From: an uncultured Pelagibacteraceae bacterium
GTDB lineage: Bacteria > Pseudomonadota > Alphaproteobacteria > Pelagibacterales > Pelagibacteraceae
Assembly: GCA_902561075.1 (NCBI GenBank)
Contig: CACEOC010000002.1
Location: 11,283-75,282, forward strand
DNA length: 64,000 nt
Direction: 5' to 3'
Positions 1 through 64,000 of the stretch are shown piece after piece. The notes beneath the pieces were generated by a model, which saw nothing but the letters and a program-made list of their open reading frames with translations, was not told the DNA's origin and made no database searches. How positions within the stretch are numbered: position 1 is the stretch's first letter; each line of letters opens with the position of its first letter. The position numbers and the translations under genes were made by a program.

Positions 1-636
1 AAATTTCAAAGCTAAAGTTGAAGCCTCAGCTGAGATATTATGTCCACAATTTTCTATTATTTTTGTTTTTATATTAATTTTATGCCTCATGAAAAAATCC
101 TTTGCATCTAATAAATTACTAGGATCGACAATATCATCTTGGTCACCATGAATTAAGAGTATTCTAGAATTATTTTTTATTTTTTTTGATAAATAATTTT
201 TATCAATAATCTTACCAGAAAAACCTATGACTGAATTAAATTCTTCATCAGATCCAAAAGCTAAGTTTAAAGAGATCATACATCCTTGACTGAAACCGGC
301 TAAACAAATATTTTTATTCTCGAACTTAAAAAAATTTTTAATTTCATTTAAAAAATAAGATACTTTTTTTTCAGCTAACCTAGCCTGTTCTAAGATATAA
401 TCTGGATCATCTCTAGAGAGATCAAACCATTGTCGGCCTGAAGGATTTATTGAACACATTTCGTGACCATCGGGACATATAATAATTGTATTATCAAGAT
501 GTCTCTTCCAACTATAAGCTAAAGCACTAATATCTTTTCCATCACCTCCATAGCCATGAAAAAGGACAATACAATTTTTTATAGTTTCCTCCTTGCCACA
601 GATTACGTTTGTACAATTTAAAATAAAATTTTGCAT
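1..636 (-). CDS. Phospholipase/carboxylesterase (alpha/beta hydrolase), runs off the left edge
   Basis: Not in ORF track; hand translation from ATG at 636: MQNFILNCTNVICGKEETIKNCIVLFHGYGGDGKD...AGFSQG...LIHGDQDDIV...CGHNI (HGxG, GxSxG, HGxxD, catalytic His). Confidence 0.9.
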   Translation of the reverse strand, partial: MQNFILNCTNVICGKEETIKNCIVLFHGYGGDGKDISALAYSWKRHLDNTIIICPDGHEMCSINPSGRQWFDLSRDDPDYILEQARLAEKKVSYFLNEIKNFFKFENKNICLAGFSQGCMISLNLAFGSDEEFNSVIGFSGKIIDKNYLSKKIKNNSRILLIHGDQDDIVDPSNLLDAKDFFMRHKINIKTKIIENCGHNISAEASTLALKF

Positions 637-640
637 TTCT

Positions 641-1171
641 CTAATCGAATTTATATAACCAGCTAAGTAGTTCTTTATTTTTAAAATCTACAGCTCCCAA
701 AATTCTAGCAAATTCTTCTCCATTTTTATTTACTAGTATCGTTGTTGGAACTCCTCTTAATGACAACTTGTTGGGAAGTTCTATGGATGAATCATAATAT
801 AAATTTAAATTTTTTATTTTTATTTCTTTAAAAAAATTTTCAGCTTTTTCCTTACTTTCTCGACCTATATTAATAGGAATTACCAAAATATTTTTAAAAT
901 CTTTATTTGAGGCTAGCTCGTCTAAGTAAGGCATTTCTTCTCTACACGGTGCACACCAGGTTGCCCAAAAGTTGAGAACAACCAATTTATTTCTAAAATT
1001 AGATAGTTTAATAATATCACCTTTGTTGTTTTGAAATACTATGTTTTCTAGTTTTTTTGGCTCTTTATAAAGTATAATATTTTTAATATTTGGATGCTCT
1101 ATTGAATAAGTTAAAGTAGGTGATATTAGATACAATATAAAAATAAATAATTTAAAAAATTTTGAATTCAT
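641..1171 (-). CDS. tlpA: TlpA-family thiol:disulfide oxidoreductase
   Basis: N-terminal signal/TM; LNFWATWCAPCREEMP; GVPTT cis-Pro motif. Confidence 0.9.
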   Translation of the reverse strand: MNSKFFKLFIFILYLISPTLTYSIEHPNIKNIILYKEPKKLENIVFQNNKGDIIKLSNFRNKLVVLNFWATWCAPCREEMPYLDELASNKDFKNILVIPINIGRESKEKAENFFKEIKIKNLNLYYDSSIELPNKLSLRGVPTTILVNKNGEEFARILGAVDFKNKELLSWLYKFD

Positions 1172-1187
1172 CTAAAAAGTATTTATC

Positions 1188-2579
1188 ATGGCAAAAAATA
1201 AAAACAATCAGACAGTTTGGAGTGCTAGAATAAAAAAAAATAGATCCTCAATTTATGACAAAGTTGGTAGTTCACTAGAAGTTGATAAAAGACTTTTTAA
1301 AGAAGATATTGCTTGCTCTATTGCGCATGTTGAGATGCTGCATAAGCAAAAAATTATATCATTTAAGGTTAAAAATAAAATTTTGTTTGGATTAAATCGA
1401 ATTAAAAACCAAATTATAAAAAAAAAAATTTTATTTGATAGAAAACATGAGGATATTCATATGTTTGTTGAAAATAAGCTATTCGAAATTATAGGTGAGG
1501 ATGCTGGTTATGTTCATACGGCTAGATCAAGAAATGATCAGGTTATTACTGATCTAAAAATTTGGCTTAGAAGTAAGACTGTGGAAATTATTAATCTTTT
1601 AAATAATACAATTAAAATTATTATTAAAAAATCAAACAAAAATATTTACACGATAATGCCAGGTTTTACACATTTAAAAAATGCTCAACCAGTAAGCTTT
1701 GCACACTATCTTCTTGCATATGTAGAAATGTTTAATAGAGATAAAAATAGATTTAAAAAGAATTTAAACCAGCTTTTAGAAAATCCTTTAGGAGTTGGTG
1801 CTTTAACGGGAACATCTTTTAATATTGATAGAAATTATACTACAAAAAAATTAAAATTTAAAACAACTACACGTAACTCTATAGATACTGTTTCAGATAG
1901 AGATTACGTTTTAGATTTTTTATATTCATCATCTGTATGCGCGATGCATATATCACGGATGGCAGAAGAATTTATTATCTGGAATTCAGATGCATTTAAT
2001 CTTTTAAATTTAAATGACAACGTAGTTACTGGATCATCAATTATGCCTCAAAAAAAAAATCCTGATCCTTTAGAATATTTAAGAGGGCAAACTGGAAATA
2101 CTTATGGTGATTTATTTTCTATGCTAACCATACTAAAAGGTTTACCCTTATCTTATTTCAAGGACCTGCAAGATGACAAAAAAAAAGTTTTTGATACTTA
2201 TGATAGACTAAAATCATCAATTTTGATCACAAATGAAATTCTTAATAATTTCAAAATAAATAAAAAGAAGATGATAGAATTATCTAATAAAGGTCATATC
2301 ACTGCAACAGATTTAGCAGACCATATAGTAAGAGAATTAAAATACCCTTTCCGAAAGGCTTATAATGTTGTTGCTAAATTAGTTAATTACTGCGATCAAA
2401 AAAATAAAAATTTTAACAACCTAGAAATGCACGAGATAAAAAAAATAGAACCAAAATTGGACGAAAATGTAATGAAAATTTTTGATTTAGAAAATTCGAT
2501 AAAATCAAAAAAATCATTTGGCGGAACATCTTTTGAAAATATAAAGAAAATGATAAAAAACTATAGTAAGATGAATTAA
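1188..2579 (+). CDS. argH: Argininosuccinate lyase
   Basis: HTARSRNDQ, MPGFTHL, GSSIMPQKKNPD. Confidence 0.98.
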   Translation: MAKNKNNQTVWSARIKKNRSSIYDKVGSSLEVDKRLFKEDIACSIAHVEMLHKQKIISFKVKNKILFGLNRIKNQIIKKKILFDRKHEDIHMFVENKLFEIIGEDAGYVHTARSRNDQVITDLKIWLRSKTVEIINLLNNTIKIIIKKSNKNIYTIMPGFTHLKNAQPVSFAHYLLAYVEMFNRDKNRFKKNLNQLLENPLGVGALTGTSFNIDRNYTTKKLKFKTTTRNSIDTVSDRDYVLDFLYSSSVCAMHISRMAEEFIIWNSDAFNLLNLNDNVVTGSSIMPQKKNPDPLEYLRGQTGNTYGDLFSMLTILKGLPLSYFKDLQDDKKKVFDTYDRLKSSILITNEILNNFKINKKKMIELSNKGHITATDLADHIVRELKYPFRKAYNVVAKLVNYCDQKNKNFNNLEMHEIKKIEPKLDENVMKIFDLENSIKSKKSFGGTSFENIKKMIKNYSKMN

Positions 2580-2696
2580 ATGAAAAAATTTTTATTTTTA
2601 ATTATTTTTGTATTGATTATTTCCTGCGGGAAAAAAGGGGATCCCGTATTTAAAGAAAGTAATCATTTTAAATTTGATAAAATTAAAATTATTTAA
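2580..2696 (+). CDS. Small lipoprotein, LptM/YifL (LppL)-like, 38 aa
   Basis: Not in ORF track; MKKFFILIIFVLIISCGKKGDPVFKESNHFKFDKIKII; lipobox IIS-C16 followed by CGKKG; fills the argH-lysA gap exactly, TAA overlaps lysA ATG. Confidence 0.8.
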   Translation: MKKFLFLIIFVLIISCGKKGDPVFKESNHFKFDKIKII

Positions 2697-3913
2697 TGAG
2701 ATACAAAAATAATAAATTTTATATTGAAAATGTTAGTGTAAATTCAATATGTAAACTAACAAATACCCCAACTTATATTTATTCATATAAAAAAATTAAA
2801 GAGAATATTTTAAGTTTTAAAAAGCAATTTAAAAGTATTGATCCTCTAACATGTTTTTCAGTTAAATCTAATAATAATATTAATATTTTAAAAATTATTA
2901 AAAGTTTTGGTCTTGGAGCAGATGTTGTTTCAATGGGTGAATTAAACAGAGTCTTAAAAGCAGGTATTAGTCCAAAAAAAATCGTTTTTTCTGGAGTCGG
3001 AAAAACTGAAGAGGAATTAAAATTTGCAATTAAAAAGAAAATTTTATTAATTAATACTGAGTCCGAAAGTGAATTGATAACAATAGAAAAGATAGCTAAG
3101 TCTATAAAAAAAAGAATTGATATTGGTCTAAGGCTTAATCCTGATACAGATGCTAGAACACTAAGCAAAATTTCAACTGGAAAAAAAGAAAATAAATTTG
3201 GCTTAAATAAAAAAGATTTATTAAAAATAATTAATAATATTAAAAATTCTAAATATTTAAATCTTTTGTGTTTAAGTGTGCATATTGGGAGTCAAATTAC
3301 TTCTCACAAACCTTATGAAAAAATGTTACAAGAGTTAAGCGATACAATTAAAGCCTCTAAATATAAATTTGAATACATTGATTTAGGTGGCGGAATGGGA
3401 ATTAAATACAATAAAAATGAAAAAACTTTAAACTATATTAAGTATTTACACCTAATAAAAAAATTCTTAAAAAAAAATAAATGCAAGATTATATTCGAAC
3501 CAGGTAGATCAATAATCGGCAATACAGGCTATTTAGCATCAAAAGTAATATATATGAAAAAAAGTGGAAAAAAAGTTTTTGTTATCTTAGACGCTGCTAT
3601 GAATGATTTTATGAGGCCAGCTTTGTATGGAGCAAATCACACAATTTTAGCTTCAAAAAAAAATAGCTCCAAGAGTAAGAAAACTTATGAGTTTGTTGGA
3701 CCTATATGTGAGACAACAGATAAATTTTTATCCACGAATAAATTTCAAGTTCTTAAAGAGGGTGATATAGTTTTAATATGTGATGTAGGCGCTTATGGAA
3801 TAGTATTGTCATCAAATTATAATCTTAGGACAATACCACAGGAGGTATTAATAAAAGGTTCGAAAATTAAAACAATTAAAATGAGACAAACTTTAAAAGC
3901 TTTAAATAGTTGA
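2696..3913 (+). CDS. lysA: Diaminopimelate decarboxylase
   Basis: FSVKSN PLP lysine, HIGSQ, DLGGG, EPGR, GPICETTD, GAYG. Confidence 0.97.
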   Translation: MRYKNNKFYIENVSVNSICKLTNTPTYIYSYKKIKENILSFKKQFKSIDPLTCFSVKSNNNINILKIIKSFGLGADVVSMGELNRVLKAGISPKKIVFSGVGKTEEELKFAIKKKILLINTESESELITIEKIAKSIKKRIDIGLRLNPDTDARTLSKISTGKKENKFGLNKKDLLKIINNIKNSKYLNLLCLSVHIGSQITSHKPYEKMLQELSDTIKASKYKFEYIDLGGGMGIKYNKNEKTLNYIKYLHLIKKFLKKNKCKIIFEPGRSIIGNTGYLASKVIYMKKSGKKVFVILDAAMNDFMRPALYGANHTILASKKNSSKSKKTYEFVGPICETTDKFLSTNKFQVLKEGDIVLICDVGAYGIVLSSNYNLRTIPQEVLIKGSKIKTIKMRQTLKALNS

Positions 3914-4611
3914 TGATTAGAAGCGCAATTTTTAAAATTGTTTTTTATCTTGGCCTTATAACAATTTGCTTAATTTTTTTGCCATCTTTAATTTTACCAA
4001 AAAAAATTGCTTCGTACGGAGGTAAATTAACAGGTCATTGGGCATTTATTTGTCTAAAATTTATAATGTCTGTAAATGTAATTATTGAAGGCAAAGAAAA
4101 CCTGCAAATAAATAAAAAATTTTTTATAGCTTGCACTCATCAATCTGCTTTTGAAACTTTTTACCTCCAAACTATTTTTAACTCTCCTTTTTTTATTCTC
4201 AAAAAAGAACTTATTGATATCCCAATATTTGGTTGGTATTTAAAAAAGATTGGATGTGTATCTATAAAAAGAAATATAACTACAAGAGATAATTTAGATT
4301 TTTTTGATAATCTTAAAAATTCAATATTATCTTCTAATGGTCCTTTAATAATTTTTCCACAAGGCACTAGAGTATCTTTTAATGAAAGAACGGATTTTAA
4401 AAAAGGTACTTCAAGAATTTACGATCTTAATTTGACTTGTTTGCCAGTTGTAATTAATTCTGGTTTGGTCTGGCCAAAATCTGGAAATGTTTTGCCAAAT
4501 AGAGATATAAAGATCTCTATTTTAAAACCAATAGCTGAGGGTGCAGAAAAAAGAGATTTTATAAAAAACTTACAAAATTTAATGTATAGGGAATTAGACA
4601 GGTTAGTTTAA
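3913..4611 (+). CDS. plsC: 1-acyl-sn-glycerol-3-phosphate acyltransferase
   Basis: HQSAFET, IIFPQGTR motifs; ATG overlaps lysA TGA. Confidence 0.88.
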   Translation: MIRSAIFKIVFYLGLITICLIFLPSLILPKKIASYGGKLTGHWAFICLKFIMSVNVIIEGKENLQINKKFFIACTHQSAFETFYLQTIFNSPFFILKKELIDIPIFGWYLKKIGCVSIKRNITTRDNLDFFDNLKNSILSSNGPLIIFPQGTRVSFNERTDFKKGTSRIYDLNLTCLPVVINSGLVWPKSGNVLPNRDIKISILKPIAEGAEKRDFIKNLQNLMYRELDRLV

Positions 4612-5720
4612 CCTTTCATAGGCATTATAACATAGATACTATCAAAGTCAGAAGGATCTTTAATCAAAGCTGGCGAACCAGTATCTTTAAGATAAAGTTC
4701 AATGCTGTCCCCTTCGAGTTGGGAAGCAATATCAATTAGATATCTTGAATTGAAACTTATATCTAGCTCATGTTCAAATTTAACTTTAAGATTTTCTTTT
4801 CCATCACCGCTATTGGTATTATTAACCGATAAATCGAGATTATCTTTAGAAATTTCAAATTTAACTCCGTCTTTTTTATCTAGAGAAACTGATGCAACTC
4901 TATCCACAGAATTTAAAAAACTTTTTAAATTAACCTCTAATTTTTTTTGATTTTCTTTGGGTATTACCTGAACATAGTTTGGAAATTTTCCATCGATTAA
5001 TTTTGAGATTAAAACACTATCGTCTAATTCAAATTTAATTTTTGATTTTGTGTTTGATATTTTAACATCACCATCAAAATCATCTAATAAAGAGCATAAT
5101 TGGAATATTGTTTTTTTTGGTAAAATTATAGGCTCAAATTCAATGCTATCCGATAGTCTTATTTTTGACACTGACATTCTGTGGCTGTCTGTAGCAACTG
5201 CAGTTAAATAGGAATTTTCATTTGATTTTGTAACATGAAAAAAAATTCCACTTAAGTAATGTCTTGTTTCATCATTCGACATTGAAAATTTACACTTATT
5301 TAAAAGTTTAAGAAGTTTTTTTGAATTTATATTTAAAAATTCTTTTTCAAAATTTTCATCAGTTAATGGAAATTCTGAAGCTTCTATACAGTTAAGATTA
5401 AATACTGAGTTTTCTGATTCCATATTCAGTTTCGCATCTCCTACATTCGAAAAATTTATTTTTTTTCCTGAAGAAATTTTTCTTATGATGTCATACATAA
5501 TAGAGGAAGAAGTTGTTGTTTTTCCCTCTTGCTCAATTTGAACATTGTTTATCTTATGAATAAAAATTAAATCTAAATCCGTTGCAGTAAAAGTTAGACT
5601 AGAGTTAGATGCATCTAACATTACGTTTGATAATATTGGTAAAGTGCTTCTTTTTTCTATTACGCCCTGACAATAATTAAGCGATTTTTGTACATCTTGT
5701 TGATTTGCGCTAAATTTCAT
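4608..5720 (-). CDS. dnaN: DNA polymerase III beta clamp
   Basis: TLPILSN, ATDLD, VATDSHR, IDGKFPNY, VIMPM C-terminus. Confidence 0.98.
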   Translation of the reverse strand: MKFSANQQDVQKSLNYCQGVIEKRSTLPILSNVMLDASNSSLTFTATDLDLIFIHKINNVQIEQEGKTTTSSSIMYDIIRKISSGKKINFSNVGDAKLNMESENSVFNLNCIEASEFPLTDENFEKEFLNINSKKLLKLLNKCKFSMSNDETRHYLSGIFFHVTKSNENSYLTAVATDSHRMSVSKIRLSDSIEFEPIILPKKTIFQLCSLLDDFDGDVKISNTKSKIKFELDDSVLISKLIDGKFPNYVQVIPKENQKKLEVNLKSFLNSVDRVASVSLDKKDGVKFEISKDNLDLSVNNTNSGDGKENLKVKFEHELDISFNSRYLIDIASQLEGDSIELYLKDTGSPALIKDPSDFDSIYVIMPMKG

Positions 5721-7134
5721 TATTTTTATTAAAAATTATTTTATTTTTAAGACTTTCTAAATTGGTATTAAATTCCTCATCATTTTTTCGTATTTTTTCA
5801 ATTGTCTTTACAGAATGTATAACAGTTGTGTGATCTCTATTTGAGAAAGATCTACCAATTTCTGGTAGAGATTTAGATGTCAAAACTTTTGTCAAATAAA
5901 TAGCTGCTTGTCTTGGTCTTACTAAGTATCGAGATCTTCTTGAAGATAGCATTTCATTCTTGCTTATTTTAAAATATTTGCATACTTCAGTTTGAATTAA
6001 TTCTATAGTGATATTATTTTCAGGTAACTGAAGTAAATCTTTAAGAATTAATCTAGTTTCTGACAAGTTAGGCACTTTGTTATAGATTCTTGAAAAAGAA
6101 ATGATTCGATTAAGTGCACCTACTATTTCTCTAATATTGCTTTTGATTTCTCTACTTATAAATAGTTTAATCTCTTTTGGTATTTCTAAATAATTAGAAT
6201 TTAAATTTTTTAGTTTTTCACATTTTGAATTTATAATTTCATATCTTAAGTTGTTGTCTGCATTTTGAATATCTACAACCAGTCCTCCAGAAAATCTTGA
6301 CTTAATTCTCTCTTGAATTCTTACCAGTTTATTTGGTGGTCTATCAGCGGTTATAACTATTTGTGACATGCTTTCTTTTAAAGATGTAAAAGTGTGAAAA
6401 AACTCTTCCTGCAGTGCTTCTTTACCATTCATAAATTGAATATCATCAATGATTAAAACGTCGGTATTTCTAAAATAATCTTTAAATTTGACCATTTCAT
6501 TTGATTTAATAGATTTAACAAATTGATACATGAACCTTTCTGCTGAAATGAACATTACTTTTTTTGTTTGTTTTAATTTTAAGCCTATTGCGTTTACTAA
6601 ATGTGTTTTTCCCATTCCCACACCACTATAAATATACAAAGGGTTATAGTGAGCAATATCGTTTGATACTTTTTTAGATGCTTCTAAAGCTAATTTATTA
6701 CTTTCGCCAACCACAAAATTTTCAAAATTTTTATTAGGATCTAAACGGTTATAATTTAGGTATGTATCCTCAATAAAAGATATATTTTGTTCTTTAATAT
6801 TAGATTTTTTTGTATCAAAGTTATTTATTTCGCTAATTTTAAAATCATTTGTTTTATTTGCTATTGAAAATTCGATCCTAACAATCTCTTTTTTATAACC
6901 TTTAACTATTTTTAAAATTTCATCTAAGTATCTAGATGTTATCCAATCTCTTATAAATCTTGTAGAGACTGAAATTAATATATAATTTTGGAATTCATCA
7001 ACAAACTCAATTTTTTTTAACCAGCTTTCATAAATTTCTCTACCAAATTTTTCTTTTAATTCTATTTGTATTTCTTCCCACTTAATATTTTTTTCGATTT
7101 TTTCAGATAAATTTTGATTTTGATTATTACTCAT
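5710..7134 (-). CDS. dnaA: Chromosomal replication initiator
   Basis: YNPLYIYSGVGMGKTHL, LIIDDIQF, QEEFFHTF, RDHTTVIH. Confidence 0.99.
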   Translation of the reverse strand: MSNNQNQNLSEKIEKNIKWEEIQIELKEKFGREIYESWLKKIEFVDEFQNYILISVSTRFIRDWITSRYLDEILKIVKGYKKEIVRIEFSIANKTNDFKISEINNFDTKKSNIKEQNISFIEDTYLNYNRLDPNKNFENFVVGESNKLALEASKKVSNDIAHYNPLYIYSGVGMGKTHLVNAIGLKLKQTKKVMFISAERFMYQFVKSIKSNEMVKFKDYFRNTDVLIIDDIQFMNGKEALQEEFFHTFTSLKESMSQIVITADRPPNKLVRIQERIKSRFSGGLVVDIQNADNNLRYEIINSKCEKLKNLNSNYLEIPKEIKLFISREIKSNIREIVGALNRIISFSRIYNKVPNLSETRLILKDLLQLPENNITIELIQTEVCKYFKISKNEMLSSRRSRYLVRPRQAAIYLTKVLTSKSLPEIGRSFSNRDHTTVIHSVKTIEKIRKNDEEFNTNLESLKNKIIFNKNNEI

Positions 7135-7451
7135 AGATAATTCACTTAGCAGATAGAGATATTTTATTACAATAAAATTATTATTTTGAATAAAAATATT
7201 TAAAATCTGTAATTGTAAAATTTTAACGCGAATGCAATCTCAAAGTTAAGTCTTTAGTTTTATTTTAGAATAGTAAAAATTTATTTACTATTTTTTTTTA
7301 CTTCAATAACAAGATATAGTTATTTTAATAAATTTTTAAATTAGATTTAGTGTCAAATAAAATTTTGAAATAAAAACTCTAGATTTTAATATGTTTTATA
7401 AAATTGACACTTTTGATTGAAACCACTTAAGGTTGTCAGAGTTTTTAATAA

Positions 7452-7712
7452 CTAAAGGTTGTTTATTTTCTTTGTAATTCTTGAAATATTTCTTGACGCA
7501 TTTTGCCTTTTTATAATGCCTGATTTTGAGATTCTCATTAATTCTGAATTTAATTTTGGCAGAAATTTTAAAGCATCATTCTTATTTTTTTTTTCTATTA
7601 ACAAATTCATTTTTTTTAATGCATTTTTATATCTAGCCTTTCTAGATTTATTAACAATAGTTTGTCTTGATATTCTTCTTATTCTTTTAATTGCTGATTT
7701 AGTGTTTGCCAT
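7452..7712 (-). CDS. rpsT: 30S ribosomal protein S20
   Basis: MANTKSAIKRIR N-terminus, 86 aa basic, upstream of dnaA as usual in alphaproteobacteria. Confidence 0.97.
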   Translation of the reverse strand: MANTKSAIKRIRRISRQTIVNKSRKARYKNALKKMNLLIEKKNKNDALKFLPKLNSELMRISKSGIIKRQNASRNISRITKKINNL

Positions 7713-7720
7713 TAGCGAGC

Positions 7721-7749
7721 TATATAACTTGCTAATTATTGTTGGTCAA
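7721..7749 (-). promoter_or_regulatory. Sigma70-type promoter of rpsT
   Basis: Minus strand TTGACC-17 nt-TATATA, 8 nt before the ATG. Confidence 0.6.
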
Positions 7750-7762
7750 TACTCAAAAAAAA

Positions 7763-8623
7763 TTATTTTTGACAGTTTTCACAATAAAATGTTGATCTAT
7801 TTGAAATGTTTATTTTTTTAATTTTATAATTACATTTTTTGTTAGGACAATTATGATTATCTTTATCGTATACTTTAAAGTTATCTTGAAATGATCCTTT
7901 GGCTCCTTCGGTGTTTCTAAAATCTCTAATGGATGAACCACCCTTTAAAATGGCTTTTTTTAAAACTAATTTAGAATATTTATATAAATATTTTAATTCA
8001 AAATCTTTTAACTTTAGTCCTTTTTTTCTTGGGTTTAATCCTGAATGAAAAAGAATTTCGTTGGCATAAATATTTCCAATCCCTGAAATTATTTTTTGAT
8101 CTAGAAGTATACTTTTAATGCATTTGTTTCTAAATAGAATATTTTTTTTTAGGTATTTCAAATTAAAATTTTTATCAAGAGGCTCATAACCAATATTTTT
8201 TAAATATAATTTAAAACTTTCCTCATCTTTTAATAATTTAAAAAAACCAAATCTTCTAGGATCATTATAAATTACTCTAAATTTTTTAAATATTAATATT
8301 ATATGATTGTGTTTAATCGGTAGATCTTTGGATTGGTAAAAACTCAAATTAGTATTTTTTAATATATTGTTTCTTATTAAGTGGAAAGTTCCTGTCATAC
8401 CAAGATGTATTATTACGTAAATATTTCCATTCAACCCCACGATAATGTTTTTAGCATATCTACTAACATTTTTAATTTTTCTATTTTTTAAGATTTTTTC
8501 GAAATCCTTATCTACTTTGAATCTTAAGTTTCTATTATTAACAATAACATTAAGAATTTTTTTATCTTTTACATTTTTTTTTAGTGACTTTTTAACTATT
8601 TCTACTTCTGGCAATTCTGGCAT
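7763..8623 (-). CDS. mutM: Formamidopyrimidine-DNA glycosylase
   Basis: MPELPEVE, HLGMTG, DPRRFG, GIGNIYANE, C-terminal Zn finger. Confidence 0.98.
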   Translation of the reverse strand: MPELPEVEIVKKSLKKNVKDKKILNVIVNNRNLRFKVDKDFEKILKNRKIKNVSRYAKNIIVGLNGNIYVIIHLGMTGTFHLIRNNILKNTNLSFYQSKDLPIKHNHIILIFKKFRVIYNDPRRFGFFKLLKDEESFKLYLKNIGYEPLDKNFNLKYLKKNILFRNKCIKSILLDQKIISGIGNIYANEILFHSGLNPRKKGLKLKDFELKYLYKYSKLVLKKAILKGGSSIRDFRNTEGAKGSFQDNFKVYDKDNHNCPNKKCNYKIKKINISNRSTFYCENCQK

Positions 8624-8652
8624 TTGATACTATATTAGCAGTTATTTAAATT

Positions 8653-9357
8653 ATGTCGCAAAAATTACAAAAGGATAAAAAGCTTGTTCAGGAAGTTTTC
8701 GATAAAGTCTATAATAAATATGACTTAATGAACGATATTATGTCGTTTGGCTCCCATAGAAATTGGAAAAAGATACTTATCCAAATGATGAATCCTAGTG
8801 AAAATCAAAATCTTATAGATGTTGGTTGCGGGACTGGTGATGTTGGAAAGTTATTTTCTGATGCAACCGATAGTAAATGTAGAATTTTATCTATAGATCC
8901 AAACGCTCAAATGATCGAGCTCGGCAAAAAAAAATTAAGAAACTACAAGACTATAAGTTGGCAAATAGGTTCTGGAGAAAAGCTCGATGTTAAAAGTAAC
9001 ACTTTTGACTTTTATACAATTAGCTTTGGATTAAGAAATACCTCGGATGTTGAAAAAACAATAAAGGAGGCCTATAGAGTTTTGAAAAAAGGAGGTAGAT
9101 TTTTTTGTTTAGAGTTTTCAAAAGTTGAAAATTCTAATCTTGAATTTCTTTATAAAAAATATTCGCAAGCAATACCTAAAATTGGTAAATATGTTGTAGG
9201 AGATGAGAAGCCATATAATTATCTTATTCAAACAATTGATAATTTCTTAAATCAAGATGAATTATTAGATATATTAAAAAAATATAAATTTGAGGATTGT
9301 CAATATTTAAATATTACTGGTGGAATAGTGGCGATACATTCAGGCTGGAAAATTTAA
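8653..9357 (+). CDS. ubiE: Ubiquinone/menaquinone C-methyltransferase
   Basis: YDLMNDIMSFGSHR, DVGCGTGD, ISFGLRN, CLEFS. Confidence 0.96.
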   Translation: MSQKLQKDKKLVQEVFDKVYNKYDLMNDIMSFGSHRNWKKILIQMMNPSENQNLIDVGCGTGDVGKLFSDATDSKCRILSIDPNAQMIELGKKKLRNYKTISWQIGSGEKLDVKSNTFDFYTISFGLRNTSDVEKTIKEAYRVLKKGGRFFCLEFSKVENSNLEFLYKKYSQAIPKIGKYVVGDEKPYNYLIQTIDNFLNQDELLDILKKYKFEDCQYLNITGGIVAIHSGWKI

Positions 9358-10925
9358 TGATTAAAAAAATTTTTACTTTGTTTAAAATCGCAAGAACGTT
9401 AGCTGTTTCTGATGCTCTAAAAATTATTTATAAATTTCATAAGCCTCCATTATTTATCAGAGTCTTTTTCAAAATTTTCTCAATATCTTTTGATAAAACA
9501 AACAGTGGGAATATGAATATAAGTGATGAAGAAAGATTGTGTAAATCTATTCAAAGTATGGGAACAAGTTTTATAAAATTAGGACAATTTCTCTCAACTA
9601 GGCCAGATATAATTGGTGATAAGCTTGCTTCGAATTTAGAAAAATTACAAGACCGTGTTCCTCCTTTTCCTACAGATACAGCAAAACAAATATTAAAAAG
9701 AAATCTTGGAGAGGAAAATTATAATTTAATTATAAATTTTAGTGAACCTGTTGCGGCGGCTTCGATTGCTCAAGTTCATAAAGCTCAAATCAATGACAAT
9801 GGAACTATAAAAGATGTTGCTATAAAAATATTAAGACCAAATATAAAGAAAATATTTAATGATCAAATAGAAGCTTTAATGTTATTAGCATATATTATTG
9901 AGAGTCTTAATAATAAAACAAAAAGACTTAGACTAGTAGAAGTAGTTTTTTTATTAAAACAAATTACTAATCACGAAATGGATTTAAGATTTGAAGCTGC
10001 TGCAGCAAATGAATATGCAGAGAACACAAAAAATGACGTTGGTTTTAGTGTACCAAAAATTTACTGGAATTTTACTAGTGAAGAAGTTCTTACATTAGAT
10101 TGGGTTGAAGGAATATCAATAAGAGAAAGAAATAAATTGGAAGAAAAAAATATTAACATAAAATTAATTGCTTCAGATGTTATTCAACATTTTTTAAGAC
10201 ACGCAGTAAGGGATGGTTTTTTTCATGCAGATATGCATCAAGGAAACCTTTTTATAAATGAAAATGGTCAAATAGTCCCCGTTGATTTTGGAATTATGGG
10301 CAGAGTTGACAAAATAAATAGAAGATTTTTAGCTGAAATATTATATGGATTTATTCAAAGAGACTATAAGAAAGTTGCTGAGGTTCATATTTTAGCTGGA
10401 TTAGTTCCAAAAAATACTCAAATGGAATCACTATCACAAGCATTAAGATCAATTGGCGAGCCCATATTTGGTCAAAAAGTTAAAGATATATCTGGAGGCA
10501 AACTTCTTAAACAACTTTTTGATATTACAGAAAAATTTAATATGCAAACACAACCTCAATTGCTTATGTTACAAAAAACAATGGTTGTTGTTGAAGGTGT
10601 AGCTAGGAAACTTAATCCAGATACAAATATTTGGGATACATCAAAACCAGTTCTAGAGAAATGGTTAAAAGAAACTAAAGATCCAATTAGTAATTTAACA
10701 GATAGTTTAAAAAGCACAGCGGATGCTATAAATAAACTACCTGATCTACCTGAAATGATGGAAAAAGCAAATCAGGCTCTAACATTTCTTGCAAGTGGTG
10801 GAATACCTCAATCCTCGAATTCTTATTCAGCATTCAAGGATAAGCAATTAGAGTTAAAATCGTTCAGAAACCAAACTATTATTGGCATAATTGCTCTTGT
10901 ATTTTTTAGTATCTTAGTATTTTAA
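9357..10925 (+). CDS. ubiB: Ubiquinone biosynthesis kinase-like protein
   Basis: IKLGQFLSTRPD, AASIAQVH, FFHADMHQGN, DFGIMG; start at MIKKIF overlapping ubiE stop. Confidence 0.96.
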   Translation: MIKKIFTLFKIARTLAVSDALKIIYKFHKPPLFIRVFFKIFSISFDKTNSGNMNISDEERLCKSIQSMGTSFIKLGQFLSTRPDIIGDKLASNLEKLQDRVPPFPTDTAKQILKRNLGEENYNLIINFSEPVAAASIAQVHKAQINDNGTIKDVAIKILRPNIKKIFNDQIEALMLLAYIIESLNNKTKRLRLVEVVFLLKQITNHEMDLRFEAAAANEYAENTKNDVGFSVPKIYWNFTSEEVLTLDWVEGISIRERNKLEEKNINIKLIASDVIQHFLRHAVRDGFFHADMHQGNLFINENGQIVPVDFGIMGRVDKINRRFLAEILYGFIQRDYKKVAEVHILAGLVPKNTQMESLSQALRSIGEPIFGQKVKDISGGKLLKQLFDITEKFNMQTQPQLLMLQKTMVVVEGVARKLNPDTNIWDTSKPVLEKWLKETKDPISNLTDSLKSTADAINKLPDLPEMMEKANQALTFLASGGIPQSSNSYSAFKDKQLELKSFRNQTIIGIIALVFFSILVF

Positions 10926-10933
10926 TTTACATA

Positions 10934-12133
10934 ATGAATAAATTAAATAATAAAAAAGTGCTTTTAATAATTTGTGGAGGAATCGCAGCCTATAAAAGTT
11001 TGGAGCTGATAAGAATTTTAAGAAAAAATAACAATAAGATAAAAACAGTGCTTACTAAGTCTGGAAAAGAATTTGTAACTCCTTTATCTATAACATCTTT
11101 ATCAAATGAAAAGGTATACACTGATATTTTTGATTACAAGAATGAGTCAGAAATAGATCATATATCCTTATCTAGATGGGCAGATGTTATTTTAATAGCA
11201 CCCGCCACGGCAAATACAATATCAAAGATAAGCAATGGTTTAGCAGACGATCTAGCCTCTACGTTAGTCCTTGCATCAAACAAAAAAATTTTTATAGCAC
11301 CTGCTATGAATGTAAGAATGTGGGAACATAAAACTAATAAAGAAAATATTAAAAGACTTAATGAATTTGGTTATGGATTTATAGGACCTGAAATCGGAGA
11401 TATGGCTTGTGGAGAGTATGGTGAAGGTAAAATGTCGGAACCAGAAAAGATATTTGATAGTTTAGATAAGTATTTCAAAAACATTGAGGATAACAAAAGA
11501 AAAAAAGTGTTAGTAACTGCAGGTCCTACGAGAGAAAATATAGACCCTGTAAGATTTATTTCAAACTATTCTAGTGGTAAGCAAGGATACGAGATTGCTA
11601 GAGCTTTCTCAGAAAATGGTTTTGAAACGACACTAATTACTGGACCCACAAATTTAAAAATACCTGAGAACGTTAGATGTATAAAAGTGATCTCAGGAGA
11701 TCAAATGCTAAATGAAACCATAAAAAATCTACCAGTAGATATAGCTGTTTTCACTGCGGCTGTTTCGGATTTTAAAATAAAAAGTTATAGTGACAATAAA
11801 ATTAAAAAAACTGAAAATTTAGAATTATCTTTAGAAAAAAATATAGATATTCTTAGTTATATATCTAAACATAATTCATTACGTCCTAAAATTGTGATTG
11901 GTTTTTCAGCAGAAACAAATGACTTAGAAATTAATTCTTTGAAAAAACTAAATTCAAAAAATTGTGACTGGATAATAGCAAACGATGTAAGTAAAAAAGA
12001 TATTGGTTTCAATGCTGATGACAATGAAGTATCCATATTTTACAAAAACAAATCTAGTGAAAAAATCTCAAAAATGAATAAATCATTAATTGCAAATGAA
12101 CTTGTTAAAAGAGTCTCACAAGAATTTAATTAG
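10934..12133 (+). CDS. coaBC: Phosphopantothenoylcysteine decarboxylase/ligase
   Basis: GGIAAYK, APATAN, APAMNVRMW, TAGPTRENIDPVRFISNYSSGKQG. Confidence 0.97.
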   Translation: MNKLNNKKVLLIICGGIAAYKSLELIRILRKNNNKIKTVLTKSGKEFVTPLSITSLSNEKVYTDIFDYKNESEIDHISLSRWADVILIAPATANTISKISNGLADDLASTLVLASNKKIFIAPAMNVRMWEHKTNKENIKRLNEFGYGFIGPEIGDMACGEYGEGKMSEPEKIFDSLDKYFKNIEDNKRKKVLVTAGPTRENIDPVRFISNYSSGKQGYEIARAFSENGFETTLITGPTNLKIPENVRCIKVISGDQMLNETIKNLPVDIAVFTAAVSDFKIKSYSDNKIKKTENLELSLEKNIDILSYISKHNSLRPKIVIGFSAETNDLEINSLKKLNSKNCDWIIANDVSKKDIGFNADDNEVSIFYKNKSSEKISKMNKSLIANELVKRVSQEFN

Positions 12134-12136
12134 ATA

Positions 12137-12574
12137 ATGGTAAGAGTACAAATCAGTAAACTTGATCCTAATGTAGAAATACCTACTTATGAAACTGAAG
12201 GCTCATCTGGAGTTGATTTAATGGCCTTTATAAATAAACCAATAAAATTAGGACCAGGTACCTCTTGTTTAGTCCCAACAGGTTTATCAATAGCAATTCC
12301 AAAAGATTGCGAGGTCCAAATCCGACCTAGATCTGGTTTAGCTGCTAAATCAAATATAACAGTTTTAAATACGCCTGGCACAATAGATAGTGACTACAGA
12401 GGAGAGTTAAAAATTATACTTTTTAACCATAGTAAAAAGGAATTTATCATAAATAATAAAGACAGAATTGCACAAATGGTTATTTTACCAATTTTAAAGT
12501 TTGATTTCGAGGAAACTGATAAATTACAGGATACAATTAGAGGTTCTGGTGGATTTGGTTCTACTGGAAAATGA
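12137..12574 (+). CDS. dut: dUTP diphosphatase
   Basis: RPRSGLA, GTIDSDYRGE, RGSGGFGSTG. Confidence 0.98.
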   Translation: MVRVQISKLDPNVEIPTYETEGSSGVDLMAFINKPIKLGPGTSCLVPTGLSIAIPKDCEVQIRPRSGLAAKSNITVLNTPGTIDSDYRGELKIILFNHSKKEFIINNKDRIAQMVILPILKFDFEETDKLQDTIRGSGGFGSTGK

Positions 12575-13320
12575 AAAAAGAACTTTTAGAAAGATATTCT
12601 AGACAAATAATTATTAAAGATATTGGTGCTTTAGGTCAAAAAAAAATTTCGTCTTCAAAAATTTTAATAATTGGAGCAGGAGGACTTGGATGTCCTGTCG
12701 CAGATTTATTAAGTAGGGCAGGTGTTGGTGAAATTGGTATTGTAGATAATGATAAAGTAACTCTATCAAACTTACACAGGCAAACGATATATAATTATAA
12801 AGATATAAATAAATATAAAGTTAATGTTTTAAAAGATAAAATAAAAAAAATAAATTCAAATGTTAAAATTAAAGTTTTTAAAGTTAGAATCACAGAGAAT
12901 AATGCAAACAATATTATAAAAAAATATGATTTCATAATTGATGGATCTGACAATTTTAAAACAAAATTTGTAGTAAATAAAATTTGTTTAAAATTAAAAA
13001 AGAAACTGATTGTTGGTGCTATTAGCAAATTCCAAGGCCATATTTTTACCTTCAATTTTAAAAACAGTAGAGCCCCATGCTTACAATGTTTCTATCAATC
13101 AATTCCCTCGGATGAGATATTAAATTGTGAAGCCGATGGAGTAATAGGTCCGATTGCGACGTTAATTGGGTCTATTAAATCAAGTGAAATTTTGAAAATG
13201 ATTCTTCAAATTGGAAAAAATGTTTTTGGGAAAATTTTTATATTTGATCTGTTAACATTGGAGTCAAGATCAATTAAGTTTGACAAAAAAAAGAATTGTG
13301 TATGCAAAAAATATTTTTAA
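12571..13320 (+). CDS. MoeB/ThiF family adenylyltransferase
   Basis: RYSRQ, GAGGLG, SNLHRQ, DGSDNF, PCLQC and C-terminal CVC. Confidence 0.9.
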   Translation: MKKELLERYSRQIIIKDIGALGQKKISSSKILIIGAGGLGCPVADLLSRAGVGEIGIVDNDKVTLSNLHRQTIYNYKDINKYKVNVLKDKIKKINSNVKIKVFKVRITENNANNIIKKYDFIIDGSDNFKTKFVVNKICLKLKKKLIVGAISKFQGHIFTFNFKNSRAPCLQCFYQSIPSDEILNCEADGVIGPIATLIGSIKSSEILKMILQIGKNVFGKIFIFDLLTLESRSIKFDKKKNCVCKKYF

Positions 13321-13751
13321 TTATACTTCTTCTAATATGTTATTACTCCCAATCCTATTCTAAAGAAATATATTATTTAATGCTCAAAAATAATACTGTT
13401 AATGTGAGGTATGGTCCAAGTTTTGAATATCCTGTAAAATATATTTACAAACAAAAATTTCTTCCTTTGCAAGTAATTGATAAGAAAGAAAACTTCAGAA
13501 AAGTAATTGACCATATGAAAAATAGTGGATGGATACATATATCCCAGTTAAAAAAATCGGAGTCTGTAGTAATAATAGAGGAGCAATTATTGTTCAGTAA
13601 AGCATCAAAATTTTCAAAACCAATAGCAAAATTAGGAAAAGGCAGACTTCTAGTTATAAAAAAATGTAAAAAAAATTGGTGCAAAGCAAACACTGAGAAT
13701 TATTGGGGCTGGATAGAAGTAAATAATGTTTGGGGAAGAAATGTTAATTAA
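13302..13751 (+). CDS. Exported bacterial SH3-domain protein
   Basis: Signal peptide; VNVRYGPS...GWIH and second repeat WCK...GWI. Confidence 0.8.
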   Translation: MQKIFLIILLLICYYSQSYSKEIYYLMLKNNTVNVRYGPSFEYPVKYIYKQKFLPLQVIDKKENFRKVIDHMKNSGWIHISQLKKSESVVIIEEQLLFSKASKFSKPIAKLGKGRLLVIKKCKKNWCKANTENYWGWIEVNNVWGRNVN

Positions 13752-13996
13752 TTTTTTTTAATTACCTTGCTAGCCCAAAATTTATCTAACAAGAAATACC
13801 ATATAGAATTTGCTAAAGGCTCAACAATTGCGTCGGTTAGAGCAATCATAAAAGATACATCTGCAATTAACATTAAACATATAATTGCAATTGCAAAATG
13901 ACCTATTGTATAAATAAGAGTTCTTAATAAAGAACCTCTGTTATTTTTGAATATGCTCTTACTAGTTTGTACAATACCTTGTGTAAGTTCTACCAT
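13748..13996 (-). CDS. Small membrane protein, DUF2061-like
   Basis: SLLRTLIYTIGH...IVEPLANSIWYFLLDKFW, two hydrophobic segments; 4 nt after katG. Confidence 0.7.
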   Translation of the reverse strand: MVELTQGIVQTSKSIFKNNRGSLLRTLIYTIGHFAIAIICLMLIADVSFMIALTDAIVEPLANSIWYFLLDKFWASKVIKKN

Positions 13997-14000
13997 TTAA

Positions 14001-16214
14001 CTAATTTATTTTTTTATCAAATCTATCAAGATTCATTACTTTTGACCACACTTTAGCAAAATCATTTACAAATTTTTTATTAGAATCCTCAGATGCATAA
14101 ACTTCGGCTATTGCTCTTAATTGGGAATTTGAACCAAATATTAAGTCTACTCTTGATCCTTCCCATACAACTTTTTTTGATTTTCTATTTCTTCCCTCAA
14201 AATACTGCTCATCTTCACCTTTTTCATTCCAGGTAATATTCATATCCAAAAGGTTTTTAAAATAGTCATTTGTCAAAGTTCCTACTTTCTTTGTAAAAAC
14301 ACCGTAATTAGAGCCGTCAAAGTTTGTTCCTAAAACTCTCATTCCACCAAATAAGACAGTCATTTCTGGACTAGTTAATTGCATCAACTGAGCTTTATCT
14401 ATCATCATTTCCTCGGATGATGTGTTAGATACACTTTTTTGATAATTCACAAAAGCATCTGCAACTGGTTCTAATAAATTAAACGAGAAAACATCTGTTT
14501 GTTCTTGTAAAGCATCACCTCTTCCTTGTGTAAAAGGAATTTTAATTTTGTGCCCGGACTTTTTTGCAGCTTTTTCAATTGCAACATTTCCAGCTAAAAC
14601 AATAAGATCAGCAATTGATACGTTTTTATTTTTTTTATCAAAGTTTTTCTTAATTTTTTCTAATACTTTAATTACTTTATCGACTTTTGAAATCTTGTTA
14701 ATGTGCCAGTCCTTTTGTGGCTGTAGTCTAATTCTTGCGCCGTTAGCGCCACCACGTTTATCAGATCCTCTAAAAGTTGAGGCTGAGGCCCATGCCGTCG
14801 AAACTAATTGTGAAATGGATAATCCTGATTTTAAAATTTTATTTTCAAGATTGCCTATATCTCTTTTATTTAATTTGTATTTTTGCTTTGGAATTGGGTC
14901 CTGCCAAATCAGATCTTCTTTTGGTACCTCTGGTCCTAAATAACAAACTTTTGGGCCCATATCTCTATGCGTTAATTTAAACCATGCTCTAGCAAACGCA
15001 TCATGGAATTCTTTTGGATTTTTGTGAAAATGTCTTGTTATAGGACCGTAACTTGGATCAACTTTTAATGAAATATCTGTAGTTTGCATCATTGGAGGAT
15101 GCATTTTGTTTTTGTCATGTGCATCTGGAACCATTTTAATTTTTTGTCCATTTTTCTTTGGTGTCCATTGATGTGCTCCTGCAGGACTTTTTGTCAACTC
15201 CCACTCATGATCATACAAACAATCTAAATAACCCATATCCCATTTTATTGGATTTTGTGTCCAAGCACCTTCGATCCCACTGCTGATTGTGTCAACTCCT
15301 TTACCGCTTTTGAAATTACTATTCCAACCTGTTGATTGTTCATGAATTTTTGATCCTTCAGGCTCAGGTCCTTTATGTGACTCTGGCGCAGCACCATGAG
15401 ATTTACCGAATGTGTGCCCACCTGCAACCAGTGCAGCTGTTTCATAATCGTTCATAGCCATCCTACCAAAAGTTTCTCTTATGTCATGAGCTGCTAACAA
15501 TGGATCTGGATTAGCGTCAGGTCCTTGCGGATTAACATAAATTAATCCCATGTGAGATGCACCTAAGGGCTGTTCCAAATCTCTCTTACCGCTATATCTG
15601 TTTACACCTAACCATTCTTTTTCTGATCCCCAATAAATATCATCTTCAGGCTCCCATATGTCCTCTCGTCCTGCACCAAAACCAAAAGTTTTAAAACCCA
15701 TTGAGTCCAGAGCAACATTTCCAACAAGTATAAACAAATCAGCCCAAGAAATTTTGTTCCCGTATTTTTTTTTAATAGGCCATAATAATAATCTAGCTTT
15801 ATCTAAATTAACATTATCTGGCCAGCTATTTAATGGTGCAAATCTTTGATTGCCAGTTCCAGCTCCTCCTCTTCCGTCAGCAGTTCTATAAGTACCTGCG
15901 GCGTGCCATGCCAATCTAATAAACAATGGTCCGTAATGACCATAATCTGCAGGCCACCAATCTTGAGAATCTGTCATTAATTTTTGTAAATCTTTTTTAA
16001 GTTTTTTATAATCCAGTTTTTTGAATTCTTTTGCATAACTAAATTTTTCATCCATCGGATTTACTAAATTTGAATGCTGACTTAATATTTTAAGATTAAG
16101 GTTGTTTGGCCACCAATCTCTATTCGATGTTCCTTTTCCAGTTGAATGTTTTGCTGGGGTGCCAACGCCCGTAAAAGGGCACTTTGATTTTTCTTTATAG
16201 ATTTCATTACTCAT
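14001..16214 (-). CDS. katG: Catalase-peroxidase
   Basis: [12 protein letters not shown] distal triad, [20 protein letters not shown] proximal His, duplicated C-terminal domain. Confidence 0.99.
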
Positions 16215-16220
16215 GTGTAG

Positions 16221-16248
16221 ATTATAACTATTCTAAAGTATTAATCAA
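16221..16248 (-). promoter_or_regulatory. katG promoter with overlapping Irr box (ICE)
   Basis: Minus strand TTGATT-16 nt-TATAAT-6 nt-ATG; TTTAGAA-TAG-TTATAAT (16237-16221) versus ICE consensus TTTAGAA-N3-TTCTAAA, 12/14. Confidence 0.7.
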
Positions 16249-16281
16249 GGTACTTGCGTCAAAATAATATTAACAACTATA

Positions 16282-16695
16282 CTAGTTGTTTTGAACTTTT
16301 ACTAAAACTTCTATTGATTTTATTTTTTTACCAGGGATTTTTCTATTTATTTTTACGGGCTCTACTTCATTATCGTGGATATCTATAAGCTGATTTTTAT
16401 CTTCGTCATAAAAATGATGATGATCAGTTGTATTTGTGTCATAATAATTTTGCTCAGAATTTACTGCTATTTGCTTTATGTAGCCCTTTGCTAAAAAAGC
16501 ATGGACTGTATTATATATGGTTGCTAGAGAAATTTTTTCATTTGTTTTTTGTGATATAATTTTTGAAAGATCATTTATTGAAAAATGAAAAGTCTCTTTA
16601 CCACAAAATAATATTTCACAGATTTTTATTCTTTGCTTTGTTGGTCTAAGTCCTGAAATCCTTAATTTTTGAACGAAATTTAAATTATTATTCAT
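16282..16695 (-). CDS. irr: Iron response regulator, Fur family
   Basis: GLRPTKQR, ISLATIYNT, YYDTNTTDHHHFYD (HHH heme motif); divergent from fabA as in other alphaproteobacteria. Confidence 0.9.
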   Translation of the reverse strand: MNNNLNFVQKLRISGLRPTKQRIKICEILFCGKETFHFSINDLSKIISQKTNEKISLATIYNTVHAFLAKGYIKQIAVNSEQNYYDTNTTDHHHFYDEDKNQLIDIHDNEVEPVKINRKIPGKKIKSIEVLVKVQNN

Positions 16696-16765
16696 TATTC
16701 ATTTACTTATCATTCAAAAATCTATATCAAATTGTACCATAATCAAGTACTAACATATTAAGTTA

Positions 16766-17266
16766 ATGAAAAAAAATTCCTTTAATTATGAAGAGTTAAT
16801 TAACTGCGCAAATGGCGATCTTTTTGGACCTGGAAATGCTAGGCTACCATCTCCTCCAATGCTCATGTTTGACAGAATAACAGAAATTAGCGAAAATAAG
16901 GGTGAATTTAAAAAAGGAATTATTAAAGCTGAATTAGATATAAAAAATGATCTATGGTTCTTTGGTTGTCACTTTAAAGAGGATCCAGTAATGCCTGGAT
17001 GTTTGGGGTTAGATGCAATGTGGCAACTAGTTGGATTTTATTTAGGATGGTTGGGAAATCCAGGACGAGGTAGAGCTTTAGGTGTTAATAGTGTGAAATT
17101 TACAGGAGAAGTTCTAAAAAATTGCCAAAAAGCATTTTATCAGATTGATATGAAGAGAATTCTAATAAAAGAAGGAACAACCGTAGGTCTTGCAAATGGT
17201 ATTCTATTAGCTGATGGAAAAAAAATTTACAGTGCTGAGAATTTAAAAGTGGGGTTATTCAAATAA
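16766..17266 (+). CDS. fabA: 3-hydroxyacyl-ACP dehydratase/isomerase
   Basis: [32 protein letters not shown]. Confidence 0.97.
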
Positions 17267-18477
17267 TGAAACGAGTGGTAGTTACAGGTATCGGCATTGT
17301 TTCTTGTTTAGGTAATAATCAGGATGAAGTATATAAATCATTACTCAACTCAAAATCTGGAATAACTTTTTCAGAAGAATATAAAGAATATAATTTAAAA
17401 AGTAATGTTCACGGTAAACCTAATATTAAACTTGAGGATCATGTTGATAGAAAATTCATAAGGTTTATGGGACCTGGTTCAGCTTACAATTATATTTCTA
17501 TGACAGAAGCAGTGAAAGATTCTGGTTTAGAGGAGAATGAGGTAAGCAATATATCTACTGGAATGATTATGGGGTCAGGCGGTCCATCAATTGAAAATGT
17601 TATACTTGCAGCAGACAAAACTAGAGAAAAAAGCCCAAAAAGAATGGGTCCTTTTGTTGTTCCAAGAACTATGTCAAGTACAGCATCAGCAACATTAGCT
17701 GTACCTTTTAAAATAAAGGGAGTTAATTACACAATTAGTTCAGCCTGCGCAACAAGTGGACATTGTATTGGAAATGCAATGGAATTAATCCAACTTGGAA
17801 AACAAAATATAATTTTCGCTGGAGGAAGTGATGAGGTTCATTTTGCAATGACTGCTATGTTCGATGCTATGACAGCTCTCTCATCTAAATATAATGATAC
17901 ACCTGAAAAAGCTTCTAGACCATACGATAAAACAAGAGATGGTTTTGTAATATCTGGTGGTGGTGGAGTTTTAGTTCTAGAGGAATATGAACATGCGAAA
18001 GCAAGAGGCGCCAAAATCTACGCAGAAATAACTGGGTATGGAGCTACATCAGATGGGTATGATATGGTTGCACCTTCAGGAGAAGGAGCTGTGAGATGTA
18101 TGCAAATGGCTTTGAATACTTCTAAAAATAAAATTGATTATATAAACACTCATGGAACATCGACTCCTGTTGGAGATATTACAGAATTAAAAGCTGTTGG
18201 GGAAGTTTTTAATGAGTATAAACCAAAAATAAGCTCTACTAAATCTCTCGCAGGTCACTCTCTTGGGGCAACTTCAGTACATGAGGCAGTTTATAGTTTA
18301 ATTATGATGAAAAATAATTTTATTGCTGCTTCAGCAAATATTACTGATATGGATGAAGAGGCAAAAAATTATCCAATTGTAACAAAAGTAGAAAAAGATA
18401 CTAACTTAAATTCCGTTATGTCAAATAGTTTCGGTTTTGGTGGAACAAATGCAACTTTAGTATTCGAGAAAGTTTAA
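17266..18477 (+). CDS. fabB: Beta-ketoacyl-ACP synthase I
   Basis: [31 protein letters not shown]. Confidence 0.96.
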
Positions 18478-18480
18478 TTT

Positions 18481-19266
18481 ATGAATTTAATGAAAGGTAA
18501 AAAAGGTCTTATAATGGGAGTCGCAAATGAAAGATCGATAGCATGGGGTATTGCTCAAAAACTTTCAGAAGCTGGAGCTGAACTTGCTTTCACTTACCTT
18601 GGAGATGCATTAAAAAAAAGGGTTATTCCATTAGCAGAAAAATTAAATTCTAATTTAACATTTAGTTGTGACGTTGAGAAAAAAGAGGAAGTTTCAAAAT
18701 TATTTAAAGACATAAAATCACACTGGGGAGAAATTGATTTTGTTGTACATGCTATCGCATTTTCAGATAAATCAGAATTATCAGGAGAGTATCTTAATAC
18801 AACACGTGAAAACTTTTTAAGAAGTATGTTGATATCTTGTTTTTCTTTCACTGAAATTGCAAAAGAAGCTTCTAAAATAATGAAGACGGGTGGTAGCATG
18901 GTAACCTTGAGTTATGAGGCTAATAAAGCAATACCAAATTATAATGTAATGGGCGTTTGTAAAGCCGCACTAGAATCTAGTGTAAAATATCTCGCAAGGG
19001 ATTTAGGATCTAAAGGAATAAGAGTGAACGCTATAAGTGCTGGACCAATAAAAACTTTAGCTGCTTCAGCAATCGGAGATGCTAAGTTTTTGTACAAATG
19101 GAATGCTGATCACTCATTTTTAAAAAGAAACGTTGATAATTTAGATGTAGGTAATTCTGCATTATACTTATTAAGTGATATGGCTGGCGGTGTTACTGGT
19201 GAAATTCATTATGTAGATGCTGGATACAATAAAATGGGTATGCCAGATCCAAAAAATATTTCTTAA
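18481..19266 (+). CDS. fabI: Enoyl-ACP reductase
   Basis: GVANERSIAWGIA, YNVMGVCKAALE, NAISAGPIKTLA. Confidence 0.97.
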   Translation: MNLMKGKKGLIMGVANERSIAWGIAQKLSEAGAELAFTYLGDALKKRVIPLAEKLNSNLTFSCDVEKKEEVSKLFKDIKSHWGEIDFVVHAIAFSDKSELSGEYLNTTRENFLRSMLISCFSFTEIAKEASKIMKTGGSMVTLSYEANKAIPNYNVMGVCKAALESSVKYLARDLGSKGIRVNAISAGPIKTLAASAIGDAKFLYKWNADHSFLKRNVDNLDVGNSALYLLSDMAGGVTGEIHYVDAGYNKMGMPDPKNIS

Positions 19267-19395
19267 ATGTCAAAAAGATACAGTGGGAAATCATTTAAAG
19301 ACTCAAGTTTAATGAAGAAACCAAAATTAAATCTTAAAGAGAAAAGAAAGCTAAAAAAAGAAAAGAAAAAAAATTTAAATAAATTATCTAAATAA
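19267..19395 (+). CDS. Putative small very basic protein, 42 aa
   Basis: Not in ORF track; MSKRYSGKSFKDSSLMKKPKLNLKEKRKLKKEKKKNLNKLSK; ATG directly after fabI TAA, fills the gap. Confidence 0.55.
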   Translation: MSKRYSGKSFKDSSLMKKPKLNLKEKRKLKKEKKKNLNKLSK

Positions 19396-20110
19396 TTTTC
19401 AGAGCCTCTTCAGAACTTATAATTGGTAAATTTTTCCTAAATTCCAGAAAATCATTAAAATCTTTATTTTTTATTCCGTCAATATTTTTATATTCAAAAT
19501 CTTTTTTTAATTTTAAAATACCGATACCCATGTCTATGTTAATTATTTTAAAATCAACATTTTTTGATTTTGAAAGCTCTATGGCTACTTTCCATATATC
19601 GCCGCTCCATGATTTTTGTTTTCTTGGCACTTTTTCCTCAAAAAAGGATCTTGGTAAAAAGTCATGAAAAAAAATTATACCCTCATTATTTAACTGTTTC
19701 ATTGAATTTATACAATCTTTCTTACACTGATCATATTCGTGTAAACCGTCGATAAAAATTACGTCAAATTTTAAATCACTATATTTCTTAAAAAATTCGT
19801 CAGATGTCATTCTATAATTTCCACCAGAAACAGGATCAACGCCAAATTTATTATCTATGCTTAAAGGTATAGAATTAAACACATCATTGTTAGAGACACC
19901 AATTTCTAAATATTTGCAATTTTCAAATTTTGAAATTGCTTTGTTAATAAATGCGTGTCTCTTATAAAAATTTCTTTCATGCTCAAACTTATGGATAATT
20001 TGTTTTCTATTAAATAATGAGTTAAATAATTCTCTAAAATTTCCAGAGAAAAATACATATGGAACGAGGTATTTGACTAATGACTTAAATTTTTTTGGAA
20101 TTTTAATCAT
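19388..20110 (-). CDS. Class I SAM-dependent methyltransferase (Methyltransf_24-like)
   Basis: YLEIGV, GVDP, FDVIFIDGLHEY, IFFHD. Confidence 0.8.
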   Translation of the reverse strand: MIKIPKKFKSLVKYLVPYVFFSGNFRELFNSLFNRKQIIHKFEHERNFYKRHAFINKAISKFENCKYLEIGVSNNDVFNSIPLSIDNKFGVDPVSGGNYRMTSDEFFKKYSDLKFDVIFIDGLHEYDQCKKDCINSMKQLNNEGIIFFHDFLPRSFFEEKVPRKQKSWSGDIWKVAIELSKSKNVDFKIINIDMGIGILKLKKDFEYKNIDGIKNKDFNDFLEFRKNLPIISSEEALKII

Positions 20111-20131
20111 TTCAATTGATATTATTTATTA

Positions 20132-22204
20132 TTACACAATAGCTTGTTTAATAGACAATTTAACTTTTCCTCTATCAAATCCAATTACTTTTACTTTTAC
20201 TTGATCCCCCTCTTTGACTACATCTGAGACCTTCGCTACTCTTTTTTCTGCTAATTCTGAAATGTGGACAAGTCCATCTTGCTTTCCTAAAAAATTTACG
20301 AAAGCTCCAAATTCCATTATTTTCATTACTTTGCCATTATAAATTTTATTTAACTCTGCTTTTGCTGTTATGTCTTTTATCATCTGCATAGCAATATTAC
20401 GGGATTCTTCATCTGGAGCGGCAACTGTTACCTCTCCCTCATCATTTACGTCAACTTTTGCTCCTGATTTTTCAACAATTTCTCTTATCGTTGCCCCGCC
20501 TTTTCCGATAACTGCAGCTATATCTTTTTTATCAACAATTATTTTTTCCATTTTTGGGGTATGCTTTCCAACATCTGCTCTGGAAGCCGATAAAGCTTTA
20601 TTCATTTCTCCTAAAATGTGAATTCTACCTTCTTTTGCCTGATTTAAAGCTTGCTCCATAATTTCAAATGTAATACCAGTAATTTTAATGTCCATTTGGA
20701 GTGAGGTAATTCCATCTTTGGTACCTGCAACTTTAAAATCCATATCACCTAAATGATCTTCGTCTCCTAAAATATCTGTTAACACACTAAATTCTTCACC
20801 TTCTTTTATTAAACCCATTGCAATACCTGCTACCGGCTCTTTTATAGGCACACCTGCATCCATTAATGCTAAAGATGTTCCGCAAACAGTAGCCATAGAT
20901 GAGGATCCGTTTGACTCCGTGATTTCAGATACAACTCTAAAAGTGTATGGAAACGTCTCTTTCGAAGGTAATGATGAGTGCATAGCCCTCCAAGCCAATT
21001 TACCATGTCCAATCTCTCTTCTACCAGTACCAATCCTACCAGTTTCGCCAACAGAAAATGGTGGAAAATTGTAGTGAAGCATGAATCTTTCTCTTTGTAA
21101 TCCATCTAAACTTTCGATTCTTTGTTCATCATCAGATGTTCCTAAAGTAGCAACTACAATAGCTTGAGTTTCCCCTCTGGTGAATAAAGCCGATCCATGA
21201 GCTCTAGGTAAAATACCTACTTCACAAGAAATCGGTCTAATATCTGATAAACCTCGACCATCAATTCTATTTTTTTTCTCTAAAATATCAGTTCTTACAA
21301 TTGATTTTTCTAAATTTTTTAACTCACTATTTATATCTAGATCAGTATAATTTTCATCCTCTTCATAAAGCTTTTTAGCTTTATCAGTAATCTCAGATAT
21401 TTGATTTGATCTCTGCTGTTTATCTTTTGTCGCAAATGCTTTTTTAAGATCCTCAGTAAATGTACTCTCCAACTTTTTTTTAACCTCAGAAAGATCTTTT
21501 TTTTCTATTGTCCACTCAGGTTTTCTACACTCTTTTGCAATGTCCTCTATCATTTGAATAACTGGAAGGAAACCTTTATGACCAAATTTTACTGCATTGA
21601 GCATTTCCTCTTCTGTTAGACCACTAGCTTCTGATTCCACCATAAGTACAGCTTCTTTTGTCCCGGCAACAACTAAGTCTAATTTTGATTTTTCAAGCTC
21701 AACTTTAGATGGATTTAAAACATAATTTCCGTTAATAAAACCAACTCTAGAAGCCCCAACTGGACCCATAAATGGCATCCCTGATATCGCCAAAGCTGCA
21801 GATGAAGCTATTATAGACAAGATATCTGGCTCATTTTCTTTATCGTAAGATATTACTGTAGGTAATAGTTGTACTTCGTTTTTAAACTCATCTGGAAATA
21901 ATGGTCTAATTGGTCTATCTATTAATCTTGAGATTAGCGTTTCGCTATCAGTAGGTCTAGCCTCCCTTTTAAAATATCCCCCAGGAATTTTACCAGCAGA
22001 ATAATATTTTTCCTGGTAGTTTACTGACAGAGGAAAATAATCAACATCTGGGTTAATTTTTTTTGCTCCTACAGCGGTTGCCAAAACTACTGTTTCTCCT
22101 AAAGATGCAATAATTGCTCCATCTGCTTGTCTTGCTACTTTTCCAGTTTCTAAAATTAGTTTCTTACCTTCTAACTCGATCTCTTTTTTTACAACTTTGA
22201 ACAT
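20132..22204 (-). CDS. pnp: Polyribonucleotide nucleotidyltransferase
   Basis: [38 protein letters not shown] and S1 domains. Confidence 0.99.
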
Positions 22205-22223
22205 ATTTTATATCTTTCCCTTT

Positions 22224-22472
22224 TTACTTTCTTAAATTTAATTTTGAAATTACAGCTTTGTAGGAAGCTATTTTATTTTTTTTTAGATACACTAATAATT
22301 TTTTTCTTTTATTAACTGCCTTTAATAATCCTACTGAAGAATGTTTGTCTTTTTTGTTTTTTTTAATATGTTCAGACAAATAACTAATTTTCTCTGTTAA
22401 TAATCCAATCTGAACCTCTGAAGATCCTGTATCTTTTTCGTGTTTTGCAATATCTTTGATTTGTTTCTTCAT
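22224..22472 (-). CDS. rpsO: 30S ribosomal protein S15
   Basis: DTGSSEVQI, KKDKHS..GLLK, LNLRK; AAGGA RBS. Confidence 0.95.
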   Translation of the reverse strand: MKKQIKDIAKHEKDTGSSEVQIGLLTEKISYLSEHIKKNKKDKHSSVGLLKAVNKRKKLLVYLKKNKIASYKAVISKLNLRK

Positions 22473-22481
22473 TTTTTCCTT

Positions 22482-22847
22482 CTATTTGTTTATTTGTTTA
22501 ATTAAATTCTCTATTTTTTCAGCGTAGTCAAAAGATTCATCCTTTATAAATAAAATTTTTGGAAGAAATTTCATAGTAATTTTTTTTGACAAAACTTTTC
22601 TAACTAAGTGAGAGAAATCTTTTAACATTTCAACTGTATTATTGGCATTTTTACCCCCTAATGGTAGAACAAATGCTTTAGCAGTTTTTAGATCTTGACT
22701 CATTCGAACTTCTGTTACGGTAATTTCTTTAGTATCAATATTAGGGATTTTAGCCTCATCTCTTATAAAAATTAAACTTAACGCTTGCTTAATCATCTCT
22801 CCTACTCGCAATTGTCTTTGTGTAAAACCTTTTTCTAATTTTTTCAT
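22482..22847 (-). CDS. rbfA: Ribosome-binding factor A
   Basis: QRQLRVGE, VTEVRMSQDLK, DESFDYA. Confidence 0.96.
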   Translation of the reverse strand: MKKLEKGFTQRQLRVGEMIKQALSLIFIRDEAKIPNIDTKEITVTEVRMSQDLKTAKAFVLPLGGKNANNTVEMLKDFSHLVRKVLSKKITMKFLPKILFIKDESFDYAEKIENLIKQINK

Positions 22848-22852
22848 TTTAA

Positions 22853-25069
22853 CTATATCGACCTTTCTAATACAGTTGAATTATAAACCTCAATAATGTC
22901 TTGTTTTTGAAAGTCACTAAAGTCCTTTAAAGTGATTCCGCATTCAAGTCCAGCTGAAACTTGTTTTGCTTGATTTTTCTCTCTAAAAATTGAGCCTATT
23001 TTTCCATTAAATATAATTTTTCCATCTCTTATCAATCTTGCATTGGAATCTTGTGATATTTCACCTTCAATAACTTTTGAACCAGCCACTTTTCCAACTT
23101 TAGAGACTTTAAATATCTCAAGTATTTCGGCTGAACCTAAAATATTCTCTGTAACATCTGGGGAAAGCAAACCTGACATTCTTTTTTTAACAAAATCTAT
23201 AACCTCATAAATTATATTATAATTTGAGATAGTAATTTTTTCTTGTTCAGCAAGTTTTTTTGCTTCCTTAGTTGGTTTGACATTAAACGCAATTAAAATA
23301 GCATTAGATGCTTTTGAAAGCGTTACATCTGTTTCAGTTACCATTCCAATATCGGATAAAATAATTTTTGGTTTTACTTCATCATGTTTTATTTGAGAAA
23401 TTGCATTTTTTATTGCCTCTGAAGACCCATGTACATCAGATTTAATTATAATATTTAAATCTTCTGAAACCTTATCTTTAAAAGCAAATTCTTGATTAAT
23501 TAGAGATACAGGACTTCTTCCATCCTTATGTTCTTGAACTCTCGCAGCGTTTAGAGATTTAGCTTCTTTCTCATTATTTAAGACAATAAAATCATCTCCT
23601 GATTTTGCAGCACCACTTATACCAAGTATTTCTAAAGGTGTTGAAGGAAAAGCTTTCTCTATACTAATACCTTGATCGTTGACTAATGCTCTAATTTTAC
23701 CCCACTCTAAACCACTTACAAAATAATCACCTTTATTAAGAGTCCCATCAGTTACTATTATATTTGCTATTGGTCCCCTACCTATGTCAATTTTCGACTC
23801 TATAACTATTCCTTTAGCTTTTGTTTCATAATTTGATTTTAAGTCCAAAAGCTCGGACTGAAGCAACACAGATTCGATTAATTTATCTAAATTTTTTTTA
23901 TTTTTAGTGGAAATTTCTACCATTAGTGTGTCTCCTGACATATCCTCTGAAATTAATTCGTATTCTAACAATTGATTTTTAACTTTTTGCGGATCAGCTT
24001 CTGGTAAATCACATTTATTAATTGCAACAACTATTGGAACCTTAGCAGCTTTAGCATGTTTAATAGACTCAATTGTTTGAGGTTTAACTCCGTCGTCTGC
24101 TGCAACAACTAAAATAACAATGTCTGTAAGCTTTGATCCTCTTGCTCTCATTTCAGTGAAAGCGGCATGACCAGGTGTGTCTATAAAAGTAATTTTATTC
24201 CCAAGTCTTTCTATTTGATATGCACCTATATGTTGAGTTATTCCACCAAATTCACCGCTAATAACATTAGTTTCTCTTAATACATCTAATACGGAAGTTT
24301 TTCCATGATCAACATGACCCATTACTGTAACAATTGGAGGTCTTGATTTTAGATTATCTTTTGATTTGTCGATAATATTTTTAATTATTTCCTCAGCTTT
24401 TTTTTCTTTAATTGGAACATGCCCAAATTCTTTTACAAGATACTCAGCAGTATCTTCATCAATAGTATGATTTATAGTCACAGTTAAGCCTATACTTAAA
24501 AGGTGCTTGATTATATTGCTAGATTGCTCAGCCATTCTATTTGCTAATTCTCTTATAGTAATAGTTTTTGGGATATTAATTTGTCTTTTTACAGGTTTTA
24601 ATTTTTCTTTTTTTTCCTTTTGACTCTGTTCTCTATTTTCTTTTAACTTTGCTCTTCTTAAGGATGCTAAACTCCTTGATCTTATTCCAATGTCATCTTC
24701 ACTTAAAGCTCTAGATAATGTAAGTTTTAACTCTTTTTTTTTAATATTAGATTTGACTTTTAAATCTTTTTCTCCGAGTTCACCTTTAATTCTTTTAGTA
24801 GCTCTTTGTTCGGCAAGAATTCTTTTTTCATAATCAGTCTTTAGACCCTCTTGGTTTTTTTTGGGGTAACTTTTTTCGAACAAATTGGCTTTGGGATTAA
24901 AATTACTTAGAGGTTTTTTTATATTGGATGAAAAACTCTTACGGCCTGGTCTTCCGTATTTCTTTTCAATTAATACTGAGTTTTTTGATTGGGACTTAGC
25001 TTTTTCAATACTACTATAAGTCTTCTTTGAGGTTGTAGTAACTGATAACTTTAATTTTTTTTTCTCCAT
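22853..25069 (-). CDS. infB: Translation initiation factor IF-2
   Basis: RPPIVTVMGHVDHGKTS, DTPGHAAFTEMRARG, NKCD. Confidence 0.99.
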   Translation of the reverse strand: MEKKKLKLSVTTTSKKTYSSIEKAKSQSKNSVLIEKKYGRPGRKSFSSNIKKPLSNFNPKANLFEKSYPKKNQEGLKTDYEKRILAEQRATKRIKGELGEKDLKVKSNIKKKELKLTLSRALSEDDIGIRSRSLASLRRAKLKENREQSQKEKKEKLKPVKRQINIPKTITIRELANRMAEQSSNIIKHLLSIGLTVTINHTIDEDTAEYLVKEFGHVPIKEKKAEEIIKNIIDKSKDNLKSRPPIVTVMGHVDHGKTSVLDVLRETNVISGEFGGITQHIGAYQIERLGNKITFIDTPGHAAFTEMRARGSKLTDIVILVVAADDGVKPQTIESIKHAKAAKVPIVVAINKCDLPEADPQKVKNQLLEYELISEDMSGDTLMVEISTKNKKNLDKLIESVLLQSELLDLKSNYETKAKGIVIESKIDIGRGPIANIIVTDGTLNKGDYFVSGLEWGKIRALVNDQGISIEKAFPSTPLEILGISGAAKSGDDFIVLNNEKEAKSLNAARVQEHKDGRSPVSLINQEFAFKDKVSEDLNIIIKSDVHGSSEAIKNAISQIKHDEVKPKIILSDIGMVTETDVTLSKASNAILIAFNVKPTKEAKKLAEQEKITISNYNIIYEVIDFVKKRMSGLLSPDVTENILGSAEILEIFKVSKVGKVAGSKVIEGEISQDSNARLIRDGKIIFNGKIGSIFREKNQAKQVSAGLECGITLKDFSDFQKQDIIEVYNSTVLERSI

Positions 25070-25079
25070 GTTTCATACC

Positions 25080-26633
25080 TCAATCTTTGTAAACTTTTTC
25101 TCTAGCCGTCATAATTAATTGATCAGCTTCGGTTTTAGAAAGCGCAAATTCTTCTAAGTAACCTTTTATCTTTACTTTTTCACCTTTTATCACATCAAAT
25201 CCACCAGTAAGTTCATCTGATGCTAAATCTGCAAAATCAACAAGGGTAAGAATTTTTTGCTCACCTAAGGTAACTAGCATTCCTGGAGTAAGACCCTCAT
25301 GAGTAATTAGATCGTTTTCTAATCCTAGATCTTTAATTTTATTAGAAATCTCTTCTTGATCTTTCATATGACTTTCTTTTGCTCTTTCTATTAATTCTTT
25401 AGCAATCTCATTTTCTATACCTTCAATTTTAGCTAGGTCTTCTTCCTTTGCATCTTTAATAAGGTCTATCGATGAAAAGCCTTCAGCAACTAATAATTGA
25501 CCTAATGTTTCGTCGAGCTCTAAATTTTTAATTAGGTTCTCTGTTTTGTCTTTAAATTCTATTTGTCTTCTCTCAGAATCTTCTTGATCCGTCATTATGT
25601 TAATCTCATAGTTTAAAAGTTTAGTGGCTAACCTAACATTTTGACCTCTTCTTCCAATAGCTTTACTTAAATTTTCCTCAGATAAAATAACATCAAGTTT
25701 TTTTGAAACTGAGTCAACATTAACTCTTTGGACTTCTGCGGGAGATAATGCGTTTGCTACTACAATGGCGGGATCTTCAGACCAGTTTACAATATCTATT
25801 TTTTCACCTTGCAATTCATTAACCACAGCCTGCACTCTACTTCCTCTCATTCCTACACATGCGCCTACAGGGTCTAAGGATGTATCTATTGCTTTAACAC
25901 ATATTTTTGCTCTGCTACCTGGATCTCTTGAAGATGATTTAATTTCAATTAAACCATCATATATCTCAGGAACTTCCTGTATAAAAAGTTTTTCCATAAA
26001 TTTATGATGCGCTCTTGATAAAAAAATTTGTTGTCCCCTTTGCTCTCTTCTCACGTCTAGACAGTAGGCTTTAACTCTGTCTCCAGCTTTTATATTTTCC
26101 CTGGGTATCATTTCATTTTTTTGTATAATAGCCTCTGTACCACCTAAATCTACGATAACATTTCCAAATTCGACACGCTTTACAATACCACTAAGTATAG
26201 AGTCTTTTTTGTCATAAAAATCATTGAATTGTCTTTCTCTTTCAGCTTCTCTTACACTGAAAGTTATAACCTGTTTAGCTGTTTGTGCCGCTATTCTTCC
26301 AAAATCAAAAGATGGCAACGGCTGCAATATCTCATCACCAATATTTTTATTTCTATTGTTTTCATCTAAGGTATAAGCTTCGTTTAAAGATATTTCTAAA
26401 TTAGTATTTAGAGGTTTCTCAACAATTTGTAATTTTCTAAATATGGATATATCTCCACTTTCTCTATTTATCTGTACTTGAATTTCATTTTCAGATCCAA
26501 ATTTCGACTTCGCAGCTTTAGCTATTCCATTCTCCATTGAATTTATTATCAATTCTTTATCAATTGATTTTTCTAAAGCGACTGCTTCAGCAATTCTTAA
26601 CAACTCTAATTTATCTGCTCTTCTATTTAACAT
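25080..26633 (-). CDS. nusA: Transcription termination/antitermination factor
   Basis: FGRIAAQTAKQ, DPVGACVGMRGSRVQ, AIGRRGQNVRLA. Confidence 0.99.
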   Translation of the reverse strand: MLNRRADKLELLRIAEAVALEKSIDKELIINSMENGIAKAAKSKFGSENEIQVQINRESGDISIFRKLQIVEKPLNTNLEISLNEAYTLDENNRNKNIGDEILQPLPSFDFGRIAAQTAKQVITFSVREAERERQFNDFYDKKDSILSGIVKRVEFGNVIVDLGGTEAIIQKNEMIPRENIKAGDRVKAYCLDVRREQRGQQIFLSRAHHKFMEKLFIQEVPEIYDGLIEIKSSSRDPGSRAKICVKAIDTSLDPVGACVGMRGSRVQAVVNELQGEKIDIVNWSEDPAIVVANALSPAEVQRVNVDSVSKKLDVILSEENLSKAIGRRGQNVRLATKLLNYEINIMTDQEDSERRQIEFKDKTENLIKNLELDETLGQLLVAEGFSSIDLIKDAKEEDLAKIEGIENEIAKELIERAKESHMKDQEEISNKIKDLGLENDLITHEGLTPGMLVTLGEQKILTLVDFADLASDELTGGFDVIKGEKVKIKGYLEEFALSKTEADQLIMTAREKVYKD

Positions 26634-26640
26634 ACTAACT

Positions 26641-26665
26641 AAAAAAAAATGGGCCGAAGCCCATT
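26641..26665 (-). terminator. Intrinsic terminator / rimP-leader-like attenuator in front of nusA
   Basis: Minus strand AAUGGGC-UUCG-GCCCAUU plus U run, ending 7 nt before nusA ATG. Confidence 0.8.
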
Positions 26666-26688
26666 ATGAATTTCAATAATTTAAATGA

Positions 26689-26716
26689 AATATAAGTATT
26701 TTTTCTAGTTTTTCAA
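26689..26716 (-). promoter_or_regulatory. Putative nusA-operon promoter
   Basis: Minus strand TTGAAA-16 nt-TATATT between metK stop and the hairpin. Confidence 0.55.
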
Positions 26717-26731
26717 CTTTAATTACTTTTA

Positions 26732-27895
26732 TTACTTGTTAAAAACCTTTGATTTATCTGTTTTTTCCCATGAAAATGATCCATCATTTTCAGCTTCTCT
26801 ACCGAAATGACCGTAGGCTGCCGTTTTTTGATAAATTGCCTTATTAAGACCTAGCATTTCTCTAATTCCTCTTGGACTTAAGTCAAAGTTTTCGTTTATT
26901 AGTTTTTCTACATGTCTATTTTTTTCTTCGTCATTATCGAATAAATCAACGTATATTGATAAAGGTTTTGAAACTCCAATCGCATATGCTAACTGAATTA
27001 GACATTTGTCTGCAATCTTTGAAGCAACAACATTTTTTGCTAGGTATCTTGAAGCATAAGCCGCTGATCTATCTACTTTAGTCGGGTCTTTTCCTGAAAA
27101 AGCACCTCCACCGTGAGGAGCTGCTCCTCCATAAGTGTCTACAATTATTTTTCTACCTGTAAGACCACTGTCTCCATCCGGACCTCCAATTACAAAATTT
27201 CCTGTAGGATTTATGTAAATTTCGTTATCATCAAGACTTCCTAATAAATTTTTTGGAATAGCTTTATGAATATATGGAACACAAAGTTCTTTTACTTTAG
27301 CTAAATTAACATCTTTTGAATGTTGCGTAGAAATCACAACTGATTTTACTGCTGCTGGTTTCCCATTTTTATATTCAATTGTAATTTGACTCTTTGAGTC
27401 TGGTTCAATTCCATCAAGTTTTCCTGATTTTCTATCTTCAGCCATTAATCTTAAAATCTTATGTGAATAATGGATAGGAGCTGGCATTAGTACATCTGTT
27501 TCGTTACAAGCATACCCAAACATTATTCCTTGGTCTCCAGCACCCTCGTCTTTATTACCTGACGAGTCTACCCCCATTGCAATATCAGCTGATTGTGCGT
27601 GTAAGTGACTTTCAATTTTAGTTGCTTCTCTCCAAGTAAAACCCTCTTGATCATAACCAATATCCTTAATACAATCTCTAACCTTGTTTATTAATTCATC
27701 TTTTTTTATTTCTGGACCTCTAACTTCTCCAGCGAGCACAACTTTATTTGTTGTTGTTAATGTTTCACAGGCAACTCTTGATTGTGGCTCTGCACCTAAA
27801 TAAGTATCAACTACCATGTCAGAAATTCTGTCGCAAACTTTATCTGGATGACCTTCAGAAACGGATTCGCTTGTAAATAAATAATTTTTTTTCAT
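26732..27895 (-). CDS. metK: S-adenosylmethionine synthetase
   Basis: [49 protein letters not shown]. Confidence 0.99.
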
Positions 27896-29433
27896 TATAG
27901 GTCCTTTCTTTTTAAGAAAAAAATGAAACTAATATAAAAAATTAGAAAATTAAAGAAGATCTTGTTACCGAATTTAGAGAATAACGTTTTAGTAGAGATT
28001 TGCATATTATTTACTGTAATAACACCACTTGAAGTTGATTCAATTCTTTTCATTACTATTCCGTTGGGATTTATTATTGCTGAAATACCGTTGTTAGATG
28101 AACGGAATATATTTTTTCCCTCTTCAATAGCTCTGAAAATAGATTTTGAAAAATGTTGGTGTGGCCCAATAGAGTCTCCAAACCAGCCATCTTCAGAAAT
28201 ATTAACTATAACATCAAAATTATTATTATCTTTTACTATTTTCCCTGAGTAGACTATTTCATAACAAATTAAAGGCAATAAAGAAATATCTTGAAAATAA
28301 ATAATTTTTCTCTCGTTTGAAGATGAAAAAGAACTATAACCTTGTGTTATTTTTTTAAATCCTAATTTTTTTAAAAAACCTTCAAAGGGTAAAAACTCTC
28401 CAAATGGTACAAGTTTATTTTTATTATACTTGTGTAAAACATTAAATTTATTGTCTAGCACAACCAAAGAGTTATATATATTTCCATTTTCTCTACTGTT
28501 AATGCCCATTATAATAAAATGTTTCTCTGAAATCGAATGACTTGAACCTTTAATTATATAATTTAATTCGTCTAAATATATTCCAGTTAATATTCCTTCT
28601 GGTAATATATATAAAGTTTTTTGATTGTCTTCTGATTTCATTAAGTTGAATAAATCATTAATCTTATTGTTGATACTCTCTTCTTGAAAATATCTTTCAA
28701 GTTTAATTGAGGGTGATAATATTTTTATGGTTGTATCTAGTTTCCTCATCTCTGCTCTTTTCGAATTGGTAATTATATAAGCGCCTAATAAATAATTAAG
28801 AACAAAAATAAAAATTATTATAAATGAAGACAAAATTTTATTTGCTCTTGAACTTTGAAAAACAACAAACAAAGGAGACAAAAAAGTTATTATTACTATT
28901 AAGTTAAATAAATAAGTACCAAGAAATGAAATAATTTGAATTTGCTCTATCAAATTTACTAAACTGTAAGATATTAAATTCCATGGGAAACCTGTTAATA
29001 TAGTTCCTCTTAAGTAATCCACTAGAGATAACATGAGTGCAAATATTAGAACTGATGAAAAGTTTTCTTTAAATTTAAAGTAAGACATTAAAAAAGTTGC
29101 TAATGCAGTAAAGATCCCAAGAATAAGCGGTAATAATATTATTGAAAAAGGTATTAATGGTTTAAAAATATCATCAAATTTAAGAGAATATGAAATCCAA
29201 TATAAACTAGAGATAAAATAACCAAAACCAAACGACCATCCGAGAAAAAAAAGTTTTATTTTTTTATCGTTGTATTTTTTTATTATTAAATAAAGCAATG
29301 GAAATGTTATAAAGTTTAAAAAAAAAAAATTATATGGTGGCAAGCTAAATGAACTTAAAATTCCTAAAAAAAATATTGTTGCAAAGTTGAAAATTAACAA
29401 ATTTTTAAATTTATTCTTAAAATGTATGGTCAA
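27895..29433 (-). CDS. lnt: Apolipoprotein N-acyltransferase
   Basis: Multi-TM N-terminus, GFPWN, PEG, KLVPFGE, LICYE. Confidence 0.95.
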
Positions 29434-29863
29434 AACAATCTAATATTTTTTTTTCAATTTTACTCATTTTAGCAAAATCTTTAATTTTTTTGTGGTCAAA
29501 TCCCAAAAGGTGCAAATAACCATGCACCCACATTCTATCAAACTCATAATTAAAATTTGTATTTTTAGACCTTTTATCTACAACTTCAAAATTAACGGCA
29601 ACGTCTCCAAGATAATCAGTATTTAAAAATTTATCATTATTAGGAAATGATAAAACATCAGTAGATTTATTTTTATTTTTAAATTTAAGGTTTAAATTTT
29701 TCATTTTTTTTGAACTTGTAAGTAATAATGAAAATTCTTTATTATTACCTTTTAAAAATTTATTTCTTTTTATTTTTCTAACCTTTTTTTTTATATAATT
29801 TTTAGGTTCAGAAATTTTTTTATTCCATTTAGAAAAGTCAATAATAACATTAACTTTAGTCAT
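29417..29863 (-). CDS. ybeY: rRNA maturation endoribonuclease
   Basis: TDVLSFP, HGYLHLLGFDH. Confidence 0.96.
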   Translation of the reverse strand: MTKVNVIIDFSKWNKKISEPKNYIKKKVRKIKRNKFLKGNNKEFSLLLTSSKKMKNLNLKFKNKNKSTDVLSFPNNDKFLNTDYLGDVAVNFEVVDKRSKNTNFNYEFDRMWVHGYLHLLGFDHKKIKDFAKMSKIEKKILDCFDHTF

Positions 29864-30870
29864 TCATTTCTTTTGAAATCATCTGAATAAGCTTTGACAA
29901 TTTTAGAGACGAGAGGATGTCTTACAACATCTAAATGGTCAAAATCGATTGTTGAAATTTCTTTTATATGTCCTAAGATTTTTTTTGATCTGACAAGACC
30001 TGAATAAGATTTGTTAGGTAAATCTATTTGAGAAGGGTCTCCATTTATAACAATCTTTGAATTTTCTCCTATACGAGTTAGGAACATTTTAATCTGCGTA
30101 TCAGTAGCATTTTGTGCTTCATCTAAAATTGCAAATGAATTTTTTAGTGTTCTTCCTCTCATAAAAGCTAATGGTGCTATTTCAATATCGCCGATCTCAA
30201 TTTTTTTTTGTATTTTTTCAAAATCTAAAAGATCATAAAGTGAATCATACAAAGGTCTTAAATATGGGTCTACTTTTTCCTTCATATCGCCAGGCAGAAA
30301 ACCTAATCTTTCTCCGGCCTCAACAGCTGGACGAGATAAAATTATACGCTCTATTTTTTTCTCAAGAAGCATAGATAGTGCTACCGCTACAGCTAAAAAA
30401 GTTTTACCTGTTCCTGCAGGTCCAGCAGAAATTACTATGTCTTTTTCTTTTAATGCTCTTACATAATTTTTCTGTTTTTCAGATCGAGGAATAACTGATT
30501 TTTTCGGTGTTTTAATTATGTACTCTACATTATTCTTATTTTCAGACTTTTCTTCAATCATAAATTCATTAATAGAGGATAATACATCTTTTTTTTCTAG
30601 CGATCCATTATTTAAAAATCTATCTGATAAAAAAATGATTGCATTCTTAATTATTTCGTTTTCTTTACCACTACCTTTTACTGATATAGAATTTCCCCTA
30701 GTATAAATATTTGTATTAGTGATCTTTTCTAATTCCTTGATATTACTGTTAAATTCCCCAACCACATTAGAAAGTAGCTCATTACTCTGAAAAATAATAC
30801 TTAAATTATTATTGTCAGAATATACAAATTTTAAATATTGATTATGTTTTTTTTCTAAAATATTTTTCAA
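29860..30870 (-). CDS. phoH: PhoH-like ATPase (YbeZ)
   Basis: GPAGTGKT, RPAVEAGERLGFLPGD, FMRGRT, DEAQN; TTG start. Confidence 0.95.
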   Translation of the reverse strand: MKNILEKKHNQYLKFVYSDNNNLSIIFQSNELLSNVVGEFNSNIKELEKITNTNIYTRGNSISVKGSGKENEIIKNAIIFLSDRFLNNGSLEKKDVLSSINEFMIEEKSENKNNVEYIIKTPKKSVIPRSEKQKNYVRALKEKDIVISAGPAGTGKTFLAVAVALSMLLEKKIERIILSRPAVEAGERLGFLPGDMKEKVDPYLRPLYDSLYDLLDFEKIQKKIEIGDIEIAPLAFMRGRTLKNSFAILDEAQNATDTQIKMFLTRIGENSKIVINGDPSQIDLPNKSYSGLVRSKKILGHIKEISTIDFDHLDVVRHPLVSKIVKAYSDDFKRNE

Positions 30871-32205
30871 TTAAGCTGCTTTTGTATCTAAGTTAATAAT
30901 TTTTCCAAATAGTGAATTCTGGTTGTATTTTTCAACTTTTACAATTACTTCTTTACCTACATTATTCTCTGAACCATCACAAATTACAGAATTTAAATAT
31001 TTGTTTCTTCCAAATAATTTTTTTGTTTCATTCATTTTGTTTTCAATTAAAACACTCAGGGTTCTACCTTTAAAGTTTTTATTAGTTTGTATTTGATATT
31101 CAAATAATAAATTCTGCATTTCAATTAGTTTATCTTTTGAAATATTATTATCAATTGTTTTAAACTCTCCAGCTTTTGTACCAGGTCTAGGACTAAATAT
31201 AAAAGAAAAAGAATTTATAAATTTAATTTTTTTTATCAAATTTATAGTATCTTCAAAGTCACATTGTTCCTCACCAGGATAAGAGACAATAAAATCACTT
31301 GAAAATTTTACCTCAGGATTATTTTTTAAAATTTTATCACATACATCAACATATTGTTCTACAGTGTGCTTTCTATTCATTAGCTTTAGAATTTTATTTG
31401 ATCCACTTTGAATAGGGAGATGTATAAAAGGCATTAATTTTTTGTTATATTTATAACATTCAATTAAATCATCAGTCATATCTATTGGATGTGATGTGGT
31501 ATATCTAATTCTTTTAATTTCTGAAAATTTTTCTAATTCATTAATCAAATTTGAGATTCTATACTCTTTATTATTTTCTATAAATGAATATGCATTAACA
31601 TTTTGTCCCAATAATGTTATTTCTTTAACTCCATTTTTAATTAAAATTTCTGCCTCCTGTAAAATTTTTTTAAATGGTCTCGAATACTCTGGTCCTCTAG
31701 TAAAAGGAACAACACAAAAATGGCAAAATTTATCACATCCCTCTTGAATAGTTAAAAACGATGAAACCTTATTACTGGAGTTTTTAATTTTATCAAAATG
31801 TTCAAATTTTTCTATCGTATCGATTTCTGTTTCCTCGATTTTTTTTATATTTAAAAAATTTTTAATTGTATTATTTATCTTATGATAGGATTGCGGCCCA
31901 ATTACTACATCTATAAAAGGTTCTCTTTTAAACATTTCATCATTCTCAGCTTGTGCAACACATCCAGCAATCACCATTATTGGTTTCTTTTTATTTTGAT
32001 ATATTTTTTTAACTCTTCCAACCTCATGATAGACTTTTTCCTTTGCTTTATCTCTAATGTGACAGGTATTTAATATATAACAATCAGTTTGATTTTGGTT
32101 ATCTGTCTTCTCAAATCCAATAGTCTTTAAAGAATCATAAATTCTATTACTATCGTAAACGTTCATCTGGCAACCAAAAGTCTTAATAAAAACTTTTTTA
32201 CTCAT
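30871..32205 (-). CDS. miaB: tRNA ms2i6A37 methylthiotransferase
   Basis: TFGCQMNVYDS, QEGCDKFCHFC radical SAM motif, TRAM domain. Confidence 0.97.
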   Translation of the reverse strand: MSKKVFIKTFGCQMNVYDSNRIYDSLKTIGFEKTDNQNQTDCYILNTCHIRDKAKEKVYHEVGRVKKIYQNKKKPIMVIAGCVAQAENDEMFKREPFIDVVIGPQSYHKINNTIKNFLNIKKIEETEIDTIEKFEHFDKIKNSSNKVSSFLTIQEGCDKFCHFCVVPFTRGPEYSRPFKKILQEAEILIKNGVKEITLLGQNVNAYSFIENNKEYRISNLINELEKFSEIKRIRYTTSHPIDMTDDLIECYKYNKKLMPFIHLPIQSGSNKILKLMNRKHTVEQYVDVCDKILKNNPEVKFSSDFIVSYPGEEQCDFEDTINLIKKIKFINSFSFIFSPRPGTKAGEFKTIDNNISKDKLIEMQNLLFEYQIQTNKNFKGRTLSVLIENKMNETKKLFGRNKYLNSVICDGSENNVGKEVIVKVEKYNQNSLFGKIINLDTKAA

Positions 32206-32211
32206 TAAAGA

Positions 32212-32637
32212 TTATTTTTTTTTAACTCCGTAAAGCTCTAATTTATGATCCACTAAATCATATCCATATTTTTCAGCTATTTTTTTTTGCAGTTTATTAA
32301 TCTCGTCGTCTTCAAACTCTATTATATGTCCAGTTTTTACATCAATTAAATGATCGTGATGACTCTCTCTTATTTCCTCATATCTTGCTTTGCCACCTTT
32401 AAAGTCATGTTTAGTTAATATACCAGCCTCTTCAAAAATTTTTACAGTTCTGTATACCGTTGCAATACTTATTTTTGGATCGATTTTAGAAACTCTATTG
32501 TATAATTCATCAACATCTGGATGATCGGACTCGCCATAGGTTGATTTGGATTCGGACATTACTTTAGCTATAACTTTTCTCTGGTCTGTAAGCTTAATTC
32601 CTTTAGAAATGCATTTATTTTCAATAGTATCACTCAT
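32212..32637 (-). CDS. fur: Fur/Mur-family metal-uptake regulator
   Basis: TDQR, HPDVDELY, ISIATVYRT, HHDHLID, LVDHKLELYG. Confidence 0.9.
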   Translation of the reverse strand: MSDTIENKCISKGIKLTDQRKVIAKVMSESKSTYGESDHPDVDELYNRVSKIDPKISIATVYRTVKIFEEAGILTKHDFKGGKARYEEIRESHHDHLIDVKTGHIIEFEDDEINKLQKKIAEKYGYDLVDHKLELYGVKKK

Positions 32638-32648
32638 GCCCTACACTT

Positions 32649-33023
32649 TTATTTATATATTGGTTTTATTATATCTTTTATTAAAACCCCTTTTTTAAAT
32701 AAGTCCAGCACTTTATTATAATTATTTCCATCTATTTGATTTGAACTAAAACCGTACAAATTTATACTATTATTGAAACTTAGTGCCTTGCAAATCGTGA
32801 TAGAAGATCTTATGCCTGAAAATTTTCCTGGGCCTTGGTTTACAAATATATTTGTTATTTCAGAAAGATTTAATTTATATTTTTTTAAAAATTTTACAAT
32901 TGTAACAGCTAGTTTATCAAAATTTGCTCTACTGTTTGGAGCTTCGTTAGTGTAAGATTTGGAATCAATTATGATTTTTAAAAAAATTTTTTCTTTAGTA
33001 GCATCAACAATTAAATTGTTCAT
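32649..33023 (-). CDS. tsaB: Shortened TsaB (t6A biosynthesis), 124 aa
   Basis: Start at MNNLIVDAT; VNQGPGKFSGIR matches GPGSFTGLR; usual position upstream of fur. Confidence 0.8.
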   Translation of the reverse strand: MNNLIVDATKEKIFLKIIIDSKSYTNEAPNSRANFDKLAVTIVKFLKKYKLNLSEITNIFVNQGPGKFSGIRSSITICKALSFNNSINLYGFSSNQIDGNNYNKVLDLFKKGVLIKDIIKPIYK

Positions 33024-34017
33024 CTTTTTTTTGTTAATATCCAATTCAATAGCAGATGAAAATAAAAAATTTTCTAATGACAAAGGAATATTATCTATAA
33101 TGTACCATAGATTTGAAGAAAATAAATACCCATCTACCAATATTAAAATGGATATTTTTAAAAAACATATGAGTTTGATTAGTGAAAGAGGTTATAATTT
33201 TTTTCATCCAAAAGAATTTCAAAAAAAATTTTTTGTTGCTAAAAAGGAAAAAGAAATATTGCTAACTATTGATGATGCATTTAGCTCTTTTTATAATAAC
33301 GCCTGGCCTTATTTAAAAAAAAATAAAATACCTTTTATTTTATTTGTATCAACAGAACATATTGGCACAACAGGTTATATGACATGGTCTCAAATTAAAG
33401 AAATAGAGAATGAAGAATTTGGATTTATAGGAAATCATTCCCATAGTCATGATTATCTTATAAATTTTACCTTTGATGAATTTAAATCTGACATCGACAA
33501 ATCAATAAAAATATTTACTAATAATTTAGGATATAATCCTAGATATTTTTCGTATCCATTTGGAGAATACAGTCTTAAACAAAAAAACTACATTAAAGAT
33601 AAATTCGATATTGCTTTTGGACAACATTCTGGAGTTATTGATATCAATAAAGACTTCTATGAATTGCCAAGATTCCCAATTAATGAAAAATATGGTGATT
33701 TAGAAAGATTTAAATTTTTATTAAATCTTTACCCATTGGAGTATAAAAGTATATCAATTAAAGACATGTTAATTCTTGAAAAGAATAACCCTCCAAAGTT
33801 TCATATAAAATTTTTTAAAGAGCAAACAAATTTAAAAAATATAAATTGTTTTTCGAATGAAGGTGGCGATTGGAAAGACACAAATATAAAATTAGAAGAA
33901 GAAAAGCTCTACATTATCCTAAAAGAAAAATTTAAACCACGTAGAGGTAGAATTAACTGTTCTCTAAAAGAAAACGACACCTGGAAATGGTTAGGTTTAC
34001 AATTTGTGATTAAATAA
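32971..34017 (+). CDS. Exported polysaccharide deacetylase (CE4/NodB)
   Basis: Signal peptide; MYHRF, LTIDDA, GNHSHSH, FSYPFGE, LPRFP. Confidence 0.88.
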   Translation: MIFKKIFSLVASTIKLFIFFLLISNSIADENKKFSNDKGILSIMYHRFEENKYPSTNIKMDIFKKHMSLISERGYNFFHPKEFQKKFFVAKKEKEILLTIDDAFSSFYNNAWPYLKKNKIPFILFVSTEHIGTTGYMTWSQIKEIENEEFGFIGNHSHSHDYLINFTFDEFKSDIDKSIKIFTNNLGYNPRYFSYPFGEYSLKQKNYIKDKFDIAFGQHSGVIDINKDFYELPRFPINEKYGDLERFKFLLNLYPLEYKSISIKDMLILEKNNPPKFHIKFFKEQTNLKNINCFSNEGGDWKDTNIKLEEEKLYIILKEKFKPRRGRINCSLKENDTWKWLGLQFVIK

Positions 34018-34019
34018 AA

Positions 34020-35159
34020 TCAAATATTATTTTGCAGACTTTTGCTTGACGGCAATATTTTAGCTTTATCGAAATCTTTTAAATTATTTTGATTAATAAT
34101 TTGCTTCAATATTTTAACATATTCTTCACCAGTTTCAGCATAAGAGTTTAGATAATTTGCTAATAGTGTACTATCTAAATTTTCTTCATTATCCCTTTGT
34201 GTCGCTCTCTCTTTTCTAAATGCTTTGTAGCTCTTATGTGTATTTAAGTTTCTTTGATAAGCTCTAACTGATGATTTTAGAACACTAAAAGCCATTACTT
34301 TATGTTTATCGCCTTTATCTGCTGCTGCAGGTGTAATACCTTCTCCAGAATAAGTCCACTGTCCAAAAAGAGCATTACCCTCAATTGCAAATCTTGATGT
34401 TCCCCATCCGCTCTCTTTTGCTGCTTGAGCCAGAGCAAGAGAGACAGGAATTATATCCATTCTAATCTTTAATGTAGTAACATCTTTGTTTACTACTCCA
34501 TACTGTTTAAATTTTTTATCCAGCCATTGTCTCTCTGATTTAGTGTTATTATTTTTATTAAGAACCTTGAAGAGAATATCTCTATCTCTGAGAATTCTGT
34601 TATTTTCACTTAGAATTAAGGGCAAAACAATTTTAATAAATAAATCTTTTCTTTTTTTTGTGCTCTCAATATTTTTTAACTCCTCTGGCAACATGCCAAC
34701 TTCAAATGGTTTAACTATTTTATTAACTCTTACTTTCTTTAAATTATAATCATTATCTTCAAATAATTGATTTAAAATTGAAGCTTCTATTCTAACAGAT
34801 TTTGAAGGACCCTCTTTTAGTTCTACATCTTCATACAAATATCTTTGTGCTATTTCATCATTTTCCAGTTCACCAGATACCAGATTTTCTCCTGACAACA
34901 CCTTTTCCAAATATTTTTTTGAGTAATTTTCAACATGCTTGTTATGTTTTATGATGCTAGAAACTTTATTAATGCTTAATGGTAAAATGTAAAAAAAAGT
35001 GATTATAATTAAACTTGCAAATGACGTCGTATAAATATTTTTGTATTTTAATTTATGAGAAAATCCTTTTTTTTTAATGAGTCTATATCCTTTTTTTGAT
35101 AAAAATTTTTTTATTTTTTCGAAGTCCATTTGACTATTCTTTTTTATCATAAAATTCAT
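34020..35159 (-). CDS. Bax-like glucosaminidase (GH73 peptidoglycan hydrolase)
   Basis: N-terminal TM; LAQAAKESGWGTSRFAIEGNALFGQW, NLNTH, YAE. Confidence 0.85.
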   Translation of the reverse strand: MNFMIKKNSQMDFEKIKKFLSKKGYRLIKKKGFSHKLKYKNIYTTSFASLIIITFFYILPLSINKVSSIIKHNKHVENYSKKYLEKVLSGENLVSGELENDEIAQRYLYEDVELKEGPSKSVRIEASILNQLFEDNDYNLKKVRVNKIVKPFEVGMLPEELKNIESTKKRKDLFIKIVLPLILSENNRILRDRDILFKVLNKNNNTKSERQWLDKKFKQYGVVNKDVTTLKIRMDIIPVSLALAQAAKESGWGTSRFAIEGNALFGQWTYSGEGITPAAADKGDKHKVMAFSVLKSSVRAYQRNLNTHKSYKAFRKERATQRDNEENLDSTLLANYLNSYAETGEEYVKILKQIINQNNLKDFDKAKILPSSKSLQNNI

Positions 35160-35168
35160 GAAATTTCT

Positions 35169-35711
35169 TTAAATTGAAATCACCTCTTTAACCTCTTTAA
35201 CATAATGAGTTAAGAGATTTTCAACGCCTTTTTTTAGCGTAAGAGTTGAACTTGGACAACCCGCACAGCTACCTTGTAATTGCACAGTCACCTTTCCATT
35301 TTCAAAATTTTTAAAAACTATATCTCCTCCATCTCTTGAGACAGCAGGTCTAATCTTTGTTTCAAGAACATTTATAATCCTCTTTTCAATTTCACTAAAA
35401 TTTTTATTTGCATTATTGTCTACTTTTTCTTTAATGACACTTGTGTTTCCTTGGTTATAAAAATCGTTTATATAAGAAATTATTATATGTTTAATATCTA
35501 TCCATTCATAATCATTGTTTTTGTTTACTGATATAAAATCTTCATAAAAGAATACTCCTCGAACTCCATTAACAGATAATATTTGCTTTGCTAAAATATT
35601 ATCTGTTTTGTTTATATCTAGAATTTCAACAGGACCAATATTGGAAACTTTTTTACCTGGTAAAAATTTCAGAGAGTTCGGATTGGGTGTTGTTTGGACT
35701 TGAATAAACAT
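35169..35711 (-). CDS. NifU/NfuA-type Fe-S carrier
   Basis: TPNPNSLKF, IRPAVSRDGGD, GSCAGCPSS. Confidence 0.93.
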   Translation of the reverse strand: MFIQVQTTPNPNSLKFLPGKKVSNIGPVEILDINKTDNILAKQILSVNGVRGVFFYEDFISVNKNNDYEWIDIKHIIISYINDFYNQGNTSVIKEKVDNNANKNFSEIEKRIINVLETKIRPAVSRDGGDIVFKNFENGKVTVQLQGSCAGCPSSTLTLKKGVENLLTHYVKEVKEVISI

Positions 35712-35752
35712 AACTTCTATATAACTATTAAAAATAAATTTTAAAGATAAAT

Positions 35753-36754
35753 TTAGAAACCAACAATTTCCTTGATTTTTTTAACTTTTTTAGACGAAAT
35801 TTCATGTGCTTTTAAACCACCTTCGGTTAAAACTTTGTCTATGAAAGATATATCTTTATTTAACCTATTTATTTCCGAACTAATAGGAGAGATTTTTTCA
35901 ATTAAAAGATCTGACAAAGATTTCTTAAATTCTGAAAAATTTTTACCAGAAAATTGATTGACTGTATCTTTCAGCCCTTGATTATTTAAACTTGAGTATA
36001 TTCCAAGTAAATTTTGAGCTTCTGGTCTTTTTTTTAACTCCTCAATACTATCAGGTATAGGTAGTGGATCAGTTTTTGCTTTTTTAATTTTATTTGCAAT
36101 TATGTCGTTTGTGTCGTTCAAATTAATTCTACTAAAATCTGATACTTCAGACTTACTCATCTTTTTTTTTCCATCTTTTAGACTCATAATTCTGGCAAAC
36201 TCGTCTTGAATCATTGGCTCAGGTATTTTAAAAAAATCATTTATATTGAATTCTTGATTAAACTTTTGTGCTATGTCCCTAGTAAGCTCTAAGTGCTGTT
36301 TTTGATCATCTCCAACGGGGACATGAGTGGTATCGTATAGAAGAATATCAGCTGCCATTAGAATTGGATAAATGTAAAGACCGATGCTAGCTTTTTCCTT
36401 GTCTTTGCCAGCTTTTTCTTTAAATTGTGTCATTCTGTTAAGCCATCCCATTTTTGCGGTACATCCTAAAATCCATGATCCCTCGGAGTGAGATGGAACA
36501 TCTGATTGTTTAAAAATGACACTTTTTTTGAAGTCTAAACCACTTGCAAGAAAAGTAGCTGTGGTTTCTCGTATACTATTTTTAAGTTCAGATGGATCTT
36601 GTTTTATAGTTATAGCATGTAAATCAACTACACAATAAATACACTCTGCTTTTTCTTGATTTTGAAAATTAACAAAGTTCTTAATTGCACCTAAATAATT
36701 TCCTAAGTGCAGATTTCCTGTTGGTTGAACTCCAGAAAAAATTTTTTTAATCAT
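35753..36754 (-). CDS. trpS: Tryptophan--tRNA ligase
   Basis: SGVQPTGNLHLGNY, VPVGDDQKQH, KMSKS. Confidence 0.98.
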   Translation of the reverse strand: MIKKIFSGVQPTGNLHLGNYLGAIKNFVNFQNQEKAECIYCVVDLHAITIKQDPSELKNSIRETTATFLASGLDFKKSVIFKQSDVPSHSEGSWILGCTAKMGWLNRMTQFKEKAGKDKEKASIGLYIYPILMAADILLYDTTHVPVGDDQKQHLELTRDIAQKFNQEFNINDFFKIPEPMIQDEFARIMSLKDGKKKMSKSEVSDFSRINLNDTNDIIANKIKKAKTDPLPIPDSIEELKKRPEAQNLLGIYSSLNNQGLKDTVNQFSGKNFSEFKKSLSDLLIEKISPISSEINRLNKDISFIDKVLTEGGLKAHEISSKKVKKIKEIVGF

Positions 36755-36757
36755 TGC

Positions 36758-38287
36758 TTAATACTTTAATTTAATATCAGATAATTTAAAAGTCTTTGTC
36801 AAAATAGACACAAAAACATAAATTAATATTATAAATATTACAACAATAAGCATATATAAAAGTTTTAAATTATTTTCATAAACAAAGAGAAATGGGAAAT
36901 TTGCCAAAAACAAATAGAATAAATATACAGAAATAGATGAAGAACAAAGTATTTTAATAAATGAAAATGTAGTTTTACTGTTTATAGAGTAATATTTTTT
37001 ATTGTTTAAATATAAGAATAAAAGAATCGCATTAGACCATGAGGAGATAGTTGTAGAAATAGGTATAATAATAAATCCAATTTTATTAAAAAAAGTTATA
37101 CTTATAAATATATTTAATAAAACAGAAAATATTGAAAAATAAAAAGGAACTTTTGTATTATGTCTAGCAAATAAAAAGGTTGAAAAAATTTTTATTAAAG
37201 CAAAAGCTGGAACACCAAATGCAAAATAGAAAAGAGCCTTTGAGGAATTTTCTATACTTTCAACATCAAAAGAACCATAACCAAATAAGCTGGAAGTAAT
37301 CTCTTTAGGTGCAACCAATAATGCAAACATTGCAGGCAAACTTAAAAATAAACTAAGCTCTAAAGATTTATCTTGTATGTAATTTATTCTATCAAAATTT
37401 TTTTTTTCAACATATTCACTTAATTTTGGGAGTAACACTGTACCAATTGCTATCCCGGCAATTGCAAGGTTAATTTGATAAATTCTATCTGCATAATACA
37501 AATAAGATACTGCACTAGCTTCAAATGAAGCAATTATAGTCCCAACCAAAATATTTATTTGTGTTATCCCTGAAGAGAATATACTTGGAACAAGTTTTTT
37601 AAAAAAGAATTTTACTTTTTTAGTTATTCTAAAACTTATTTTTATTATCGGATTAAAATATTTTCTAACAAAAATAAAGAGGATTATAAGCTGGAATAAT
37701 CCAGCTATTGAAACTCCATAAGACAGTGTAACAACAATATTATCACCAAATTTAGTTTCAAAAATAAGCACACATATTAAAATAATATTCAAAATGATAG
37801 GTGCCGCTGCAGCTATGCCAAATTTATTATATGAGTTTAAGATTGCAGAAAAAAATGAGGCTAAACTTATAAAAAATAAAAAAGGGAATGTTATTCTTGT
37901 TAATAATATAGCTAATTCTAATTTATCATTATTTGCTTTAAAACCGGGTGCTATTAATTTGATAAATAGTGGCATGAATATCTCTATTATCAGAACCACT
38001 ACTAACAATCCTATCAACAAAAAATTAAAAACTTCATTGGCAAAAGCAGTAGCTTTTTTTTTTGATTTAGTTAATTCAGAAGAATAGCTTGGAATGAATG
38101 CTGCATTAAAGGTCCCCTCTGAAAACAGTCTTCTAAAAGTATTAGGAATTCTAAATGCTACAAAGAATGCATCTGCTAATGGGCCAGACCCCAATGTAAT
38201 TGCAATAAAAAAATCCCTAATATATCCTAGAATCCTACTAAGAAAGGTAAAGAAACTAAACGTGCCGGTTGACTTAATCAGATTCAT
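36758..38287 (-). CDS. murJ: Lipid II flippase
   Basis: SRILGYIRD, AFRIPNTFRRLFSEG, YYADR, many TMs. Confidence 0.96.
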   Translation of the reverse strand: MNLIKSTGTFSFFTFLSRILGYIRDFFIAITLGSGPLADAFFVAFRIPNTFRRLFSEGTFNAAFIPSYSSELTKSKKKATAFANEVFNFLLIGLLVVVLIIEIFMPLFIKLIAPGFKANNDKLELAILLTRITFPFLFFISLASFFSAILNSYNKFGIAAAAPIILNIILICVLIFETKFGDNIVVTLSYGVSIAGLFQLIILFIFVRKYFNPIIKISFRITKKVKFFFKKLVPSIFSSGITQINILVGTIIASFEASAVSYLYYADRIYQINLAIAGIAIGTVLLPKLSEYVEKKNFDRINYIQDKSLELSLFLSLPAMFALLVAPKEITSSLFGYGSFDVESIENSSKALFYFAFGVPAFALIKIFSTFLFARHNTKVPFYFSIFSVLLNIFISITFFNKIGFIIIPISTTISSWSNAILLFLYLNNKKYYSINSKTTFSFIKILCSSSISVYLFYLFLANFPFLFVYENNLKLLYMLIVVIFIILIYVFVSILTKTFKLSDIKLKY

Positions 38288-38335
38288 AAATCATATTAGT
38301 CATAACTTAGTTCTAAATTGATATCTAATTAAAAA

Positions 38336-40624
38336 ATGAAAAGAAAAAAAATTGAACATTATTCTGATAAAGAAGCGCTTGATTTTCATAATAGCAACAA
38401 ATCTGGCAAGATTGAGATTATTTCCTCTAAGCCGATGGTTACTAAAAGAGACCTTGCATTAGCTTATTCTCCTGGGGTTGCTGCACCAGTAAAAGCTATC
38501 TCAAAGAATCCAGAATTAGCTTATGATTATACAACAAAAGGCAACTTAGTAGCTGTTATTAGTAACGGGACTGCTATTTTAGGTTTAGGTAACTTAGGTG
38601 CTATAGCCTCCAAACCTGTTATGGAAGGTAAAGCAGTTTTGTTCAAAAGATTCGCAGATATAGATGCTATAGATTTAGAAATTGACTCTATTAACCCAGA
38701 AGAAATAATTAATTCAATAAAAAATTTTGCCAACAGTTTTGGTGGAATAAATTTAGAGGATATTGCGGCTCCGGATTGTTTTGTTATTGAAGAAAAATTA
38801 AAGAAAATTTTAGATATCCCTGTTTTTCACGATGATCAACATGGTACAGCGATTATTACTTATGCGGCATTATTAAATGCACTAGATATCTCTAAAAAAA
38901 ATATTAAAAAAGTAAAAGTTGTAGTGAATGGCGCTGGTGCTTCAGCAATGGCTTGCTCAAATCTTTTATTAAAAGCAGGTGTGATTAAGTCAAATATAAC
39001 AATGTTAGATAGCAAGGGTGTGATACATAAAAATAGGAAGAACTTAAACAAGTGGAAACAAAATTATGCAACAAATACAAAATCGAGAAAATTATCTGAT
39101 GCAATTAAAGGTGCAGATGTATTTTTGGGTTTATCTTCCGCTGGCGTGCTTACTAAAGAAGATGTGAGAAGTATGGCAGCTAACCCAATAATATTTGCTT
39201 GTGCAAATCCAGATCCTGAAATAACTCCAGAGGAAGTAGAAGAAGTTAGAAATGATGCAATTGTTGCCACTGGAAGATCTGATTATGCTAATCAAGTAAA
39301 TAATCTTTTGGGATTTCCATATATATTTAGAGGTGCTTTAGACGTTAGAGCAAAAACGATAAATGATGAAATGAAAATAGCAGCTGCAAATGCTATCGCA
39401 TATTTAGCAAGAGAAAGAGTTCCTGATGAAGTTGTTGCTGCGATGGGAGGCGAAAGACCTAAGTATGGAAAAGAATATATTATACCATCAACTTTCGATC
39501 CTAGATTAATAAACGTAATTCCTGTAGCTGTTGCAAAAGCAGCTATTAAATCAGGTGTAGCGAGGAAAAAAATTGATAATTTTGAAATATATTCAGAACA
39601 ATTAAAACAAAGATTAGATCCTTCTGTAACTATTATGCAGGGAATAAACTCTCAGATAAAAAGAACACAAAAGAGAGTTGTATTCGCTGATGGTGAGGAC
39701 GAAAATACTTTAAAAGCTGCAATTGCTTTTAAAAATAGTGGTTTAGGTATCCCAATTTTAGTTGCAAAAGACAAAGTTGTTAAACAAAGATTAAAAGAGA
39801 TTGGTTATAGCGAGAATTTAAATATAGAAATTATAAATTCTACTAAAAAAAAATTTAGAGAGAAGTATTCTCAATATGTATTTAACAAGTTACACAGATC
39901 GCAGGGACTACTTGAAAGAGACTGTGATAGACTAGTAAGAAATGACAGGGTAATTTGGGGATCTTGTATGGTTGCATGTGGAGACGCTGATGCCATGGTA
40001 ACTGGAAACACTCGGAGATATGGACAATCACTTCAAAAAATAACCAAAGTTATACCTCCTAGACCTGGGGAAATAATGTTTGGCTTAAACATGGTTGTAA
40101 ACAAAGGTAAAACGGTATTTATAGGTGACACTAGTGTTCATGAGTATCCATCTTCTAGACAACTTGCAGATATTGCTATCTCTTCTGCTAGAGTTGTAAG
40201 ATTATTTGGATTTACACCAAAAGTTGCCTTTCTATCACATTCAACATTTGGACAACCAATGACAAGTAGAACAAAACATATAAGAGATGCTGTTGAAATT
40301 TTAAAAAATAAGAATGTTGATTTTAAATTTGATGGAGATATGCAGCCCGATGTTGCCTTAAATGATGCATACAAAGAATTATATCCGCTATCAGAAATTG
40401 TTGGAAATGCTAACATTCTTATAATGCCTGGTCAACATAGTGCAGCAATATCCTATAAATTGTTGAAAAGTATGAGCGGATCAAAAGTTATTGGACCTCT
40501 TCTTATTGGTTTAGGTGCAGCAATTGAAATAGCTCCGTTAAGATGCTCAACTTCAGAAATTTTGAATCTTGCGTCTGTTGCAGCTTATTCTGCAGGTGTA
40601 ATTAATTATGTTAAAAAAAACTAA
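38336..40624 (+). CDS. maeB: NADP-dependent malic enzyme with PTA-like domain
   Basis: LAYSPGVA, KPVMEGK, NLEDI, FHDDQHGTA, ATGRSDY, C-terminal PTA domain. Confidence 0.96.
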   Translation: MKRKKIEHYSDKEALDFHNSNKSGKIEIISSKPMVTKRDLALAYSPGVAAPVKAISKNPELAYDYTTKGNLVAVISNGTAILGLGNLGAIASKPVMEGKAVLFKRFADIDAIDLEIDSINPEEIINSIKNFANSFGGINLEDIAAPDCFVIEEKLKKILDIPVFHDDQHGTAIITYAALLNALDISKKNIKKVKVVVNGAGASAMACSNLLLKAGVIKSNITMLDSKGVIHKNRKNLNKWKQNYATNTKSRKLSDAIKGADVFLGLSSAGVLTKEDVRSMAANPIIFACANPDPEITPEEVEEVRNDAIVATGRSDYANQVNNLLGFPYIFRGALDVRAKTINDEMKIAAANAIAYLARERVPDEVVAAMGGERPKYGKEYIIPSTFDPRLINVIPVAVAKAAIKSGVARKKIDNFEIYSEQLKQRLDPSVTIMQGINSQIKRTQKRVVFADGEDENTLKAAIAFKNSGLGIPILVAKDKVVKQRLKEIGYSENLNIEIINSTKKKFREKYSQYVFNKLHRSQGLLERDCDRLVRNDRVIWGSCMVACGDADAMVTGNTRRYGQSLQKITKVIPPRPGEIMFGLNMVVNKGKTVFIGDTSVHEYPSSRQLADIAISSARVVRLFGFTPKVAFLSHSTFGQPMTSRTKHIRDAVEILKNKNVDFKFDGDMQPDVALNDAYKELYPLSEIVGNANILIMPGQHSAAISYKLLKSMSGSKVIGPLLIGLGAAIEIAPLRCSTSEILNLASVAAYSAGVINYVKKN

Positions 40625-41214
40625 TTTTTTATTACTCTTAAATCATTCATCATTAGAATACTTGTCACAACATCTTCAACATCTAAAATCATTTTAGCTT
40701 CTTTAATAATTTCTTCTTTCTCTTCTTTCGTCTCTGCTATTCCATAGACATAAATAACTTTTTTATAAGTATCTATATTATAATTAATAGCTTTTATTTT
40801 TTTATTAAAAATCATTGCTGATCTTAGTTGAGAAGTAATTAGAAGGTCTTTTGCTGATTGTTTAAATCCAAATTTTTTGTCTATAACTAAATCATTTTTA
40901 ACTGATCTTGCACCTTTAGTCTCCCATGCTAACTTAGTTATTTTAAGTTTTTCCTCTGGAGTATCTACTTTTCCAGTAATAAATATTCTCCCATCAAGAA
41001 CTTTTGTTTTAACATCAACTATATACTTCTTATCAATCAAAATTATCCGAGTATCTAAACTTTTATCCATAATAGAGTCGTCTATTTGTGTTCCTAATGT
41101 TCTTGGATCCATTGCAACAGTAACTCCTGTACCAAAGAGACCTGATGATGATGCTCCAACGCAGCCTGATAAAAGAACAAAAAATATTAAATTGATTAAA
41201 TATTTATTTTTCAT
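40621..41214 (-). CDS. BON-domain lipoprotein (DolP/YraP-like)
   Basis: Lipobox LSGC; DPRTLGTQIDD; two BON repeats. Confidence 0.88.
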   Translation of the reverse strand: MKNKYLINLIFFVLLSGCVGASSSGLFGTGVTVAMDPRTLGTQIDDSIMDKSLDTRIILIDKKYIVDVKTKVLDGRIFITGKVDTPEEKLKITKLAWETKGARSVKNDLVIDKKFGFKQSAKDLLITSQLRSAMIFNKKIKAINYNIDTYKKVIYVYGIAETKEEKEEIIKEAKMILDVEDVVTSILMMNDLRVIKN

Positions 41215-42070
41215 TTTTTAACTTTAAACAATATTTATATATAGCTGATTTTGAAATATTTTTTTCTGAACCAATAATACTAACGATATCTTTAATTGTT
41301 AATTTATTCATTAAATTTTTAATTTTTATCTTAACTGATTCTTCTAAAGTTTCTTTGTTTTTTTTTGTTTCGTCAACATCAGAAATAATAACTGTTATTT
41401 CTCCCTTTAAATTTATAATTTGTTCACTTAGCTCTGATATATTTGATCTATAAATTTGCTCATAATACTTTGTCAATTCCTTGCAAATAACAATCTTTCT
41501 ACCTAAAAAATAATCTTTAAGATGTGGGATTAATTTATTAAATTTTTTTGCGGAAATAAAAAATACTATTGAATTATGTAATTTAGATAAAAATTCTAGC
41601 TCCTTTTTAATTTCATTTTTTTTATCTGATAAAAAGCCCTGAAAATAAAAATTATTAGAGAAGCCAGAAACAGATACAGCTGTTACTACTGCTGATGGAC
41701 CAGGAATTGGTATAATCTTTATATTTTTTTTAATACACTCATTTATTAAAATATTTCCTGGATCAGAAATTAATGGTGTTCCTGCATCTGATACTAAAGA
41801 GAGAATTTTCGAATTATTTAATAATTCTAAGATTTTATTTAAATTTTTTTTTTCGTTAAACTTGTGGTTCGAAATAAGTTTTTTATCAATTTTATAGTGT
41901 GCCAATAGTTTTTTTGTCACTCTTGTGTCTTCACATAAAATAAAATCTGAATTTTTAAGAACTTCAATTGCTCGAAAGCTTATATCCTTAAGGTTTCCAA
42001 TAGGAGTTGAAACAACATATAAGGCATTTTTGATCTTATTTTTGTCTTGTTCTAGATGCATTATTCTCAT
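41204..42070 (-). CDS. rsmI: 16S rRNA C1402 2'-O-methyltransferase
   Basis: STPIGNLKDIS, CEDTR, SDAGTPLISDPG, PIPGPSA. Confidence 0.96.
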   Translation of the reverse strand: MRIMHLEQDKNKIKNALYVVSTPIGNLKDISFRAIEVLKNSDFILCEDTRVTKKLLAHYKIDKKLISNHKFNEKKNLNKILELLNNSKILSLVSDAGTPLISDPGNILINECIKKNIKIIPIPGPSAVVTAVSVSGFSNNFYFQGFLSDKKNEIKKELEFLSKLHNSIVFFISAKKFNKLIPHLKDYFLGRKIVICKELTKYYEQIYRSNISELSEQIINLKGEITVIISDVDETKKNKETLEESVKIKIKNLMNKLTIKDIVSIIGSEKNISKSAIYKYCLKLKNEK

Positions 42071-42091
42071 GAATATATTATTAATTAACTT

Positions 42092-43243
42092 ATGAAAACT
42101 GGTATTAAATTAATCTTTTCTATACTTTTAATTTTAAATTTTAATTTTAAAGCATTATCAGCAGAAAAAATTAAAATTGGCTTATTGATTCCACTTACAG
42201 GAGAATATGGTAAAATTGGCCATTCAGTTATAAATTCAGTAAGATTAGCTTTAAATTCAATAAATGATAATAGAATTGAAATTCTTCCTAGAGACACTAG
42301 AGCTGATCCATCGACAACTTTAAAAATTGCTAAAGAGTTATATGAAGTTAATGGTGTAAAAATTATAATTGGTCCACTCTTTAGTTCAAGTACAGAATAT
42401 TTAAGTGAAATACCTGAAGTTACATTTTTATCCTTAACAAATAAGCTAACAGATACTCCTACAAATGTAATAAGTACAGGTGTAAATTCAATATCTCAAC
42501 TTAATGCTATTAAAAAGTTTCAGAAGTCAAAAAATTTAGAAAGAACTATTTTTTTAATTCCTGATTCAAACTTTAAAATTGAAATAGAGAAGGCTCTTTC
42601 AAAAACAAAAATTAAATTAAAAGATAAATTTTTATACGATACAGATCCAACTTTATTGACAGCTCAAATTGAAAAAATAACTAGATATCCTCAAAGAAAG
42701 CAAAATCTATTAGACGAAATAGAAAGAGTAGAAAATTCAATCGACACAAATAAAGAAAAAAAAATCGAGAACTTAAAAAAAAGAGATACCATAGGAGGAA
42801 TAAATTTTGATTCTGTTGTAATTGCAGACTTTGACGAAAATTTTAAGAGTGTCGCAACTTCTTTATTATATACTGATGTTTCTTCGAAAAGAGTACTCTA
42901 CATTAACTTAAATAATTGGTTTGATGAAAGTTTATTAGAAGAAAGCTCCTTACATCCAATTTATTTTCCTTCAGTAGACAAAAAAAATTATGATACATTT
43001 AATAGTGATTATAAAAAATCTTATGGAAAAGCAGCTAACCAAATTTCTTTTTTAAGTTATGATATTATGGGGCTTATATATTATCTAATATATAAAAATG
43101 ATTTTATAATTTCAAATAAGATGTTTTCTGAAAATAATATTTTTAAAGGAAAAACTGGAGTTTTTCAAATTAACAATAGAAACATAACACATGAACTAAG
43201 TTTTTATTCAATAGAAAATAAAGAATTTATAAAAATTTTTTAA
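42092..43243 (+). CDS. LppC/LpoA-like periplasmic binding-fold protein
   Basis: Signal peptide, KIGLLIPLTG, IIIGPLFS; divergent from rsmI as in other proteobacteria. Confidence 0.7.
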   Translation: MKTGIKLIFSILLILNFNFKALSAEKIKIGLLIPLTGEYGKIGHSVINSVRLALNSINDNRIEILPRDTRADPSTTLKIAKELYEVNGVKIIIGPLFSSSTEYLSEIPEVTFLSLTNKLTDTPTNVISTGVNSISQLNAIKKFQKSKNLERTIFLIPDSNFKIEIEKALSKTKIKLKDKFLYDTDPTLLTAQIEKITRYPQRKQNLLDEIERVENSIDTNKEKKIENLKKRDTIGGINFDSVVIADFDENFKSVATSLLYTDVSSKRVLYINLNNWFDESLLEESSLHPIYFPSVDKKNYDTFNSDYKKSYGKAANQISFLSYDIMGLIYYLIYKNDFIISNKMFSENNIFKGKTGVFQINNRNITHELSFYSIENKEFIKIF

Positions 43244-43829
43244 TTTTTTTAAATGCCATCGCTCTATGATCTATTTTATATTTTTTTGATTTGCCCATTT
43301 GAGCAAATGTTAAATTATAACCTTTTGGGATAAATATGGGATCATAACCAAAACCATTTTTCCCTAATTTTGTCTTAGAAAGTTTTCCATTGATTATGCC
43401 TAAAGATTGTATTGGTTTTTTTTTTAATCCGAATATAGTTAATGCACAAATAAATTTTGCAGATACTTTTTTTTTCCTCCAATTTTTATCTTTTTTTTCG
43501 AGCTTTGAATAAATTTTTGAAATAGCTAAATTAAAGTCGTTTTTTTTCCCTCCCCATCTTGCAGAATAAATCCCTGGTTGATTATTTAATATGCTAATTT
43601 CTAAACCTGAATCATCGGCTATACAGATTTTTCCTGTTTTTTTGGAAAAATGTTTGGCTTTAATAAGTGAATTTTTAAGAAAAGTTTTCCCATTTTCTTT
43701 AGGGCTTTTTAATTTGTAATCTTTAGGTGAAGAAATCTTGTAAGATTTTGGCAATAAATCCTTAATTTCCCTTAGTTTTCCATTATTATTTGTCCCAATT
43801 ACAATTTCTTTATATTTTTTTTTTAACAT
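43227..43829 (-). CDS. rdgB: Non-canonical purine NTP pyrophosphatase
   Basis: TNNNGKLRE, ADDSGL, PGIYSARW, GFGYDPIF, HR. Confidence 0.96.
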   Translation of the reverse strand: MLKKKYKEIVIGTNNNGKLREIKDLLPKSYKISSPKDYKLKSPKENGKTFLKNSLIKAKHFSKKTGKICIADDSGLEISILNNQPGIYSARWGGKKNDFNLAISKIYSKLEKKDKNWRKKKVSAKFICALTIFGLKKKPIQSLGIINGKLSKTKLGKNGFGYDPIFIPKGYNLTFAQMGKSKKYKIDHRAMAFKKIKKFL

Positions 43830-43865
43830 CTAGAATTTTTGATTTTCCTTACCATATAAAACCTT

Positions 43866-44492
43866 ATGGAAAAAGAAGAAACACATAACTTAGATGCTAC
43901 AAAAGAAAATCAAGACAAAAGTAATGATACTGAGAATATATCAAATGAAGAAATAAAAGATGATGATAAAGATGCTCAGATATCCGCTGAAGAAGAGATT
44001 ATATCTTTAAAAGATAAAGTAAACAGAATTTACGCAGAAAGTGAAAACCAAAGAAGAAGGTTTGAAAAAGAAAAAGAAGAAGCTTTTGAGTACGGCGGTT
44101 TTTCTTTCGCAAAAGAAACCCTTAATCTTTTAGATAATTTAGAAAGATCAAAAATTTCACTTGAGAACGATGAGACTTTAAAAAATACTCCAGGAATAAA
44201 AAAACTAATAGATCATATCGATATAATAAATAATGATATGATATCAATTTTTAAAAAAAATAATATTGAACCAATTAAAGCTATTGGACAAAAATTAGAT
44301 CCAAATATTCACCAAGCAATGATGGAAGTCGAAGATGATGAAAAGGAACAAGGTACGATTGTTCAAGAAATTCAAAAGGGTTTTATGATGAAAGACAGAT
44401 TGCTTAGACCATCTTTAGTAGGGGTATCAAAAAAAAAACTAAAAAAAGATGAAAAAAGCCAACAAAATCAAGAGAAAAAGGAGAAAAATTAA
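43866..44492 (+). CDS. grpE: Nucleotide exchange factor
   Basis: AESENQRRR, DPNIHQAM, GFMMKDRLLRPSLV. Confidence 0.97.
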   Translation: MEKEETHNLDATKENQDKSNDTENISNEEIKDDDKDAQISAEEEIISLKDKVNRIYAESENQRRRFEKEKEEAFEYGGFSFAKETLNLLDNLERSKISLENDETLKNTPGIKKLIDHIDIINNDMISIFKKNNIEPIKAIGQKLDPNIHQAMMEVEDDEKEQGTIVQEIQKGFMMKDRLLRPSLVGVSKKKLKKDEKSQQNQEKKEKN

Positions 44493-44504
44493 TTTATAGA
44501 TAAG

Positions 44505-44532
44505 GTTGTAGTTGTAAAATTAACACTTATAT
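44505..44532 (+). promoter_or_regulatory. Putative RpoH-type promoter of dnaK
   Basis: GTTG-17 nt-CTTATAT, close to alphaproteobacterial heat-shock consensus CTTG-N17/18-CYTATNT. Confidence 0.5.
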
Positions 44533-44553
44533 GAAGATTAATTATATATATTT

Positions 44554-46476
44554 ATGAGCAAAGTAATTGGAATAGACTTAGGAACGACAAATTCATGTGT
44601 AGCAATAATGGAAGGTACACAGGCTAAAGTATTGGAAAATGCGGAAGGTGCAAGAACTACGCCATCTGTTGTAGCATTTACAGATAACGATGAAAAGTTG
44701 ATAGGACAACCTGCTAAAAGACAAGCAGTAACTAATCCAGAAAATACAATTTTTGCCGTAAAGAGACTTATCGGCAGAAATTTTGATGATCCTTCAGTTA
44801 AAAAAGATGTTGAGACTTCACCTTTTAAAATTGTTAATTCAGATAAAGGTGATGCTTGGATTGAAGCGAAAGGCCAAAAATATTCTCCATCACAAATTTC
44901 TGCATTTACTTTACAAAAAATGAAAGAAACAGCAGAAAAGTATTTAGGTTCAGAAGTTAAACAAGCTGTTATCACCGTACCTGCATATTTTAATGATGCT
45001 CAAAGACAAGCTACTAAAGATGCTGGTAAAATTGCAGGATTAGAAGTTTTAAGAATTATTAATGAACCTACCGCTGCATCATTAGCCTATGGCTTAGACA
45101 AGAAAGCTAATAAAAAAATTGCAGTTTATGATTTAGGTGGAGGAACTTTCGACGTTTCAATACTTGAACTTGGTGATGGTGTTTTTGAAGTGAAATCAAC
45201 AAATGGCGACACTTTCCTTGGCGGAGAGGATTTTGATAACACTATTGTAGAGTATTTATTAGCAGAATTTAAAAAAGAAAATGGTATAGATTTAAAATCT
45301 GATAAATTAGCATTGCAAAGGCTTAAAGAGGCAGCTGAGAAAGCAAAAATTGAATTATCATCAGCAACACAAACAGAAATAAACTTACCTTTCATAACAG
45401 CAGATAAAACAGGGCCTAAACATATTAATTTAAAAATGACTAGAGCAAAACTTGAGGCTTTAGTTGAGGATTTGATCTCAAGAACCCTACCACCTTGTAA
45501 AACAGCTTTAAAGGATGCAGGACTGTCTGCTAACGAAGTTGATGAAATTGTTTTAGTCGGTGGAATGACTAGAATGCCAAAAGTTATTGAAGAAGTAAAA
45601 AATTTTTTTGGTAAAGAACCAAATAAATCTGTAAATCCCGATGAAGTTGTCGCTATGGGTGCTGCAATACAAGCAGGCGTGTTACAAGGTGATGTAAAAG
45701 ATGTATTGCTTCTTGACGTTACACCTTTGTCTCTAGGAATTGAGACTTTAGGCGGAGTCTCTACAAAATTAATTGATAAAAATACAACGATCCCAACTAA
45801 AAAAAGTCAGGTATTTTCCACAGCAGAAGATAATCAACCAGCCGTATCAATAAGAGTTCTACAAGGGGAAAGAGAAATGGCATCTGATAACAAAATTTTG
45901 GGAAATTTTGAATTAGTAGGTATTGCCCCTGCGCCTAGAGGTGTTCCACAAATTGAAGTAACTTTCGATATAGATGCTAATGGTATAGTAAATGTATCTG
46001 CTAAGGATAAAGGAACTGGTAAAGAACAAAAAATCCAAATACAAGCATCTGGAGGTTTAAGTGAAGAAGAAATTAGTCAAATGGTTAAAGATGCAGAGTC
46101 TAATAAAGAAGCTGATAAGAAAAAAAGAGAAGCAGTAGATGCAAGAAATCAAGCAGATACTTTATTACATTCAACAGAAAAAAATTTAAAAGATCATGGG
46201 TCAAAAGTTTCTGATGCAGATAAAAAAGCTATCGAAACAGCGTCTGCAAATTTAAGAAATTCATTAAAAGGTACTGATGTTGAAGATATTAAAAAGAAAA
46301 CTCAAGATTTAGTTCAAGCATCAATGAAGCTTGGTGAAGCAATTTACAAATCACAACAAAATGCAAAGCCTGAAGATGCACCAAAAGAAGCAAAAAAAGA
46401 GGACAAAAAAGACGACAACGTTGTTGACGCCGACTTTGAAGAAGTAAAAGACGATAATAAGGAAAAAAGCGCCTAA
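44554..46476 (+). CDS. dnaK: Chaperone Hsp70
   Basis: [35 protein letters not shown]. Confidence 0.99.
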
Positions 46477-46504
46477 GCTTCAACTATTTGTCTCTTAATA
46501 AGTT

Positions 46505-47632
46505 ATGGCAAAAAGAGATTATTACGATGTCTTGGGTGTTAATAAAAATTCGAGTTCAGATCAAATTAAATCAGCCTACAGAAAATTAGCAGTAAAATAT
46601 CATCCTGATAAAAATAAAGGTGATAAAGCTGCTGAAGAAAAATTTAAAGAAGCATCTGAGGCATACCACGTTTTATCCAACGATGAGAGAAAACAGAACT
46701 ATGATAACTTTGGGCATGCAGCATTTGAAAATGGTGGTGGAGCAAGGGGCGGCTTTGGTAATTTTGATTTCTCGAGTAGTTTTTCCGATATTTTTGAGGA
46801 TTTTTTTGGTGAAGGTTTTGGAGGAGGAAACAGACGTTCAAAAAGGTCAAATTATAGAGGATCTGACTTAAGATATGATTTAACCATCGATCTTGAAGAT
46901 GCTTATAGCGGAAAAAAAGAAGATATTAAATTTACCACATCAGAAAAATGTGAAAACTGCAGTGGTAGTGGATCTAAACCCGGATATGACGTTGGGAGAT
47001 GTTCTATGTGTTCTGGCCATGGCCAAGTAAGGTCTAGTCAAGGATTTTTCACTGTGCAACAGACATGTCCGCAGTGTTCTGGATCAGGGGAGGAAATTAC
47101 TAATCCATGTAATTCATGTAGTGGTCAAGGGAAAAAACAAGCATCTAAAAGATTATCTGTTACGATTCCTAAGGGGGTTGATGATGGAACAAGAATTAGA
47201 CTTGCAGGAAAAGGTGAAGCAGGCTCTAGGGGTGCGGGTAATGGTGATTTATATTTATTTATAAATGTGAATTCCCATGATTTATTTAAAAGACAAGATG
47301 AGCATTTATTTTTTGAGTGTCCTATATCAATAGCTGATGCAGCTTTAGGATCATCAATAGAAATACCGACTATTGATGGTGGCAAGGCAAAAATTAAAAT
47401 TCCTCCTGGTACTCAAAGTGGCAAACAGTTTAGGTTAAGAGGAAAAGGTATGCCACATATGAGAGGCAACAGTGTTGGTGATTTATATGTACAAGTAAAT
47501 ACGGAAGTTCCAATTTCTTTAAATAAAGAGCAAAAAGAATTGTTAGAAAAATTTCGTGAAATCGAAAACGAAAAATCTAATCCAAGTATTAAAAAGTTTT
47601 TTCAAAAAGCAAAAAGTTTTTGGAAAAACTAA
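46505..47632 (+). CDS. dnaJ: Chaperone DnaJ
   Basis: HPD J-domain, G/F region, four CxxCxGxG repeats. Confidence 0.99.
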   Translation: MAKRDYYDVLGVNKNSSSDQIKSAYRKLAVKYHPDKNKGDKAAEEKFKEASEAYHVLSNDERKQNYDNFGHAAFENGGGARGGFGNFDFSSSFSDIFEDFFGEGFGGGNRRSKRSNYRGSDLRYDLTIDLEDAYSGKKEDIKFTTSEKCENCSGSGSKPGYDVGRCSMCSGHGQVRSSQGFFTVQQTCPQCSGSGEEITNPCNSCSGQGKKQASKRLSVTIPKGVDDGTRIRLAGKGEAGSRGAGNGDLYLFINVNSHDLFKRQDEHLFFECPISIADAALGSSIEIPTIDGGKAKIKIPPGTQSGKQFRLRGKGMPHMRGNSVGDLYVQVNTEVPISLNKEQKELLEKFREIENEKSNPSIKKFFQKAKSFWKN

Positions 47633-47635
47633 TAA

Positions 47636-47806
47636 ATGGACCTAGAAAAAATTATTCCAGCAATAGCTTTAATTGCTGTTTTAATATTAGTATTACCTGG
47701 TTTCATAAAGTCTAATTCTAGAAAAAAATTATTTTTTAAAAACTTAAGTATTTGGGCTATTATTATTTTTACAGTTATGATATTTCTAACTTTAATCAAC
47801 AAATGA
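47636..47806 (+). CDS. Small two-TM membrane protein, 56 aa
   Basis: Not in ORF track; MDLEKIIPAIALIAVLILVLPGFIKSNSRKKLFFKNLSIWAIIIFTVMIFLTLINK; ATGA overlap with dapB. Confidence 0.75.
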   Translation: MDLEKIIPAIALIAVLILVLPGFIKSNSRKKLFFKNLSIWAIIIFTVMIFLTLINK

Positions 47807-48579
47807 GAAAAATAAATTTAACAATCACTGGATGTATGGGTCGAATGGGACAACAGCTAATAAAATCAGTAAATAAAGATAAAGCTGTAAAAATAAGCTC
47901 ATTAACAGAAAACTATTTGGTTAATAAGAAATTCATTGGAGTTAAACCTCAAAAAAATTCAGAAATAGCCTTTAAAAACGCAAATGTTATTATCGATTTT
48001 ACAGTGCCTAAATGTACTTTAGAAGTTTTAAAAATTGCTACAAAGTTAAAAAAAAGAGTAGTCATAGGGACTACCGGCTTTACAAAAAAAGAGGAAGATT
48101 TAATAAAAAAATATTCAAAAAAAATACCAATTTTAAAAGCTGGAAACATGAGTGTTGGTATAAATTTATTGATGTATATAACAGAAATTGCATCCAAATC
48201 TCTAGGTAAAAAATTTTTAAGTAAAGTTTTTGAGATACATCATAAACACAAGAAAGACCATCCATCAGGTACAGCATTGATGTTGGGTAAAGGAATTGCA
48301 TTAGGAAGAGGCAAAGATCTTTACAAGATAATAGGTAAAAAATATCTTAATAAAAAATCATTTCCTTATGGAAAAAATATTAATTTTAATTCAATTAGAA
48401 AAGGTGAGGTCGTTGGTGAACACGAAGTTAAATTTTCAAGCGGAAAAGAGATAATTACTCTTAATCATGAAGCATTCGATAGAGCTCTATACTCTGAGGG
48501 AGCTATAGAGGCTGCAAAATGGTTAAATACAAAAAAACCTGGTTTATATTCAATGAGAAATTTATTGAACTTTAAATAA
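47803..48579 (+). CDS. dapB: 4-hydroxy-tetrahydrodipicolinate reductase
   Basis: GCMGRMG, IDFT, GTTG, EIHHKHKKDHPSGTA; true start MRKINL. Confidence 0.97.
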   Translation: MRKINLTITGCMGRMGQQLIKSVNKDKAVKISSLTENYLVNKKFIGVKPQKNSEIAFKNANVIIDFTVPKCTLEVLKIATKLKKRVVIGTTGFTKKEEDLIKKYSKKIPILKAGNMSVGINLLMYITEIASKSLGKKFLSKVFEIHHKHKKDHPSGTALMLGKGIALGRGKDLYKIIGKKYLNKKSFPYGKNINFNSIRKGEVVGEHEVKFSSGKEIITLNHEAFDRALYSEGAIEAAKWLNTKKPGLYSMRNLLNFK

Positions 48580-49232
48580 TGAATGAAGTTCAAAGAGCAA
48601 AAATAATATTAAAAACTCTTAACAAAATATATCCAAAAACACCTGTTCCATTAAAACACAGGAATATATTTACACTTCTAATATCGGTTTTACTCTCAGC
48701 ACAATGTACAGATTTAAATGTTAATAATGTAACAAAAAATATTTATCCTAAATACAATAAACCAGAACATTTTGTAAAACTTGGTAGAAAAAAAATTGAG
48801 AGACTTATAAAAAGAATTGGAATATTTAGAGTAAAGGCAAAAAGTATTTTTTTTCTTTCAAAGACCTTGTTAAATGAATATAGAGGAAAAGTACCTAAAA
48901 CTTTCGAACAACTAGAAAAACTTCCTGGAGTTGGGCACAAGACTGCAAGTGTGGTAATGTCTCAAGGTTTTGGTTTCCCCGCATTTCCTGTAGATACCCA
49001 CATTCATCGATTAGCTCAAAGATGGGGGCTTACTTCTGGAAAAAATGTAATTCAAACTGAAAAGGATTTAAAAAGATTGTTTCCAAAAAAGTCATGGAAT
49101 AAATTACATCTTCAAATAATTTATTACGGAAGAGAATATTGTAAAGCAAGAGATTGTTACGGTATTTCTTGTAAAATCTGTACGACTTGTTATCCTAACA
49201 GAATAAAACCAATTAAAACTAAGAAAGCATAA
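48579..49232 (+). CDS. nth: Endonuclease III
   Basis: LLSAQCTD, LPGVGHKTA, VDTH, C-terminal Cys cluster. Confidence 0.96.
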   Translation: MNEVQRAKIILKTLNKIYPKTPVPLKHRNIFTLLISVLLSAQCTDLNVNNVTKNIYPKYNKPEHFVKLGRKKIERLIKRIGIFRVKAKSIFFLSKTLLNEYRGKVPKTFEQLEKLPGVGHKTASVVMSQGFGFPAFPVDTHIHRLAQRWGLTSGKNVIQTEKDLKRLFPKKSWNKLHLQIIYYGREYCKARDCYGISCKICTTCYPNRIKPIKTKKA

Positions 49233-49233
49233 T

Positions 49234-50163
49234 ATGAAAATTTTAGGAATAGGGAATGCGATTGTAGATGTTATTTGTAAAGTAGATGATGAATTTATTT
49301 CAAAAAATAATCTAACAAAAAGTACAATGAAATTAATATTTGATGATAATGAGTTTGAAAATTTGTTATCAAATTTAAAAATAGAAAAAACTGTATCGGG
49401 TGGATCAATAGCAAATTCTATTGTAGGACTTTCTCAACTTGGTAATAAAGTAGGTTTCATTGGAAAGGTTAACGATGATGAGCTTGGTAAGAAATATGAA
49501 GAAGGACTTTTAAAAGAAAAAGTAAGTTATTTTTACTCAAAAAAAAAAGAGGAACTGCCAACAGGCACATGTCTAATTTTAGTTACACCGGACTCTGAGA
49601 GAACAATGTGCACCTTTTTAGGTACAGCAGGAAAAATTAATGAAAATGATGTTGATATCGATGCAATTAATAAAAGTGAAATAATATTTTTAGAGGGATA
49701 TTTGTGGGATGAAGGGGATCCAAAAAAAGCATTTGAAAAAGCTATAACTAATGCAAATAAAGTAGCAATGTCACTCTCAGATCAATTCTGTGTGGATAGA
49801 CATAAACCTCACTTTTTAGAATTAGTAAAACGTAAATTGGATATCACTTTTGCAAATGAACAAGAGATCATGTCACTTATAGATGCAAAGGATTTTAATG
49901 AAGTAATTGATTTTGCAAAGAGTTTAGGGAAACTTCTTGTGATAACAAGAGGAGAAAAAGGTGCTATAGCTATAAATAGTTCAGAAGTAAGTGAATGTGG
50001 AATTAAACAGGGCTTAAATATTGTTGATCTAACAGGAGCAGGAGACCTTTTTGCATCTGGATTTCTTCATGGATTTGTTAACCAGATGTCGTTAAAAGAA
50101 AGTTTAGAAAAGGGTACAGAAATGTCCTCAAAGGTTATTCAGCAAATTGGGGCTAGATTATAA
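49234..50163 (+). CDS. PfkB-family kinase (adenosine kinase-like)
   Basis: GNAIVD, SGGSIAN, ERTMCTFLG, DLTGAGDLFASG. Confidence 0.9.
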   Translation: MKILGIGNAIVDVICKVDDEFISKNNLTKSTMKLIFDDNEFENLLSNLKIEKTVSGGSIANSIVGLSQLGNKVGFIGKVNDDELGKKYEEGLLKEKVSYFYSKKKEELPTGTCLILVTPDSERTMCTFLGTAGKINENDVDIDAINKSEIIFLEGYLWDEGDPKKAFEKAITNANKVAMSLSDQFCVDRHKPHFLELVKRKLDITFANEQEIMSLIDAKDFNEVIDFAKSLGKLLVITRGEKGAIAINSSEVSECGIKQGLNIVDLTGAGDLFASGFLHGFVNQMSLKESLEKGTEMSSKVIQQIGARL

Positions 50164-50281
50164 ATTTTTTTCTTTTGAAGCTGCCTTTCCCTTTTTTTGG
50201 TTTAACAATTCTTGGTTTAAATTTCGTAGTGAATAAACTTTTTGCTATTATATTTTTTTTCTTTTTATATTTTGTAACCAT
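50153..50281 (-). CDS. arfA: ArfA-like alternative ribosome-rescue factor, 42 aa
   Basis: Not in ORF track; MVTKYKKKKNIIAKSLFTTKFKPRIVKPKKGKGSFKRKKFII; ungapped match to the E. coli ArfA core as I recall it ([29 protein letters not shown]); alternative ATG at 50284. Confidence 0.8.
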   Translation of the reverse strand: MVTKYKKKKNIIAKSLFTTKFKPRIVKPKKGKGSFKRKKFII

Positions 50282-50834
50282 CATTAACACTTTTTATAAA
50301 TTGATTATCACCGAATTTTTGAGATATTTTTCTCCTCAACCTATAAATATGAGTTTCAACGGTATGGGTTTCCAAACTTGAATTATGTCCCCAAACCTCC
50401 TTTTGAAGACTAGTGATAGGCATGCTTTTATGTGAGTTATTAAGATAAACTATTACTTCTACCTCTTTTTGAGTAAGCTTTAATGATCTTTCATTTTTAA
50501 TCAACTCTCTAGAATTTATGTTTAAAGAATAATTATTAATTTTTAAGTTGGATTGACCAGAATAATTATTTTTTAATAGAGATATATTTATTTTCTCAAG
50601 AAGTGAAGTTATTTTAAATGGTTTATTTTTAATAATAAGATGATTAATCTTGATTAATTTTTTGATTTTTTTATCTGAGATTAATAAATAGTTGCTATCT
50701 TCAACATCAATAATATTATTTAGTTCCTCAATTTTTGATATTTTTATAAGGATATAATTAATTTTTTCTCTTATTTCGTATAATATATCAAATAAAGTAT
50801 TAGAATTATAAATGATTAATTTTGATTTAAACAT
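50265..50834 (-). CDS. OmpR-type winged-helix regulator, CenR-like, degenerate receiver
   Basis: LTQKE...VWGHNSSLETHTVETHIYRLRRKI...GYKI effector domain; N-terminus lacks the acidic pocket. Confidence 0.8.
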   Translation of the reverse strand: MFKSKLIIYNSNTLFDILYEIREKINYILIKISKIEELNNIIDVEDSNYLLISDKKIKKLIKINHLIIKNKPFKITSLLEKINISLLKNNYSGQSNLKINNYSLNINSRELIKNERSLKLTQKEVEVIVYLNNSHKSMPITSLQKEVWGHNSSLETHTVETHIYRLRRKISQKFGDNQFIKSVNDGYKI

Positions 50835-50848
50835 ACCTAATTAATAAT

Positions 50849-51340
50849 ATGTTATTAGTACTTAAAAATAAAGAAACATTAAAATTAGATAGTTTTTCAT
50901 TTAAATGCTGTGTTGGAAAAAAAGGATTGAATAAATTCAAAAAAGAAGGAGATGGGACAACTCCAATCGGAACATTTGGACTTGGTAATATATATTACAG
51001 AAGCGACAGGGTATCAAAACCTGTTACAAATTTTAATTGTATAAAAATAAAAAAAAATATGGGTTGGTGTGACGATCCAAGTAGTAAATTTTATAATAAA
51101 TTAATCGATATAAAATTAAGTGCTAATAAAGAAAAGATTTACCGAAAAGATAATAAATATGACTACTTTTTAGTAATTAACTATAATAGAAAAAAAATTG
51201 TTAAAAATAAAGGTAGTGCAATTTTCTTGCATTTAACAAAAAATTTTAAAAGCACTGCAGGATGCATAGGTGTATCTCAAAAGGATTTTTTGATAATTGT
51301 TAAATTATTAAAAAAAAATAGTAAAATAAAAATATCTTAG
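50849..51340 (+). CDS. L,D-transpeptidase (YkuD-fold) family protein
   Basis: KKEGDGTTPIG, WCDDP, GSAIFLH...TAGC catalytic His/Cys. Confidence 0.85.
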   Translation: MLLVLKNKETLKLDSFSFKCCVGKKGLNKFKKEGDGTTPIGTFGLGNIYYRSDRVSKPVTNFNCIKIKKNMGWCDDPSSKFYNKLIDIKLSANKEKIYRKDNKYDYFLVINYNRKKIVKNKGSAIFLHLTKNFKSTAGCIGVSQKDFLIIVKLLKKNSKIKIS

Positions 51341-51999
51341 TTTCTATTTCCAAAAATTTTTGAACCTATTCTTAAAAATGATGCTTTATATTTTAAAGCT
51401 TTCAAATAATCATGAGACATACCCATGCTAAGATCTTTTAGGCTAAATTTGTCATTAAGAGATTTTAAATCAGAGAAATACTTATCAGAATCCTCATCAA
51501 AAGGTGGTAAGCACATCAATCCTAAAACATTCAAATTACTTTGTTTACAAAATTCAAGCAGATCCGATATTTCATCTGTCCTTATACCTGATTTCTGTGC
51601 TTCATTTGCTAAGTTAACTTGAATAAAAATATGCACCTTTTTATTTAAGTTTTTTTGCTCATTAGATATTTTCTGAGCAAGTTTTTTGCTATCGACAGAA
51701 TGTATATAGTCAAATATTTTTAGTGCTTGTTTGACTTTGTTTGTTTGTAGTTTTCCAATCATATGTAATTTAATTGAATTGTTTTTTTCTTTTATGAATT
51801 TCCACTTGTCACTAGCTTCCTGAACTTTATTCTCACCAAAATGTAAGTGTCCAAAATCTATTAAATTTGATATGTAGTCTATTTTAAATGTCTTCGATAC
51901 AGCAATGATTTTTGGATGATAGTTTGCTAATCCTAATTTTCCAATATTTTGTTTTATTTCTGATTGAATTTCGATTAAGTTTTTAATTGTTTGATGCAT
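51337..51999 (-). CDS. yggS: PLP homeostasis protein
   Basis: IAVSKT, FGENKVQE, HMIGKLQTNK, LSMGMS, RIGSKIFG. Confidence 0.96.
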   Translation of the reverse strand: MHQTIKNLIEIQSEIKQNIGKLGLANYHPKIIAVSKTFKIDYISNLIDFGHLHFGENKVQEASDKWKFIKEKNNSIKLHMIGKLQTNKVKQALKIFDYIHSVDSKKLAQKISNEQKNLNKKVHIFIQVNLANEAQKSGIRTDEISDLLEFCKQSNLNVLGLMCLPPFDEDSDKYFSDLKSLNDKFSLKDLSMGMSHDYLKALKYKASFLRIGSKIFGNRN

Positions 52000-52539
52000 A
52001 ATTTTTTAAAGCAATATTATTTTATAAATAAATTTAATCCAGATCATTTAAATAATTTAAGTAAGAATATAGGTATTATTTATCGTAATTATTCAGAAAA
52101 TAATAATATTTTAATTATAAAGAGGATTAGTCAATTTTGTAAATCAAGTGGAAGGAAATTTTATATATCAAACAATATAAAACTAGCAATTAAACTAGAT
52201 CTTGACGGTGTATATTTTCCCTCTTTTGAGAGATCTCTTGTCCATAATTGTTATAATCTTAAAAAGAATTTTAAGATTATAGGATCTGCCCATAATTTAT
52301 TTGAAATGAATATAAAAAAAAAACAAAATATTAGTGAGGTGTTTATTTCTCCAGTTTTTAAAAAAAAAGGCAGAAATGCATTGGGTATTTATGGATTTAT
52401 TAAATTGAGAAATTCAAGCAATATAAAATCTATCGTTTTAGGTGGAGTAGATAATTCGAATTTTAATAAATTAAAAAATTTAAAATGTTATGGTTTTGCA
52501 GCAATAAATTTTTTTGACAAAAAAAAAGGCCCCTCATAA
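51994..52539 (+). CDS. Thiamine-phosphate synthase-like (TMP-TENI) protein
   Basis: DGVY, IGSAHN, FISPVF, LGGV; divergent, function uncertain. Confidence 0.7.
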   Translation: MHNFLKQYYFINKFNPDHLNNLSKNIGIIYRNYSENNNILIIKRISQFCKSSGRKFYISNNIKLAIKLDLDGVYFPSFERSLVHNCYNLKKNFKIIGSAHNLFEMNIKKKQNISEVFISPVFKKKGRNALGIYGFIKLRNSSNIKSIVLGGVDNSNFNKLKNLKCYGFAAINFFDKKKGPS

Positions 52540-52550
52540 GAGGGGCCTTT
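52519..52550 (-). terminator. Intrinsic terminator of the porin gene, possibly bidirectional
   Basis: AAAGGCCCCTC-ATAA-GAGGGGCCTTT perfect stem with A9 on the plus strand (U run on minus); overlaps the last codons of the convergent gene. Confidence 0.9.
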
Positions 52551-52571
52551 AAATATTCTAAATATTTCTAA

Positions 52572-53465
52572 TTAGAATGCAAATGATACAGATACTTCTT
52601 TGAATGTATCTTCACCTGAAGCACCAGCAACGTTATCTGTTGCGTTTGATACTAATCCAACTGTCATTCCACCTGAAGTGTATGAAGCTGAAACACCTGA
52701 AGATTCTTCATCTGTACCTGTTCCCATATCTACATCCCAGATACCGTAAGAAACAGATAAACTCTCGTTAACTGCAAAAGATACACCAATACCTGTTGCA
52801 TCTTCGTCAGCTGTAGCACCTGAATTGTCTAACTCAGCTACTTGATAAGCAGCAGTTAAACCACCCATTGAATATGTAACAAACATAGTCATTTGGTCTT
52901 GAGTTGAACCTACTTCACCATTACCATAACCAATAGTTAAACCGTCGACTAAACCACTGTATGTTAACGCAAATGATTTCTCAGTATCATCATCTTTATG
53001 ATATGATCCGCTAAATCCTACACCACCAAAAGAATTTGTGTAGTAAAGTGCGTTTGTGTCACCAGTTCCAACAATACCATTGTCGTCTGTGTCAGTATCA
53101 TCCCATACTTCCTCACCAGCTGTTGGCAATTTGTATCTTACTGTTCTGATACCAGCACCACTGTTTCCTCTTCCAATTCCAGCTACACCAGCATCACCCA
53201 TATCGATTAATACGTTTGAAGATGTGTGAGAAGAGTCTGACATTTTGTATAGGTAAGAAACTGACATTCCGTTATCTAAATCACCAGATCCCGTGAACGC
53301 AATTCCTTTATCCATAGAAAATGAGTTACCAGTTACTTCGTCATCGTCTGCAGACTTCATAGAGATTTTAGCTTTACCGCTAACATCTAAAGCTCCTGCA
53401 TAAGCAGATGAAGCAACTAAAGTCGAACCTGCTACTGCAAGTCCAAGTTTTTTTAAGTTGTTCAT
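52572..53465 (-). CDS. Major outer-membrane porin
   Basis: Signal peptide ending AYA; acidic, Gly/Ser-rich beta strands; C-terminal VSFAF; AGGAG RBS; codon usage unlike neighbours. Confidence 0.88.
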   Translation of the reverse strand: MNNLKKLGLAVAGSTLVASSAYAGALDVSGKAKISMKSADDDEVTGNSFSMDKGIAFTGSGDLDNGMSVSYLYKMSDSSHTSSNVLIDMGDAGVAGIGRGNSGAGIRTVRYKLPTAGEEVWDDTDTDDNGIVGTGDTNALYYTNSFGGVGFSGSYHKDDDTEKSFALTYSGLVDGLTIGYGNGEVGSTQDQMTMFVTYSMGGLTAAYQVAELDNSGATADEDATGIGVSFAVNESLSVSYGIWDVDMGTGTDEESSGVSASYTSGGMTVGLVSNATDNVAGASGEDTFKEVSVSFAF

Positions 53466-53682
53466 AAATTTACTCCTAATGTTAATAATTAATTATAAAC
53501 AGAGACTTTTTAACAAAGTCCCAGTTTTTTTGATCTAGTTTTTTTTAATTTTAATGATATTTTAAAACTATGTTGCAAAAATACATCATTTTAAGGTCAA
53601 ATTTGGATCATTTTTCGTGTTTTTTTAGTCAAATTTGATAAATATTCCCTAGTTATCTTATTAATTAAATTAGTATTAAATT

Positions 53683-54252
53683 ATGAAAATTTTATTCTTT
53701 TGGCTTAATCTATCTACTTTATGTGTTTTTTTGTTCCTCAATTCATGTGGAATATACAGACCTGTTGATGCAAGAGAGTTTCCACCAGAACCAGAGAAAA
53801 GAATTCAAAGAAATATAGAGGAAGGTAGAGGGATGAGATTGTTTCAAAAAAAAGAGGGTGGTGTCTTTGATTTTGCAAGCTCGAATCCATTATGGAGAGC
53901 TAGTTTAGACACTATAAACTTCATGCCTTTATTGTCAGCTAACTACAGTGGAGGTATAATTATTACTGATTGGTACAGTGATAATTCCGCTGATAACGAG
54001 TCTATAAAGATTACTATAAGATTTTTGACAAGTGAGGTAAGATCAGACGCAATTGAAGTTACAATTTTTAGGAAAGATTGTAACGCAGAAAATAATTGTT
54101 CAATCTATCAGGAAGATGGTGATCTCACGTTTCAAGTTAAAAAAAGTATTTTAAAAAAAGCTGCACTTTATAAAGAAGAAAAAATTAAGAAAAATCGAAA
54201 ACCTTATAGTCCAGGTGGTGATGGCATTAGCGGTGGATCTACTATATTTTAA
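53683..54252 (+). CDS. DUF3576-like lipoprotein
   Basis: Lipobox LNSC; NPLWRASLDTINFMPL...GGIIITDWY; upstream of leuS. Confidence 0.8.
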   Translation: MKILFFWLNLSTLCVFLFLNSCGIYRPVDAREFPPEPEKRIQRNIEEGRGMRLFQKKEGGVFDFASSNPLWRASLDTINFMPLLSANYSGGIIITDWYSDNSADNESIKITIRFLTSEVRSDAIEVTIFRKDCNAENNCSIYQEDGDLTFQVKKSILKKAALYKEEKIKKNRKPYSPGGDGISGGSTIF

Positions 54253-54267
54253 AATAATTTAAAATTC

Positions 54268-56814
54268 GTGAATAGATATAATTTCAAACAAGTAGAAGAG
54301 AAGTGGCAAGGTTATTGGTTAAAAAATAATACTTTTAAATCAAAAAAAGATCCAAACAAAAAAAAGTTTTATTGCTTAGAAATGTTTCCTTATCCCTCTG
54401 GAAAAATCCACATGGGGCATGTAAGAAATTATACAATTGGTGACGTTTTATCGAGACACAAATTACTTCAAAACTATAACGTTTTACACCCAATGGGTTG
54501 GGATTCATTTGGTATGCCCGCTGAAAACGCAGCAAGAGAGAATAATCTAAATCCAAAAGAATGGACGGAAAAGAACATAAGTGTAATGAAAAACCAGCTA
54601 AAAAAATTAGGTTTATCTATTGATTGGGACAGAGAAATTTCAACTTGTTCTGAAGATTATTATAAGCACCAACAATTATTTTTTCTCGAAATGTACAACA
54701 AAGGTCTAATTTATCGAAAAGAAAACTATGTAAATTGGGATCCTATTGACGAAACTGTACTTGCAAACGAACAAGTTATTGATGGTAAGGGATGGAGATC
54801 AGGGGCTGTGGTTCAAAGAAAAAAACTAAATCAGTGGTTTTTTAACATTTCAAAATTCTCAGATGTACTTCTTGAGGAGTTAGACAATTTAAATAAATGG
54901 CCAAATAAAGTAAAAATAATGCAGAAAAATTGGATAGGCAAATCCTTTGGTTGTGAAATTGATTTTAAAATAGAAGGTAGTAAAGATTTTAAAACTATTA
55001 AGTGCTTCACAACTAGACCTGATACTTTATTCGGTATTTCCTTTTTAGCTTTATCAATTGACCACCCTGTATCTAAACTTTACGAAAATGACGAAGATTT
55101 TAAAAAATTTAAAGATGAATGTTCTAAAACAGGAACCACAGAAGAGTCGATTGCCCAAGGAGAAAAAATAGGTTTTAAGACAAAATTAATTGCTACCAGT
55201 CCTTTTGAAAAAGATAAGAAGGTCCCTGTATTTTTTGCAAACTTTGTTTTGATGGATTATGGATTTGGTGCAGTTTTCGGCTGTCCTGCACATGATCAAA
55301 GAGATATGGATTTTGCAATTAAATATAAATTAAGCATAAAAACTGTGGTGCGACCTAACAATAAAGATGAGAGTTTTAAAGTTGGAGATAAAGCTTTTTC
55401 AGACGAAGGTATTATTATAAACTCCGATTTTTTAAATGGCTTAAAGGCTCCTAATGAGTCAGTTATTAAAACCATTGAAATTCTTGAAGAAAAGAAATTA
55501 GGTGTTAAGAAAATTAATTTTAGACTTAAAGATTGGGGTGTTTCAAGACAAAGATATTGGGGTTGCCCTATACCAATTATTTATGATGAGAATGGAAAAC
55601 CTCATCCTGTAAAAAAAGAAGACCTTCCAGTAAAATTACCTAATAGTGTTAATTTACAGTCAAAAGGCAATCCTTTAGATCAAAATAAAGATTGGAAAAA
55701 TATTAATATAAATGGAAAAAATTTTATTAGAGAAACCGATACACTTGATACATTTGTTGACTCATCATGGTATTTTTTAAGGTTTTGTTCGCCTGAAGAA
55801 AACGAATATGGTTACGATTTAGAGAGCATTAACTATTGGATGCCAGTTGATCAATATATTGGAGGTGTTGAGCATGCAATATTACATCTGCTTTATTCAA
55901 GATTTTTCATGAGAGCTATAGGTTACAAAAATACAAATTTTAAATTCTTAGAACCATTTGAAGGATTATTCACGCAAGGAATGGTATGCCATGAAACTTA
56001 TAAGGATAGCAAAGGTAATTGGATAAACCCTAATGATATCGAGACCGAAAATGGAAAAGACTATTTCTTAAAATCTAATAAAAAAGAAAAAATTATTGTA
56101 GGACAATCAGAGTCTATGTCCAAATCAAAAAAAAATACAATAGATCCTGAGGAAATAATTAATACTTATGGTGCTGATGCAGTCAGATTATTTATACTCT
56201 CTGATAGTCCACCTGAAAAAGACGTTCAGTGGTCAGAACAAGGTATGCAAGCATCATATAAGTTTCTACAAAAATTATGGGGTCTAAACGAGTTGATTTT
56301 AGAGAAAATAAAAATTAAAGGAAATGATAATACTAATGAAAAAAATCTAGAAATATTTATCAATGAAACAATTGAAAAATTTAATTACAACCTAGAAAAA
56401 TTTAATTACAACGTCCTAATTGCCAATTTATATGAAACTTATAATTTTTTGATTGATTTGGTTAACAAAAATATTAATGGAGATATTTTATTAGAAAATT
56501 ATAAAAAGATATTGATAATCATGTCACCCATAATACCTCATTATGCAAGCGAATGTTTATACAAATTTGGTATAACAGAAAAATTAGAGTGGCCAGAGGT
56601 AGATAAAAATAAAATTAAAAAAGAAACTATTGAATATGTGATACAGATAAATGGTAAAAAAAGAGGAAATTTAATGGCAAAACCAAACATGAACGAAAAA
56701 GAATTGATGGAATTAATTATAAAAGATGACAAAATAAACAAATCTTTATTAAAAAAAAAGATAGATAAAACATTCTATGTAAAAAATAGACTTGTAAACA
56801 TTTTAGTAAAATGA
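54268..56814 (+). CDS. leuS: Leucine--tRNA ligase
   Basis: [33 protein letters not shown]. Confidence 0.99.
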
Positions 56815-57254
56815 AAAAAATTTTAACAATAATATTTATTTCCCTTCTACTTAATTCATGTGGTTATAAATCAATTTTGGTTAATGAGGCTTCAAATTTC
56901 TCAATAAAAGAATTCAAGATTTTAAATGATGAAAAAACTTCAAAATATATTGCAAAAAATTTGCAAGAGTATAAAAAAAGTGACGGCATACACTCGGTAA
57001 CTATAGAGTCAAATTTTACAAGAGATATATCATCCAAAAATAAAAAAGGAAATCCAGAAACTTTTTCAATGCAATTGGTTGTTAATATATCAATATCATC
57101 AGAGGATAAAATTTTAAAAAATTCCTTTAAAGAAGTCGTTAACTACAATAACAAAGAAAGTAAATTTAAATTAAAGACATTTGAGGAAAATCTTAAAAAT
57201 AATTTATTAGAAAAAATTTTACAAGATATAAAAATTTATATGCAATCCCTATAA
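56811..57254 (+). CDS. lptE: LPS-assembly lipoprotein LptE-like
   Basis: Lipobox LNSCGY; leuS-lptE-holA synteny. Confidence 0.75.
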
Positions 57255-57257
57255 TAA

Positions 57258-58241
57258 ATGATTATTAAAAATTTCGAATTAGAAAGGATAAAAAAAAGTA
57301 ATTTATCTCTATATTTATTTTATGGACAAAATGAGGGTCTTAAAAAAGAAGTATTAGAAAATTGTTTTATTAAAAATTTCAAAGGACTTGTGGAGAAGTA
57401 TGAAGAAAAAGAAGTTATTGAAAATCAAGAAGAAATTTACTCTAAAATCTTTAATAAGTCACTTTTTGAAAAAGAAAAAATTATCTTAATATCAAGAACT
57501 AGCGATAAAATTGTCAATTTTATTGAGAGAATTTTAGAAAAAAATGTATCTGATATAAAAATTATCTGTCTTTCTGAAATTTTAGAAAAAAAATCTAAGC
57601 TTAGAAATCTTTTCGAAAAAGACTCCAAATTAATCTGTATTCCTTTTTATGCTGATGACAATAAAAAACTTACGCAATTGTGTGGGGATTTTTTCAAAAA
57701 AATAAATGTTCCAATATCAAGAGAAATTTTAAATATAATTGTTGATAAGTGTCAAGGTGATAGAAATAATCTGAACCGAGAGCTTGAGAAAGTGGAAATG
57801 TTTATTGATGGTAACACCAATTTTGACATATCTGATATATTAAAATTAATTAATCTTTCTGAAAATTATACTGTGTCCGAGCTTGTAGATAGTTGCTTGT
57901 CAAAAAATATCAAAAATACTGCTAAGATATTAAATGAAAATAATTACACAAATGATGATTGTATTCTGATATTGAGAACAATGCTAAATAAAACAAAAAG
58001 ACTAATTAAATTAAGAGATGACTACGATGTAACAAAAAATTTAGATTCTACAGTTTCAAATTTTAGACCCCCAATTTTTTGGAAAGATAAAGATGTAATA
58101 AAAAAACAACTATTAAAATGGGATAAAAAAAATTCTTCTGAACTAATTTTTGAAATTAATGAATTAGAAAAATTAATAAAAAAAAATTCAGAAAATTCGT
58201 TGAGAATTACTTACGATTTTGTATTGTCAACTGCAAACTAA
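57258..58241 (+). CDS. holA: DNA polymerase III delta subunit
   Basis: YLFYGQNEG, KKSKLR, ELEK, RPPIFWKDK; synteny. Confidence 0.88.
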   Translation: MIIKNFELERIKKSNLSLYLFYGQNEGLKKEVLENCFIKNFKGLVEKYEEKEVIENQEEIYSKIFNKSLFEKEKIILISRTSDKIVNFIERILEKNVSDIKIICLSEILEKKSKLRNLFEKDSKLICIPFYADDNKKLTQLCGDFFKKINVPISREILNIIVDKCQGDRNNLNRELEKVEMFIDGNTNFDISDILKLINLSENYTVSELVDSCLSKNIKNTAKILNENNYTNDDCILILRTMLNKTKRLIKLRDDYDVTKNLDSTVSNFRPPIFWKDKDVIKKQLLKWDKKNSSELIFEINELEKLIKKNSENSLRITYDFVLSTAN

Positions 58242-59089
58242 TAATTAGCCTTTATAACCATTATTAGTCTATTTAATTGATCTGGGTCTTTGTAATTAAA
58301 AGTTAACTGCCCAGTGTTATTTTTTGAATTTTTAATGTTAACGTTTATACCTGTTTTATCTTCCAATGTTTTCTCTAAATTCAAAATATTTGGATCTTTA
58401 ATATTATTTTTATTTTTTTTTGGGTTCTTAATTGCTTTAATTAAACTTTCAGCTTGTCTGACAGAAAGATTTTTATCAACAATTTTTCTTGCTATAAAAT
58501 AAGAATTTTCTAAGCCAACTAACACCTTTGCGTGGCCTTGTGAAATTTTACCTTCTTCAATTAAGCTTAATACATCTTTAGGTAAATTTAGCAATCTCAG
58601 TGAGTTAGATATATGTGATCTACTTTTTCCAATAAATTTTGATACTTGTTCTTGATCATATGAAAATTCCTCTATTAACCTTTTATATCCATTAGCCTCC
58701 TCAATTGGATTTAAATCATTTCTTTGAACATTCTCAATAATTGCAAGCTCTAATGATTTTAGATCATTAGCCTCTATTACAACTATCGGAACTTCATGTA
58801 ATCCAGCTTTTTGTGCAGCTTGTAATCTTCTTTCGCCAGCAATTAATTCAAATTTATACTCATCTCTCTGTGATTTTCTTACGATGAGTGGTTGAATTAC
58901 ACCTCTTTCTTTAATAGATTTTGTTAAATCTTCAAGGCTATGCTGGTCAAATTTTTTTCTTGGTTGAAACTTGTTTGTAATTATAGAGCTTATAGATACA
59001 AAATTATTATTTTTGGTGACTTCATTATCGCCAATTAAAGAGGATAAACCTCTTCCAAGTCCTTTCTTTTTATTAAATGGATTTATCAT
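58238..59089 (-). CDS. parB: Chromosome partitioning protein ParB
   Basis: GLGRGLSSL, QPRKKF, IAGERR, ENVQRNDLNPIEEA, HTH. Confidence 0.97.
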   Translation of the reverse strand: MINPFNKKKGLGRGLSSLIGDNEVTKNNNFVSISSIITNKFQPRKKFDQHSLEDLTKSIKERGVIQPLIVRKSQRDEYKFELIAGERRLQAAQKAGLHEVPIVVIEANDLKSLELAIIENVQRNDLNPIEEANGYKRLIEEFSYDQEQVSKFIGKSRSHISNSLRLLNLPKDVLSLIEEGKISQGHAKVLVGLENSYFIARKIVDKNLSVRQAESLIKAIKNPKKNKNNIKDPNILNLEKTLEDKTGINVNIKNSKNNTGQLTFNYKDPDQLNRLIMVIKANY

Positions 59090-59886
59090 GCGGCCGTAAC
59101 CTCTAGTTTATCTTGATCTAAAAATTCATCAGTTAATTTAAAATAGGCTTTACTACCAGGACAGGACTTGTCGTATACAAGCACAGGAATTCCATGGGAG
59201 GGGGCCTCGGATAATCTTACATTTCTTGGCACTACCGATAAGTAAACTTTATCTTTAAAGTAATTTCTAGCTTCACTCTCAACCTGTGAAGACAGGTTAT
59301 TTCGTTTGTCGAACATAGTTAAAAGAATGCCTCTAATGTTAAGAGAGGGGTTTAAGTTAGATTTTATTCTTTCTATGGTTTTTATAAGCTGAGTTAGACC
59401 CTCTAATGCAAAAAACTCTGTTTGCAAGGGAACTAAAATCTCGTGGGAAGCTACAAGTGCCATGATTGTTAGTAGACTTAAGGATGGTGGGCAGTCAATT
59501 AAGACATATTCATATGATGCTCTAGAATCGTGTATTAGAGCTATTAATTCGTCTTTTAATTTGAAGGCTCTTCTACTGTCTCCAGCTGTTTCAACCTCCA
59601 AACCTGACAAATCTACATTTGAGGATATTAAACTTAGATTTTCAAATTTTGTTGGCTGTATAACTTCTGTAATTTTTTTATTTCCATTTAAAACACTGTA
59701 AATTGTTTTTTCAGAACTTTGGGTGTTTGATAAACCAAGCCCAGTTGTTGCATTCCCTTGTGGATCAAGATCTATTACTAAAATTTTTTTTCCTTTTAAG
59801 GCTAAACCTGCAGCAAGGTTTATTACTGTTGTGGTTTTCCCTACCCCTCCTTTTTGATTTATTATCGAAATAATTTTACTACTCAT
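59086..59886 (-). CDS. parA: Chromosome partitioning ATPase ParA
   Basis: NQKGGVGKTTT, DLDPQGNA, DCPPSL, PRNVRLSEAPS. Confidence 0.98.
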   Translation of the reverse strand: MSSKIISIINQKGGVGKTTTVINLAAGLALKGKKILVIDLDPQGNATTGLGLSNTQSSEKTIYSVLNGNKKITEVIQPTKFENLSLISSNVDLSGLEVETAGDSRRAFKLKDELIALIHDSRASYEYVLIDCPPSLSLLTIMALVASHEILVPLQTEFFALEGLTQLIKTIERIKSNLNPSLNIRGILLTMFDKRNNLSSQVESEARNYFKDKVYLSVVPRNVRLSEAPSHGIPVLVYDKSCPGSKAYFKLTDEFLDQDKLEVTAA

Positions 59887-60521
59887 TTTTTTTTTAAATT
59901 ATAAATTTTTACAATTATAGATTCATCGTTAGTTAAACTTTTTTTTTCCTCATAATCGAATTGCCATAGCTTAAGTGCTTGTTTTAAAATTTTTTTTCCA
60001 CTTCTTCCTAAATATAAAATTATATATTTATAATTTCTGAAATTTTTTTTTGCGATTTCAAATATAACTGGCAATGGCTTAAATGCTCTACAGACAATCA
60101 CATCTGTATTTAAATTTTTTTCCTCAAAAATATTTTTTTGCTTAATTTCTGTATTTAATTTAAATTTTTTTGACATTTTTTTTAAAAAATTGCTTTTGTG
60201 GTAACTTTTTTCGTAAAATATCATTTTGAAATATGGTTTTTTAGGTTTCATCATAATAGCTAAAACAATACCGGGTAAGCCTGCACCTGAACCTAGATCA
60301 GTGCAAGTTTTTATATCTTTTTTATCAATAAAATCAATGGTTTGTGCACTATCTTTGATATGCCTTATTTTTATTAGTTTTTCTGTGTTTTTTGATATTA
60401 AATTAATATCCCGATTTTTAGATATTATTTCTTTTTCGTAGCTATCAAGCTCTATTAATGTTTCACGTGAAACATTTAAAGAAAAGTCTTTCTGAGTTTT
60501 TAAAATGTTCGAATCAATCAA
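59883..60521 (-). CDS. rsmG: 16S rRNA m7G527 methyltransferase
   Basis: [26 protein letters not shown]. Confidence 0.93.
60459..60474. promoter_or_regulatory. parS centromere site, perfect consensus
   Basis: TGTTTCACGTGAAACA 16-bp palindrome inside rsmG, 0.6 kb upstream of parA. Confidence 0.92.
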
Positions 60522-62389
60522 GCTATATGCTTAATAGACTTTCTTTTGAGATGAGACAACAAAATATATACCGCTGCAGGAGTAATTCCGTCAATTCTTA
60601 GTGCTTGCCCCATTGTTTTAGGCTTTATTTTCTTAAATTTTGATTTTACCTCATTTGATAAACCAGAAAACATATCATAATCTAAATTATCAGGGATAAG
60701 AAGATTTTCGTCTCGTTTAAAGGCTAATATGTCTGCCTTTTGTTTTTTTAAATATCCTTTATAATGTGAGTTAATCTCAATTTGTTCGTCAATTTCACGT
60801 GAAAAAAACTCAATTTCTGGCCATATTTCACGTATTTTTTCCATATTAACAGAATTTTGACCTAGAATTTGTGTGGCAGACCTATTAACACCGTCTTTTG
60901 CAATAATAATTCCATATTTGAATGCTTTAGTTGGCGAAATCTGCAATTTATCCATTTTAACTTGAATTTTAGACAAATTACCAAACTTTTCCTTGAATAA
61001 TTTACTTCTGTATTCTGACACTAAACCATAATCAATTCCCTTTTGGGTTAATCGTATATCAGCATTATCCGATCTAAGGGACAATCTATATTCTGCTCTA
61101 GATGTGAACATCCTATATGGTTCAGCCACTCCTTTAGTGACAAGATCATCGATCATTACTCCAATATATGCTTCTGATCTATCGAGTAAAAAGGGTTCTT
61201 TTTTCATTATTGATAAAGCTGCATTTGCTCCAGCTATAAGCCCTTGAGCCGCTGCTTCCTCGTATCCTGTAGTTCCGTTTATTTGTCCTGCTAAGTATAA
61301 ATTTTTAATCTTTTTAGACTCTAAAGTTAAAAATAGTTCTCTTGGATCAACATAATCATACTCTATTGCATAACCTGGTCTGATAATTTTTACATTCTCT
61401 AAACCATTGATATTATTGCATATTTCATACTGTACCTCAGCTGGTAAGGAGGTAGAGATGCCATTTGGATATATTGTATGGTCATTTAAACCCTCAGGCT
61501 CTAAAAAAATTTGATGTCTTTGCTTATCAGCAAATTTTTTTATCTTATCCTCTATTGATGGACAATACCTAGGTCCAACACCTTGAATGTTACCAGAATA
61601 CATTGCACTTCTATGTAAATTTTTTGAGATAATTTTATGAACTTTTTCATTAGTGTATGTCATCGAACAAGATATTTGTTTGTTCAAATTTCTCTTAGTC
61701 AAAAAAGAAAAAAAGTATGGATCTTTATCAGCCGTTTGTTCCTCTAAAATATTAAAATTAATTGTACGACCATCTAATCTTGGAGGTGTGCCAGTTTTTA
61801 ATCTACCCATTTTAAATTTATATTTTTCTAATTGCTCACTTAAACCTGTTGATGGTTTTTCATTATATCTACCTGCTGGTGTCTGTTTGTCACCAATATG
61901 TATCAAACCATTCAAAAAAGTTCCGGTTGTCAGAATTATCTTAGATGATTTAATTTCTTTTCCTGATTGAGTAATAAAACCGTTTATAGTATTATTTATA
62001 AAAACAAACTTGATTACAGGATCAGAAAAAATGCTTAAATTACAGTAGTTTACAAGTTTTTCTTGCATATATTTCTTATAGAGAGATCTATCACTTTGTG
62101 TACGAGGACCACGGACAGCTGGTCCTCTGCTTCTATTTAATAATCTAAATTGTATACCTGATTTATCTGCAACATCGGCCATTAACCCGTCAAGAGCATC
62201 TATTTCACGAACTAAGTGCCCTTTACCCAATCCACCTATGGCAGGATTACATGACATTTCTCCAATAGTTTCAAATTTATGAGTAAACAATGCAGTATTG
62301 ATTCCTAAACGCGCAGATGCAGCCGCTGCCTCACAACCAGCATGACCTCCTCCTATAACAACTACATCAAAGCACAATTCGTTTTTCAT
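60518..62389 (-). CDS. mnmG: tRNA uridine-5-carboxymethylaminomethyl(34) synthesis enzyme
   Basis: [46 protein letters not shown]. Confidence 0.99.
60791..60806. promoter_or_regulatory. Degenerate parS site
   Basis: AATTTCACGTGAAAAA, core TTTCACGTGAAA intact, inside mnmG. Confidence 0.65.
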
Positions 62390-62462
62390 AATTGTAATTT
62401 ATTATTGATATTAAAATTTACAAGAAAACACTTAATTTTTTTGAAATATCTCTTAATTTTAG

Positions 62463-63797
62463 TTATTTGCCTATACAAAAGTCGCTAAAAATTGAGCCTA
62501 AAATCTCCTCTACATCCACTTTGCCAACAATCATGCCAAGCTGTCTTGTAGCTAGTCTAAGATCTTCAGCTGCCTTATCTAAATCTCCCATATCATTTTT
62601 ATTTTCAAAATTTTCCAAATGCTCAACGCACTTTATTAAATGTTGCCTGTGTCTTTCTCTTGTAATTATTGTATCCTCTGTGGAAAGAAATTTATTTTTT
62701 AACTTATCTCTAATATTAGAAATTAAATTATTTAAATTTGCTTCATTTTTAATTGAAATATAAATTGGATTAAATCTTTCAAGTTCATTCTCAATTTTAT
62801 CTGTTCCAAGATCAGACTTATTTACTACGAGAATTGTCTTATCTGAATTTACCAAACCTCTCAAAACACCAGTAAAATAACCATTTTTAGGTTCAATAAC
62901 AACTATATTTAAATCTGCATCTTCAGCCTTTTTTAAAGCTAATTTAATGCCCTTTTTCTCTATTTCATCTTTAGCATCTCTTATACCGGCCGTATCTGAC
63001 ATAATAACTGGATATCCATCGATGTTGAGGTGAGTCTCAATAACGTCTCTGGTTGTTCCTGCTATTTCAGATACAATTGCAACTTCTCTTCTGGATAAAT
63101 AATTTAGTAAAGATGATTTACCTGCGTTAGCTGGACCTAATATAGCAATTTTAAAACCCTCTCTAATTCTTTCTCCAACTCTTTGATCATCAAGAGTTTT
63201 AATGATCTCATTTTTCACATTAGAAGAATTTTTCTTAATATCTTCTAAAATGTTTTTAGGAAGTTCTTCTTCAGGAAAATCTATTTTGGCTTCAATATTT
63301 GATAAAATTTTAATTAATTTTTCTCTCCAATTAGCATATCTTTTTCCATGATTGCCTGACATAATATCAATTGCTTGCCTTCTTTGGATTTCAGTTTCTG
63401 CTGCGATTAGATCTCCGATGCTTTCTGCTTTCAATAAATTAATTTTACCATTTTCAAGAGCAATTTTTGTAAATTCACCGGGTTCAGCAATTCTACAACC
63501 ATTTATTTTTGATAAAGTTTCTAAAATAGAATTTATGACAGCTCTGCTCCCATGAACATGAAATTCTAAAACATCTTCACCTGTATAGCTTTTTGGTGAG
63601 GGAAACCAAATAATTATACCTTCATCAATGACTTCATTACTTTCTTGCTTATAAAACTTAGTTAATGTTGCTGTTCTTGGTAAAGGATTGGAAATTTTAG
63701 CTATCTCCTTTAATACTTTCATGCATTGATCACCAGAAATTCTAATAACTGCTAATCCTGATAAACCTGGTCCCGATGAAAGCGCATAAATTGTCAT
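62463..63797 (-). CDS. mnmE: tRNA modification GTPase
   Basis: SYTGED, GPANAGKSS, GTTRD, DTAG, NKSD, FCIGK. Confidence 0.99.
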   Translation of the reverse strand: MTIYALSSGPGLSGLAVIRISGDQCMKVLKEIAKISNPLPRTATLTKFYKQESNEVIDEGIIIWFPSPKSYTGEDVLEFHVHGSRAVINSILETLSKINGCRIAEPGEFTKIALENGKINLLKAESIGDLIAAETEIQRRQAIDIMSGNHGKRYANWREKLIKILSNIEAKIDFPEEELPKNILEDIKKNSSNVKNEIIKTLDDQRVGERIREGFKIAILGPANAGKSSLLNYLSRREVAIVSEIAGTTRDVIETHLNIDGYPVIMSDTAGIRDAKDEIEKKGIKLALKKAEDADLNIVVIEPKNGYFTGVLRGLVNSDKTILVVNKSDLGTDKIENELERFNPIYISIKNEANLNNLISNIRDKLKNKFLSTEDTIITRERHRQHLIKCVEHLENFENKNDMGDLDKAAEDLRLATRQLGMIVGKVDVEEILGSIFSDFCIGK

Positions 63798-63841
63798 GCT
63801 TAAGATTATATATATTTAGTCCACTTATTAAATGAGTTTAT

Positions 63842-64000
63842 TTAATTTTGACCTAAAATTTTAAATAATTTTTTTAAGCTATCTTTGTAATATTTGCTTT
63901 TGTTAATTGAAGACACATACAAGTCTTTTCTGGCTTGAAATGAACTTAAAGTTTTAATTGGGGTTTTATTATTTTTATGATTTAAACAAGCATCATCCAT
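63842..64000 (-). CDS. C-terminal fragment of a sulfotransferase-domain protein, runs off the right edge
   Basis: Not in ORF track; ...DDACLNHKNNKTPIKTLSSFQARKDLYVSSINKSKYY...GQN*; resembles the CL...KTAS..Q.R..IY.SS tail of TPR-sulfotransferases. Confidence 0.6.
   Translation of the reverse strand: MDDACLNHKNNKTPIKTLSSFQARKDLYVSSINKSKYYKDSLKKLFKILGQN

Follow-up and report, generated by a model that had tools for sequence, protein, structure and literature searches.

A short ArfA homolog ending at its own stop codon in SAR11 bacteria, and its candidate role in ribosome rescue

The N14–R28 region of Escherichia coli ArfA touches the decoding centre and the switch loop of RF2. ArfA (YhdL; PF03889; PDB 5MDV, 5MGP, 5U4I, 5H5U, 7OJ0), a peptide that releases ribosomes trapped on damaged mRNAs, is encoded as a 72-aa ORF with a mature product of 52–55 aa. 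Its K33–S38 segment occupies the empty mRNA channel (PMC6299226, PMC5378476), a hydrophobic patch of L19, L24 and F25 binds Trp319 of RF2, and the protein is inactivated by A18T and by truncation to shorter than residue 47 (PMC5378476). All ArfA and BrfA proteins characterised so far come from non-stop mRNA, which lets tmRNA hold them in check, and reviews confine ArfA to some beta- and gammaproteobacteria (PMC8012679). A 2024 survey of 2,376 alphaproteobacterial genomes recorded ArfB in 2,022 and arfA in none (PMC11633108). ArfB (YaeJ) is unrelated to ArfA and has a GGQ catalytic domain of its own; it occupies the same niche, as the back-up to tmRNA in most Alphaproteobacteria.

Bacillus subtilis BrfA is a small RF2-dependent factor whose basic tail lies in the mRNA channel (PMC6881298; PMC8012679), and it shares a KH motif with ArfA (PMC8012679). 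Francisella tularensis ArfT is about 40 aa long, ends at its own stop, which neither a terminator nor an RNase III site precedes, carries a basic C-terminal motif resembling KGKGS, reportedly lacks detectable homology to ArfA and reportedly works with RF1 or RF2. It makes tmRNA dispensable, and the ArfT authors could not rule out truncation in the last codons (PMC6299226).

We analysed a window of 64,000 nucleotides from contig CACEOC010000002.1 of an uncultured Pelagibacteraceae (SAR11) bacterium, assembly GCA_902561075.1. The features considered here are as follows.

49234–50163, plus strand: PfkB-family kinase (Pfam PfkB, E 2.6e-45)
50153–50284, minus strand: arfA-like coding sequence, 43 codons plus a TAG stop, from the ORF list and translation
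50153–50179, minus strand: short basic tail FKRKKFII plus TAG; its last residue corresponds to E. coli ArfA residue 46
50180–50197, minus strand: KKGKGS motif (K30–S35), identical to E. coli ArfA K33–S38 and invariant in 30 of 30 relatives
50210–50254, minus strand: N-terminal module N11–R25, aligning gaplessly to E. coli ArfA N14–R28
50265–50834, minus strand: OmpR-type winged-helix regulator, 189 aa (Pfam Trans_reg_C only, residues 116–187)

The minus-strand ORF that the initial annotation had proposed is present in the ORF list and its translation, running from an ATG at 50284–50282 to a TAG stop at 50155–50153, with alternative in-frame starts at ATG 50281 and, upstream, at GTG 50290. Its length had been given as 42 aa, but counting from the first ATG gives 43 aa. 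As described, it starts within the last codons of the upstream regulator (stop at 50267–50265), overlapping that gene's 3′ end by 20 nt, and its own 3′ end runs over the stop of the convergent kinase (50161–50163), an 11-nt overlap. To call the gene hidden was an overstatement, because IMG and precomputed Pfam annotation already name its relatives ArfA; the relatives' genes are also called by gene callers. The relatives thus carry the ArfA label in databases, while the reviews and the 2024 survey describe Alphaproteobacteria without ArfA. A genome-wide search with the ArfA model gave no second match at another Lys-rich 42-aa ORF, at 19267–19395.

The arfA-like ORF is a genuine conserved protein-coding gene. 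Its frame is kept in 30 same-genus homologs, with entropies of 0.47, 0.42 and 1.06 at codon positions 1, 2 and 3, a pN/pS of 0.26 and a pS of 0.67; the other five frames gave ratios of 0.40 to 1.53, and each is interrupted by stops in 8 to 30 of the 30 sequences. Lys-rich frames arise readily in A+T-rich DNA and this one overlaps both neighbours, as might be expected of a chance ORF in A-rich intergenic DNA that is no gene. However, purifying selection is confined to the arfA-like frame, the motifs are invariant though synonymous sites are near saturation across genomes, and the family profile matches hundreds of database clusters (672 at 50% identity). We give the chance reading next to no credence, refuted as it is by frame-specific purifying selection across the 30 homologs. 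The gene was detected in 31 of 36 same-genus genomes in a first search, in 112 of 151 in a wider one, and in 140 of 180 family genomes at least 85% complete. It is accessory, carried by about three quarters of genomes.

Sequence comparison identifies the 43-aa protein as an ArfA homolog corresponding approximately to residues 4–46 of the E. coli protein; Pfam, the PDB and hhalign agree on the family that the initial annotation had named. Pfam ArfA (PF03889) matched at 25.8 bits against a cut-off of 25.5 (E 7.2e-6), a marginal hit, 0.3 bits above the cut-off, that covers mainly the basic C-terminal half; a six-frame genome search with the same model gave 24.4 bits, just below the cut-off, and an NCBIfam search with the 43-aa protein returned no match. 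In Pfam, each of the 30 same-genus homologs matches ArfA exclusively (best E 2.6e-8). Searched against the PDB, the family profile matched six distinct ArfA sequences only (E 4e-6), aligning without gaps to E. coli residues 12–43, and hhalign against ArfA gave 91% probability.

Homology with E. coli ArfA extends over about 34–36 residues, and the alignment is gapless, as claimed, with 17 of 36 identities by BLASTP (47%; E 1e-7 for the pair). It pairs N11 with N14, I13 with I16, K15 with A18, L17 with L20, F22 with F25, R25 with R28, K28 with K31, K30–S35 with K33–S38, F36 with Y39 and R38K39 with R41K42. The two proteins share N14, I16, L20, F25, R28 and K31 (E. coli numbering), the KKGKGS motif, the aromatic residue after it and the RK pair. 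Among relatives (alignment A1), N11 and L17 are invariant and K15 and Y/F22 nearly so, and the N-terminal module is kept even in sister-lineage variants lacking GKGS.

The gene's surroundings comprise the regulator, the kinase, an L,D-transpeptidase and a YggS-like protein. The regulator adjoins the arfA-like gene in every same-genus relative with enough flanking sequence, and the kinase is convergent to it in most relatives. Co-expression with an envelope-type regulator had been suggested; the tight overlap is there and is conserved in the genus, but a functional link between the two genes is unlikely, because in roughly one in four genomes of the genus the regulator and the kinase are direct neighbours without the arfA-like gene, and a different genus in the family carries that gene between unrelated ones. 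We rejected the functional link on these grounds.

The distance from the motif to the stop is short throughout the genus. The initial annotation had pointed to a stop soon after KKGKGS, and in 30 of 30 relatives it lies 6–11 codons past the motif, 6 being the commonest distance. For a single genome its position is weak evidence, the chance of a stop within 6 codons in DNA of 29% G+C being about 0.35–0.40 per sequence; across the relatives it has been kept despite high synonymous divergence (pS 0.67). The accompanying claim of no long tail and no hairpin in the ORF is borne out by a 251-nt fold with z = +0.78. No terminator-like site was found in or near the ORF: a promoter and terminator scan of 49200–51400 returned no more sites than shuffles and none at the ORF, and the best 60-nt hairpin across the 30 relatives (median −10.2 kcal/mol) equalled shuffles. 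As a positive control, the same fold recovered the known hairpin of E. coli arfA (z = −2.34). Among 25 beta- and gammaproteobacterial ArfA genes, tails were 17–49 codons and hairpins −18.6 to −39.7 kcal/mol, strong also in regions of 0.32–0.36 G+C. In silico, then, the SAR11 gene departs from the ArfA non-stop-mRNA design of an in-frame hairpin before a distant stop.

Compared with the E. coli gene, the SAR11 gene lacks the RNase III/terminator hairpin, the hydrophobic tail and the KH motif, and its 43 codons end at their own stop, level with E. coli residue 46. The basic peptide spans nearly exactly the ribosome-ordered part of E. coli ArfA, and by alignment the gene ends at about the length of that ribosome-bound part. 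ArfA proteins from other Alphaproteobacteria (L049, L053 and L057) belong to the same Pfam family and have the N-P-[IV]-A ... KGKGS core in common with SAR11, but carry tails of 26–62 codons and the KH motif. Two of them, L049 and L053, were folded, and each has a terminator-like hairpin within the ORF, the classical non-stop design missing in SAR11. BrfA combines a non-stop mRNA with the KH motif, and the SAR11 gene has neither. In size, own stop, absence of a preceding terminator or RNase III site and KGKGS-like basic motif, the gene resembles ArfT, with the difference that homology to ArfA can be detected in the SAR11 peptide. A Pfam scan to E 10 returned ArfA alone and nothing from the ArfT/KGG-repeat family; the likeness to ArfT is one of design, not descent.

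The coding sequence closes with its own stop immediately past the functional core and contains neither an in-frame hairpin nor a terminator, so the peptide in its active form would most likely be produced by ordinary termination, not from a non-stop mRNA whose product is tagged by tmRNA. We weighed this putative freedom from tmRNA feedback, a reading of the sequence, against an ArfA homolog still gated by trans-translation through a non-hairpin route, which we consider unlikely. The message might be cut short by 3′-end formation or endonucleolytic cleavage in the last codons, by collision of convergent transcripts or by stalling on A-rich Lys codons of the tail, in which case tmRNA, unless limiting, would tag the product. 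Truncation by some such route would agree with the origin of every characterised ArfA and BrfA (PMC8012679) and with the 11-nt overlap of the 3′ end with a convergent gene; a near in-frame stop is moreover not rare by chance in A+T-rich DNA, and last-codon truncation was likewise left standing by the ArfT authors (PMC6299226). Yet a hairpin or terminator never rises above shuffles in 30 relatives, and the stop stays within 6–11 codons in every one of them even at a pS of 0.67. One contig of an RNA library, identical to the window over 200 nt (50008–50207), spans the stop, a hint only, as the contig could represent either strand and could stem from DNA carry-over. Metatranscriptome cover of the ORF is patchy (assembled contigs only).

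Conservation is uneven over the surface that meets RF2 in E. coli. From the RF2-activating region, N14, I16, L20 and F25 are conserved in the SAR11 family. F25 alone is kept of the L19/L24/F25 patch: the L19 position is polar (S, D, N or E), Lys stands in place of L24, and A18 is replaced by a nearly invariant K. Many relatives start just 3–4 residues ahead of the conserved Asn and therefore lack the N-terminal 10 residues of E. coli ArfA. At the other end the protein extends only as far as E. coli residue 46 in the alignment, and most relatives only to residue 44, short of the E. coli minimum of at least ~47 residues, with basic residues in the channel segment that are not fewer than in E. 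coli ArfA (counted from the BLASTP alignment). Both the SPF motif and the switch-loop Trp (IGWG) are conserved in SAR11 RF2, the expected partner. A predicted complex between the peptide (alignment A1) and RF2 of this genome (alignment A2) scored 0.02, which weighs neither for nor against binding; ArfA binds RF2 only on the ribosome.

These substitutions (A18K, polar L19, L24K), the missing N-terminal residues and the length below the E. coli functional minimum are also what might be seen in a polybasic ribosome- or RNA-binding peptide, derived from ArfA or convergent on its tail, that no longer performs RF-dependent rescue and instead, for example, occupies the mRNA channel in hibernation or protects idle ribosomes. 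We regard this as improbable. A generic basic tail leaves unexplained why conservation across lineages is strongest in the N-terminal module (N, I, L, P, F/Y, R), the part that meets the decoding centre and RF2 in E. coli, and the Pfam and PDB matches are to ArfA alone. In favour of such a peptide, sister lineages in which the module is kept and KKGKGS has become KKK show a family that is drifting, and about a quarter of genomes do without the gene; the failure to find ArfB, on the other hand, leaves room for a back-up factor.

A search of about 120 Pelagibacterales genomes turned up no ArfB. Exactly two RF-1-domain genes are present in 117 of 120 Pelagibacterales genomes at least 95% complete, and in the four genomes checked these are RF1 and RF2. 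SmpB and a two-piece tmRNA are present in complete relatives, which were used for this comparison since the genome's own assembly is 70% complete; in that assembly SmpB was not found and tmRNA gave a weak partial match only. On the checks of ssrA, smpB and arfB proposed in the initial annotation, then, complete relatives have tmRNA and SmpB, and no ArfB was found in the Pelagibacterales searched.

Taken as a whole, the locus is probably best explained as a minimal ArfA-family gene that acts in RF-dependent rescue and is expressed through ordinary termination. The substrate would be a ribosome stalled at the 3′ end of a message without a stop. The polybasic half of the peptide, K21–K40 with KKGKGS, would enter the vacant mRNA entry channel of the 30S subunit, placing the N-terminal module N-x-I-A-K-x-L ... 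F/Y-K-x-R at the decoding centre. There the module would hold a class-I release factor, most probably RF2, in the open state, and the peptidyl-tRNA would be hydrolysed. Because ArfB was not found, the peptide would be the only back-up to tmRNA–SmpB.

Three phages carry homologous ORFs that are likewise short and closed by a stop: Pelagibacter phage HTVC027P (gp30), Caulobacter phage Cr30 and Roseobacter phage CRP-212. A tblastn search of phages with the 43-aa peptide found nothing, probably through low-complexity masking, and the three phages were found with a longer database relative. Like the SAR11 gene, gp30 ends soon after its motif, with a core of NPVAK ... PKKGRGSF and a stop 8 codons past the motif; it differs in a 25-residue N-terminal extension and lies beside the small terminase gene. 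It scores 20.2 bits, under the Pfam ArfA cut-off, and has been named ArfA in a study that reports its expression both early and late in infection (PMC12753301).

If the gene is an accessory one that passes between hosts and phages, it might serve mainly in phage–host conflict, by rescuing ribosomes after mRNA cleavage in infection or in abortive defence, and not as a housekeeping back-up. Besides the three phage homologs and the reported expression of gp30 early and late in infection, its presence or absence at a fixed site and its differing loci between genera would suit such a history. We judge this very unlikely: no phage genes flank the SAR11 gene, and its genus-stable position fits vertical descent with losses. 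The proposal concerns use, not mechanism, and is compatible with the minimal rescue factor that we favour. More speculatively, and with odds we would put well short of even, SAR11 and marine and freshwater alphaproteobacterial phages may share a distinct class of mini-ArfA, constitutively made through ordinary termination and acting as the sole tmRNA back-up. Its altered surface, with Lys at A18 and a polar patch, could engage release factors differently, possibly both RF1 and RF2 as ArfT does.

SAR11 bacteria are among the most abundant in the ocean, and in them, with no ArfB found, we find an ArfA relative at roughly the minimal active length with a normal stop. The novelty is tempered by the automatic IMG and Pfam annotation, which already assigns these proteins the name ArfA. 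If the distinct mini-ArfA class holds true, its copies in phages would imply a contest over ribosome rescue during infection. If the peptide is active, tmRNA gating would not be a necessary trait of the ArfA family, and SAR11 would offer a natural minimal ArfA (34–43 aa) for structural work. An active peptide would also fill in how streamlined cells handle non-stop ribosomes.

The ArfA-like ORF (ORF list and translation) has alternative in-frame starts at ATG 50281 and GTG 50290. Counted from the first ATG, the protein has 43 residues, rather than the 42 given in the initial annotation. The overlaps proposed there are borne out by the window sequence: the start sits 20 nt within the 3′ end of the upstream regulator gene, and the ORF runs 11 nt into the end of the convergent PfkB-family kinase gene.

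50153-50284, minus strand: ArfA-like ORF, ATG 50284 to TAG 50153-50155
50265-50834, minus strand: upstream regulator, 189 aa, sole Pfam domain OmpR-type Trans_reg_C (residues 116-187)

No receiver domain was detectable with Pfam in the first 115 residues of the regulator. Beyond these, the neighbourhood encodes a YkuD L,D-transpeptidase, a YggS-like PLP protein, and an endonuclease III-type glycosylase. The assembly to which the window belongs (as contig 2) totals 890 kb in 33 contigs and is 70% complete; close relatives in the databases carry the label Candidatus Pelagibacter. A second Lys-rich 42-aa ORF (19267-19395, plus strand) directly follows fabI and shares 8 nt with the next gene, which is convergent; a genome-wide search with the ArfA model gave no match there.

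At E values up to 10, Pfam ArfA (PF03889) was the sole family matched by the 43-aa protein, narrowly and therefore marginally for this one sequence (25.8 bits vs. a curated cut-off of 25.5), and an NCBIfam search returned no match. All 30 same-genus homologs match Pfam ArfA alone, with a best E value of 2.6e-8. A profile of their alignment, searched against all PDB chains, retrieved six distinct sequences, all ArfA (E about 4e-6), with a gapless alignment over E. coli ArfA residues 12-43. Comparison with E. coli ArfA (MG1655 record) gave 91% probability in hhalign and 17/36 identities without gaps in BLASTP, and every residue pairing listed in the initial annotation was reproduced, including a Lys at the A18 position. 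In the alignment, offset by 3, the last residue of the protein corresponds to E. coli residue 46; the ArfA chains deposited in two cryo-EM entries have 45 and 46 residues. These comparisons support membership of the ArfA family.

The ORF is a genuine gene. Searching relatives at the protein level found it in 31 of 36 same-genus genomes, and the 30-homolog profile detected it in 112 of 151 genomes of the genus and 140 of 180 of the family (the latter at least 85% complete); among 1.84 billion cluster representatives scanned, 672 clusters match the profile at E up to 0.001. For codon statistics the 30 homologs were anchored on the KKGKGS motif, gapless over 33 codons. Column entropy was 0.47/0.42/1.06 at codon positions 1/2/3, and the frame is conserved in all homologs (pS 0.67, pN 0.17, ratio 0.26); the remaining five frames gave ratios of 0.40 to 1.53, and in each of them between 8 and 30 of the 30 homologs contain stops. 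A start codon lies 22-28 codons ahead of the motif in every homolog, giving proteins of 34-43 residues.

The gene had been described as ending a few codons past the motif, with neither a long tail nor a hairpin. Since stops are frequent by chance in DNA of 29% G+C (probability of about 0.35-0.40 per sequence within 6 codons), a short tail in one genome alone means little. The argument for a protein encoded short rests instead on the 30 diverged relatives, all of which stop 6-11 residues past KKGKGS (exactly 6 in 16), and on the absent hairpin. A 251-nt fold in the window gave z = +0.78, a window scan found no terminator-like site near the ORF, and the best 60-nt hairpins in the relatives, sought over 198 nt from the motif onward, had a median of –10.2 kcal/mol vs. 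–10.1 for shuffled sequences, at inconsistent positions. The controls agree with literature descriptions: the long E. coli arfA hairpin was recovered (z = –2.34), and 25 beta- and gammaproteobacterial ArfA genes, sampled across the phylum, carry tails of 17-49 codons and hairpins of –18.6 to –39.7 kcal/mol, mostly starting 20-55 nt past the motif, even in regions of only 0.32-0.36 G+C. These patterns support an architecture that is already short and hairpin-free, and the original observation is, overall, confirmed.

Within the genus the gene always directly follows the regulator, with the kinase convergent in most genomes. Complete same-genus genomes with no ArfA-like match anywhere were inspected at this site; in three of them (L041, L042, L044) the kinase ends within about 20-30 nt of the regulator stop (about 2050-2130), so the site is empty. 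The gene is thus cleanly polymorphic for presence or absence at a single site, and an RF-1-domain search found no ArfB in these three genomes either. The 20-nt overlap makes co-transcription with the regulator plausible. Of the proposed co-expression with an envelope-type regulator, the local gene order stands within the genus; a functional link is not supported, because another genus of the family has the gene elsewhere, flanked by a photolyase-related gene and a sodium:solute symporter, making the tie to the regulator a local arrangement. E. coli arfA (L048:2432-2650, minus strand) lies just downstream of the regulator gene zntR, its 3′ end overlapping convergent mscL; this similar setting is probably coincidence.

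RF-1-domain genes number exactly two in 117 of 120 Pelagibacterales genomes with completeness of at least 95%; both are about 350 codons long and, in four genomes checked, they are RF1 and RF2, so ArfB was not found in this set. Complete relatives, whether or not they have the ArfA-like gene, encode SmpB and a two-piece alpha-type tmRNA; they were used because the window's 70%-complete assembly is uninformative here. The genome's own RF2 carries SPF, GGQ, and switch-loop IGWG, and its prfB has a classical programmed +1 frameshift site, CTT TGA C preceded by AGGAG, about 24 codons past the ATG (L034:2440-2510, minus strand).

Outside this family, a class-wide sample turned up seven alphaproteobacterial genomes with Pfam ArfA matches. 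In contrast to the short SAR11 gene, three of these genomes (about 0.53 G+C, family coded f141) have canonical genes with tails of 26-62 codons and a KH motif, and the two folded (L049, L053) carry a G+C-rich stem and then a U run within the ORF, resembling a terminator. The SAR11 design thus departs even from its own class. In sister genera and a sister family, frames of 41-49 codons keep an N-terminal module, N-P-I-A-K-x-L-R-T-P-K-F/Y-K, with KKKY replacing KKGKGSY, so conservation in the wider family is highest in the N-terminal half; these frames may be a diverged branch of it. Two database proteins (P0217, P0259) fuse an ArfA-like core, their sole Pfam domain, to a 65-100-residue Lys/Gly-rich C-terminal extension. 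Three alphaproteobacterial phages also carry short, stop-terminated ArfA-like ORFs.

L049:1468-1734, plus strand: canonical ArfA gene
L053:1288-1767, plus strand: canonical ArfA gene
L057:1321-1656, plus strand: canonical ArfA gene
L059:302-451; L060:361-486; L061:343-486; L062:360-494 (minus strand); L063:323-457: sister-lineage frames with KKKY
L045:1489-1665, plus strand: Pelagibacter phage HTVC027P gp30, 58 aa, adjoining the small terminase gene
L046:771-923, plus strand: unannotated Caulobacter phage Cr30 ORF, 50 aa
L047:789-914, plus strand: Roseobacter phage CRP-212 ORF, 41 aa, in another frame beneath the end of annotated gp38

A 2021 review confines ArfA to some beta- and gammaproteobacteria (PMC8012679), and a 2024 survey found arfA in 0 of 2,376 alphaproteobacterial genomes (PMC11633108), although canonical alphaproteobacterial genes exist. 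Both run counter to a 2025 paper naming pelagiphage gp30 an ArfA-domain protein (PMC12753301) and to database labels: relatives are 'stalled ribosome alternative rescue factor ArfA' in JGI/IMG and PF03889 in precomputed Pfam, while 'hypothetical' at NCBI. No paper on the host gene turned up in a full-text search combining ArfA and Pelagibacter.

By homology with E. coli ArfA structures (PMC5378476, PMC8012679), we infer that the basic half of the SAR11 peptide would occupy the empty mRNA channel, with the N-terminal module positioned at the decoding centre, where it would recruit and open a release factor. Several features lower confidence in an E. coli-like release-factor contact: A18, whose change to Thr blocks RF2 activation (PMC5378476), is Lys; two of three residues of the hydrophobic patch facing RF2 Trp319 are polar or basic; the N-terminal 10 residues are absent in many relatives; and E. 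coli ArfA is inactive if cut shorter than residue 47 (PMC5378476). Francisella ArfT offers a precedent: this rescue factor of 40 aa has its own stop, is free of non-stop control, and is relaxed in release-factor specificity (PMC6299226). It is reasonable to expect that the SAR11 peptide would act in ribosome rescue, and that its gene would be free of tmRNA control.
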